Source: Promethearchaeota archaeon
Lineage (GTDB): Archaea > Asgardarchaeota > Lokiarchaeia > Sigyniarchaeales > SOKP01
Length of the DNA: 32,000 nt
Direction: 5' to 3'
NCBI GenBank assembly: GCA_030606485.1
Contig: JAUWGH010000003.1
Location: 60,001 to 92,000 of the forward strand
Shown here: in pieces, positions 1-32,000 of the stretch
Numbering within the stretch: the stretch's first letter is position 1
Layout of the letters: each line of letters begins with the position of its first letter
Position numbers and translations under genes: made by a program
Notes under the pieces: model-generated
What the model saw: the letters and a program-made list of their open reading frames with translations, nothing else
Told to the model about the DNA's origin: nothing
Database searches by the model: none

Positions 1-1
1 T

Positions 2-988
2 CCATTTAGTGGGCGGGGTACAACCATAATTGAAGCGGGTTTATTAAAGAGAAAAGTAATTTCCAATGATATTAATCCTTTGAGTGAAATTTTGGCAAGA
101 CCGAGATTAAATATTCCCTCTATTAATGATGTTAAAGATAAATTGGATAGAATTCCGTTAAATTTGAAATTCGAAAATGAAATTGACTTGTCTATGTTTT
201 ATCACGAAAAAACAGAGAGGGAAATACTTTCTCTGAAAAATTATCTTTATGAAAGAAAAGAAAGTAGAGAAGAAGATGATATTGATAGATGGATCCGGAT
301 GGTTGCTTCGAATAGATTGACTGGACATTCAATAGGTTTTTTTTCCGTTTATACGCTACCACCAAATCAAGCAGTTTCACCAAAACGTCAAATTAAAATA
401 AATAGAAAACGTCGTCAAAAACCAGAGTATAGAGGTGTGAAGGATAGAATTATAAAAAAATCAATCTCTTTACTACGAAACCTAACTATGCAACAAAAAA
501 ATTACTTAAAAGAAATTTCTAAATCTGCAATATTTTTAACGAAAGATGCAAGAAATACACCAGAAATTAATGAGAATTTGGTTCAATTAACAGTAACATC
601 TCCCCCCTTTTTAAAAGTAGTTCAATATTCAAAGGATAATTGGCTAAGATGTTGGTTCAATTCCATTAATGCAGAAGTTATTTCTAAAAAAATTACAATG
701 GAATCTGATGTAAATAGATGGTCAAAGATGATGGGTAGCGTTTTTAAAGAATTATATAGAATAACCAAAATAAATGGATGGGTAGCATTTGAGGTGGGAG
801 AGATTCAAAAAGGAAAAATAAAATTAGATGATTATATTGTTCCTGAAGGATTAAATGCAGGATTTGTCTGTAAAGGAATTGTAATCAATGAACAAGATTT
901 TACTAAAACATCTAATATTTGGGGTATAAAAAATAAGGAATCGGGTACCAATACAAATCGTATTGTATTATTTAGAAAGGAGGTTTGA
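2..988 (+). CDS. Site-specific DNA methyltransferase (amino-MTase, alpha-type motif order, probably N4-cytosine), 5'-truncated by the window edge
   Basis: The frame is open from position 2 (PFSGRGTTIIEAGLLKRKVISNDINPLSE...), so the TTG at 80 is not the true start. PFSGRGT is SAM-binding motif I and VTSPPF is catalytic motif IV, with motif I preceding motif IV. Confidence 0.88.
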   Translation, partial: PFSGRGTTIIEAGLLKRKVISNDINPLSEILARPRLNIPSINDVKDKLDRIPLNLKFENEIDLSMFYHEKTEREILSLKNYLYERKESREEDDIDRWIRMVASNRLTGHSIGFFSVYTLPPNQAVSPKRQIKINRKRRQKPEYRGVKDRIIKKSISLLRNLTMQQKNYLKEISKSAIFLTKDARNTPEINENLVQLTVTSPPFLKVVQYSKDNWLRCWFNSINAEVISKKITMESDVNRWSKMMGSVFKELYRITKINGWVAFEVGEIQKGKIKLDDYIVPEGLNAGFVCKGIVINEQDFTKTSNIWGIKNKESGTNTNRIVLFRKEV

Positions 989-995
989 ATGAAGG

Positions 996-1005
996 TTTTT
1001 TTTTT
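996..1005 (+). terminator. Oligo-T tract (T10), archaeal-type terminator after the methyltransferase
   Basis: T10 begins 7 nt after the TGA at 988, in the gap between convergent genes. Confidence 0.5.
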
Positions 1006-1025
1006 GTAATAAATTATTTTATAAG

Positions 1026-2510
1026 TTATTCTATTTCCTCTTCATTAGAATTTTCCTTTATTTGTTCTTTTTCTAAAGAGTCTTTTTCTTTATCTCTTGT
1101 TTCTATTTCTGCTTCTCCCTCTTTTTGAGAGGTCATCTCCTCCTCTTTGTCTTTTTTAAGTTCAGTTTCTATTAGTCTGATTCCTTTAATTTCCAATTTT
1201 TTCATTTGTAAAAAATCCTGAAATTCTTTATCTCCGATCTTATTTGTATCAAGCGCTTCATTATTCTTTAGATATTCTTTAAAATCAGTTATAATTGTAA
1301 TTACCTCTTCTTGGTTATAATGCTTTCTCATTATGAGCCCTTTCCTTTCTAAAACATATTCAGAATACCATAGATAGAAGAAAACGGTAATAATTAACAT
1401 TAGAAAATTACTTATTAAATTAATTTGATTACGATCAGTAAAAAATCCCGGGAGAGAACCAGCTCCGGTAATCATTATAATTTGCCCTTCGATGTATAAA
1501 AAAGTAAAAGCGAAAAGGAAGAAAGGCATATTATTAGCATTAAATATTCGAGAACTATACGCTTTATCACCCAATCCTCTTAGAACTAAAATAGCTGTAG
1601 CAACCATTAATAAAACATCAAGAATTGCCGTAATAATATCCGTACCTGTCGTTTGGGTTGCACCACGTAATGCATTTGTGAAACTGAATACTCTATACCA
1701 AATAATTATCCAAATGAAAATATAGAACATAGAAGAAAATACATTAGATGTTTCATTCTTTTTGCTTTTTAGATAAAGACTAATTAAACGCCATGATGTT
1801 ATACCAATTATAATAAAGACGACAGCATTCCAACCAATATACAAATAGAGATTATCAAGAGGACCTCCTTCAATTTCTGGCGCAAAATATGACCAAAATC
1901 CATATAAAGTACCAATTTGCATTAAAATAGGTACAACAAGTCCTAAAATTAAAAAAGTTATTGTGATATATTCTTTTGTTTCAGATAATTCAGATTTTGG
2001 AAGAACTTTATTATTTATCTTAACAGATAAATCTTCAAATCCTCCTTTGAGAAAAAATATTTGAATAAGATTCCATCCAAAATAAATTATTATGAAAATA
2101 GTTGGTAGAATTAAATCCCAACCCAAGAATTGTATGGTTAATTGGGTAGAATGACCTAATAAAAAGTATACTAATATAATAACAAAACTTATTCCAAATG
2201 CGATTAAGAAACCAATGATTTTATTCCTATCAATTATTTTATCTGTAGAAAATAAAAATTCATTCAATTTGGGTATTAATCCAAAAAACATTAAAAATAT
2301 AAAAGTTAATGAAATTGTTGTTGCTAAAAATAAAATTAAATCCCCCAAATCTGGAATTAAGCTTATTAAAGCAATCAAAATTGCACAAATGAAAAATATT
2401 ATTGTATATAATAAATGGCTTTCATTAAAGATTCTATAAAAATATTTATCTAATAGTTCTTGAATTTTAATAATAGATTTACTTTTAGGTTTTGGTTTTT
2501 CTTCTTCCAA
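1026..2510 (-). CDS. Hypothetical polytopic membrane protein (~10 TM) with a highly charged C-terminal tail
   Basis: 494-aa ORF with about ten long hydrophobic segments and an E/K-rich last ~80 aa. TTG start, with an in-frame stop shortly upstream. No family recognised. Confidence 0.8.
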   Translation of the reverse strand: MEEEKPKPKSKSIIKIQELLDKYFYRIFNESHLLYTIIFFICAILIALISLIPDLGDLILFLATTISLTFIFLMFFGLIPKLNEFLFSTDKIIDRNKIIGFLIAFGISFVIILVYFLLGHSTQLTIQFLGWDLILPTIFIIIYFGWNLIQIFFLKGGFEDLSVKINNKVLPKSELSETKEYITITFLILGLVVPILMQIGTLYGFWSYFAPEIEGGPLDNLYLYIGWNAVVFIIIGITSWRLISLYLKSKKNETSNVFSSMFYIFIWIIIWYRVFSFTNALRGATQTTGTDIITAILDVLLMVATAILVLRGLGDKAYSSRIFNANNMPFFLFAFTFLYIEGQIIMITGAGSLPGFFTDRNQINLISNFLMLIITVFFYLWYSEYVLERKGLIMRKHYNQEEVITIITDFKEYLKNNEALDTNKIGDKEFQDFLQMKKLEIKGIRLIETELKKDKEEEMTSQKEGEAEIETRDKEKDSLEKEQIKENSNEEEIE

Positions 2511-2558
2511 AATTAACCATCTTCTTTTTATTTATTTAAATTAATATAATAAATTCAA

Positions 2559-2588
2559 AATATTATATAAAAATAGTTATATAATATT
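2559..2588. promoter_or_regulatory. Back-to-back TATA boxes forming a 12-bp inverted repeat between divergent genes
   Basis: AATATTATATAA-aaatag-TTATATAATATT. TTATATAA reads on both strands, about 35-55 nt upstream of the starts at 2619 (+) and 2510 (-). Confidence 0.5.
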
Positions 2589-2618
2589 AATATAAAAATC
2601 AATGAGATTTCCAAAGAA

Positions 2619-4040
2619 ATGTTCATAAAAAATAGAGATATCCTACTGAATGAGAATATTCCTCAGAAAAATCTAGAATTAAGAAGGATACTTATTGACG
2701 TTTTAGAAAGAGCTTTAGATGCAGTAAAGCCAAAAATTTTAATTGAGAGAGCCGTAATTATTGATAAAAATCAACTCAAAATTCATAATTTATCTTTAGA
2801 TTTAACACAATTTAGGAGATGTATCATAATTGGTGGCGGAAAAGCATCTGGTGCTATGGCAGCAGAGTTGGAAAATATTTTAATTTCATATGGAAAAATT
2901 CCATTTAATGGAATCATTAATATCCCCAAAGGATTAGAAATTGATGACAAAGATTTCTCTGGTAGGATAAAATTTAATTTTGCATCTCATCCCATTCCTG
3001 ATGATGATGGTATAAATGGAGTTAAAAGCATGATGGATTTGATCCGAAATACTTCCAATAATGATTTAATTTTCTGTCTAATTTCCGGTGGAGGTTCAGC
3101 ATTATTACCTTTCCCAATGAAAGGTTTAACTTTAGGAGATTTAAGAGATGTAAACTCATTATTATTAGCTTCTGGTGCAAATATTAAAGAAATTAATGCA
3201 ATAAGAAAGCATCTCTCTGCTTTTAAGGGCGGTCGCTTAGCTAAAGCTGCATTTAAAAATGGGGAACCAACAATAATTTCATTGATAATTTCAGATGTTG
3301 TAGGTGATAATTTAGATACTATTGCTTCAGGGCCCACAGTTCCAGATCAAACCACTTATGAGGAAGCAATAAATTATTTGAAAAAATATAAAATATTTGA
3401 TAAGATCCCAGAAAATGCACAAAAAATTTTAATCTCAGGATATAAGGAGGAGATTCCTGAGACTCCTAAAAAAGAAGACCCCTGTTTTTTTAAAGTTCAT
3501 AATTACATAATAGGAAGTGTAGAGAATGCTGCAAAAGCCGCAGAAAGTTATTTGAAGCAAAATAATATAGAGGTTAAATATATTCAAGAAAAAATTAAAG
3601 GAGAAGCCAGAGAATATGGTTTAGTTTTTTTAAATAAATTTAAGGAATGTATAAATAAAAAAGATACATATGGTTCTAAGAAAATAGCTTTAATAGGAAG
3701 TGGAGAATTGACAGTTACGATAAAAGGAAAAGGAATTGGCGGACGAAATCAAGAAATGCTTTTGAGCTTTCTTAATTCAATTAAAAATGAAGAAATTATT
3801 TATAATTTTTTAATCTTGGCAGTAAATCTTGATGGTATAGAAGGAAATAGCAAAGCTATGGGAGCTATTATTGATAATTATACGATAAAGAAATATAAGG
3901 ACATGAATTTAAACCCTTCAGTATTCCTAAAAAATAATAACTCAAATACATTTTTCAAAATGTTAAAGGATGAAATTATTACAGGTTATATTGGCATAAA
4001 TGTGAATGATCTAACTATAGGAATCTTATCTTTTAATTGA
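2619..4040 (+). CDS. Glycerate 2-kinase (MOFRL/DUF4147 family)
   Basis: Motifs IIGGGKAS, HPIPD, LISGGGSALL, INAIRKHLS..KGGRLA, SDVVGD..D.IASGPT, GGRNQE, DGIEGNS and NVNDL. Confidence 0.93.
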   Translation: MFIKNRDILLNENIPQKNLELRRILIDVLERALDAVKPKILIERAVIIDKNQLKIHNLSLDLTQFRRCIIIGGGKASGAMAAELENILISYGKIPFNGIINIPKGLEIDDKDFSGRIKFNFASHPIPDDDGINGVKSMMDLIRNTSNNDLIFCLISGGGSALLPFPMKGLTLGDLRDVNSLLLASGANIKEINAIRKHLSAFKGGRLAKAAFKNGEPTIISLIISDVVGDNLDTIASGPTVPDQTTYEEAINYLKKYKIFDKIPENAQKILISGYKEEIPETPKKEDPCFFKVHNYIIGSVENAAKAAESYLKQNNIEVKYIQEKIKGEAREYGLVFLNKFKECINKKDTYGSKKIALIGSGELTVTIKGKGIGGRNQEMLLSFLNSIKNEEIIYNFLILAVNLDGIEGNSKAMGAIIDNYTIKKYKDMNLNPSVFLKNNNSNTFFKMLKDEIITGYIGINVNDLTIGILSFN

Positions 4041-4092
4041 ATAAAAGAAATTCTTCATGGGGGATAATTTTTTTGTTAGAATAGGATTAGTA

Positions 4093-4254
4093 TTATCTAT
4101 CCGGTGATAGATCTTTATATTTTGGTTGAGTACTTCCCCCCTGGAGCCCCCCAACATCGCGTGGATTTAAAATGAGCTTTAAGTGATTAAATATAATTGG
4201 GATATGATTGGATTTCATAATTTTCAATGCAAGTATATTTTCTTTTATATACAT
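4093..4254 (-). CDS. Putative small protein, 53 aa (MYIKENILALKIMKSNHIPIIFNHLKLILNPRDVGGLQGGSTQPKYKDLSPDR), below the ORF-track cutoff
   Basis: ATG at 4254 preceded by a strong GGAGGTG (4266-4260) at 5-nt spacing, TAA at 4095-4093, and a TATA-like TTTATATA near 4325-4318. No homology recognised. Confidence 0.4.
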   Translation of the reverse strand: MYIKENILALKIMKSNHIPIIFNHLKLILNPRDVGGLQGGSTQPKYKDLSPDR

Positions 4255-4629
4255 CCCTACACCTCCCAATAGAGAAAAGTGGTAATAAAGCCACTCTGGA
4301 TTTATTGATTACCTTTAGTATATAAACTATTTATTTTTTTAAAATTTCAGAAAGATATTTTGGTTTTTTACCTATTATTTAAAGTTTTTTACAATTCTTT
4401 TTATTTTTTTTCTTATTTGTTTACCTAATTAATACTTGAGTCATATATTTAAACTTTTTGTTATAAAAGAAGAAGAGAAAATTGTAAAAAAAACTTATTT
4501 ATTAAAAAAATCTTATAAAGTAATTTAGAATACAGAATGATTATATATTTAATAATTCTGTGCGTCTATTCAATTTTCAACAAAAAATCTTAGTAAATTG
4601 AGTTGTTAATACTTTTTTGAAAAAGCATA

Positions 4630-5076
4630 TTATTTTTTAGTAAAAAATTTTTCAATTTCAGGTTTAAAATCTTGGAATTTATCAATAATCGTAAAATTCT
4701 CATTATTATATTTCTGTTTAAAATGAATTAACATTAACTTCAACTTTTCTCTAACTTTTTCAACTTGTTTATCAATATTTTTCTTTTTATCACAAATAGC
4801 ATATGCAAGTATGTTTTCTACAGTATTAAAATCTCCAGCTTGAATTGTTTCAGTAATAAAAATAAAAAGAATATCACCAGATTCAAGATATTCTAAAGTA
4901 GAGCCTTGAAATGCTTTTTCTACAAATTGTGATATTGCAGAAATAAATGATGATCTAAGATCTTTATGAACTTCCTTTTTTGTTTTTACCGAAACATTTC
5001 TAATAATATAATTTACAAGTGTAAATCCACGAAGTATTACACCAGCTTCATACATTTCTTTCAAATTATTAATCAT
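4630..5076 (-). CDS. Longin-like domain protein (Asgard eukaryotic-signature type)
   Basis: 148 aa. It has an N-terminal beta-hairpin (AGVILRGFTLV), a helix DLRSSFISAISQFVEKAF, three strands (LEYLESGDILFIF...ILAYAIC) and a C-terminal helix pair with F.QKY...F..F...I..F. This is the pattern I recognise for longin/sigma-adaptin/sedlin-like folds. Confidence 0.65.
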   Translation of the reverse strand: MINNLKEMYEAGVILRGFTLVNYIIRNVSVKTKKEVHKDLRSSFISAISQFVEKAFQGSTLEYLESGDILFIFITETIQAGDFNTVENILAYAICDKKKNIDKQVEKVREKLKLMLIHFKQKYNNENFTIIDKFQDFKPEIEKFFTKK

Positions 5077-5278
5077 TCATATCTGTAATATATTATTATC
5101 ATAAACTACTTTCAATATAATTTTTTTCTAATTAAAAAAATTTTATATAGTAATTTATTTATTAGATTTTTTAAATATATCATAAAGGCACATTTATAAG
5201 TAAAAGCATTCATACCTAAGTTAAGTATTATAAATATAATTAAAATTCAAAGATAGAGTAATATTTAGAGAATATTTT

Positions 5279-6283
5279 ATGCTAGTTGATGAAATTAACA
5301 TAAAATTAGTAATTTTGGGAAGTGGAGGTGTTGGAAAAACCTCAATAGTCAAATCATTTTTAGATCAAGAGATACCAAGAATGTATATTCCAACAATTGG
5401 AAGCAGTATTGCAAGGAAGGAATTTATGTTAAAAAATATTGCTATGAAGATTAATATATGGGATATTGGTGGTCAAAAATCCTTTAATCCTTTAAATCCC
5501 GTATTTTTTACTAATGTAGATGCTGCTTTCTTAGTGTTTGATTTGACTCAACCAAAAGAAACATTACCTGAATTAGAAATTGATTATTTAACAAATTTAT
5601 CGAAATATACAGATGAATGTATTGCATTTGTAATTGGAAATAAATTAGATTTAATTTCAACTAAAAAAGAACTAGAGAATATTGCCAACCATTATAAAAT
5701 AAAAAATATTCCATTAATTCTAATTTCTGCTAAAACTCAAGAAAATCTATATGATGCATTTGATTTAATCATATTTAGCTTTTTAAAGGAATGGGAGAAA
5801 GGATTTACATCTAAAAAATTTCATGGAATATCAAAGGAATTCTTAAACTTAATTAACAAAACTGAAAAGCAATTGAAAGATTTGTTTGTTAATTTAGGTG
5901 ATGTAGACTCAATTTTGATTTCGAGTAAAGCAGCACCTCAATTAACTAAAAAAAAAATATCATCATCTGTCCCTGATTTAAATTCTGGAACAGAATTAGT
6001 TGATTATGTAAGATATAAGGAAAAAATTGAAGAATTTAATAAAATAAAAGGTCAAATTATAGATTCATTTGATAATAAATTAACCATAATAAAAGATTTA
6101 ATTTCAAGCTTAAAAAGAACTCCAATAAATTCACTTATTGATACAATTGACAATACGATGGAACAATTAAATGATATAAAAGTAGATTTTGAATTTAATT
6201 TAGATTCCTTATTAAATTTAGAAAAAAGTGAAAAAAAAGTGAAAGAAGAAATGGAGAAATTTAAAGAAATTCGGGGTGAATAA
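5279..6283 (+). CDS. Rab/Ras-superfamily small GTPase with a ~160-aa C-terminal alpha-helical/coiled-coil extension
   Basis: G1 GSGGVGKTS, G2 YIPTIG, G3 WDIGGQ, G4 NKLD, G5 SAK. The extension is rich in K/E/L/I, with no C-terminal Cys. Confidence 0.92.
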   Translation: MLVDEINIKLVILGSGGVGKTSIVKSFLDQEIPRMYIPTIGSSIARKEFMLKNIAMKINIWDIGGQKSFNPLNPVFFTNVDAAFLVFDLTQPKETLPELEIDYLTNLSKYTDECIAFVIGNKLDLISTKKELENIANHYKIKNIPLILISAKTQENLYDAFDLIIFSFLKEWEKGFTSKKFHGISKEFLNLINKTEKQLKDLFVNLGDVDSILISSKAAPQLTKKKISSSVPDLNSGTELVDYVRYKEKIEEFNKIKGQIIDSFDNKLTIIKDLISSLKRTPINSLIDTIDNTMEQLNDIKVDFEFNLDSLLNLEKSEKKVKEEMEKFKEIRGE

Positions 6284-6309
6284 AAATCCCTAAAGAGAAA
6301 AACAATAAA

Positions 6310-6822
6310 ATGGAGCAGATAGAGAGCACAAATGAAACTACAATAAATGAATTTAAAAAATTAGATGAAAAAATTACAAATGTTGAGAACTGGGTAAAAT
6401 TTGTTGATGGAGAGATAAAAACTATAAAAAAAGATGTCAAATGTATTCGAGAGCAAATAAAAACTCAAGAAGAAGTAATTAATAGTAAATTTAAAGAATT
6501 TTCTGAGGAATATTTAATTTTTAAAAAAAATATGACAGCGAAATTACAAAAAGTAGAAAGTGAATATGATACAATGAAGATTTCCCTGGCAATAAATGAA
6601 AAACATCTATTGGAAAGGTTAAAATCAATGATTAATACCGAGATAGGTATGGCGGTTAAAGGTAAGGAGCAGGAATTACTTATGAATTTATGGATTGATG
6701 AATTAAATGAGATTATTTCGGATTTTGAAAAATTAAAGAGTATACACCCAAAGGAATTTTCACTTCGAATCAATGAAATATCAAAAACAATTGAGTTATT
6801 TAAACAAAATCTAAAAAAATAA
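6310..6822 (+). CDS. Hypothetical soluble coiled-coil protein, probably co-transcribed with the GTPase
   Basis: 170 aa, E/K-rich with heptad hydrophobics, no TM segment, 26 nt downstream of the GTPase stop. Confidence 0.8.
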   Translation: MEQIESTNETTINEFKKLDEKITNVENWVKFVDGEIKTIKKDVKCIREQIKTQEEVINSKFKEFSEEYLIFKKNMTAKLQKVESEYDTMKISLAINEKHLLERLKSMINTEIGMAVKGKEQELLMNLWIDELNEIISDFEKLKSIHPKEFSLRINEISKTIELFKQNLKK

Positions 6823-6916
6823 AATTAACATTCTTGCTCTTTTTAAGGCTAATCTAAGTTGATTTTTATTTAATTAAATTTGTTATATTTATTCTATTAT
6901 TCCAAATCATAATATA

Positions 6917-7711
6917 ATGCCACCAATTAAACGGAAAAAATATTTATTTCAGACTAAAATTGATAAATTATTAAAAATAATTCCTCATCTTGGTAGAATA
7001 TTTTCTTTCTTGCTAGGTATAATTGAAGTACCAATGTTGGAGCTATTTAGATTAACGGAAAAATTTACTAAGATACACATACTTGAAATTGTTGATACTT
7101 ACATCCTTAAAAAAAGATGGGGTGGACATGTTATTCCTTTAAATGTAAATTTTCATCCAGAAACAAAATTTCTTCCATCCCAAGAAATTTTCAAACTATT
7201 ATCCAGGTCAAATGTGGTAGGTATTGGGAATTGTTATTGCAGATTAACTTACAAGAATTGTGATAATCCAATTAGAACTTGCATACATATTAGCTTTGGA
7301 CAATCTTTATACGAGATACCTTACAAATCAGAGAATTTTAAACGAGTTTCAAAACAAGAAATATTTGAATTATTAGAAGATTGTGATCAACGAGGTTTAG
7401 TTCATCAGTTAATATATTTTCCAAATCCGAGTTTTTATTACATTGTGTGCAACTGTTGCCCTTGTTGTTGCGTTATATTGAGTAAATTTATAAAAAGTGG
7501 TTCACCTCAAATCATAAAATCTGATTTCATAGCAAAAACAGACTTATCAAAATGTAAGAGTTGTGGAAATTGTGAACAATGGTGTTATTTTGGAGCTAGA
7601 AAAATTGAGGGAAATAGATTTCTTTTTGAGGGAATTAAATGTTTTGGATGTGGTTTATGCATTTCAAAATGTCCAGAAAATGCAATAATTCTAATAAGGA
7701 AAGATAATTAA
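6917..7711 (+). CDS. Iron-sulfur protein with C-terminal 2x[4Fe-4S] ferredoxin domain and extra Cys motifs
   Basis: CKSCGNCEQWC and CFGCGLCISKCP ferredoxin motifs, plus CYCR...C...C and CNCCPCCC. Confidence 0.85.
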   Translation: MPPIKRKKYLFQTKIDKLLKIIPHLGRIFSFLLGIIEVPMLELFRLTEKFTKIHILEIVDTYILKKRWGGHVIPLNVNFHPETKFLPSQEIFKLLSRSNVVGIGNCYCRLTYKNCDNPIRTCIHISFGQSLYEIPYKSENFKRVSKQEIFELLEDCDQRGLVHQLIYFPNPSFYYIVCNCCPCCCVILSKFIKSGSPQIIKSDFIAKTDLSKCKSCGNCEQWCYFGARKIEGNRFLFEGIKCFGCGLCISKCPENAIILIRKDN

Positions 7712-7752
7712 TTGTATTTCTAAATAGATATAAATAAATTCGTTCTATATTT

Positions 7753-8997
7753 TTGTTATTACAAATGATGGATCCAAATTTTATTGAATTTTTAATTCCA
7801 ATTTTAGTTTCTTTATTCTGTGGTTTTATTATTGGAATTGAACGAACAAGAGTATCTGCACAATATGGTGCTAGGGATCATATATTTTTTTCAATAATAT
7901 CTACTACAATTATTATTCTATACGATAAATTTTTGCAAGATCTAGGTTTTTATATTCTTATTATTATTTTTGGAGGAATGATTGTATTTTTATTAATTGG
8001 TACTTTTTATCGATTATTTAGAACTGATGACCCAGGATATACAACAACATTATCTATGCTTTTGGCAATGGTTGTTGGAATCGTTAGTTATTATAATTCT
8101 TTTCTTGCTATTACCATTTCAGTTATATTTTTAATAATCCTTTCTACTAAAAAGCAATTCTATAAAATACAAAAGTTAAAAGATATTGAATGGACGGGAA
8201 CTGTTGAATTTTTAGCAATTATGATATTAACGTTTATACTTTTCCCTCAAGATTTAATAATATATGATATTCAAATTGTTACTATAGTATATGTCTTTCT
8301 AACTATTTTAGCGATTAAATATTTCTCATATTTTCTCCTCAAATCGTCGTCGGAAGAGAATTTATATATTTTATCTATATTAGGCGGCTTTGCTCATAGT
8401 GAAGCTACAACTAAAGAATTAGCTGAAATTGACGCGCATCCTGCAACTGTTTCATTATTACTTCAAACTATGATCATTAGAATTCTTTTAGTAATAATTC
8501 TAATCTCATCTGAATTAACCGTCAGATTATTTTACCCATTAATATTAACAACTATACTGGGTATAATTTTTAATATCTTAATTTTAAGGAAAAAAGAGAA
8601 AAAACATATTCTTCAAAAAGTGAAGAATCCTCTTTCTTTAAAATCAGCTTTAATTTTTTCTTCTACTTATTTATTTGCGGTGTTCTTAACGATTATATTT
8701 AAAAACATCCCAATTCCATATCAGTTGTATTTACCAATTGCAATTATGATTGGGTTATTATCTGGTGGTGCAAGTTCTTTATTTACAGCTACAGCATATA
8801 TTTCAGGATTGATTGATCTTAACTTGGCTATTATTATGATTGTTTTTGGATTATGTGCAGCAATATTAAATAAATTATTATATTATTATCACTTTCAAAA
8901 AACAAAAAGTAAGAAAAATTTAATCAATTTGATCATATACCTATCATTAACAATGATAGTTCTCTTATTTTTCTCATTTACTATAGGTTTTTTATAA
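7753..8997 (+). CDS. MgtC/SapB + DUF4010 family membrane protein
   Basis: N-terminal GFIIGIER..GARD..F and TTT motifs of MgtC type, LGGFAHSEATT (cf. GGLxSSTATT of DUF4010) and NPLSLKSALIF. The true start may be an ATG at 7765 or 7768. Confidence 0.78.
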   Translation: MLLQMMDPNFIEFLIPILVSLFCGFIIGIERTRVSAQYGARDHIFFSIISTTIIILYDKFLQDLGFYILIIIFGGMIVFLLIGTFYRLFRTDDPGYTTTLSMLLAMVVGIVSYYNSFLAITISVIFLIILSTKKQFYKIQKLKDIEWTGTVEFLAIMILTFILFPQDLIIYDIQIVTIVYVFLTILAIKYFSYFLLKSSSEENLYILSILGGFAHSEATTKELAEIDAHPATVSLLLQTMIIRILLVIILISSELTVRLFYPLILTTILGIIFNILILRKKEKKHILQKVKNPLSLKSALIFSSTYLFAVFLTIIFKNIPIPYQLYLPIAIMIGLLSGGASSLFTATAYISGLIDLNLAIIMIVFGLCAAILNKLLYYYHFQKTKSKKNLINLIIYLSLTMIVLLFFSFTIGFL

Positions 8998-9161
8998 TTT
9001 CTAGTAAATTTATAACTTGATTCTTAATTTTATCTTTTTGTTGTAAAAAAATATTCATTATCAGGTGATTTAATATTAGAATTTTTTTTCTAAGAAAAAG
9101 TCTTATAACAAAAAGTTTATATATGTGAAAAAAAATATTTTAGTACTTAATATTTTTTTTT

Positions 9162-9407
9162 TTGGGTAAAAAAAAAGTTCGAGACAAAAAAAGAACTCAA
9201 AAAGTGAAAATAATGAAAGTATTATCAAATAATTTGATATATTCAAAGAAAGATTTTCATATAAATACTCCGTTAAAAGAATCAAGCAAAATACAGCAAG
9301 ATGATATATATCTTGAGCAATTTAGAGTAAAAGATATTTTTACTGAGATTGATTTTGCTCGATTACAAAGATTAAGAAATAAAGCAAATAGGATTAAAAA
9401 GTTATAA
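9162..9407 (+). CDS. Small basic hypothetical protein (81 aa, or 64 aa from the internal ATG)
   Basis: Only the ORF track supports it. It fills an otherwise empty gap, and the TTG start lies within a T11 run, so the start is uncertain. Confidence 0.45.
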   Translation: MGKKKVRDKKRTQKVKIMKVLSNNLIYSKKDFHINTPLKESSKIQQDDIYLEQFRVKDIFTEIDFARLQRLRNKANRIKKL

Positions 9408-9455
9408 AGCACTTTGAAATAAAATTTTTAAAAAAAGCCACATAGGGTAATGGGG

Positions 9456-9494
9456 GGAGAACGGCTTCTCCTAAGGAGAAGCCACCTTTTTTTT
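9456..9494 (+). terminator. GC-rich hairpin followed by T8, with an alternative competing hairpin
   Basis: GGCTTCTCC(9463-9471)-TAA-GGAGAAGCC(9475-9483)-acc-T8(9487-9494). An upstream GGAGAA (9456-9461) can also pair with TTCTCC (9466-9471). Confidence 0.55.
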
Positions 9495-9710
9495 CCTTGC
9501 AAAGCAATAAATTAAATCGAATTTAGACCTATTTATAAAAGTAAATATAGTTAATAATGAGTTTATTAGTTAAGATCCTTAAGTCTTTAAAAAAAATCAA
9601 AAAAGTTAATAAAAATTTAATCTATTAAGAAGTATTAGATATAAGGAATATTAAATTAACATTAAAAAATTATAATCAAACAAAAAAAAAATAAAAGTAA
9701 GTGAATTACT

Positions 9711-10481
9711 ATGGATTGGGGAATGAAAAATCGCTTATCACGGATAATTAACCCAAAATCTGGGCATTGTGTAATGTTAGCAGTTGATCACGGTTATTTT
9801 GGGAATGTTCCTGGTGCTTTGAAACGTTTTGAAGACTTAAATATACTTTTTGAATATGCTGACGCTTTAATGTTAACACGTGGAATGCTTCGAAACTGTG
9901 TTCCTGCAGAAGTTGATAAACCAATAGTTCTGAGAGTTTCAGCTGGTGCGAGTATGCTGAAGGAACTCTCAAATGAGGAAATCAATGTTACTATAGATGA
10001 TGCGATAAGATTGAATGTATCTGCTATCACATGCTCGATTTTTATCGGTGGTGAATATGAAAAACAATCAATTATGAATCTTTCGAAGTTAGTAAATTGG
10101 GGTCAAACATATGGTATCCCGGTTCTAGCAGTTACTGCTGTTGGTAGAGAGATGGTAAGAGATGCAAGATATTTGGGTATGGCATCTCGAATGGCAGCTG
10201 AAATGGGTGCAACTTTCGTTAAAACTTATTACTGTGAAGATTTTGAGGAAGTTACTAGTATATGTCCAGCACCAGTTGTTATTGCAGGTGGCAGTAAAAT
10301 TCCTGAGAGAGATGCTTTACAAATGGCTAAAAATGCTATAGATAAAGGGGCAGTCGGCGTAGACATGGGAAGGAATATTTTTCAATCTGATAAACCTGTT
10401 GGAATGATTAAAGCAGTAAGAGAAATTGTCCATAAGAACGCTAGTGTAGATGATGCATTTGAAATTTACCAAAACGGGTGA
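9711..10481 (+). CDS. lsrF: LsrF-type 3-hydroxy-5-phosphonooxypentane-2,4-dione thiolase (class I aldolase fold)
   Basis: N-terminus MDWGMKNRLSRI, MLAVDHGYF, FVKTYY (Schiff-base Lys), VIAGG and GVDMGRNIFQ. These match the LsrF subfamily rather than DhnA-type FBP aldolase. Confidence 0.9.
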   Translation: MDWGMKNRLSRIINPKSGHCVMLAVDHGYFGNVPGALKRFEDLNILFEYADALMLTRGMLRNCVPAEVDKPIVLRVSAGASMLKELSNEEINVTIDDAIRLNVSAITCSIFIGGEYEKQSIMNLSKLVNWGQTYGIPVLAVTAVGREMVRDARYLGMASRMAAEMGATFVKTYYCEDFEEVTSICPAPVVIAGGSKIPERDALQMAKNAIDKGAVGVDMGRNIFQSDKPVGMIKAVREIVHKNASVDDAFEIYQNG

Positions 10482-10539
10482 ATTAAAAAATTTTCTTAAT
10501 TTTTTTTTCTACATTTATTTATATTTTACGGGATTATTC

Positions 10540-11517
10540 CTATTTACTTTCATAATAAGGTGATTGTCTAAGTATATGTTTTTTAGCAATTGGCCGAATA
10601 ATCAGCGGAAAAATTTGATTGAAAAATCTTGAGACTTTAACCTTTTTCTTGACTTCTTTAAAATAATCATCAAGAGTGTATCTCTGATATTGAAGTAAAT
10701 TTTGACTTTTTTCTGTATCCATAAATCCACAGTGAAAATCATCTTCACTAAAGGCCTCGGAAGGTAAAAAATTGGTTCCAAGACCAAATAATTTAAACAT
10801 TCTATTAAGATAATCCCTATAGATGATCCGACATTTTTGTCCTCCGGCGATATTCAGTGTTTCACCCCAAATTTCATTATTTTCCACTGTATTTGCAAGA
10901 GCAAGTCCAACATCTTTAGTATCGCAAATCTCAATACATGTGTCTAGTGGCATATCAAACATTATGGGGTCCATTTGAAGTTTATTAGGGGAGACAATAT
11001 AGGTTAAGCGTAAAATAACCCATTTTAAACTATAAGATCTGATGAGATCTTCACATTTTAGTTTTTGTTTGGCATATTCATCATCAATTGTGGGATCAGG
11101 AGGGTCGCTAGTGCTAATTAAAGGAGATTTACGGCGATCTCCATAAATTGCTATTGAAGATGTATAAACCAATCGAGGCTTTTGGGGTTGCATTTCCATT
11201 GCCTTAATAATATTTGAGGTTCCTCCAACATTAACTTCTTCGGCAAATTTTGGTTGTGCATCAGCAATTGGAGGAATTATGGCAGCAACATGTAATACGA
11301 CATCCATTCCTGAGACGGCTTTATTAACATCCTCACTATTCCGTAAATCCCCCCAAATTATTTCAACTTTTCCTTCATAATCTTTTGCTATCTTTTTATT
11401 TTTAGAATTCTCAATATCAAAAATTCTAATGTTATAATTTTTTTTAGATAATTCCTTTAAAGTGCTTAATCCGACATTTCCAAAAGCTCCTGTAAGAAGA
11501 ATATTCATTAATTTCAC
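10540..11517 (-). CDS. NAD(P)-dependent epimerase/dehydratase (extended SDR)
   Basis: ILLTGAFGNVG Rossmann motif, VLHVAA, YTSSIAIYG, YAKQK (YxxxK). Confidence 0.9.
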   Translation of the reverse strand: MKLMNILLTGAFGNVGLSTLKELSKKNYNIRIFDIENSKNKKIAKDYEGKVEIIWGDLRNSEDVNKAVSGMDVVLHVAAIIPPIADAQPKFAEEVNVGGTSNIIKAMEMQPQKPRLVYTSSIAIYGDRRKSPLISTSDPPDPTIDDEYAKQKLKCEDLIRSYSLKWVILRLTYIVSPNKLQMDPIMFDMPLDTCIEICDTKDVGLALANTVENNEIWGETLNIAGGQKCRIIYRDYLNRMFKLFGLGTNFLPSEAFSEDDFHCGFMDTEKSQNLLQYQRYTLDDYFKEVKKKVKVSRFFNQIFPLIIRPIAKKHILRQSPYYESK

Positions 11518-11622
11518 TAGTTAATTTTAAAAAAAAATTAGATTTATCATAAAAATAATATTCAATTCGTATTAAAAGTTACAAAATTTACAAATATTTA
11601 AATTTAATTATTATTGACATTG

Positions 11623-12663
11623 TTACGGTTCGAAGATGACCTTTAAAGATTCATTCGCTTCACAGACTACTTTAAAAGCATCTCCAGCTCTACTTAGTGG
11701 AAATCGGTGGGAAATTAAATCTACTACCTTTATTTTTTTAGATTTAATCCATTCAAATGCTTCATCAAGATCTTCAGGAGCAGCGCCATAAGAAGTCATA
11801 ATAACAACCTCATTCCTCCAGTAATCATTTATGGGGATTTTTATATTTATACCGGGTTTTGGGACTGCAAAATAAATAATAACCGTTCCAGGGCCTGCAC
11901 ATTCTATTGCCTGTTTTGCAGCAGATAATGCACCTGTACATACAATTATACAATCAGGAGGCCTGTTTTCGTTAAATTTTTTTACCTCTGCAAGTATGTT
12001 TTTACTTGCATGGAGAACTACTTCTGCCCCAAATTCTTTTGCCTTTTTTAATCGGTATTCACTAATATCAGTTGAAATTATTTTATCAATCCCCTTTGCT
12101 TTTGCTAATATAAGATGCAATAGGCCTGAAACTCCACTACCTAAAATTAAGAGTGTTTGTCCTTTTCTAATATTTGCTAAACGCTGAGCTCGACATACAC
12201 ATCCTAATGGTTCAATAAAAACTCCCTCGTCATACGTCATATTCTCTGACAAAACATAAACCCCCTTTTTTTCTAAATTGATATTTGGAATTTTAATATA
12301 TTCTGCAAAACCCCCAGGATCATAATTTGTATTATGTAATAAATGACAAGCGGTATGATGCCCAAGTTGACAGTAATGGCAATCGAAATCCGGTACGTGA
12401 TGGGACACAAAAACTCGATCCCCTAATTTATAATCCGAAACACCTTCACCGATTTCAACAATATCACCCGTCATCTCATGACCTAGAACGAGACTATCTA
12501 CTCCTAATTTTTTCATTTTAGCAAAACGATAATATTCCAAAATATCACTCCCGCAAATTCCAGATTTTTTTACTTTTATTAATAGTTCTCCATAATTGAT
12601 CTGAGGTTTAGGCATTTCTTCTAATCTAACATCATCATTATTATAATATTTTGCAACTTTCAT
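11623..12663 (-). CDS. Zinc-dependent medium-chain dehydrogenase (L-iditol/sugar-alcohol dehydrogenase-like)
   Basis: GICGSD, LGHE, structural Zn site DFDCHYC...C, IEPLGC, ILGSGVSG. Confidence 0.9.
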   Translation of the reverse strand: MKVAKYYNNDDVRLEEMPKPQINYGELLIKVKKSGICGSDILEYYRFAKMKKLGVDSLVLGHEMTGDIVEIGEGVSDYKLGDRVFVSHHVPDFDCHYCQLGHHTACHLLHNTNYDPGGFAEYIKIPNINLEKKGVYVLSENMTYDEGVFIEPLGCVCRAQRLANIRKGQTLLILGSGVSGLLHLILAKAKGIDKIISTDISEYRLKKAKEFGAEVVLHASKNILAEVKKFNENRPPDCIIVCTGALSAAKQAIECAGPGTVIIYFAVPKPGINIKIPINDYWRNEVVIMTSYGAAPEDLDEAFEWIKSKKIKVVDLISHRFPLSRAGDAFKVVCEANESLKVIFEP

Positions 12664-12783
12664 AATTAATCTATAAATTTTTTATTTATAGAGAATATTT
12701 TAATCTAAATAGAAATAACTTTACTTTTAATTTTACTACTTTTCTTCAACTTTTTTATAGAATTAAATTGAATAATAATTATT

Positions 12784-13317
12784 ATGAATGCAAAAAATTC
12801 AGATCAAGTTGACTTAGATAAGTGTTTTGATGAAAAAATAGAAGAATTAAATAAACTATTACCAAAAGGGGAGCAAAATAAAAACTGTTCTGCTTGGACT
12901 TTTATAAGTATCTTGGATGTATTAGGATTAGAAAGTGTTTTTTTTAATAATCTGGCAATTCCTCTTGCTGAAGGTTTTGGGGGTTTTAAGAGCATGCATG
13001 GGTGGAAAGGGCCTTGTGGAGCCATCTGTGGTGGTTGTGCTGCAATCGGAATAATAATGGGAGGGCAACAAGAGTTAAAATTTGGAGCTAAACCAAGAAT
13101 ATATTTAAGAACGGCTAAATTCGTTCATTACTTTGAGAAAGAGTTTGGCTCTGTAATTTGCGAAGATCTTTGTGGAATAGATTTTGGAGATCCTTCTGGA
13201 CTTCAGAAATATTTAGATGATGATATTTGGGGAAAAACATGCTATAAATATGTTATTAAAGCAGTTGATCTTGTAAGAAAAGTAACAGGTAAAGAATTAA
13301 TAAGAAAGTGGGGTTGA
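12784..13317 (+). CDS. C-GCAxxG-C-C family putative redox-active protein
   Basis: Single Cys (NCSA), then FGG...GPCGAICGG, then ICEDL and TCYKYV, which gives the C, GCAxxG, C, C spacing. Confidence 0.85.
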   Translation: MNAKNSDQVDLDKCFDEKIEELNKLLPKGEQNKNCSAWTFISILDVLGLESVFFNNLAIPLAEGFGGFKSMHGWKGPCGAICGGCAAIGIIMGGQQELKFGAKPRIYLRTAKFVHYFEKEFGSVICEDLCGIDFGDPSGLQKYLDDDIWGKTCYKYVIKAVDLVRKVTGKELIRKWG

Positions 13318-13319
13318 TA

Positions 13320-13715
13320 TCACATCGATAATAATTCTTCTTTAGATATTTCTTGTCGGTGTTTTTGATCTGCCCATAATTTACGATAGAAATAGAAATA
13401 TTCATATAAATCTAATTTGTCTGGTGAATAAATTAGAATTCCATCTTTGATAACTTGAATTTTAATATATAATGGTAATTCAGAGAAAAATCGAATGTCA
13501 TATTTTTTCGAAACAACGTCTATATTTCTTAAGAATACTGATAATAGTTCGTAATTTTCTTTATTTGGAGCAACAATACAAATATCGATATCACTTCTAT
13601 TTGTCTCCCAATTATATATATAAGATCCGAATAATAATATCCCTAATATCTCTTTATTTGTAAATGAAAATGAAAAATCATTAATTATTTGGTTTAAAAG
13701 TTCTTTTGATACCAT
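13320..13715 (-). CDS. mntA: Minimal nucleotidyltransferase (MNT) antitoxin
   Basis: LFGSYIYNWETNRSDIDIC is an exact GSx10DxD. Start overlaps the upstream HEPN stop by 22 nt. Confidence 0.85.
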   Translation of the reverse strand: MVSKELLNQIINDFSFSFTNKEILGILLFGSYIYNWETNRSDIDICIVAPNKENYELLSVFLRNIDVVSKKYDIRFFSELPLYIKIQVIKDGILIYSPDKLDLYEYFYFYRKLWADQKHRQEISKEELLSM

Positions 13716-14131
13716 TTCTTAACAACCTCTTTATATTTCTCTAAACCATTTATGTGAGACAAAATTCCCTTATATGCAATTTCATCAACAAGACGATTAT
13801 ATTTATGCACAATTTTATTTCGCAGGCCAGTTGCTTCTTTTATAACAAGTGATATTTCTTTAGAAATAATTTGTTTCTTAACTAAAAGATTAATATTCGT
13901 ATAATCATCTTTGGGGATTAGATTTAAATCTTTTATGATCATTGCTGCTAAATCTGAAATTGCTTCTATTATTATTTGATAAGCATGATATATTGATAAT
14001 TGTTCTCTGATATTTAATTTATATATGAAATCATTTTTATTAATATCTTTAGTCCAATCCTTAAGATAATTTAAGAATTCTTCAATTTGTTCTAACTTTT
14101 CTTTATACCTTTTGATTCTTTTCTTTTCCAT
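13694..14131 (-). CDS. hepT: HEPN (DUF86) ribonuclease toxin
   Basis: GLRNKIVHKY is the Rx4HxY motif. All-helical composition, paired with the MNT gene. Confidence 0.85.
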   Translation of the reverse strand: MEKKRIKRYKEKLEQIEEFLNYLKDWTKDINKNDFIYKLNIREQLSIYHAYQIIIEAISDLAAMIIKDLNLIPKDDYTNINLLVKKQIISKEISLVIKEATGLRNKIVHKYNRLVDEIAYKGILSHINGLEKYKEVVKKWYQKNF

Positions 14132-14208
14132 TCTAATATGATATATTATTTTATTTTTTAATATTTATGCATTTGGGATTAATTAATTGGCTCATATTTT
14201 TGCATTTC

Positions 14209-15696
14209 TTAATATTTTAAGTATAATTTATAAGCTTCTTCCCATTTTGAATTATTTTCTGGTTTATAAGATTTTATTTCAAAAGAATTCCTAACAATAC
14301 GTCGTAATTGTTCAAGTGATTCTATTTGATCTGTCGCTACAGCCTGCATTAAAATATTTCCAATAGTTGTAGCTTCACTTGGTCCAGCATCTACAGGAAG
14401 ATTAGTAGCATTGGATGTAAATTGGCATAGAAGTTCATTTTGAGAACCTCCACCAATAATATAAATTTTTTCGATTTTTTTATCTGAAAATTCATGTAAT
14501 TGGTCGAGAATTTGACGATATCTAAAAGCTAATCCTTTAAAAATTGTTCTAGAAATAGAACCTATTTCCGTGGGAACATCTTGATCTGTTCCTTTACAGT
14601 AATTTTGGATTGTTTCAATCATATTCTTTGGGTTTAAAAACATTTCATTATCTGGAAAAATAAAACTAGTATGTGGTTTTGCTCTTTGCGCTAATTTTTC
14701 AATTTCATCATAAGAAATTTTTGTTCTATTTTGTTCTTCCCATATTCGTTTGCATTCTTGAATTAACCATAATCCCATAATATTTTTAAGAAAGCGAATT
14801 GTTCCAAAAACCCCTCCTTCATTAGTAAAATTATATTTAAGAGCTTTTTGATTTATTATGGGTTGAGATAATTCTAATCCCATTAAACTCCAAGTACCCG
14901 AGCTAATATAAGCCCAATTCTTAACTTTTTCTTCAAGTGGGACTGCTGCAATTGCCGCAGCAGTATCATGACAGAGAGTTGCAATAACGGGTGTATTTTC
15001 ATCTAAACCAGTTTTATTTGTTATAGAGTTATATATTTTTCCAAGAATAGTTCCAGGGTTTATAATACCGGGAAACCACTTAGGATTGAATCCTAACTTT
15101 TTTATTAAATCAAACGCCCATTCATTCTTAATTGGATTATATAACTGCGATGTTGTTGCTAATGTATATTCTGATCTAATTTTTCCTGATAGTAAGAAGT
15201 TAAAATAATCTGCAATCATTAAGAATTTTTTTGTAACAGTAAGTTGTGGGGATTTGGATTTTACCATAGAAAATAATTGAGTAGAGCTATTAATTGGCAT
15301 GAATTGAATTCCAGTTTGATTAAAGATTTCTTCTTTTCGAACGACCTTAAACATTTCATCAACCATTCCATCAGTTCGCTTATCTCGATAATGATGATTG
15401 AGCCCTACAAGCTCATAATTTTCATCTAAAAGAACAAAATCAACTCCCCAACTATCGATTCCAATTCCATCAAAATTGGGTCCATACTTTTCTACACACA
15501 TCTTCAAACCATTTTTTATTTCTTCGAAGAGTCTTAAAGTATCCCAATATAAGGAATCAAATAATTGAATACCTCCATTGGAGAAACGGTATACCTCATC
15601 CAATTTTAAGAGTTTGCTTTCAAGAATTCCTACTATTACCCTTCCCGCACTTGCACCTAGATCTATTCCAATATATTTCTTCATTGGCTCTGTCAT
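14209..15696 (-). CDS. rhaB: Rhamnulokinase-family (FGGY) sugar kinase
   Basis: GIDLGASAGRV, GIGIDSWGVDF, HYRDKRT, TGIQFMPINS, HDTAAA, YISSGTWSLMG, FTNEGG, NIMGLWLIQEC, GGGSQN, EAT.IGN. Confidence 0.88.
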   Translation of the reverse strand: MTEPMKKYIGIDLGASAGRVIVGILESKLLKLDEVYRFSNGGIQLFDSLYWDTLRLFEEIKNGLKMCVEKYGPNFDGIGIDSWGVDFVLLDENYELVGLNHHYRDKRTDGMVDEMFKVVRKEEIFNQTGIQFMPINSSTQLFSMVKSKSPQLTVTKKFLMIADYFNFLLSGKIRSEYTLATTSQLYNPIKNEWAFDLIKKLGFNPKWFPGIINPGTILGKIYNSITNKTGLDENTPVIATLCHDTAAAIAAVPLEEKVKNWAYISSGTWSLMGLELSQPIINQKALKYNFTNEGGVFGTIRFLKNIMGLWLIQECKRIWEEQNRTKISYDEIEKLAQRAKPHTSFIFPDNEMFLNPKNMIETIQNYCKGTDQDVPTEIGSISRTIFKGLAFRYRQILDQLHEFSDKKIEKIYIIGGGSQNELLCQFTSNATNLPVDAGPSEATTIGNILMQAVATDQIESLEQLRRIVRNSFEIKSYKPENNSKWEEAYKLYLKY

Positions 15697-15721
15697 AAAT
15701 TATAATTAAATATCGAAATTT

Positions 15722-15727
15722 TTATAA
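15722..15727. promoter_or_regulatory. Candidate shared palindromic TATA core between divergent kinase and aldolase genes
   Basis: TTATAA is centred about 28 nt from both start codons (15696 and 15752). The motif is common in AT-rich DNA, so support is weak. Confidence 0.3.
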
Positions 15728-15751
15728 TTTTTCAAATATTTATGGAAAATT

Positions 15752-16426
15752 ATGGAAGCTGATAAAGAAGACCAACTTAGAATAGAAGTTGTAAATGGAG
15801 CGAAAGCAATCTTTACTAAAGGCTTAGTGGAAGCAGGAGAAGGTAATGTAAGTATCCGAATTCCAAAAAAGGATGAACTCTTCATCACACCATCATTTAA
15901 TCAATATACAACCTTAGTGAAAAATGAAATAGTTCATATGAAATTTGATGGTACGCCTTTAAGTTCAGGAAAACTGCCCTCTACAGAATATCGGCTTCAT
16001 GTAGCTATTTATGAAGCGCGTCCAAAAGCTAATTGTGTAATACACACTCATTCACCATTTGCAACTATGCTTTCTGTTGTGCAAAAAAAGATTCCAGTAA
16101 TTATGGAAGAACAAATTGTATTTATAGGTGGATCTGTTGATATAGCGGAATTTGGTAAGGCACATACTGAAGAAATTGGAGAAAAAGCACTTGAAGTTAT
16201 GGGTATGAAAAATGGTGTATTATTAGCCAATCATGGAGTTTTAGTATGTGCAAGATCTATGGGACATGTTGTTAAATTGGCAGAATTGATTGAAAAATTA
16301 GCAAGAATTTATTGGGGCGCACTCCAAATAGGAGAACCTATTTTAATTTCAGAAGAAGATTGTCAAAGATTTAAAAAACACTTCGATTCTTTGTTTGCAA
16401 CTTATGTAAAAAAAAGAAAGAGATAA
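15752..16426 (+). CDS. fucA: Class II aldolase/adducin family, L-fuculose-1-phosphate aldolase-like
   Basis: GEGNVS.R, ITPS, PSTE..LH, HTHS, LLANHG (metal-binding His triad and catalytic Glu). Substrate not proven. Confidence 0.75.
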   Translation: MEADKEDQLRIEVVNGAKAIFTKGLVEAGEGNVSIRIPKKDELFITPSFNQYTTLVKNEIVHMKFDGTPLSSGKLPSTEYRLHVAIYEARPKANCVIHTHSPFATMLSVVQKKIPVIMEEQIVFIGGSVDIAEFGKAHTEEIGEKALEVMGMKNGVLLANHGVLVCARSMGHVVKLAELIEKLARIYWGALQIGEPILISEEDCQRFKKHFDSLFATYVKKRKR

Positions 16427-16489
16427 ACTATAAATAATTAAAACTTTTTAAAATTTTAAAAAAAAAAATTAAAAGAGTTAGAACAATCT

Positions 16490-16990
16490 TTGACTGCAAA
16501 TATAATTACAAAAGTAGTAGAAATAAATAACTGTAATGGAGATACACTTATAGCAGCAATTTATAAAGAAGAATTTTGGGAAATTGTGAGTCCTGTTACT
16601 AAAATTGAAGTAGAGTTCATTTCCCCCAATGTATTTCGGAGTGAGATTATTGATGAAGTTAAATTAAAACTTTTAAATATTCCAATAGAGATGACCGGAG
16701 AAATGGTTTTATTAGATAAGGGAGAAATAGCACAGAAAGGACGATTAATTGAATTTAACGTTCGAAATAATAAAGATGTAAAAAGATTAGAAGGGCGTTT
16801 TAGAATTAAACAGATCTCTACAAATGTTGCAAAAGTTGGAGTATTCATTCAAAATCTTGAATTAAGTAGTGATTTTCTTAACCTTATTGGTAAAGGCGCT
16901 TCGGAATTTATTCTGAGATCAAAAATAACTGGCTTGTTGAGAAATTTGGAAAAATACTGCAAAACTAGCAATCTTAAAGATCTTTTATAG
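16490..16990 (+). CDS. Hypothetical protein, possibly SRPBCC/START (CoxG-like) helix-grip fold
   Basis: 166 aa. An N-terminal strand and short helices (FWEIVSPV) are followed by many alternating beta-strands and a long C-terminal helix. The fold call is pattern-based only. Confidence 0.55.
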   Translation: MTANIITKVVEINNCNGDTLIAAIYKEEFWEIVSPVTKIEVEFISPNVFRSEIIDEVKLKLLNIPIEMTGEMVLLDKGEIAQKGRLIEFNVRNNKDVKRLEGRFRIKQISTNVAKVGVFIQNLELSSDFLNLIGKGASEFILRSKITGLLRNLEKYCKTSNLKDLL

Positions 16991-17117
16991 CATAAGAAAT
17001 CTCATAAAATTTATATTTCCTTTAAAATTTAGGTAAAGATAAATAAAAACTTATTATAAAATAATAAATTCATATAAATTTAAGATATTTCAATTTTAGA
17101 AACTAATGTGATATTTC

Positions 17118-17405
17118 ATGCCTCAAAATAAAGAAAAAAGGACAAAAGATAAACCATTAGATATCACTGAAGAGACCAGAGAATGCCCAATATGTGGGAA
17201 AATGTTAAAAAGACCATATTGGAAACATCTACAAAAAAAGCATCCAAAAGAATATCATGAGAATAGAACTACATGGATTCAGCTCTATAAAGATTACACT
17301 GCAATGGGAATGTCAATGGATATGAGTTTAACAGTTATTAGTGAATTGTTTAATGCCTCAGTAAAAGAGATTAAATCACTTTTAAAGAAAGAAAAAATAT
17401 TATGA
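17118..17405 (+). CDS. Small C2H2-type zinc-finger protein with helical C-terminus
   Basis: CPIC-x10-H-x4-H (CPICGKMLKRPYWKHLQKKH). Confidence 0.7.
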   Translation: MPQNKEKRTKDKPLDITEETRECPICGKMLKRPYWKHLQKKHPKEYHENRTTWIQLYKDYTAMGMSMDMSLTVISELFNASVKEIKSLLKKEKIL

Positions 17406-17446
17406 AAAATATGATTTAGTATTCAAATTATTTAAAATATATAAAG

Positions 17447-17740
17447 TTAAAATTCCTCCTCTTCTTCCTCCTTTAACAAACCTGCTTGTTTCAACATATC
17501 CTCAACAGTTTCTTTTGTTTTCATAACTTGTTCGTTATCTTTCAAGTTCAAGTTCTCTAAAACCGAATCGGTGAATTCCATAAACTTTTTAATCGATTTA
17601 CTAGATAAATCTTCAACTTTCTCTTGTGTTTCTTTTACAAAATCTCTTCCAGAATCACCAAAAACACTCCCAACAAAATCAAGGAATGATTTATTTAATT
17701 TGTCAATGAAGGTTTCATCTCTTTCTTCTTCATAACTCAT
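17447..17740 (-). CDS. Small acidic helical hypothetical protein
   Basis: 97-aa ATG ORF, amphipathic-helical and E/D/K-rich, ending in EEEEEF. Convergent with the zinc-finger gene. Confidence 0.7.
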   Translation of the reverse strand: MSYEEERDETFIDKLNKSFLDFVGSVFGDSGRDFVKETQEKVEDLSSKSIKKFMEFTDSVLENLNLKDNEQVMKTKETVEDMLKQAGLLKEEEEEEF

Positions 17741-17877
17741 AATTTATTTACCTTATAAAAACGTATTTTAATTTATTTCATTTAATTGATTTTATAAAAA
17801 TTTAATCATATTGATACGAATTTTAAACAATAAAACTTTTTTTACCTTCCTTGTTTATCTGAACCTTTCTATTATTT

Positions 17878-19188
17878 TTAAATTGTATTATCTTTATTCA
17901 ATCCTAATTCATCCTCCGCATACTTTTTTATTGCACTCCATTGGCTTTCACTTGTTCCATAATATTTAAAGAGAGCGATGCCTAAGCCAAAATCAAATCC
18001 TTTCATTTGTTTTAACATCTCTTCAGTATTACATTCTACGGAATTGGTGATTGACAATACAGGAGTATTACCGAATTCGTGAGCTCGCTTTTTCATATTT
18101 CTAATAAAATACCAATAGAAGAAATCACCTACTTTACCCCAAAACCATCCATCATCTCTAGTTCCCATTAAATAGGGGTATTCCATGGATGAGACAACAT
18201 CCAAAATCGTAGATATTTTCTGCCAATTTTGACCCAGTCTTTTCCTTGAAAATAACTTTTTTGGTCCAGGAAGACAAAACCATCCTGTGATACAATCTTG
18301 ATTAATGGATTTTATCGTATCTTGTAATTTCTGAGCATATTCTGCAATAGTATCGGCTTTAAAATCATACCATTCATTGCTATTAATTAATTTTGCTTTC
18401 TCTCCGTATTTATCATGAAATAATTTAACACAACGATCACAAGCACATAAATCAATAAATGCTCCATCATATCTGATATAATCTGCAAAAAAAGCTTTAA
18501 TATGATAATTCTTTACTATCTCTTTCGTTAGCTCTAAAAGATAATCAATATGCTCACTATTTGGACACATGAAACTAGTTAAGGGGATATAACCTTGACC
18601 CCGAGTGGCTCTAGAAGCACCAAGCTTTTCATCTATTTTATTTGTTAAGAATGGAATTTTTTTCTGATATTCTTCAAAGGAAATTCCTTCTGGTAAATCC
18701 ACTCTCAATTCACCTTCATTATGTGTTGATATTTCTCCTTTTTTATATTCTATCCCATGCTTTTTTCCACTTTTGCCGTGAACACTAACTCTTTCAGGAT
18801 GTAAATACCCTTGATAAGCATCATTCATTGATGTGAATGAAACCATTAATGCAATATTTCTATCCTTTCCAGCATCACAAAATTCTCCTAAAATGTCTCG
18901 ATCAGTAGGATTCCATCCAATATTTGTGTCCCAAGTACATGCACCATCAGTGTCTTTAATAACTAAACCAAAAACATTAATATGACACTCTTCTAATTTA
19001 TCCATTACCTCATTTACATTAAGACCATTTTGAGCAAATTTATAATCTAATTTTCTAAACCCTTTTGGACCTCTAACCGGCATCAGTCCCATAGCATAAA
19101 CTTTTTTTACTCCGAAATTTGTTTGTATATTTTCAATTTTCTTCAAATCCATTGAAAAATATTTTGACCAATCTACTGCTTTTATCAA
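17878..19188 (-). CDS. Glycoside-hydrolase-like TIM-barrel protein (GHL10/GHL6-like)
   Basis: Pattern FMCPNS...YLLEL.KEIVKNY...FFADYIRYD, a CACDRC metal motif, and DILGEFCDAGKDRNI. No signal peptide evident. Confidence 0.6.
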   Translation of the reverse strand: MIKAVDWSKYFSMDLKKIENIQTNFGVKKVYAMGLMPVRGPKGFRKLDYKFAQNGLNVNEVMDKLEECHINVFGLVIKDTDGACTWDTNIGWNPTDRDILGEFCDAGKDRNIALMVSFTSMNDAYQGYLHPERVSVHGKSGKKHGIEYKKGEISTHNEGELRVDLPEGISFEEYQKKIPFLTNKIDEKLGASRATRGQGYIPLTSFMCPNSEHIDYLLELTKEIVKNYHIKAFFADYIRYDGAFIDLCACDRCVKLFHDKYGEKAKLINSNEWYDFKADTIAEYAQKLQDTIKSINQDCITGWFCLPGPKKLFSRKRLGQNWQKISTILDVVSSMEYPYLMGTRDDGWFWGKVGDFFYWYFIRNMKKRAHEFGNTPVLSITNSVECNTEEMLKQMKGFDFGLGIALFKYYGTSESQWSAIKKYAEDELGLNKDNTI

Positions 19189-19356
19189 ATTAATTCCTAT
19201 TATTTCAAATTTTAAATATATTTATAATAGTTGATATTTAGAATTTTTTTTCAAACTAATTTTTTAATTAATTTACATTATCTTTTAAGATTCTTTGTAA
19301 TAAAATTTGGTTCTATTTCAAAACCTTTTATTTTTTATTGAGTGTAATTATTATTA

Positions 19357-20496
19357 ATGAACGCAAACAAGACTAGTAATAAAAGTACATTAAGTCAATA
19401 TTATGAAATTGATAATAGTATATATCAACGTTTTGATGCAAAAAATCATATGATCTATAGGCCTTTCTGGGACAAAACTTTACCAACTTACAGACAAATG
19501 TTTTTTACTAACATTGAAAAACACATTAAATCTAAGAAAGAAGGATATACACGCTTTGATTTCGCTTTTGTGAAAGCTGGATGGACAATCTATGTGAAAT
19601 TTCCATTTGCATTTGCATGGGAAGGAGAGAAAATTCATACAATAGATGAATATGGTACAAATTGGACAAAATCCAAATATATTATTGAAAATCCTAATGA
19701 ATTTACTCAAAAAATTAAAAAAGTTGCAAAGTTTTATGGAGCAACATTGGTAGGAATTACAGATATTGATGAAAAATGGATTTATAACACTGGTTTAAAA
19801 GCGAAAGCATTATCAAAAATCTTCTTGGAAAAAAACCGATTTAAATCTACTAAGAAAGATGATACTTTTTCTAAACAACCTATCTTCTTACCGAAAGGAA
19901 TTAATAAAGCTATTGTAATGGCAATAGAAATGAACTCAGATGGAATAGCAACTGCACCTGCACAACCATCCTCGGCATCAACTGCTATTGCGTATTCTAA
20001 AATGGCATTTTCAATAGCATGTGTTGGCGAATTTATTAGAAATCTTGGGTATAGGGCGATTCAATGTGGAAATGATACAGCTTTAAGTATTCCTCTAGCA
20101 ATCGATGCGGGTTTAGGCGCTTTAGGAAGATCAGGCTTACTAATCACTCCTGAATATGGTCCAAGGGTTAGAATTTGTAAAGTTTTTACAGATCTACCAT
20201 TAAAATCTGATAAACCTAACTCTAAATTTATTGAAATAGTGGATAAAACTTGTAGGGATTGTTATAAATGTGCTGATGCTTGTGAAAATGGTGCAATAAC
20301 TAAGGATAGAGAGCCGAGCTTTAAAGGAGAATCATCATCAAACAATCCAGGTATCAGGAAATATTACGTAAATGTCGAAAAATGTTTTGAATTTTGGGTA
20401 GAAAATAGCGGCGATTGCGGAAATTGCATCGCAGTATGCCCATTTTCTAAAATTAATAAATCTATAACACCTAGTGAATTTTGGAATAAAATATAA
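19357..20496 (+). CDS. rdhA: Reductive dehalogenase catalytic subunit (cobalamin + 2 Fe-S), without TAT signal
   Basis: IKKVAKFYGATLVGI, LGYRAI...ND.ALSIPLAIDAGLG.LGR.GLLITPEYGPRVRICKVFTDLPL..DKP, CxxCxxCxxxC and C...CGNCIAVCPF. Confidence 0.88.
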   Translation: MNANKTSNKSTLSQYYEIDNSIYQRFDAKNHMIYRPFWDKTLPTYRQMFFTNIEKHIKSKKEGYTRFDFAFVKAGWTIYVKFPFAFAWEGEKIHTIDEYGTNWTKSKYIIENPNEFTQKIKKVAKFYGATLVGITDIDEKWIYNTGLKAKALSKIFLEKNRFKSTKKDDTFSKQPIFLPKGINKAIVMAIEMNSDGIATAPAQPSSASTAIAYSKMAFSIACVGEFIRNLGYRAIQCGNDTALSIPLAIDAGLGALGRSGLLITPEYGPRVRICKVFTDLPLKSDKPNSKFIEIVDKTCRDCYKCADACENGAITKDREPSFKGESSSNNPGIRKYYVNVEKCFEFWVENSGDCGNCIAVCPFSKINKSITPSEFWNKI

Positions 20497-20663
20497 AAAT
20501 AAAAAGTAAAAAGATATTTAATTAATATTTGTTGAGAGAAAAATTATTAATGTGATTTACTTATATTGTTTTTTCTAAATACCAAAATATTGAATTTCTA
20601 AAAATCTATTATTAATAGCATTTTTAATTGCTAGATTTTTAAAAAGGGTTTGAGAGTAGGTTT

Positions 20664-21206
20664 ATGACGGAATATAAATATATTTTTAAGGTTGCAATTT
20701 TAGGAGATGCCTCAATTGGAAAAACTACTCTAACATATAGATTTATAACAGGAGATTTTTTACAAACCCTTAAAAGTTCAATTGGAACCACACTCTATTC
20801 CAAACTTGTAGAATGTAAAGGAGATTTAATAAAACTACAAATTTGGGATTTTGCTGGGGAAAAAAGATTTCGATTTTTATTACCAGGTTATATTGAAGGA
20901 GCTAATGGTGTTTTTTTAATGTATGATATTACAAGTTCAATTTCATTTTTACACCTTCAAGAATGGCTAGATGTTGTAAGACAGCAAGAGGGACATATTC
21001 CTATAATGTTAATTGGATCAAAGCTAGATTTAAAAAAATATAGAATTGTTAGCACAGAAGAAGGTCTAAAGGCTGCAAAGCAATTTGGTTTATTTTCATC
21101 TATTGAGTTAAGCTCTAAATCAGGTGAAAATGTTGAAATTGCAATAGAATTGATGACTAAAATTTTACTGGTAGATACAAACAAAAAAGAAATGATTCAC
21201 CTCTAA
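20664..21206 (+). CDS. Rab-like small GTPase
   Basis: YIFKVAILGDASIGKTT (G1), KSSIG (G2), IKLQIWDFAGE (G3), RF, MYDIT, LIGSKLD (G4), SSK (G5). No C-terminal Cys. Confidence 0.92.
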   Translation: MTEYKYIFKVAILGDASIGKTTLTYRFITGDFLQTLKSSIGTTLYSKLVECKGDLIKLQIWDFAGEKRFRFLLPGYIEGANGVFLMYDITSSISFLHLQEWLDVVRQQEGHIPIMLIGSKLDLKKYRIVSTEEGLKAAKQFGLFSSIELSSKSGENVEIAIELMTKILLVDTNKKEMIHL

Positions 21207-21534
21207 ATTTTTTATTTAAGAATTACACTCGTTTTAGTATTAAGTTTTCGAAAAATTAATATAACTAGTAGATAATCTAAATTGATATAATATAAGAAAT
21301 AAGGCAAAATAAGGATTGGAATCTAAAGTTAAGGCATAATATTAAAGAGCTATATATATTTTCGGAAGAGAGAATTAATATCCTAAGATTTTGGGATCCT
21401 AATGGAATTTTTTTTTACATAAAATTGGAATATAGTAGCAAATTGAAAGCTACTTTTTACAATATATTTAAATTTATAATTTTGGATTATATACACTATA
21501 ACAAAAATTTTTCTCGGGTTAATTTGAAATTCAA

Positions 21535-24500
21535 TTGGGAGATGGATGTCATATTCTAAAGAAAATTCTATTTAGTTCTCTAAAGAAAATTAGAGAAGAG
21601 TATAAATCTTTATTTAACTTTTCTTTAGATTTAATTTTTGTCCATGATTTGAAAGGGAACTTCCTAGACGCAAACGACATTGCATTAAAAACTCTCGGTT
21701 ATACAAAAGAAGAGATATTAAATTTATCTTTTAAAGATCTTATGAATAAAGATCAAGCACGAATGGCATTTGATATGATATATCAAGCTGTTGAAAAAGG
21801 AGAACAAACTAAGCTTTTTAAGTTTAAACTCAAAACAAAAGAGGGCAATTTTGTTTATTTAAAATCATCTGGAATTCCATTAAAAGAAAATGGAGAAGTT
21901 TATGCTGTTCTATGTATTGCAAAAGACATTACTGAACACAAGAAAGTGGAGCAAAGACTAAAAGAATCCGAAGACAAATATCAAATTATGTCGGAAAATG
22001 CAAACGATTTAATTTTTATATTAAATAATAAACTTAAATTCGAATATATCAATGAACCACCTCTTTTTAAAATATTAGGATATTCTATTAATGATATAAT
22101 GAATACAAATCTGTTAAAAGTCATACATCCAGATGATCTTGAAAGATTTTTAAGAGAATTCAATGAGAGCTTTGAAAAAATTGAAGGAACCGTAGAGGTA
22201 AGAGTTAAACATAAAGATGGACATTATATTTGGACAGAATCCGATGGAAATGTATTTACAGATAAAGATAGAGAACAAAAACTACTCGTAATTTTAAGAG
22301 ATATAACAAAAAGAAAAGAAGGAGAGAAAAAGTTAAGAGAATCAGAAGAAAAATATCGGTTAATATCAGAAAATGCAAATGATTTAATATCTATTCTTAA
22401 TAAGAACTTTAAATTAGAGTATCTCAATGAAAAATCCATTTTAAAGGCGTCAGGATTTACAAAGGAAGAATTAATTGGCAAATCTGTGTTGGATTTCATC
22501 CATCCTAACGATCTTAAACAATCCTTAAAAAAATTTAGAGAGGTCTTTAAAACAGGCGAGGGTGTAATAGACGTTAGAACTAGACGAAAGGATGGAACAT
22601 ATCGTTGGTTTGAAACTAGAGGAAGTACATTCATAGATAATAATGGTGAAGTGAAATATCTTCTAGTTTCAAGAGATATTACTGAAAGGAAAATAGTAGA
22701 GCAAAAATTAAAAAAATCTGAAGAAAAATATCGGTTGATTTCCGAAAATACATTTGATATTATTGCTATTCTTAATGATAAGTTTGAATTAGAATATATG
22801 AATAAACAACCAATTACGAGAAATGCGGGATATACAATTGGAGAGTTGATTAAAAAAAAAAAAGTATTAGATTTAATTCATCCTGATGATTTAGGGGAAT
22901 CATTAAAATTATTGAAAAAAGGAGAAGGTTTAGTAGAATATAGAACTTATCGAAAAGATGGAACGTACAGGTGGGTTGAAGGGAGATTAAACACCTTTTT
23001 AGATGCAAATGGGGAAAAGAAATATTTGATTATTTCGAGAGATATTAATGAAAAGAAAATAGCAAAACAAAAATTAAAAGAATCTGAAGAGAGTTTAACT
23101 AAATTAAATAAAGATTTAGAGAAAAGAATAGAAGAAAGGACTAAAAAATTAAAAGAATCCGAAGAAAAACATCGTCTTATTTCTGAAAACGCAAATGATT
23201 TAATCACTATTCTCAATCAAAAATTCGAACACGAATATATTAATGAGGAAACTTATTTGAAAATTTTAGGTTATTCTAACGATGATATGTTGGGAAAAAC
23301 CCGATTAGATTTAATACATCCAGATGATCTTAAACAAGGCATGAAAGCTTTAAGAAATGGCTTTAAGTATGGAGAAGGAATAGCAGAATTACGACTTAAA
23401 CATAAGGACGGGCACTATATATGGATTGAAACTAAAGGAAAAACTTTTATCGATTCTAACGGAGAAACTAAAGCATTAACAATTTCAAGAGATATTTCCG
23501 AGCGCAAGAAGGTGGAGAAAAAAATTGCTAATTTGGCAAAATTTCCTTCTGAAAACCCAAACCCTGTGTTAAGGGTAAGTAGAGAAGATGTACTTTATAT
23601 TAATAAAGCTGGACAAAATTTGTTTAAAATTATTGAGGGCAGTGAAATTCCGAAAATATTAAAGGATGATGTTGGTAAAGCATTTAGAAGTAATACAACT
23701 GGGGAATTAGAGGTAGAAATCAACAACCGAGTTTTCTCACTCGTTATTACACCTGTAAAAGAAGCAAATTATGCAAATGTTTACGGGAGGGACATTTCCG
23801 AGCGCAAGAAGGCAGAACAGAAATTAAAAGAATCTAAAGAAAAATATCGAAGTATTCTCGAAAATATAGAAGAAGGATATTTTGAACTTGATCTGAAGGG
23901 TAATTATACTTTTGTAAATGAATATCACAGTAATTTCTTTGGCGTTCCAAAAGATGAAATGATAGGAAAAAATTATGCAGATTTTGTAGATCAGAAATAT
24001 ATAAAAATGTTATTCAAGATCTTCAATCAAGTTTATAGAGAAGAAGTTCCTAGTGCAAGATTTGAGATTGAAGCTATTAGATATGACGGGGAGAAACGAA
24101 TCTATGAGGGTACTTGTAATTTAAAATTAGATTCTAATGGAAAAAAAATAGGTTTTTACAGTCTAACCCGTGATATCACAGAAAGAAAAGAGGCAGAAAA
24201 GTTAATAATAGAGGAGTTAAATAAACTCACAGAACTTGATCGAATGAGAAGAGAGTTTATATCTAGAGCATCACATGAGTTGAAGACTCCTTTAACTTCC
24301 ATTTATAGTACTACTCAACTCCTTTTAGAGTTATATAAAGACCAATTAGGAGAAAATGCCTTAGAGCTTGTTGAAATGATTGAGAAAGGAGGATATAGGT
24401 TGAAAGGATTGGTCGAAAAATTACTAGATTTTTCACGTATTGAATCAGGAAGATTCCAGTTAAATAAGAAAATGGAGAATGCTACTGAGATTATTAGAGA

Positions 24501-24933
24501 TTGTATAAGTAATATAGCTTATTTAGCAAATAAACGAAATATTATTTTGAATGTGGATCTTCCAGAAAGATTTAATATAGAATTAGATAGAGTCAGATTT
24601 GAACAAGTGGTTATAAATTTATTATCAAATGCTATTAAAAACACACCCCCTATTGGTGATATTAAGATTAATTTAAGCAAACAGAATGAATTTATGGTGC
24701 TATCTGTAAAAGATAGTGGGGTAGGTCTTACAAGAAGTGAAAAGAGAACGATTTTCAAAAAATTCGGAAAAATTGAAAGATATGGAAAGGGTTTAGATAT
24801 AATTTCTGAAGGATCCGGTCTCGGGCTTTTTATTTCGAAGGAAATAGTAGAGAATCATGGAGGTAAAATTTTTGTTGAGTCCAAAGGAAGAAATAAGGGT
24901 GCAAATTTTATTGTAAAATTACCTTTTAAATGA
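21535..24933 (+). CDS. Cytoplasmic multi-PAS (7 PAS/PAC units) sensor histidine kinase
   Basis: Repeated E.KY..I.EN..D / IHPDD / RDI.ERK units, H-box SHELKTPL, N-box NLLSNAIK, G1 DSGVG, G2 GSGLGLFIS. The TTG start is uncertain. Confidence 0.93.
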   Translation: MGDGCHILKKILFSSLKKIREEYKSLFNFSLDLIFVHDLKGNFLDANDIALKTLGYTKEEILNLSFKDLMNKDQARMAFDMIYQAVEKGEQTKLFKFKLKTKEGNFVYLKSSGIPLKENGEVYAVLCIAKDITEHKKVEQRLKESEDKYQIMSENANDLIFILNNKLKFEYINEPPLFKILGYSINDIMNTNLLKVIHPDDLERFLREFNESFEKIEGTVEVRVKHKDGHYIWTESDGNVFTDKDREQKLLVILRDITKRKEGEKKLRESEEKYRLISENANDLISILNKNFKLEYLNEKSILKASGFTKEELIGKSVLDFIHPNDLKQSLKKFREVFKTGEGVIDVRTRRKDGTYRWFETRGSTFIDNNGEVKYLLVSRDITERKIVEQKLKKSEEKYRLISENTFDIIAILNDKFELEYMNKQPITRNAGYTIGELIKKKKVLDLIHPDDLGESLKLLKKGEGLVEYRTYRKDGTYRWVEGRLNTFLDANGEKKYLIISRDINEKKIAKQKLKESEESLTKLNKDLEKRIEERTKKLKESEEKHRLISENANDLITILNQKFEHEYINEETYLKILGYSNDDMLGKTRLDLIHPDDLKQGMKALRNGFKYGEGIAELRLKHKDGHYIWIETKGKTFIDSNGETKALTISRDISERKKVEKKIANLAKFPSENPNPVLRVSREDVLYINKAGQNLFKIIEGSEIPKILKDDVGKAFRSNTTGELEVEINNRVFSLVITPVKEANYANVYGRDISERKKAEQKLKESKEKYRSILENIEEGYFELDLKGNYTFVNEYHSNFFGVPKDEMIGKNYADFVDQKYIKMLFKIFNQVYREEVPSARFEIEAIRYDGEKRIYEGTCNLKLDSNGKKIGFYSLTRDITERKEAEKLIIEELNKLTELDRMRREFISRASHELKTPLTSIYSTTQLLLELYKDQLGENALELVEMIEKGGYRLKGLVEKLLDFSRIESGRFQLNKKMENATEIIRDCISNIAYLANKRNIILNVDLPERFNIELDRVRFEQVVINLLSNAIKNTPPIGDIKINLSKQNEFMVLSVKDSGVGLTRSEKRTIFKKFGKIERYGKGLDIISEGSGLGLFISKEIVENHGGKIFVESKGRNKGANFIVKLPFK
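23494..23812 (+). repeat. Exact 19-nt direct repeat ATTTCCGAGCGCAAGAAGG, 300 nt apart, inside the kinase gene
   Basis: Copies at 23494-23512 and 23794-23812 flank the short sixth PAS unit. Confidence 0.9.
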
Positions 24934-25095
24934 AATAATATAAGGAATAAAGTGAATTATAAAGGTAAAAAACTAATGATTTAATTTGGTAAATTAGATA
25001 AAATCTAATTAAAAAGGTTTGATAAAAATATATAAACTAATAGAATTAAGTATATAACTATCTTTTAGTTTATCATTCCAATTTGATTATTTTAA

Positions 25096-26391
25096 GTGAA
25101 AAAGATGTCAAATAAAATAAAATCTGATTTTTCATTTTCAGAAATAGAAAATAAATTAAAATCTAAACCCTTATTCACGCTTATATTTGTCACAGTATTA
25201 ATGACTTTGTTTTTCATCCAAAGTTTAAAGGCTTATTTAACAGGATTATATATGGGCATGTATTATGCAGTATTTTCAGGGCAACCACAATATTATCCCA
25301 TCCTTCTTACTCTAATTTTTTTCTTTTTACCAGCCTTGACCAATACAATTGGTAAGAAGATTGAAAAAAGTCGTTTTATGATTTTTTCTATATATGTCAT
25401 TACTATCATTAGATTATTAATGGCATTTCATCTCCCATTTATATGGGAGGTTATCTGTTCGGGAGTAATAATCACATTTTACGGCTTTTTTATGAGCATA
25501 TTCCTTACGCTTTGGGTAGAGGAAGCTGATGATATTGAACTTAATCATAAAGTAATAATAATTACATTTTCTATTTTTTTTGCCTTTCTAATTGATTATT
25601 TAATTAGAACAATTGGTTTTTCCCAAGATATTTCACTATTACCACCGGGTTTAATCGCAGATTATTGGTTTATAACGCAATATATCTGGTTATTTATTCA
25701 AATTCCTTTAAGCTTTTTTTGTATCTATTTCACGAGATTGCATTTTCCAAGATTTTCCACAAAATCTAAAGAAGTTATAGAGAAAAAAGATAATTTCAGC
25801 ACTCTTTATTCCCTAATCTTTATAGGATTAGGAATGTTCTTATTTCTCTTAATTAATCTCTTCCTTTATCCCAACGCAATTGCCCAATATACTGCAACTA
25901 GTTATTCTTTTAACAATATTTTAAATATAGTTGCACTAATGATTGCGATTTGTATAATACTATTTGTAAACGTAGATTTAATTTCAAATATAAAAATAAT
26001 AGGTATTCTGAATGGTTTTATGATTTTGTCTCTGTGTCTATTCCTATTTCTTGGAAAAATTTTAACCTATATTGCAAGTATCCTCATTTCAATTTCTCTC
26101 GTAATCATGTATTTAAATTTCTATTTATTATTGTTCCGATTATTAAAAATAAATTTCAAATGGGAGAAATTAAAAACAATTTCTAATTCTATAACAATTG
26201 GACTCGCCTTTTTAGTTTTATTTATTTTATTGCATGCCTTTGCAGATGAATGGGCATATACATTTAAATTTTTAAAAGATCTAGGGCCATTCATATTACT
26301 GCTAGCAGGAATTATTTTTTCTATTTCAACTTGGTTTTCAATTATATTCAAAAAAAAAAGGAGGAGGGAATTAGATGAGGAAAAATTATAG
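25096..26391 (+). CDS. Polytopic membrane protein (~12 TM), resembling the membrane part of Cwh43/PGAP2IP
   Basis: About 12 hydrophobic segments. The penultimate segment VLFILLHAFADEWAYTFKF resembles, from memory, Cwh43 VLFVLAHVWVVAYAF and the human AW..AFKF. Overlaps the EEP gene by 17 nt. Confidence 0.6.
   Translation: MKKMSNKIKSDFSFSEIENKLKSKPLFTLIFVTVLMTLFFIQSLKAYLTGLYMGMYYAVFSGQPQYYPILLTLIFFFLPALTNTIGKKIEKSRFMIFSIYVITIIRLLMAFHLPFIWEVICSGVIITFYGFFMSIFLTLWVEEADDIELNHKVIIITFSIFFAFLIDYLIRTIGFSQDISLLPPGLIADYWFITQYIWLFIQIPLSFFCIYFTRLHFPRFSTKSKEVIEKKDNFSTLYSLIFIGLGMFLFLLINLFLYPNAIAQYTATSYSFNNILNIVALMIAICIILFVNVDLISNIKIIGILNGFMILSLCLFLFLGKILTYIASILISISLVIMYLNFYLLLFRLLKINFKWEKLKTISNSITIGLAFLVLFILLHAFADEWAYTFKFLKDLGPFILLLAGIIFSISTWFSIIFKKKRRRELDEEKL
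26360..26368 (+). promoter_or_regulatory. Shine-Dalgarno-like GGAGGAGGG for the EEP gene
   Basis: Ends 6 nt upstream of the ATG at 26375. Confidence 0.6.
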
Positions 26392-27202
26392 AATTATTCT
26401 TATATTTTTATTTTTCATTCCGCTGATATTTTCAATTATAATGTTTGGAGTTAGCGAAACACCTGTAGAAAGTTCAACAAAAAATGAATTTACGTTTATG
26501 ACATATAACATTCATTTTGGACAAGGTGGAGATAATTTACTAAATTTTGAACGGTTAGCGCAGAACATTTTAGTCGCAGAACCCGATATCATTGGACTTC
26601 AAGAAGTAGAAAATGGTAGAATGACAACTCAAGGGGTAGATATGGCATTTTGGTTAGCAAAAAGGTTAAATATGTATTATTATTATTATCCTGCAGAAAG
26701 TGAACATGCATGGGGTTGTGCACTCCTAAGTAAATATCCTATTACATTTAAAATTGGCGAACAGATACCAAGCATTTCTATGAGAAGGGTTTATATCCAT
26801 TGCGTCGTTAGAATAAATAGTTCACTCGAGTTAGATGTATTTGTAACACATCTTGGGATTAGAGGAGAGAATTTAACAAGACAAGTAAATTTTCTCGTCG
26901 AAAATATAGAGGAGGTTTTTACTTCTTCTACAAAACCTAAAATTTTAATGGGAGACTTTAATCTGCGTGAGAATTGGACTCATCCCGAAGAATCTACACT
27001 TTATCCGATTCATTCCTATTTTAACAATACCGCTGAAGCAGTTCCTATTGATCAACGAGCAAGAATTGATCATATTTACGCCTCGGGTTATCAAGAGGTT
27101 GTTGATTACTATATACTTAGCGATATGCTTCCTGAAGTTGATAATCCCGCTGAATTTGGTTCTGATCATTATCCTACCGTAGCAACTTTAACTTTTCCTT
27201 AA
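26375..27202 (+). CDS. Membrane-anchored endonuclease/exonuclease/phosphatase (EEP) family phosphohydrolase, Cwh43 C-terminal-domain-like
   Basis: N-terminal TM anchor. Complete EEP catalytic set: MTYNI, DIIGLQE, G.ALLSKYPI, THL, GDFN, IDHI, GSDHYP. Confidence 0.88.
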   Translation: MRKNYRIILIFLFFIPLIFSIIMFGVSETPVESSTKNEFTFMTYNIHFGQGGDNLLNFERLAQNILVAEPDIIGLQEVENGRMTTQGVDMAFWLAKRLNMYYYYYPAESEHAWGCALLSKYPITFKIGEQIPSISMRRVYIHCVVRINSSLELDVFVTHLGIRGENLTRQVNFLVENIEEVFTSSTKPKILMGDFNLRENWTHPEESTLYPIHSYFNNTAEAVPIDQRARIDHIYASGYQEVVDYYILSDMLPEVDNPAEFGSDHYPTVATLTFP

Positions 27203-27216
27203 AAAGGAATGAAAAT

Positions 27217-28617
27217 ATGGCATTTAAAGATAAGAGAAGATTATTAGGGGAACATCTTACATCTACAGAAATTTTTGAGGAATTGATTTTTCCTGAAATA
27301 AAAAATGATTTAAATAATTTTTTATGGATGGATCTTTATGCTGGAGAGGGAAATCTGATTTTCCCAATATTAAATCATCTTCCTAAAGAGGAAAGAATTG
27401 ATTTTTTTAAAGACCATATATTTTTATCGGATATTCAGGAAAAAATGGTTCATAAGTGCATTAAAACTGCTAAAAATTATGGAATTAAAGAAAAAATAAC
27501 TAAACAAAATATTCAATTACGTGATAATTTAAAGACTTTCCCTACTTTTTTAAAAAAATTCAAATATCCTGTGTATCATATTACAAATCCCCCCTATTTA
27601 TATTTAGGATACATCCGAAAGCATAAAGAAACGCAAAAATACTTATCCTATTTCGATAATAAAAATAAGGGGTATCAAGATTTATATCAAATTGCTATGA
27701 TTAATGATTTGAGAAATAAACTTGAAAATTTGATATATATTATCCCGTCTAATTTTTTATTTGGTGCATCAGTATCCAATAAGATTCGAGAAGATTTCCT
27801 AAAATACTACCATATCAAAAGAGTTGTTATCTTCGAAAAAAAGATCTTCGAATTTACTGGGACAAATATATGCTTATGTTTTTTTGAAAGAAAGGAGATC
27901 CCATCAATTGAAATTCAAGAATTTAATGGAATAAAAGTTAAAAAAGAAAACAAGATTTTAGAAAAAACTTATCTTTTAAAACCCAAATTTAAATACAGAG
28001 CAGGCTCAGTATTTGAAGAATTTCTCAAAAATCATCGCGCTGATAATCCATTACACATTAGATATTACTTATTAATGGAGGAAGTATCAAAAAACAACGG
28101 GATTATTAAAATTAACGTAATTGATGCAAATAATTATCAAAATAATGAATATAAAAAATTAACACTTGAAGTTAATGAAGTATTAGAAAAAAAAATCAAA
28201 TCGAATATATTATTTATTCGAACAGTGGATTCAGGTTCGGAGGAGGGAAGAGTAGGGATTAATATAATTAAAAATGAATTTAATGTTGACGGGATTCTTG
28301 TTTCAGGTAATACATATAGGACACATCCAATTCAAATTTTTTTCTCGCCACAACTCTCAGTAGAAAATCAGAAATTATTAAAAAATTATTTTAATCTTAT
28401 ATTAGAACACTTTCGAGAAAAACTTGATAGTGAATTTTTGACAACTTATAAGTATTCTAATTCGAAATACACGAGAAAGTATTTAGGGCTCACACAAGTA
28501 AAAGGTTTAATTGAAACTTTTCCTATTTTAGATTTTAATGAAGAACAGTTCGAAAATATTAAAAATTTAATTCGAAAAAGGAATGTAAATGATATCTTGA
28601 ATTGTTTAAAGAATTAA
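27217..28617 (+). CDS. N6-adenine DNA methyltransferase (gamma-type motif order)
   Basis: LGEHLT (motif X), DLYAGEGNL (motif I), ITNPPY (motif IV), YIIPSNFL, and a long C-terminal putative target-recognition region. Confidence 0.88.
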   Translation: MAFKDKRRLLGEHLTSTEIFEELIFPEIKNDLNNFLWMDLYAGEGNLIFPILNHLPKEERIDFFKDHIFLSDIQEKMVHKCIKTAKNYGIKEKITKQNIQLRDNLKTFPTFLKKFKYPVYHITNPPYLYLGYIRKHKETQKYLSYFDNKNKGYQDLYQIAMINDLRNKLENLIYIIPSNFLFGASVSNKIREDFLKYYHIKRVVIFEKKIFEFTGTNICLCFFERKEIPSIEIQEFNGIKVKKENKILEKTYLLKPKFKYRAGSVFEEFLKNHRADNPLHIRYYLLMEEVSKNNGIIKINVIDANNYQNNEYKKLTLEVNEVLEKKIKSNILFIRTVDSGSEEGRVGINIIKNEFNVDGILVSGNTYRTHPIQIFFSPQLSVENQKLLKNYFNLILEHFREKLDSEFLTTYKYSNSKYTRKYLGLTQVKGLIETFPILDFNEEQFENIKNLIRKRNVNDILNCLKN

Positions 28618-30044
28618 TTACCTTTATTAAAATTCTTATTTAATTCTTGAAGGAATGGAAGGAATTCTTTTGGTTGCCCAAATACTGGAATTTTTTTTAT
28701 TCTTAATTTTTTAATAGTATCGTATCTTATTTCAGGAAAATCTACACGCTGAATTATAATAAAAATAGGTTTATGATATTTTTGACCTGTACTTAATGCA
28801 TTTAATAAATTTTCTTCCCAGTTAATATATTTAAGGAATCTAAAACGGGGATCAAAATATAATGCGGGGATATCAAAAATCATTGCATCTATTTTTTTAT
28901 CAGATAAAGCAATTTCAAAAATTTTTGTTAAGGTTTTCATATCATAAAATTGAGCAGCAAAATCAATTGGGTTTCTTGGACTGGTACCTCTCATATAAAA
29001 TAATTTATCTATTTTTTTTTGAATATCATCATTAAATTTGGGAACATTTAAGCCATATTTTTCAACTAAATCAGTAAGCATCACCCCATATCCGCCAGAT
29101 ATGGATACAATAACAAAGTTTTTAGCTTTAAAAGTACCATAATAGTCTAAAATTAAAGCGCCACATAATAATTCTGTGAGAGTTTCAACTTGAATAACTC
29201 CAAATTGTTTAAATAACGCATCCCAAATTTCATTTTTTCCCGTAAGAGCTGCTGTATGTGTCTTTGCAGCTATTTGACCAGTATTTGAAACGCCTCCCTT
29301 TAATAATATAATAGGTTTTTTATTTTTTTCTAAAACTTTTCTTAAGACTTTACCCCTTCCTTCTTTTATGCCTTCCAAATACACAATAATATAATCTGTT
29401 TCATTATCCTGAGATAAATGAGCTAAAAGATCCACAAAATCAAGATCTGCTCCATTTCCGAAAGAAAACACTTTAGAAAAAGTTAAACCTAATTCCTTTG
29501 CCATAAATATTGCGAGATTGGCAAGTCCGCCTGATTGGCAGATCAATCCAATTCGACCTGGTTTACTTGGAAACCCTATGCGCCAAGCTATTCCTTTTTT
29601 GGGATAAGTAATTCCCATTCCATTTGGTCCCAAAATCCTGAGTTTATTTTGTGCATGTTTAATTAACTCTTTTTCCAATTGGATTCCTTCTTCCGTTCCC
29701 GAGTCTGAGAAGTCCGAGGTAAAAATACTTACTAATTTAACACCCTTTTCTACGCAATCATCAATCACTTTTAAGATCTGTTCTTTTGCAACTGCGATAA
29801 ATGCAAAATCGATTGGTTCTGGTATATCTTTAATTGAATTAAATATTTTTCCTTGAGTACCATCGTCAAACCCTGGAATTTTTTTAAGATTTGGATTAAT
29901 TGCAAAAATCTTTCCATCAAAATTCTCTTGATGTGCTTTAAGAAAAAAGTAGTTTCGACTTTTTGAAACTCCAATAATTGCTATGTTTTGTATTTCAGAT
30001 AAAAATGAAATATCTTTAATTTCTGGAAGATTATCATTAAACAT
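28614..30044 (-). CDS. CoA-binding protein, ADP-forming acyl-CoA synthetase (ACD) alpha-subunit-like
   Basis: IAIIGVS, ILGPNGMG, QSGG, FSFGN.ADLDF, YLEG, LKGG...G..AAKTHTAAL (phospho-His), ISGG.GV..TD, PRNPID. No ATP-grasp domain. Confidence 0.88.
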   Translation of the reverse strand: MFNDNLPEIKDISFLSEIQNIAIIGVSKSRNYFFLKAHQENFDGKIFAINPNLKKIPGFDDGTQGKIFNSIKDIPEPIDFAFIAVAKEQILKVIDDCVEKGVKLVSIFTSDFSDSGTEEGIQLEKELIKHAQNKLRILGPNGMGITYPKKGIAWRIGFPSKPGRIGLICQSGGLANLAIFMAKELGLTFSKVFSFGNGADLDFVDLLAHLSQDNETDYIIVYLEGIKEGRGKVLRKVLEKNKKPIILLKGGVSNTGQIAAKTHTAALTGKNEIWDALFKQFGVIQVETLTELLCGALILDYYGTFKAKNFVIVSISGGYGVMLTDLVEKYGLNVPKFNDDIQKKIDKLFYMRGTSPRNPIDFAAQFYDMKTLTKIFEIALSDKKIDAMIFDIPALYFDPRFRFLKYINWEENLLNALSTGQKYHKPIFIIIQRVDFPEIRYDTIKKLRIKKIPVFGQPKEFLPFLQELNKNFNKGN

Positions 30045-30234
30045 ATATGATTAACTAAGAAAGAAACTTAATAAAATTTATAAAAAAAAAGTAATTTACC
30101 TAAACGCTATAATATAAAATAGACAATAAATTTTATTAGTAAATTATATCTATTTATTATTTCTTATTAGAATTAAAAATTTATTTGGCGTTTTATTTTA
30201 AAATAATAGAAGATTCAAAAATGAGATTTTAAAA

Positions 30235-31218
30235 ATGATAACACCAAAAAAGATTAAAGAAGTTTTAGAACACAATTGTATTAACCTTAGATTCCATGCA
30301 CGCGGAGGACAAGGAGGTGTAACTGCTTCAAACTTATGCGTAGAAGCATTTTACGGTTATGGAATTTGCCAGCCTCGTTTTGGAGCTGAAAGAATGGGCA
30401 GTCCAACTGAAAGTTATGTGCGGTTAAGTTTAAGCAAGGAGTTGATTAGGTCAAATGAACAAGTCTACGCTCCTCATTTTGTAGCCATTTTGGATGAATC
30501 CCTAATGTGGGAGATTAATGTAACTGAGGGACTCCCAAAAGGTGGATGGATAATCATTAATACAGATATGAATCAATTAGAAATTCAAGAATTAATTGAG
30601 AGAAAAGATCTAAATATTGCTACAATTCCCGCTACTACAATTGCTTTAGATGTTTTTGGAAGAAATATTACTAATACTATAATTCTTGGTGCATTAATTA
30701 GAGTTTCTCAACTTTTCTCATTGGAAGAATTATCGAATGCCATCCAAAATAGATTTAAGGGCTCGATTATCGAAAAAAATATTAAAGCTATAAAACAAGC
30801 AATAGATGCAACTTGTGTATATGAAGTAGAAGATGAGATAGATTTCACTGTGGATACTAAAGTAGCTTGGACACAAATTGATCCATTTCTACCTGGATAT
30901 GAGGAATTAGATAAAGCGGGTGTATGGTATTGCGATGAAGATGTTATTTCTTATGGTAGTAAACAGGTAAAAACCGGTTCTTGGGGTGAATATGATATAA
31001 TATGGGATAAAGAAACTTGTACTGATTGCGCTCAATGTTGGTATATTTGTCCTGACTTCGCTATTCTAAGAGAGAAAGGTGAGGATGAATTATGGCACAT
31101 GACGGGGGTTGATCAATTTCATTGTAAATCGTGTTTAAATTGTGTGAATATTTGCCCAGTAAATGCCCTATCAAAAAAATTAAAACAAAGACCCGGCACA
31201 TGTGCCGTGGAGGAATAA
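30235..31218 (+). CDS. 2-oxoacid:ferredoxin oxidoreductase gamma subunit fused to delta (2x[4Fe-4S]) subunit
   Basis: RFHARGGQGG, FGAER.GSP, NT.ILGAL (gamma). CTDCAQCWYICPD and CKSCLNCVNICP (delta). Confidence 0.9.
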   Translation: MITPKKIKEVLEHNCINLRFHARGGQGGVTASNLCVEAFYGYGICQPRFGAERMGSPTESYVRLSLSKELIRSNEQVYAPHFVAILDESLMWEINVTEGLPKGGWIIINTDMNQLEIQELIERKDLNIATIPATTIALDVFGRNITNTIILGALIRVSQLFSLEELSNAIQNRFKGSIIEKNIKAIKQAIDATCVYEVEDEIDFTVDTKVAWTQIDPFLPGYEELDKAGVWYCDEDVISYGSKQVKTGSWGEYDIIWDKETCTDCAQCWYICPDFAILREKGEDELWHMTGVDQFHCKSCLNCVNICPVNALSKKLKQRPGTCAVEE

Positions 31219-31220
31219 TT

Positions 31221-31227
31221 GGAGGTG
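31221..31227 (+). promoter_or_regulatory. Shine-Dalgarno GGAGGTG for the alpha-subunit gene
   Basis: 8 nt upstream of the ATG at 31236. Confidence 0.7.
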
Positions 31228-31235
31228 AAAATTAA

Positions 31236-32000
31236 ATGTCAATAGAACCAATGAGAATATTTTTTAAGGAAATTAAAGAACCTATTGAGACTACAATGAT
31301 TGGAAATTATGCTGTCGCTGGCGGAATAACACAAACTGACCCAGATGTGATATGTGCATTTCCAATTACGCCACAAACTCAATCAGTTGAAGGATTATCC
31401 GACGTTGTGCATCAGGGTAGATTAAAGGCAGCTTTCATTAATGTTGAATCAGAATTGGCGGCTATGAGTTATTCTACAGCAGCATGTGCTGCAGGAGCAA
31501 GAACATTTACTGCAACCGCTTCTCAAGGCTATTTATTAATGGCGGAGGCTTTACCTATGGCAGTTGGTTGGCGTGTTCCATTAACTATGATGATTTCAGC
31601 CAGAGCTTTTAACGCTCCGAATTTATCAATTTGGAACTCTTGGGAATTTGTTTTAATTGATTTTGGTTGGAATTGTATCGTCTCTGAAAATGTTCAAGAG
31701 ACTTATGATTCTGCTATTTTATCCGTGATGATTTCAGACACCTCATTATTTCCCACAATGTTTGTTCATGATGGTTTCATTATATCTCATTCAGTTCAAC
31801 AATTAACATTAATTCCTGATGAGACTGTCCGGAATTTGACTCCGAAAAAACCAAGGCATCAAATTGATCCAGAACATCCAGGAACATGGGGCGGGATTGT
31901 GACTCCTAGCTATTTTATGGAAGGTAGAATGAGATTAGATGTGGATAAAAAGCCAGTTTTAAATCATATTAAAAACGTTTTTGAACGCTTTAAAAAAGCA
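31236..32000 (+). CDS. porA: 2-oxoacid:ferredoxin oxidoreductase alpha subunit, 3'-truncated by the window edge (absent from the ORF track)
   Basis: My translation is open to the window end: MSIEPMR...GNYAVA...AFPITPQT...VESELAAMS...GARTFTATASQG...SARA...DGFIISH. Confidence 0.9.
   Translation, partial: MSIEPMRIFFKEIKEPIETTMIGNYAVAGGITQTDPDVICAFPITPQTQSVEGLSDVVHQGRLKAAFINVESELAAMSYSTAACAAGARTFTATASQGYLLMAEALPMAVGWRVPLTMMISARAFNAPNLSIWNSWEFVLIDFGWNCIVSENVQETYDSAILSVMISDTSLFPTMFVHDGFIISHSVQQLTLIPDETVRNLTPKKPRHQIDPEHPGTWGGIVTPSYFMEGRMRLDVDKKPVLNHIKNVFERFKKA

Follow-up and report, generated by a model that had tools for sequence, protein, structure and literature searches.

The LsrF-type thiolase encoded in this Lokiarchaeia genome and a neighbouring zinc-dependent dehydrogenase (Zn-ADH) very probably form a functional unit that is independent of the lsr system, and the occurrence of the LsrF/Zn-dehydrogenase pairing across phyla points to an undescribed route from a deoxy-sugar phosphate to DHAP and acetyl-CoA. 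We found no paper on such a route in the literature. The full proposal, in which the substrate is 5-deoxyribulose-1-phosphate, is offered more tentatively, with a little less than an even chance of being correct; we infer the substrate from chemistry and context, as we do the reaction direction and physiological source.

Genes of the window and the two enzymes

The window (the whole stretch of 32,000 nucleotides that was analysed) contains the genes listed here. Profile searches confirmed, at these positions, all five genes recognized by the sequence-only reading, namely LsrF, the SDR, the Zn-dehydrogenase, the RhaB-like kinase and the FucA-like aldolase.

9711..10481, + strand: LsrF-type class I aldolase-fold CoA thiolase, 256 aa (NF006081, PDB matches)
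10540..11517, - strand: extended SDR, 325 aa (Pfam Epimerase/3Beta_HSD)
11623..12663, - strand: Zn-dependent MDR dehydrogenase (Zn-ADH), 346 aa (Pfam ADH_N and ADH_zinc_N)
12784..13317, + strand: C_GCAxxG_C_C family putative redox protein (Pfam PF09719, 62.9 bits)
13320..14131, - strand: MntA/HepT type VII toxin-antitoxin pair (NF047752, 48.8 bits; NF047751, 65.7 bits; Pfam Polbeta, HepT-like)
14209..15696, - strand: RhaB-like (rhamnulokinase-like) FGGY kinase (TIGR02627, 492 against a cut-off of 528)
15752..16426, + strand: FucA/DrdA-like class II aldolase (Pfam Aldolase_II, 156 bits)
17878-19188: glycoside-hydrolase-like gene

The interval between the dehydrogenase and the kinase is filled by the C_GCAxxG_C_C gene and the HepT/MntA pair, which were absent from the earlier reading, and the MntA/HepT pair separates the dehydrogenase block from the kinase/aldolase pair.

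The window LsrF scores 396 bits with the NCBIfam equivalog NF006081 (cut-off 297), shares 56.6% identity with E. coli LsrF, and matches PDB structures 3GKF, 3GLC and 4P2V at 310 bits, all three being structures of the E. coli/Salmonella lsr-operon enzyme, a 3-hydroxy-2,4-pentanedione 5-phosphate thiolase (EC 2.3.1.245). The Schiff-base lysine, general-base aspartate and phosphate site are identical to those of that enzyme, with retention of Lys171 (E. coli K203), Asp26 (D57), Asp218 (D251), Arg221 (R254) and glycines 193, 194 and 220, and to judge from its sequence the protein is a genuine member of the family, its catalytic and phosphate-site residues all being intact. This Asgard LsrF differs in lacking the N-terminal domain-swap arm of about 31 residues, such that the quaternary structure may differ from that of the E. 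coli enzyme. A 32-nt intron-like insert interrupts the LsrF catalytic motif in ten related genomes.

The Zn-ADH is predicted to be an NAD+-type zinc dehydrogenase of the polyol/threonine-dehydrogenase group. The zinc ligands Cys37, His62, Glu63 and Glu151, a GSGVSG fold and the NAD+-type Asp199 are conserved, and the protein reaches none of the NCBIfam equivalogs, the best match being to Tdh (156 against a cut-off of 380). Its closest solved structures are sorbitol, arabinitol, xylitol, butanediol, threonine and galactitol-1-P dehydrogenases, and these nearest relatives convert secondary sugar hydroxyls to ketones.

Association of LsrF with the dehydrogenase

The tie between LsrF and the Zn-dehydrogenase proposed in the sequence-only reading is upheld by adjacency conserved both in Lokiarchaeia and in many bacterial phyla, by a common phyletic pattern, and by the presence of a substitute dehydrogenase elsewhere. 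Nineteen of 20 Lokiarchaeia loci, representing seven genera, have LsrF and Zn-ADH as convergent genes about 0.1-6.5 kb apart; the flanking genes vary, and one genus (g1) retains the pair though all of the surrounding genes have been replaced. The phyletic patterns of the two genes match, one Lokiarchaeia family (f1) having both and the others essentially neither: LsrF is present in 110 and Zn-ADH in 114 of 134 genomes of f1, and in one and none, respectively, of 26 genomes from other families. Across 161 genomes, both genes are found in 102, LsrF alone in 10, Zn-ADH alone in 13 and neither in 36.

Among 80 bacterial loci, Zn-ADH orthologues lie directly beside LsrF in tight co-directional operons in 25, distributed among the Desulfobacterota, Spirochaetota, Fibrobacterota, Bacteroidota, Nitrospirota and Bacillota; these enzymes are 42-60% identical to the window Zn-ADH, which matches them far better than does any other gene of its genome. 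Co-directional adjacency occurs in six further contexts (L067, L068, L069, L175, L176 and the P0148 contig). A class II aldolase/SDR fusion replaces Zn-ADH beside LsrF in 48 of the 80 loci (NF006194, 785 bits, cut-off 686). This bifunctional protein is of the RhaD-type RhaEW/YuxG kind (NF006194 subgroup) and also places a dehydrogenase domain beside LsrF, whereas the window has no fusion, the partner being a separate Zn-ADH and the class II aldolase being unfused, unlinked and of housekeeping type. In the LsrF tree the partner changes several times between Zn-ADH and the fusion; Zn-ADH-linked members occur in four of five deep lineages, and the lsr-operon type is limited to one of the five.

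It could be argued that there is no functional coupling, with the Lokiarchaeia adjacency reflecting inherited synteny and LsrF acting by itself, for instance on diketone phosphates that arise spontaneously from pentulose phosphates. The genes are convergent in Lokiarchaeia and hence form no operon and are not co-transcribed, which also counts against our preferred explanation, and the compared Loki genomes all come from one family and so are not independent. This reading is nevertheless already disfavoured, and in our judgement very unlikely, given the independent co-directional pairing in many bacterial phyla and divergent LsrF lineages, the persistence of the pair in g1 amid wholly changed surroundings, and the matching phyletic patterns.

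The missing lsr genes bear on a different alternative, that of AI-2 scavenging or quorum quenching, in which LsrF would act with unlinked, non-orthologous kinase and isomerase genes on exogenous or spontaneously formed DPD/P-DPD. The only proven substrate of LsrF does derive from AI-2 (E. coli annotation; PMC2728841), and several FGGY kinases are encoded in the genome, one of which (C2:401565-403040) has LsrK as its best, weak NCBIfam match (204 bits). The absence of lsr genes from the window, noted in the sequence-only reading, extends, however, to the whole genome, which is 100% complete: the search for lsrK and lsrG found neither, since every FGGY kinase falls short of the LsrK cut-off of 528 (the best, at 284, is a XylB-type xylulokinase) and there is no ABM/LsrG domain; LuxS was not found genome-wide, and tblastn with E. 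coli LsrB, LsrC, LsrD, LsrG and LsrR gave no match at E <= 1e-3. Unlike that of E. coli/Salmonella LsrF, the host genome is archaeal and lacks LsrK, LsrG, LsrACDB and LsrR, and the partner of LsrF is a dehydrogenase, which AI-2 scavenging would leave without a role. When co-occurrence of LsrF partners was scored in the 80 bacterial loci, a true LsrK adjoined LsrF in only three and LsrG in none, compared with 25 for Zn-ADH. Because LsrK, LsrG, LsrB, LsrR and LuxS are absent genome-wide, we regard AI-2 scavenging through unlinked genes as highly improbable.

Proposed route and its substrate

In the route that we favour, LsrF and the Zn-dehydrogenase would constitute a two-enzyme module unrelated to AI-2 uptake. 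The NAD+-dependent dehydrogenase would oxidise the C4 hydroxyl of a methyl-terminated 1-phospho-2-ketose, most likely 5-deoxy-D-ribulose-1-phosphate, which would arise from the radical-SAM by-product 5'-deoxyadenosine through an MTAP-like phosphorylase and MtnA. The product would be the 2,4-diketone P-HPD, held as a Schiff base on Lys171 of LsrF while its acetyl group is transferred to CoA, yielding DHAP and acetyl-CoA. The C4 oxidation of 5-deoxyribulose-1-P or DXP to P-HPD, as put forward by the sequence-only reading, is correct chemistry on paper, and the genome search for mtnA and MTA phosphorylase found both MtnA (375 against a cut-off of 279) and an MTAP-like gene (270 against 275), so that 5-deoxyribulose-1-P could plausibly be made. 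Such a supply is also favoured by two of the 80 bacterial loci, which have MtnA at 0.9-2.4 kb from LsrF, and by seven loci in which RuBisCO-like proteins go with the cassette. Against the proposed substrate, linkage of MtnA at two in 80 loci is rare, and in this genome MtnA, the MTAP-like gene and the cassette are unlinked, lying on different contigs.

The same input, formed through a phosphorylase and MtnA, and the same DHAP product characterize the DHAP shunt, or 5-deoxyribose salvage (MtnP or MtnK/DrdK, MtnA/DrdI, Ald2/DrdA), and besides MtnA and the MTAP-like gene this genome encodes a DrdA/FucA-like aldolase. The shunt, though, ends in aldol cleavage to acetaldehyde, whereas the proposed route proceeds by oxidation and CoA-dependent thiolysis to acetyl-CoA, and in this genome the salvage genes form no cluster with the cassette. 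An oxidative route has a rationale in that the aldol equilibrium strongly favours 5-deoxyribulose-1-P (PMC6079011); if it operates, it would be redox-pulled, release no free aldehyde and save one thioester relative to the aldolase route. Lokiarchaeia families without the cassette keep the aldolase, however, so the cassette is dispensable, and the scheme assigns no role to the SDR-fused class II aldolase domain or to the ribulose-phosphate-3-epimerase-family gene that follows LsrF in 21 of the 80 bacterial loci.

Such epimerases act on ketose phosphates with a distal phosphate, and they accord with a substrate that is instead a 1-deoxy- or 1-methylthio-pentulose-5-phosphate, for instance DXP or a compound that RuBisCO-like proteins form by isomerising methylthioribulose-1-P, which after C4 oxidation to P-HPD or its methylthio analogue would be cleaved by LsrF. 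P-HPD is likewise the product when DXP is oxidised at C4, and the operon includes RuBisCO-like proteins in seven loci (six Chlorobiaceae and one Desulfobacterales). We consider this distinctly unlikely in that neither a RuBisCO-like protein nor an epimerase is near LsrF in the 20 Loki loci, and archaea normally use mevalonate.

The module might also run in the biosynthetic direction, LsrF condensing acetyl-CoA and DHAP to P-HPD, from which the dehydrogenase would make a 1-deoxy- or 5-deoxy-pentulose phosphate by reduction, as a precursor of some cofactor or secondary product. In principle both Claisen-type reactions and polyol dehydrogenases can run in reverse, and the cassette usually stands alone with no obvious feeder genes adjoining. 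This seems quite improbable, as the dehydrogenase has the NAD+-type Asp199 and no NADPH-type site, no consumer of the product is linked, the contexts give no hint of a biosynthetic cluster, and thioester cleavage normally drives toward acyl-CoA use.

The proposed C4 oxidation and thiolysis resemble the Tdh/Kbl pair (threonine dehydrogenase and 2-amino-3-ketobutyrate CoA ligase), in which a Zn-dependent MDR dehydrogenase likewise converts CH3-CHOH- to a methyl ketone and a second enzyme splits off acetyl-CoA using CoA. The Zn-ADH nevertheless falls far under the Tdh cut-off, an aldolase-fold protein working through a Schiff base stands in place of a PLP enzyme as the second enzyme, and the substrate would be a sugar phosphate instead of an amino acid. 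ADH synthase (AroA', MJ0400; PDB 2QJG) of the archaeal DKFP aromatic pathway shares the fold of LsrF, is its closest paralogous family, and also uses a methyl-ketone sugar phosphate (6-deoxy-5-ketofructose-1-P). Two copies in this genome are distinct from LsrF, scoring 182 and 149 bits with the LsrF model compared with 396 for LsrF itself, and since ADH synthase is found in all Lokiarchaeia families, including those without LsrF and Zn-ADH, the cassette lies outside the DKFP pathway.

Neighbouring genes

The sequence-only reading had drawn a wider neighbourhood into the LsrF unit; conservation holds for LsrF with the Zn-dehydrogenase, and does not extend to the SDR, kinase or aldolase. The aldolase diverges from the kinase across a 55-bp gap, falls below the cut-offs of all NCBIfam equivalogs, and matches DrdA (PDB 6BTD, 102.5 bits) and E. 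coli FucA (101.6 bits); it is the only close copy in the genome, and nearly all Lokiarchaeia have the gene whether or not they have LsrF (36 of 41 relatives, LsrF-less families included).

The kinase is likewise a neighbour outside the conserved cassette. It occurs in 18 of 41 relatives, in a distribution that does not follow that of LsrF, and in other Lokiarchaeia genera it lies in a canonical rhamnose cluster that also comprises genes for RhaA (Pfam, 612 bits), an AOR, an aldolase of class II and an MFS transporter, with no LsrF nearby. Its position only 1.5 kb from the cassette, here and in same-genus genomes, counts against our preferred substrate and raises the alternative that the same mechanism acts on a 6-deoxyhexulose-1-phosphate (L-rhamnulose-1-P or L-fuculose-1-P), supplied in this genus by the kinase, to give DHAP and lactoyl-CoA. 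Two Pirellulales loci have RhaB-like kinases 3-8 kb from LsrF, one with RhaA 1.9 kb away, the aldolase/SDR fusion is related to the RhaD-type rhamnulose-1-P aldolase/dehydrogenase (TIGR02632, 450 against 568), and the glycoside-hydrolase-like gene is consistent with this alternative. We nonetheless think it rather unlikely: RhaA is absent from this genus, the complete rhamnose clusters of other Lokiarchaeia have their own aldolase and AOR, and LsrF shares 57% identity, and an unchanged active site, with the acetyl-specific enzyme of E. coli. Rhamnose genes are missing from most cassette loci, being linked to LsrF in two of the 80 bacterial loci, the same frequency as MtnA.

The SDR, 106 bp downstream of Zn-ADH on the same strand and with the motifs TGAFGNVG and YAKQK, adjoins LsrF only in this genus (loci L042 and L043) and in none of the 80 bacterial loci, and is a genus-specific addition and possible accessory. 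The C_GCAxxG_C_C gene, seen only in same-genus loci, is a genus-specific neighbour outside the cassette.

The LsrF gene and its surroundings

The window, C8:60001-92000, belongs to a genome 3.75 Mb in length and 100% complete, with a GC content of about 28%, and it also codes for Ras-family GTPases and archaeal-type enzymes. The five genes named in the sequence-only reading (LsrF, SDR, Zn-dehydrogenase, kinase and aldolase) were recovered by ORF and profile calls within 9711-16426, where it had placed them, together with several neighbours.

Genes in and beside the LsrF region of the window
9711-10481 (+): LsrF-type protein; NF006081 and PDB matches
10540-11517 (-): extended SDR
11623-12663 (-): Zn-dependent MDR dehydrogenase (Zn-ADH)
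12784-13317 (+): C_GCAxxG_C_C protein
13320-14131 (-): MntA/HepT type VII toxin-antitoxin pair
14209-15696 (-): RhaB-like FGGY kinase; TIGR02627 below cut-off
15752-16426 (+): FucA-like class II aldolase
16490-16990 (+): 166-aa protein without a Pfam match; SRPBCC/START-like by language-model features only
17878-19188 (-): 436-aa protein; weak matches of glycoside-hydrolase type (GHL6, DUF4015 and alpha-L-fucosidase), all below Pfam cut-offs

LsrF is convergent with the Zn-ADH/SDR pair, while the kinase and aldolase are divergent, with 55 bp between them. The MntA/HepT pair separates the dehydrogenase block from the kinase, and is kept in same-genus genomes.

The first of these genes encodes a genuine LsrF, predicted to have thiolase activity on 3-hydroxy-2,4-pentanedione-5-phosphate (P-HPD). 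The protein scores 396.3 bits against the NCBIfam equivalog NF006081 (cut-off 297; 397.7 bits in the genome search), aligns with the PDB structures of E. coli LsrF at 310 bits, and shares 56.6% identity with the E. coli enzyme, for which the catalytic and phosphate-binding residues are K203, D57, D251, R254 and G226/G227/G253 (PMC2728841). In the alignment the Schiff-base lysine K203 corresponds to K171 and the general-base aspartate D57 to D26, the phosphate-binding site is intact (G193, G194, G220, R221 and D218), and the catalytic and phosphate residues are present in 105 of 106 aligned family members. Unlike E. coli LsrF, in which the N-terminal ~31 residues form a domain-swap arm that stabilises the decamer, all Asgard copies lack this arm; 4 residues precede the DWGM motif in the window protein, compared with 35 in E. 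coli. Three paralogues are found in the genome, two ADH synthases and one DhnA-type aldolase, none of which is LsrF. The closest database copies carry Lokiarchaeota or Promethearchaeota names at NCBI, where the P-HPD thiolase name is already in use for such proteins. The thiolase activity of LsrF was reportedly established by Marques et al. in 2014.

That LsrF stands here without lsrK, lsrG, lsrR or the lsr transporter was borne out by profile, domain and tblastn searches of the complete genome. No FGGY kinase in it exceeds the LsrK cut-off (the best, a XylB-type xylulokinase, scores 284 against 528), and neither the ABM domain of LsrG nor LuxS was found by searches that were positive in control genomes. 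With queries taken from the annotated K-12 operon, E. coli LsrB, LsrC, LsrD, LsrG and LsrR gave no tblastn match in the genome (E <= 1e-3), and LsrA matched generic ABC ATPases only. To our knowledge, the one role described for LsrF is the final step in destroying the AI-2 signal. AI-2 scavenging by way of unlinked genes is a rival explanation, made unlikely by these genome-wide absences. Elsewhere in the genome, a second pair (contig C2, 399471-403040) joins a short gene resembling class II aldolases to an FGGY kinase, the best NCBIfam match of which is LsrK, weakly, at 204 bits against the cut-off of 528.

Partners of LsrF in Lokiarchaeia and beyond

Of 161 Lokiarchaeia genomes, 110 have LsrF over the cut-off, and almost all of these belong to one family. 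We compared the 20-kb regions around it in 20 genomes from seven genera, and in 19 of these loci Zn-ADH lies near LsrF, always convergent and about 0.1-6.5 kb away; the sequence-only reading required a conserved neighbourhood, and for LsrF and the dehydrogenase this is upheld. The SDR, the C_GCAxxG gene, the toxin-antitoxin pair, the kinase and the aldolase are near LsrF in only two of the 20 loci, both of the window genus. Zn-ADH is present in 114 of the 134 genomes of the LsrF-bearing family and in 0 of 26 from other families, the phyletic pattern of LsrF itself. Both genes occur in 102 genomes, LsrF only in 10, Zn-ADH only in 13 and neither in 36, a tally in which many single-gene cases fall at contig ends, and which is not a statistical test because the genomes are kin.

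In 14 of the 20 loci LsrF is followed, in the same orientation, by a gene for a 316-aa protein of the metallo-beta-lactamase (MBL) fold, which may make up a third component of the Asgard cassette. In the same-genus genome G025 it occupies L042:10469-11419 (+); the protein has an HxHxDH motif, no Pfam match, and Atlas structural TM values of 0.7-0.8 to MBL hydrolases. This gene has been lost from the window's genome, where it is not found between 10481 and 10540, and from the same-genus G023. Neighbour clusters 6, 5, 7, 12, 14 and 16, which are syntenic in several genera and include a zinc-ribbon protein, a DtxR-type regulator, an F420-type oxidoreductase, a ferredoxin-domain protein and an MFS transporter, were rejected as unit members, being elsewhere or absent in the window's genome.

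The proposal that the kinase and aldolase form one unit with LsrF and act on the same deoxy-ketose did not survive this comparison; they lie beside LsrF only in the same genus, and conservation and phyletic pattern rule them out as members. The kinase (492 against 528 on TIGR02627) is patchy, occurring in 18 of 41 Loki relatives, and in other Loki genera relatives 54-60% identical to it adjoin RhaA (612 bits) in a cluster that further holds another class II aldolase, an MFS sugar transporter and an aldehyde:ferredoxin oxidoreductase; this LsrF-less arrangement is a standard rhamnose cluster. The window genus has lost RhaA (no PF06134 match in G000, the window's own genome, or in G023 and G025, and no tblastn match with a Loki RhaA query) along with the cluster's second aldolase, and retains the rhamnulokinase-like gene, the substrate of which may have changed. 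Its tie to LsrF is proximity within one genus, and nothing beyond. The aldolase, present in 36 of 41 Loki relatives including LsrF-less families, lies within an unrelated conserved block in other Loki genera, and the window copy is the sole close one in its genome. Its best PDB match is DrdA (6BTD, the 5-deoxyribulose-1-P aldolase) at 102.5 bits, with E. coli FucA equally good at 101.6 bits, and it falls below the cut-offs of all NCBIfam equivalogs.

Outside the Asgard archaea, the nearest LsrF representatives (57-58% identical) are on metagenomic contigs of 52% and 65% GC, one with LsrF, Zn-ADH and a class II aldolase separated by gaps of 10 and 108 bp, the other with LsrF, a 186-aa protein and Zn-ADH in that order. 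Their Zn-ADHs are 46-49% identical to that of the window, which is their best match in its genome (283-326 bits, where no paralogue scores above 100). In three more divergent representatives (41-46% identical) Zn-ADH is again directly 3' of LsrF. We extended the comparison to 80 bacterial LsrF loci from species-representative genomes of more than ten phyla, and found an orthologous Zn-ADH immediately beside LsrF and co-directional in 25, a bifunctional fusion of class II aldolase and SDR (NF006194, 785 bits for a cut-off of 686) in 48, and a ribulose-phosphate-3-epimerase-family gene in 21. A true LsrK (44-45% identical to that of E. coli) is present at only three of the 80 loci, all in Chloroflexota, and LsrG at none. 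Database names lead genome surveys to take LsrF for a quorum-sensing gene. In this genome, as across many phyla, LsrF keeps company with a dehydrogenase while AI-2 genes are missing, which would make the quorum-sensing reading an error for the majority of environmental genomes, those of Asgard archaea among them.

A RuBisCO-like protein (RLP) is encoded at seven of the 80 loci, six in Chlorobiaceae and one in Desulfobacterales (L149). The Chlorobiaceae loci (L118, L119, L135, L136, L137 and L146) carry the conserved string aldolase/SDR, LsrF, RLP, aldolase/SDR, and this arrangement connects the Chlorobium RLP, which has long lacked an explanation, with LsrF chemistry. Where the LsrF lineage is most divergent (L176, L178 and the P0148 contig), a glyoxalase/VOC-family gene follows the LsrF/Zn-ADH pair; this gene and the MBL-fold (glyoxalase II-like) gene of Lokiarchaeia hint at the handling of a reactive dicarbonyl or thioester.

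An IQ-TREE tree of the LsrF family, rooted with ADH synthases, splits into five deep lineages, with Zn-ADH-linked members in four and the E. coli lsr-operon LsrF in the fifth, and the Asgard sequences form a single clade (support 100). Within the large bacterial clade, LsrF changes partner repeatedly between Zn-ADH and the aldolase/SDR. That one dehydrogenase gives way to an unrelated one in the same place is the best indication that LsrF requires a dehydrogenase step. A FastTree run set the Asgard clade beside a Zn-ADH-linked bacterial sequence, but naming a donor of the Asgard cassette from this placement was dropped because the better IQ-TREE run leaves the branching order of the five lineages unresolved. 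We tentatively suggest, with somewhat less than even confidence, that partnership with a dehydrogenase is the original and principal role of LsrF, in a general oxidative thiolytic splitting of ketose-1-phosphates to DHAP and acyl-CoA that is widespread in anaerobes, was passed to Asgard archaea as a cassette, and was co-opted late for enteric AI-2 degradation. The acyl-CoAs would be acetyl-CoA from 5-deoxyribulose-1-P and, possibly, lactoyl-CoA from rhamnulose-1-P. No literature linking LsrF to a dehydrogenase, an RLP or Asgard archaea was found in a search of incomplete coverage.

Proposed chemistry and substrate supply

The Zn-ADH keeps its catalytic zinc ligands (Cys37, His62, Glu63 and Glu151) and a Rossmann NAD site with GSGVSG and Asp199, all conserved across 47 orthologues; it also has three cysteines of the structural site, and Asp199 favours NAD+. 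It reaches no NCBIfam equivalog, scoring 152 and 156 bits on the L-threonine 3-dehydrogenase models TIGR00692 and NF003808, against cut-offs of 458 and 380. The closest relatives with solved structures are the sorbitol, L-arabinitol, xylitol, butanediol, threonine and galactitol-1-P dehydrogenases, each of which oxidises a secondary hydroxyl beside another oxygenated carbon. In the proposed mechanism, Zn-ADH would oxidise C4 of 5-deoxyribulose-1-P (CH2OP-CO-CHOH-CHOH-CH3) to give CH2OP-CO-CHOH-CO-CH3, which is P-HPD, the established substrate of LsrF, and LsrF would then move the acetyl group to CoA, leaving DHAP. We infer this oxidation-then-thiolysis sequence from chemistry and gene context, and it follows the same logic as Tdh/Kbl. 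The aldol equilibrium lies strongly on the ketose phosphate side (5-deoxyribose study, PMC6079011), which provides a thermodynamic rationale for an oxidative exit. A rival has the module running in the reverse direction.

The search for salvage genes that the sequence-only reading had called for gave a clear mtnA (C10:707289-708152; 374.7 bits on TIGR00512 against 279) and, for MTA phosphorylase, an MTAP-like gene just under the cut-off (C10:131249-131878; 269.7 bits on TIGR01694 against 274.85), both on a contig other than that of the cassette. With these genes, 5-deoxyribulose-1-P and methylthioribulose-1-P could plausibly be made in this genome. The module might instead act on another substrate, such as 6-deoxyhexulose-1-P, DXP or methylthio analogues. 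In the bacterial sample MtnA lies 0.9-2.4 kb from LsrF at two of the 80 loci, and RhaB-like kinases are within 3-8 kb of it at two Pirellulales loci, one with RhaA 1.9 kb away; these links would place the module downstream of two different ketose-1-phosphate suppliers, each rarely. A place for the cassette in the DKFP/ADH-synthase aromatic pathway was rejected, as ADH synthase occurs in all sampled Lokiarchaeia families, including those lacking LsrF and Zn-ADH. 5'-Deoxyadenosine is a toxic by-product of radical-SAM enzymes, and should oxidation of 5-deoxyribulose-1-P and thiolysis by LsrF hold, they would provide a new end to its salvage that yields acetyl-CoA directly and no free acetaldehyde, which would be fitting for strict anaerobes with many radical-SAM enzymes.

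Intron-like inserts in LsrF genes of Lokiarchaeia

In ten Lokiarchaeia genomes of five genera, an insert of exactly 32 nt separates the Asp codon from the Met codon of the catalytic LsrF motif GVD|MGRN and breaks the reading frame; the 3' 42 codons are nonetheless intact and conserved. The window LsrF is uninterrupted at the equivalent site (10356-10378).

Loci carrying the 32-nt insert
L055:10315-10346 (genome G051)
L056
L179-L186

In the consensus fold a 4-bp helix is flanked, on opposite strands, by a bulge of 3 nt and by 3 unpaired nt, and a 10-bp stem comes next, with compensatory changes in 8 of 20 predicted pairs. Symmetric cuts after the second base of each bulge would excise 32 nt and restore Val-Asp-Met-Gly in all nine sequences, and each genome checked holds one copy of the element. 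These features fit a bulge-helix-bulge intron and make the element a candidate target of the splicing endonuclease inside a protein-coding gene. Cases of this kind go unmentioned in a recent preprint on the tRNA introns of Asgard archaea. In L056 (G035), and probably also in L184 (G145) and L185 (G036), the Asp57-His-Gly|Tyr60 motif (DHG|YFG) of LsrF is broken by another insert, which is in frame, about 30 nt long and contains a stop codon; it may be a second mini-intron.

What the first reader, a model, noticed from the sequence alone, without database searches (positions are those of the whole stretch)
25096..27202. Split Cwh43/PGAP2IP-like system: 12-TM protein plus membrane-anchored EEP enzyme, a candidate prokaryotic relative of the eukaryotic GPI-lipid remodelase
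Seen in the sequence: a ~12-TM gene overlapping, with its own SD, a gene encoding one TM anchor plus an EEP domain. This is the architecture of eukaryotic PGAP2IP / the C-terminal two-thirds of yeast Cwh43, cut at the last TM. Against the Cwh43 sequence as I recall it, several stretches match beyond generic EEP motifs: NIHFG vs TIHFG, WLAKRLNMY vs KLAHDLNMY, HAWGCALLSKYPI vs HTWGCVLLSKFPI, DVFVTHLG vs DVFVFHSG. The membrane partner also has VLFILLHAF..WAYTFKF vs VLFVLAHVWVVAYAF. Established: Cwh43 exchanges the lipid moiety of GPI anchors, and archaea make inositol ether lipids. Unlike Cwh43, this protein keeps the full EEP catalytic set (N, E, GDFN, DH, SDH). Inference: an outward-facing phospholipase/head-group transferase acting on inositol-type archaeal lipids, possibly close to the ancestor of Cwh43. 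I cannot confirm whether this has been described.
Basis: partly seen in the sequence, partly recalled or inferred. Interest (0 to 1): 0.82.

Follow-up and report, generated by a model that had tools for sequence, protein, structure and literature searches.

The report
Split membrane phosphodiesterase related to Cwh43/PGAP2IP
An Asgard archaeon encodes, as two coupled genes, a transporter-shaped 12-helix membrane protein and a membrane-anchored, outward-facing phosphodiesterase; together they are a split, distant prokaryotic relative of the core of the eukaryotic GPI-anchor lipid remodelase Cwh43/PGAP2IP, and their substrate is unknown.

Summary
A 431-aa 12-helix gene (25096-26391) overlaps by 17 nt a 275-aa gene (26375-27202) that has its own GGAGG site. 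The second gene encodes one anchor helix plus an EEP domain with a complete catalytic set.

The EEP scores best against Pfam's PGAP2IP-type model (77 bits). The membrane protein has a major-facilitator (MFS) fold and is homologous to the membrane part of fused 12TM-TM13-EEP proteins (hhalign 99%). Those fused proteins align over their full length (100%, E 1e-49) with Asgard proteins that pass all three Pfam PGAP2IP models. The window's own membrane protein hits neither PGAP2IP membrane model.

The pair recurs in 28 of 29 related loci, in three clades, and the trees of the two genes match. Complex prediction scores 0.76 against 0.00 for controls.

The split lineages sit on the opposite side of the EEP tree from the PGAP2IP-type proteins, so they are a side branch, not close to the Cwh43 ancestor. 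The family also occurs in Chloroflexota and Bacillota. No GWT1, PIG-M or PIG-U was found in this genome.

A 2023 paper had already clustered Asgard/Chloroflexota EEPs with Cwh43, and this scan had met fused and split forms on other DNA. Substrate unknown. This is a new variant of a known, uncharacterised family.

The parts
25096..26391 (+). Gene for the 12-helix membrane subunit (431 aa from the GTG; the likely start is the ATG at 25105). MFS fold, with both termini in the cytoplasm.
   Evidence: ORF. Start context. AF2 model pLDDT 84, 12 helices. Foldseek matches MFS transporters at E about 1e-5, TM 0.55-0.61. Atlas TM 0.66-0.75 to MFS clusters. hhalign to the membrane part of fused proteins: 99.15%, E 3.8e-19.
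26350..26359 (+). A10 homopolymer in the 3' end of the membrane gene. Same-genus relatives read AAATCAAAAAA here, which changes only the last residues of the cytoplasmic tail and where the gene stops.
   Evidence: A contig of run X2 confirms A10; a strain in X3 carries the other form.
26360..26368 (+). Shine-Dalgarno-like GGAGGAGGG, 6 nt upstream of the EEP start codon and inside the membrane gene.
   Evidence: Read. A GGAGG-like motif is at the same place in 9 of 10 relatives' junctions.
26375..26391 (+). 17-nt overlap of the two genes in different frames. Likely translational coupling (inferred).
   Evidence: Relatives abut, overlap, or are a few nt apart.
26375..27202 (+). Gene for the anchored EEP phosphodiesterase subunit (275 aa).
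   Evidence: PF23226 77 bits, PF03372 66 bits. AF2 pLDDT 86. BLASTP to the PGAP2IP-type Asgard protein of G111: 28% identity, E 6e-22, residues 8-275.
26393..26452 (+). Anchor helix (residues 7-26) after the basic MRKNYR. It is the equivalent of TM13 of the fused proteins.
   Evidence: Hydropathy and fused paralogues. Conserved in all split clades. In the complex model it packs between TM5 and TM8.
26483..27193 (+). EEP catalytic domain (residues 37-273). N45, E77, H159, D194, N196, D232, D264 and H265 are invariant in split homologues.

Best explanation
The two genes encode the two subunits of one membrane enzyme. It is a split version of a widespread prokaryotic protein made of a 12-helix MFS-fold domain, a 13th helix and an extracytoplasmic EEP phosphodiesterase. 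That protein family is homologous to the PGAP2IP/Cwh43 C-terminal module of eukaryotes.

Shown:
- Homology of both parts to the fused family.
- Conserved pairing of the two genes.
- Matching trees of the two genes.
- A complete set of EEP catalytic residues.

Inferred:
- The genes are co-transcribed and translationally coupled.
- The membrane subunit inserts with both ends in the cytoplasm.
- The EEP subunit inserts N-in, so the enzyme sits outside. Its anchor helix docks in the lateral cleft between TM5 and TM8.
- The catalytic domain rests on outer loops L5-6, L7-8 and L11-12, which carry most of the invariant polar residues of the membrane subunit.
- The loops directly after catalytic N45 and E77 lie in this interface, so the active site probably faces the membrane subunit.

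Most likely mechanism (inferred): the MFS-fold subunit takes an amphipathic phosphodiester substrate from the outer leaflet and presents it to the EEP domain. The substrate would be a polar lipid head group, or a phospho-substituent on a lipid-linked or surface glycan. The EEP domain then cleaves or transfers at the phosphodiester bond with a divalent metal. The substrate itself is not known.
For: Family membership:
- EEP family: PF23226 77 bits.
- Atlas fold match to a eukaryotic 'Protein cwh43' cluster: TM 0.75 over residues 16-275, anchor helix included.
- Membrane subunit: MFS fold.
- hhalign A1 against fused proteins: 99.15%, 368 columns.
- A profile search of 1.84 billion proteins finds both split (about 400 aa) and fused (620-770 aa) forms.

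Bridge to PGAP2IP:
- Asgard proteins of G111 and G178 pass PF23022 (42 and 29 bits), PF23021 (83 and 64 bits) and PF23226 (109 and 100 bits).
- They align with the fused family at 100%, E 9.6e-50, 607 columns.
- Split membrane genes of clade f7 hit PF23021 at 29.2, 26.6 and 21.1 bits. Their HMM hits the window protein at E 1e-23.

The two genes as a unit:
- Pair conserved in 28 of 29 loci.
- The same three split clades appear in the EEP tree and the membrane-domain tree.

Binding (a model's confidence, not a measurement):
- ipSAE 0.76, best control 0.00. That mark was reached by 58 of 80 solved complexes and 2 of 110 mismatched pairs.
- Runs agree in at least 50% of contacts; partner pLDDT is at least 79. 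My own alignments were used, so the counts hold only roughly.
- No like complex is in the PDB.

Catalysis and substrate class:
- Catalytic residues are invariant.
- The only characterised members of this EEP subgroup act on sugar- or lipid-linked phosphodiesters: GlcNAc-PDase, and Cwh43 by genetics (PMC10704324, PMC4962981).
Against: - The window's membrane protein does not itself match PF23021 or PF23022.
- Its direct profile comparison with the PGAP2IP-type Asgard proteins is weak: 7.5%, E 0.005.
- No canonical eukaryotic Cwh43/PGAP2IP sequence was compared directly. The eukaryotic side is represented only by Pfam models and Atlas cluster labels.
- The neighbours of the pair are not conserved, so context gives no hint of a pathway.
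- The nearest solved EEP structures are nucleic-acid or nucleotide enzymes (Nocturnin, TDP2, CNOT6L), at TM about 0.6.
- An MFS fold is equally compatible with solute transport.
- Orientation and interface rest on predicted models only.
Confidence: 0.6

Rival explanations
1. Coupled scavenging system. The outward-facing EEP cleaves an external phosphodiester (nucleic acid, glycerophosphodiester or similar) and the MFS partner imports the product. The fusion or pairing only keeps the two activities together.
For: - The membrane subunit has the fold of solute and lysolipid transporters: FLVCR, SLC37/G6PT, Spns, NorA.
- 5 of 23 family members give sub-threshold MFS_1 hits.
- The EEP superfamily holds many nucleases and phosphatases.
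Against: - Invariant polar residues of the membrane subunit cluster in the outer loops and the outer helix ends, which contact the EEP in the model, not at mid-membrane.
- I see no MFS motif A in the TM2-TM3 loop of the alignment consensus (read by eye).
- A 13th helix wedged at the TM5/TM8 cleft would hinder rocker-switch movement (model only).
- The characterised members of the PF23226 subgroup are not nucleases (PMC10704324).
Confidence: 0.2
2. A true GPI-type lipid remodelase. The pair exchanges the lipid part of an inositol-phospholipid anchor on proteins or glycolipids, as proposed for Cwh43.
For: - Homology to the Cwh43/PGAP2IP module.
- Cwh43 is held to swap diacylglycerol or phosphatidic acid for ceramide or ceramide-phosphate on GPI anchors (PMC4962981).
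- A recent preprint traces eukaryotic GPI-anchor synthesis to Asgard archaea (PMC12338589).
- DUF998/Frag1-clan genes exist in this genome.
Against: - GWT1, PIG-M and PIG-U models find nothing in this 100%-complete genome. Those searches found nothing in any control genome either, so this is weak.
- The family is common in Chloroflexota and Bacillota, which are not known to make GPI anchors.
- The split clades sit on the branch away from the PGAP2IP-type proteins.
- The Frag1 hits score better as DUF998 and are not linked to the pair.
Confidence: 0.12
3. The split is a broken fused gene (a frameshift at the A10 run), or two unrelated neighbours, with no joint function.
For: - A homopolymer of ten A lies 15 nt upstream of the second start codon, and the two genes are in different frames.
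Against: - The split is kept in 28 of 29 loci across three clades with different junction sequences, and nearly all junctions examined carry a start codon preceded by a GGAGG motif.
- An independent contig confirms the junction.
- The trees of the two genes match.
- Over 100 clusters of about 425-aa homologues exist.
Confidence: 0.02

Closest known systems
Mammalian PGAP2IP (CWH43 C-terminal homologue) and the C-terminal two-thirds of yeast Cwh43
   Same: - Same order of modules: first 6-TM bundle, second 6-TM bundle, a linking helix, then a PF23226-type EEP domain.
- The window EEP passes PF23226.
- Fused Asgard relatives pass PF23022, PF23021 and PF23226.
- The Atlas fold match to a Cwh43 cluster includes the anchor helix.
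   Different: - Two polypeptides instead of one.
- The window membrane subunit does not reach either Pfam PGAP2IP membrane model.
- There is no Frag1/PGAP2-like N-terminal domain.
- The PF23226 match stops at profile position 156 of 239, and the C-terminal third fits the generic EEP model better.
- The full catalytic set is present here. The state of Cwh43's set was not checked.
- It lies on a different branch of the EEP tree from the PGAP2IP-type Asgard proteins.
Fused prokaryotic 12TM-TM13-EEP proteins, annotated 'endonuclease/exonuclease/phosphatase family protein', of Asgard archaea, Anaerolineae/Chloroflexota and Bacillota; uncharacterised
   Same: - Homologous over both parts.
- Two fused paralogues are in the same genome.
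- The same conserved outer-loop motifs appear in the hhalign alignment.
   Different: - Gene fission between TM12 and TM13.
- The split forms fall into three clades interleaved with divergent fused forms. This means one to three fission or fusion events, not resolved.
GlcNAc-PDase, the secreted bacterial EEP phosphodiesterases that remove phosphocholine or phosphoethanolamine from GlcNAc-6-P (PMC10704324)
   Same: - Same EEP subgroup. That paper's clustering places an 'Asgardarchaeota/Chloroflexota' subcluster, Cwh43 and PGAP2IP in the GlcNAc-PDase group.
- Atlas fold neighbours with PF23226 are soluble bacterial EEPs of this kind.
   Different: - Those enzymes are soluble, with a signal peptide and no membrane partner.
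- The paper notes that the Asgard/Chloroflexota group differs in size and domain organisation, and did not study it.
MFS lipid transporters coupled to lipid-modifying enzymes, such as LplT with Aas (from my own knowledge, not tested here)
   Same: - An MFS-fold protein paired or fused with an enzyme acting on an amphipathic lipid substrate.
- A resemblance in how it may work only.
   Different: - No sequence relationship was shown.
- That enzyme is an acyltransferase on the cytoplasmic side, not an outward-facing phosphodiesterase.

Membership tests
Pfam PF23226 (PGAP2IP C-terminal nuclease-like EEP domain) | Score over the curated cut-off of 27 bits | tested here: met
   77 bits, E 1.8e-21, residues 37-193 on profile positions 2-156 of 239. 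This is higher than the generic PF03372 at 66 bits. The whole-genome search gives 76.9 bits.
EEP superfamily (PF03372), active enzyme | Catalytic and metal-binding residues: N, E, H, D-x-N, D and S-D-H | tested here: met
   N45, E77, H159, D194, N196, D232, D264 and H265 are invariant in 19 split homologues. The EEP fold is modelled at pLDDT 86. Foldseek matches EEP enzymes at E 1e-15 to 1e-13.
Pfam PF23021 (PGAP2IP second 6-TM domain) | Score over the cut-off of 27 bits in the membrane subunit | tested here: not met
   The window protein gives no hit at E up to 10, and there is none in the whole genome. Family members reach 20.5 bits at residues 235-388. Split genes of clade f7 reach 29.2 and 26.6 bits. 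Fused G111 and G178 reach 83 and 64 bits.
Pfam PF23022 (PGAP2IP first 6-TM domain) | Score over the cut-off of 27 bits in the membrane subunit | tested here: not met
   No hit in the window protein or in the genome. In the phylum sample only G111 (43.9 bits) and G178 (35.2 bits) pass.
PGAP2IP/Cwh43 module as a whole | 12 TM helices, a linking helix and an EEP domain in one polypeptide | tested here: not met
   Here there are two genes with separate starts, cut between TM12 and TM13 of the fused forms.
PGAP2IP/Cwh43 module as a whole | Homology of the membrane domain to that of PGAP2IP | tested here: inconclusive
   The transitive chain is strong: A1 to A2 at 99.15%, then A2 to A5, the proteins passing all three Pfam models, at 100%, E 9.6e-50. 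The direct A1 to A5 comparison is weak: 7.5%, E 0.0047, 299 collinear columns. No eukaryotic sequence was available.
Yeast-type Cwh43 | N-terminal Frag1/PGAP2-like domain (PF10277) in the same protein or operon | tested here: not met
   There is none at the locus. The genome's two PF10277 hits lie on other contigs and score better as DUF998.
GPI-anchor pathway | Core GPI biosynthesis genes in the same genome (GWT1, PIG-M, PIG-U) | tested here: inconclusive
   No hit for PF06423, PF05007 or PF06728 in the 100%-complete genome. None of these models found anything in any control genome, so the sensitivity is unknown.
GPI lipid remodelase activity | Exchange of the lipid moiety on an inositol-phosphate anchor | not testable with these tools
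   This needs biochemistry or genetics.
Major facilitator superfamily | 12-helix fold of two 6-helix bundles | tested here: met
   Foldseek against the PDB gives 125 matches at E 0.001 or better; all 50 listed are MFS transporters, over the full length, TM 0.5-0.61. Atlas TM is 0.66-0.75.
Major facilitator superfamily | Pfam MFS_1 over its cut-off, and signature motif A in loop TM2-TM3 | tested here: not met
   The window protein has no MFS_1 hit. 5 of 23 relatives give sub-threshold hits, the best at 19.8 bits against a cut-off of 33.4. I see no G-x3-D-R/K-x-G-R-R/K motif in the consensus (by eye).

The most novel reading that the evidence does not exclude
The pair is a naturally separated, catalytically intact prototype of the GPI lipid remodelase. 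An MFS-fold subunit extracts an inositol-type archaeal lipid, or a lipid-anchored surface molecule, from the outer leaflet. The EEP subunit then performs a phosphodiester transfer (lipid or head-group exchange) rather than plain hydrolysis. That would mean Cwh43-type anchor remodelling chemistry existed in Asgard archaea before eukaryotes. It would also mean that the unknown role of the PGAP2IP membrane domain is substrate presentation by a transporter-derived fold.
Probability: 0.12. Interest if true: 0.85.

Novelty: new variant of a known kind. Interest (0 to 1): 0.5.

Why it matters
Genetics has tied Cwh43/PGAP2IP to GPI-anchor ceramide remodelling, and human CWH43 variants to normal-pressure hydrocephalus. 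The papers read here still call the role of its EEP domain vague, and I found no solved structure.

The prokaryotic family gives a simpler object to study. The split form gives two separately expressible subunits with a full catalytic set. That makes three questions directly testable: what does the membrane domain do, does the enzyme hydrolyse or transfer, and on what substrate.

The MFS fold of the membrane part suggests a concrete hypothesis, lateral substrate delivery. I did not find this stated in the papers I searched.

For eukaryogenesis the value is limited. The family is not confined to Asgard archaea. The split lineage is a side branch. The Asgard proteins that look most like PGAP2IP are fused ones in another family (G111, G178).

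Tried and rejected
1. Obtaining a canonical eukaryotic Cwh43/PGAP2IP sequence for direct alignment and a rooted tree.
- A 'longer' search with a TM2+EEP profile returned only two Galdieria proteins. They score weakly on PF23226 (33 and 31 bits) and group with a prokaryotic protein.

2. A solved structure of the family: none. Only soluble EEPs matched.

3. Language-model look-alikes of the membrane protein gave only MFS-clan families and no PGAP2IP cluster.

4. Direct hhalign of A1 against the single G111 protein was uninformative.

5. Expression: no RNA holder is listed among public runs. Nothing can be said about expression.

6. Bacterial-type promoter and terminator scans were at the chance level and do not suit an archaeon.

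7. Frameshift or pseudogene reading of the split: rejected.

8. Frag1 hits as evidence for a PGAP2 partner: rejected. They are DUF998-type and unlinked to the pair.

9. Conserved gene neighbourhood beyond the pair: none seen in three diverged contigs.
Full report
**1. What is in the sequence**

On the + strand, an ORF at 25096-26391 (431 aa from a GTG) is followed by an ORF at 26375-27202 (275 aa).
- The likelier start of the first gene is the ATG at 25105, because relatives are 424-428 aa.
- The two genes overlap by 17 nt in different frames.
- GGAGGAGGG (26360-26368) lies 6 nt upstream of the second ATG.
- A run of ten A (26350-26359) precedes it. Same-genus genomes read AAATCAAAAAA there, which only alters the last residues of the first protein.
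- A contig from another sample spans the junction with no difference, and a strain in a third sample has the other form. The split is therefore not an assembly error.

The genome is a 3.75-Mb, 13-contig assembly at 100% completeness, with about 28% G+C in the window. Its relatives are named Promethearchaeota, which are Asgard archaea. The DNA turns up in cold-seep and marine-sediment metagenomes.

**2. The enzyme subunit**

Sequence evidence:
- The best Pfam match of the 275-aa protein is PF23226, the PGAP2IP C-terminal nuclease-like domain. It scores 77 bits against a cut-off of 27, over residues 37-193 and profile positions 2-156 of 239.
- The generic EEP model PF03372 follows at 66 bits and covers the whole domain.
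- A basic N-terminus (MRKNYR) and a 20-residue hydrophobic helix precede the domain.
- In 19 split homologues N45, E77, H159, D194, N196, D232, D264 and H265 are invariant. The catalytic set is complete.

Structure evidence:
- The AF2 model (pLDDT 86) matches many solved EEP enzymes without preference: Nocturnin, TDP2 and CNOT6L, at TM about 0.6.
- Among predicted structures it matches soluble bacterial PF23226 proteins.
- It also matches a eukaryotic cluster labelled 'Protein cwh43', at TM 0.75 over residues 16-275. That range includes the anchor helix.

**3. The membrane subunit**

- It has no Pfam hit of its own.
- Its AF2 model (pLDDT 84, pTM 0.87) has 12 long helices.
- The model matches MFS transporters over the full length. 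Against the PDB: FLVCR1/2, Spns, NorA and SLC37A4 at E about 1e-5 and TM 0.5-0.61. Against the Atlas: TM 0.66-0.75.
- Five of 23 relatives give sub-threshold MFS_1 hits. Two give sub-threshold PF23021 hits on residues 235-388, which is the second six-helix bundle.
- By the positive-inside rule both ends are cytoplasmic. K/R-rich segments are the N-terminus, loops 2-3, 6-7 and 10-11, and the tail. Outer loops 1-2, 3-4, 5-6 and 7-8 carry no K or R (sequence, helices).
- Most invariant polar residues lie in the outer loops or the outer helix ends: R106, D167, D178, S180, W191, Q195, Y196, Y258 and H380.

**4. The pair is a split form of a fused protein family**

- Searching longer proteins with the EEP gave 210 hits, mostly 640-700 aa. 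They come from Njord-, Hod-, Heimdall- and Lokiarchaeial bins, Anaerolineae and Bacillota, and carry PF03372 plus PF23226.
- The profile of the split membrane family (A1) aligns with the N-terminal 400 residues of 30 such proteins (A2) at 99.15%, E 3.8e-19, over 368 columns.
- A profile search of 1.84 billion proteins found both split (about 400 aa) and fused (620-770 aa) forms.
- The fused proteins have a 13th helix between TM12 and the EEP domain. The cut in the split form falls exactly between TM12 and TM13.
- The window's own genome also has two fused paralogues, scoring 84.7 and 55.1 bits on PF23226.

**5. The bridge to PGAP2IP**

- The Pfam models of the two PGAP2IP membrane domains find nothing in this genome.
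- In a 201-genome sample of the phylum, two genomes of another family (G111 and G178) hold single proteins that pass all three models. G111 scores PF23022 42 bits, PF23021 83 bits and PF23226 109 bits. G178 scores 29, 64 and 100 bits.
- These two proteins align with the fused family A2 over the full length: 100%, E 9.6e-50, 607 columns.
- The window EEP aligns with the G111 protein at 28% identity, E 6e-22, anchor helix included.
- Split membrane genes of another clade (f7) reach PF23021 at 29.2, 26.6 and 21.1 bits. Their HMM hits the window protein at E 1e-23.
- The direct comparison of A1 with the two PGAP2IP-type proteins is weak but collinear: E 0.005.
- By language-model features, the G111 protein sits beside a eukaryotic cluster carrying all three PGAP2IP domains (0.96) and beside Chloroflexota and Thermoplasmatota fused clusters (0.97-0.98).

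I conclude that the split pair, the fused prokaryotic proteins and PGAP2IP/Cwh43-C belong to one family of modules. The window's membrane subunit is a divergent member whose link to PGAP2IP is transitive.

**6. The pair behaves as a unit**

- In 28 of 29 other loci with a homologue of the membrane gene, an EEP gene with an anchor helix follows at once. The remaining locus ends about 107 nt after the membrane gene.
- Nine of the ten junctions examined have a GGAGG-like motif before the start codon.
- The neighbouring genes differ from locus to locus.
- In the phylum sample the split membrane gene or a relative was found in 30 of 201 genomes, including 12 of 40, 12 of 19 and 4 of 43 genomes in three families. 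PF23226 genes were found in 83 of 201, mostly fused. These genomes are kin and a sample, so these are counts and not frequencies.
- Quick maximum-likelihood trees of the EEP domains and of the membrane domains show the same three split clades. One of them (f12) is sister to the same fused protein in both trees. The label 'split' needs three changes on either tree, and well-supported branches force at least two on the EEP tree. The number of fissions (one to three, or re-fusions) is not resolved.
- Complex prediction with both alignments gave ipSAE 0.76 (three runs: 0.76, 0.78, 0.66) against 0.00 for the best of three controls. That mark was reached by 58 of 80 solved complexes and 2 of 110 mismatched pairs. 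The runs agree in at least 50% of contacts and the partner's pLDDT is at least 79. My own alignments were used, so the counts hold only roughly. This is the model's confidence, not a measurement. I found no solved complex of this kind that it could have memorised.
- In the model the anchor helix lies between TM5 and TM8. EEP residues 50-63, 80-97 and 104-112 touch outer loops L5-6, L7-8 and L11-12 of the membrane subunit. Those EEP segments directly follow the catalytic N45 and E77.

**7. How it most likely works**

Shown:
- Homology, pairing, matching trees and a complete active site.

Inferred:
- Co-translation of the two genes.
- An N-in anchor with the enzyme outside.
- A stable complex in which the conserved outer face of the MFS-fold subunit forms a floor under the active site.

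My best reading is that the membrane subunit delivers an amphipathic phosphodiester substrate from the outer leaflet to the EEP domain, which cleaves or transfers at the phosphodiester. Two facts about relatives bear on this.
- The only characterised relatives in this EEP subgroup remove phosphocholine or phosphoethanolamine from GlcNAc-6-P (PMC10704324).
- Cwh43 is held, from genetics, to exchange the lipid of GPI anchors (PMC4962981).

The substrate here is unknown.

Rivals:
- A scavenging enzyme coupled to an importer (0.2).
- A true GPI-type remodelase (0.12).
- A broken gene (0.02).

**8.

Right:
- The anatomy, the cut site, the EEP family, the intact catalytic set and the existence of fused Asgard forms.

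Not supported:
- Closeness to the ancestor of Cwh43. A branch with SH-aLRT 98 separates the PGAP2IP-type Asgard proteins, the main fused clade and the Galdieria proteins (42 rows) from all 29 split forms plus 11 divergent fused forms.
- The family is also not confined to Asgard archaea.

Untested:
- The inositol-lipid or GPI idea. GWT1, PIG-M and PIG-U models find nothing in this genome, but they found nothing in any control genome either.

**9. Novelty**

- Pfam already has the three PGAP2IP models, and databases already label the fused prokaryotic proteins as EEP family proteins.
- A 2023 paper placed an 'Asgardarchaeota/Chloroflexota' subcluster in the same EEP group as Cwh43 and PGAP2IP. 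It noted a different size and domain organisation and did not study the subcluster (PMC10704324).
- A 2025 preprint states that GPI-anchor synthesis is Asgard-derived. I found no mention of PGAP or Cwh43 in its main text (PMC12338589).
- This scan had already met the fused form in an Anaerolineae genome (a follow-up agent reached the same reading), another split pair, and the fused paralogue of this same genome.
- In my searches I did not find described: the split two-gene form and its recurrence, the MFS fold of the membrane part, the predicted docking of TM13 at the TM5/TM8 cleft, or the Asgard proteins that pass all three PGAP2IP models. My literature searches were few and cover open-access papers only.

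Verdict: a real, conserved, two-subunit variant of a known but uncharacterised family. It is of moderate interest, mainly as a tractable model for the mechanism of Cwh43/PGAP2IP.

Noticed in passing
L045:1441-3330 (G111) and L046:1435-3366 (G178), another family of the same phylum: Single fused Asgard proteins (630 and 644 aa) that pass all three Pfam PGAP2IP models (first 6-TM, second 6-TM and EEP). They are the most PGAP2IP-like prokaryotic proteins seen here and would be better candidates than the window's pair for the eukaryotic connection.
   Followed up: partly
own genome, G000:C2:131074-134565 (L001) and G000:C4:181177-184716 (L003): Two fused 12TM-TM13-EEP paralogues in the same genome as the split pair. 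The C4 copy is very divergent: a long branch in both trees and 55 bits on PF23226.
   Followed up: partly
window 26350-26359: A10 homopolymer where same-genus genomes read AAATCAAAAAA. This shifts the frame of the last few codons of the membrane gene, so it ends 17 nt inside the EEP gene instead of just before it. Both forms occur in public assemblies.
   Followed up: yes
window 21535-24933 (+): A 1132-aa protein directly upstream whose translation shows several similar PAS-like repeats and a histidine-kinase-like C-terminus (no family search was run on it). A PAS histidine kinase also lies just downstream of the pair in one relative (L007). It is not conserved in the other loci.
   Followed up: no
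window 27217-28617 (+) and 28614-30044 (-): Downstream genes: a 466-aa protein with a weak N-6 DNA methylase match (28.5 bits), and a 476-aa ADP-forming acyl-CoA synthetase-like protein (Succ_CoA_lig plus CoA_binding). Neither is conserved next to the pair elsewhere.
   Followed up: no
own genome, L037:3105-3731 (-), L038:2172-2954 (+) and L038:2992-3738 (+): Three DUF998-family membrane proteins. Two also pass the Frag1/PGAP2 model (38 and 31 bits), and two stand in tandem. None of the 14 control genomes hit Frag1. Their relation to the Cwh43 N-terminal domain is at clan level, and they are not linked to the EEP genes.
   Followed up: partly
L007:1-811 and L007:3556-4848: In one relative's contig a second anchored PF23226 EEP gene lies 4 kb upstream of the pair, and a canonical MFS_1/Sugar_tr transporter gene lies directly upstream of the split membrane gene.
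   Followed up: no
L006:7136-9874 (-): A 912-aa protein with an actin domain lies next to the split pair in a diverged relative's contig.
   Followed up: no
P0314 and P0315 (Galdieria, 845 and 843 aa), P0313: Red-alga proteins with a long N-terminal region and an EEP domain that scores only 31-33 bits on PF23226. They form a long-branched group with an unnamed metagenomic protein (P0313) on the same side of the EEP tree as the main prokaryotic fused clade. They do not look like canonical Cwh43 and may be a transfer from prokaryotes.
   Followed up: no
P0316 (796 aa, Omnitrophica), an Atlas cluster of Verrucomicrobiota, and P0311 (982 aa): PF23226-type EEP domains are also found fused to a type I phosphodiesterase domain (PF01663). 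In one fused 12TM-EEP protein there is also a weak glycoside hydrolase 16 match at the C-terminus (E 0.002).
   Followed up: no
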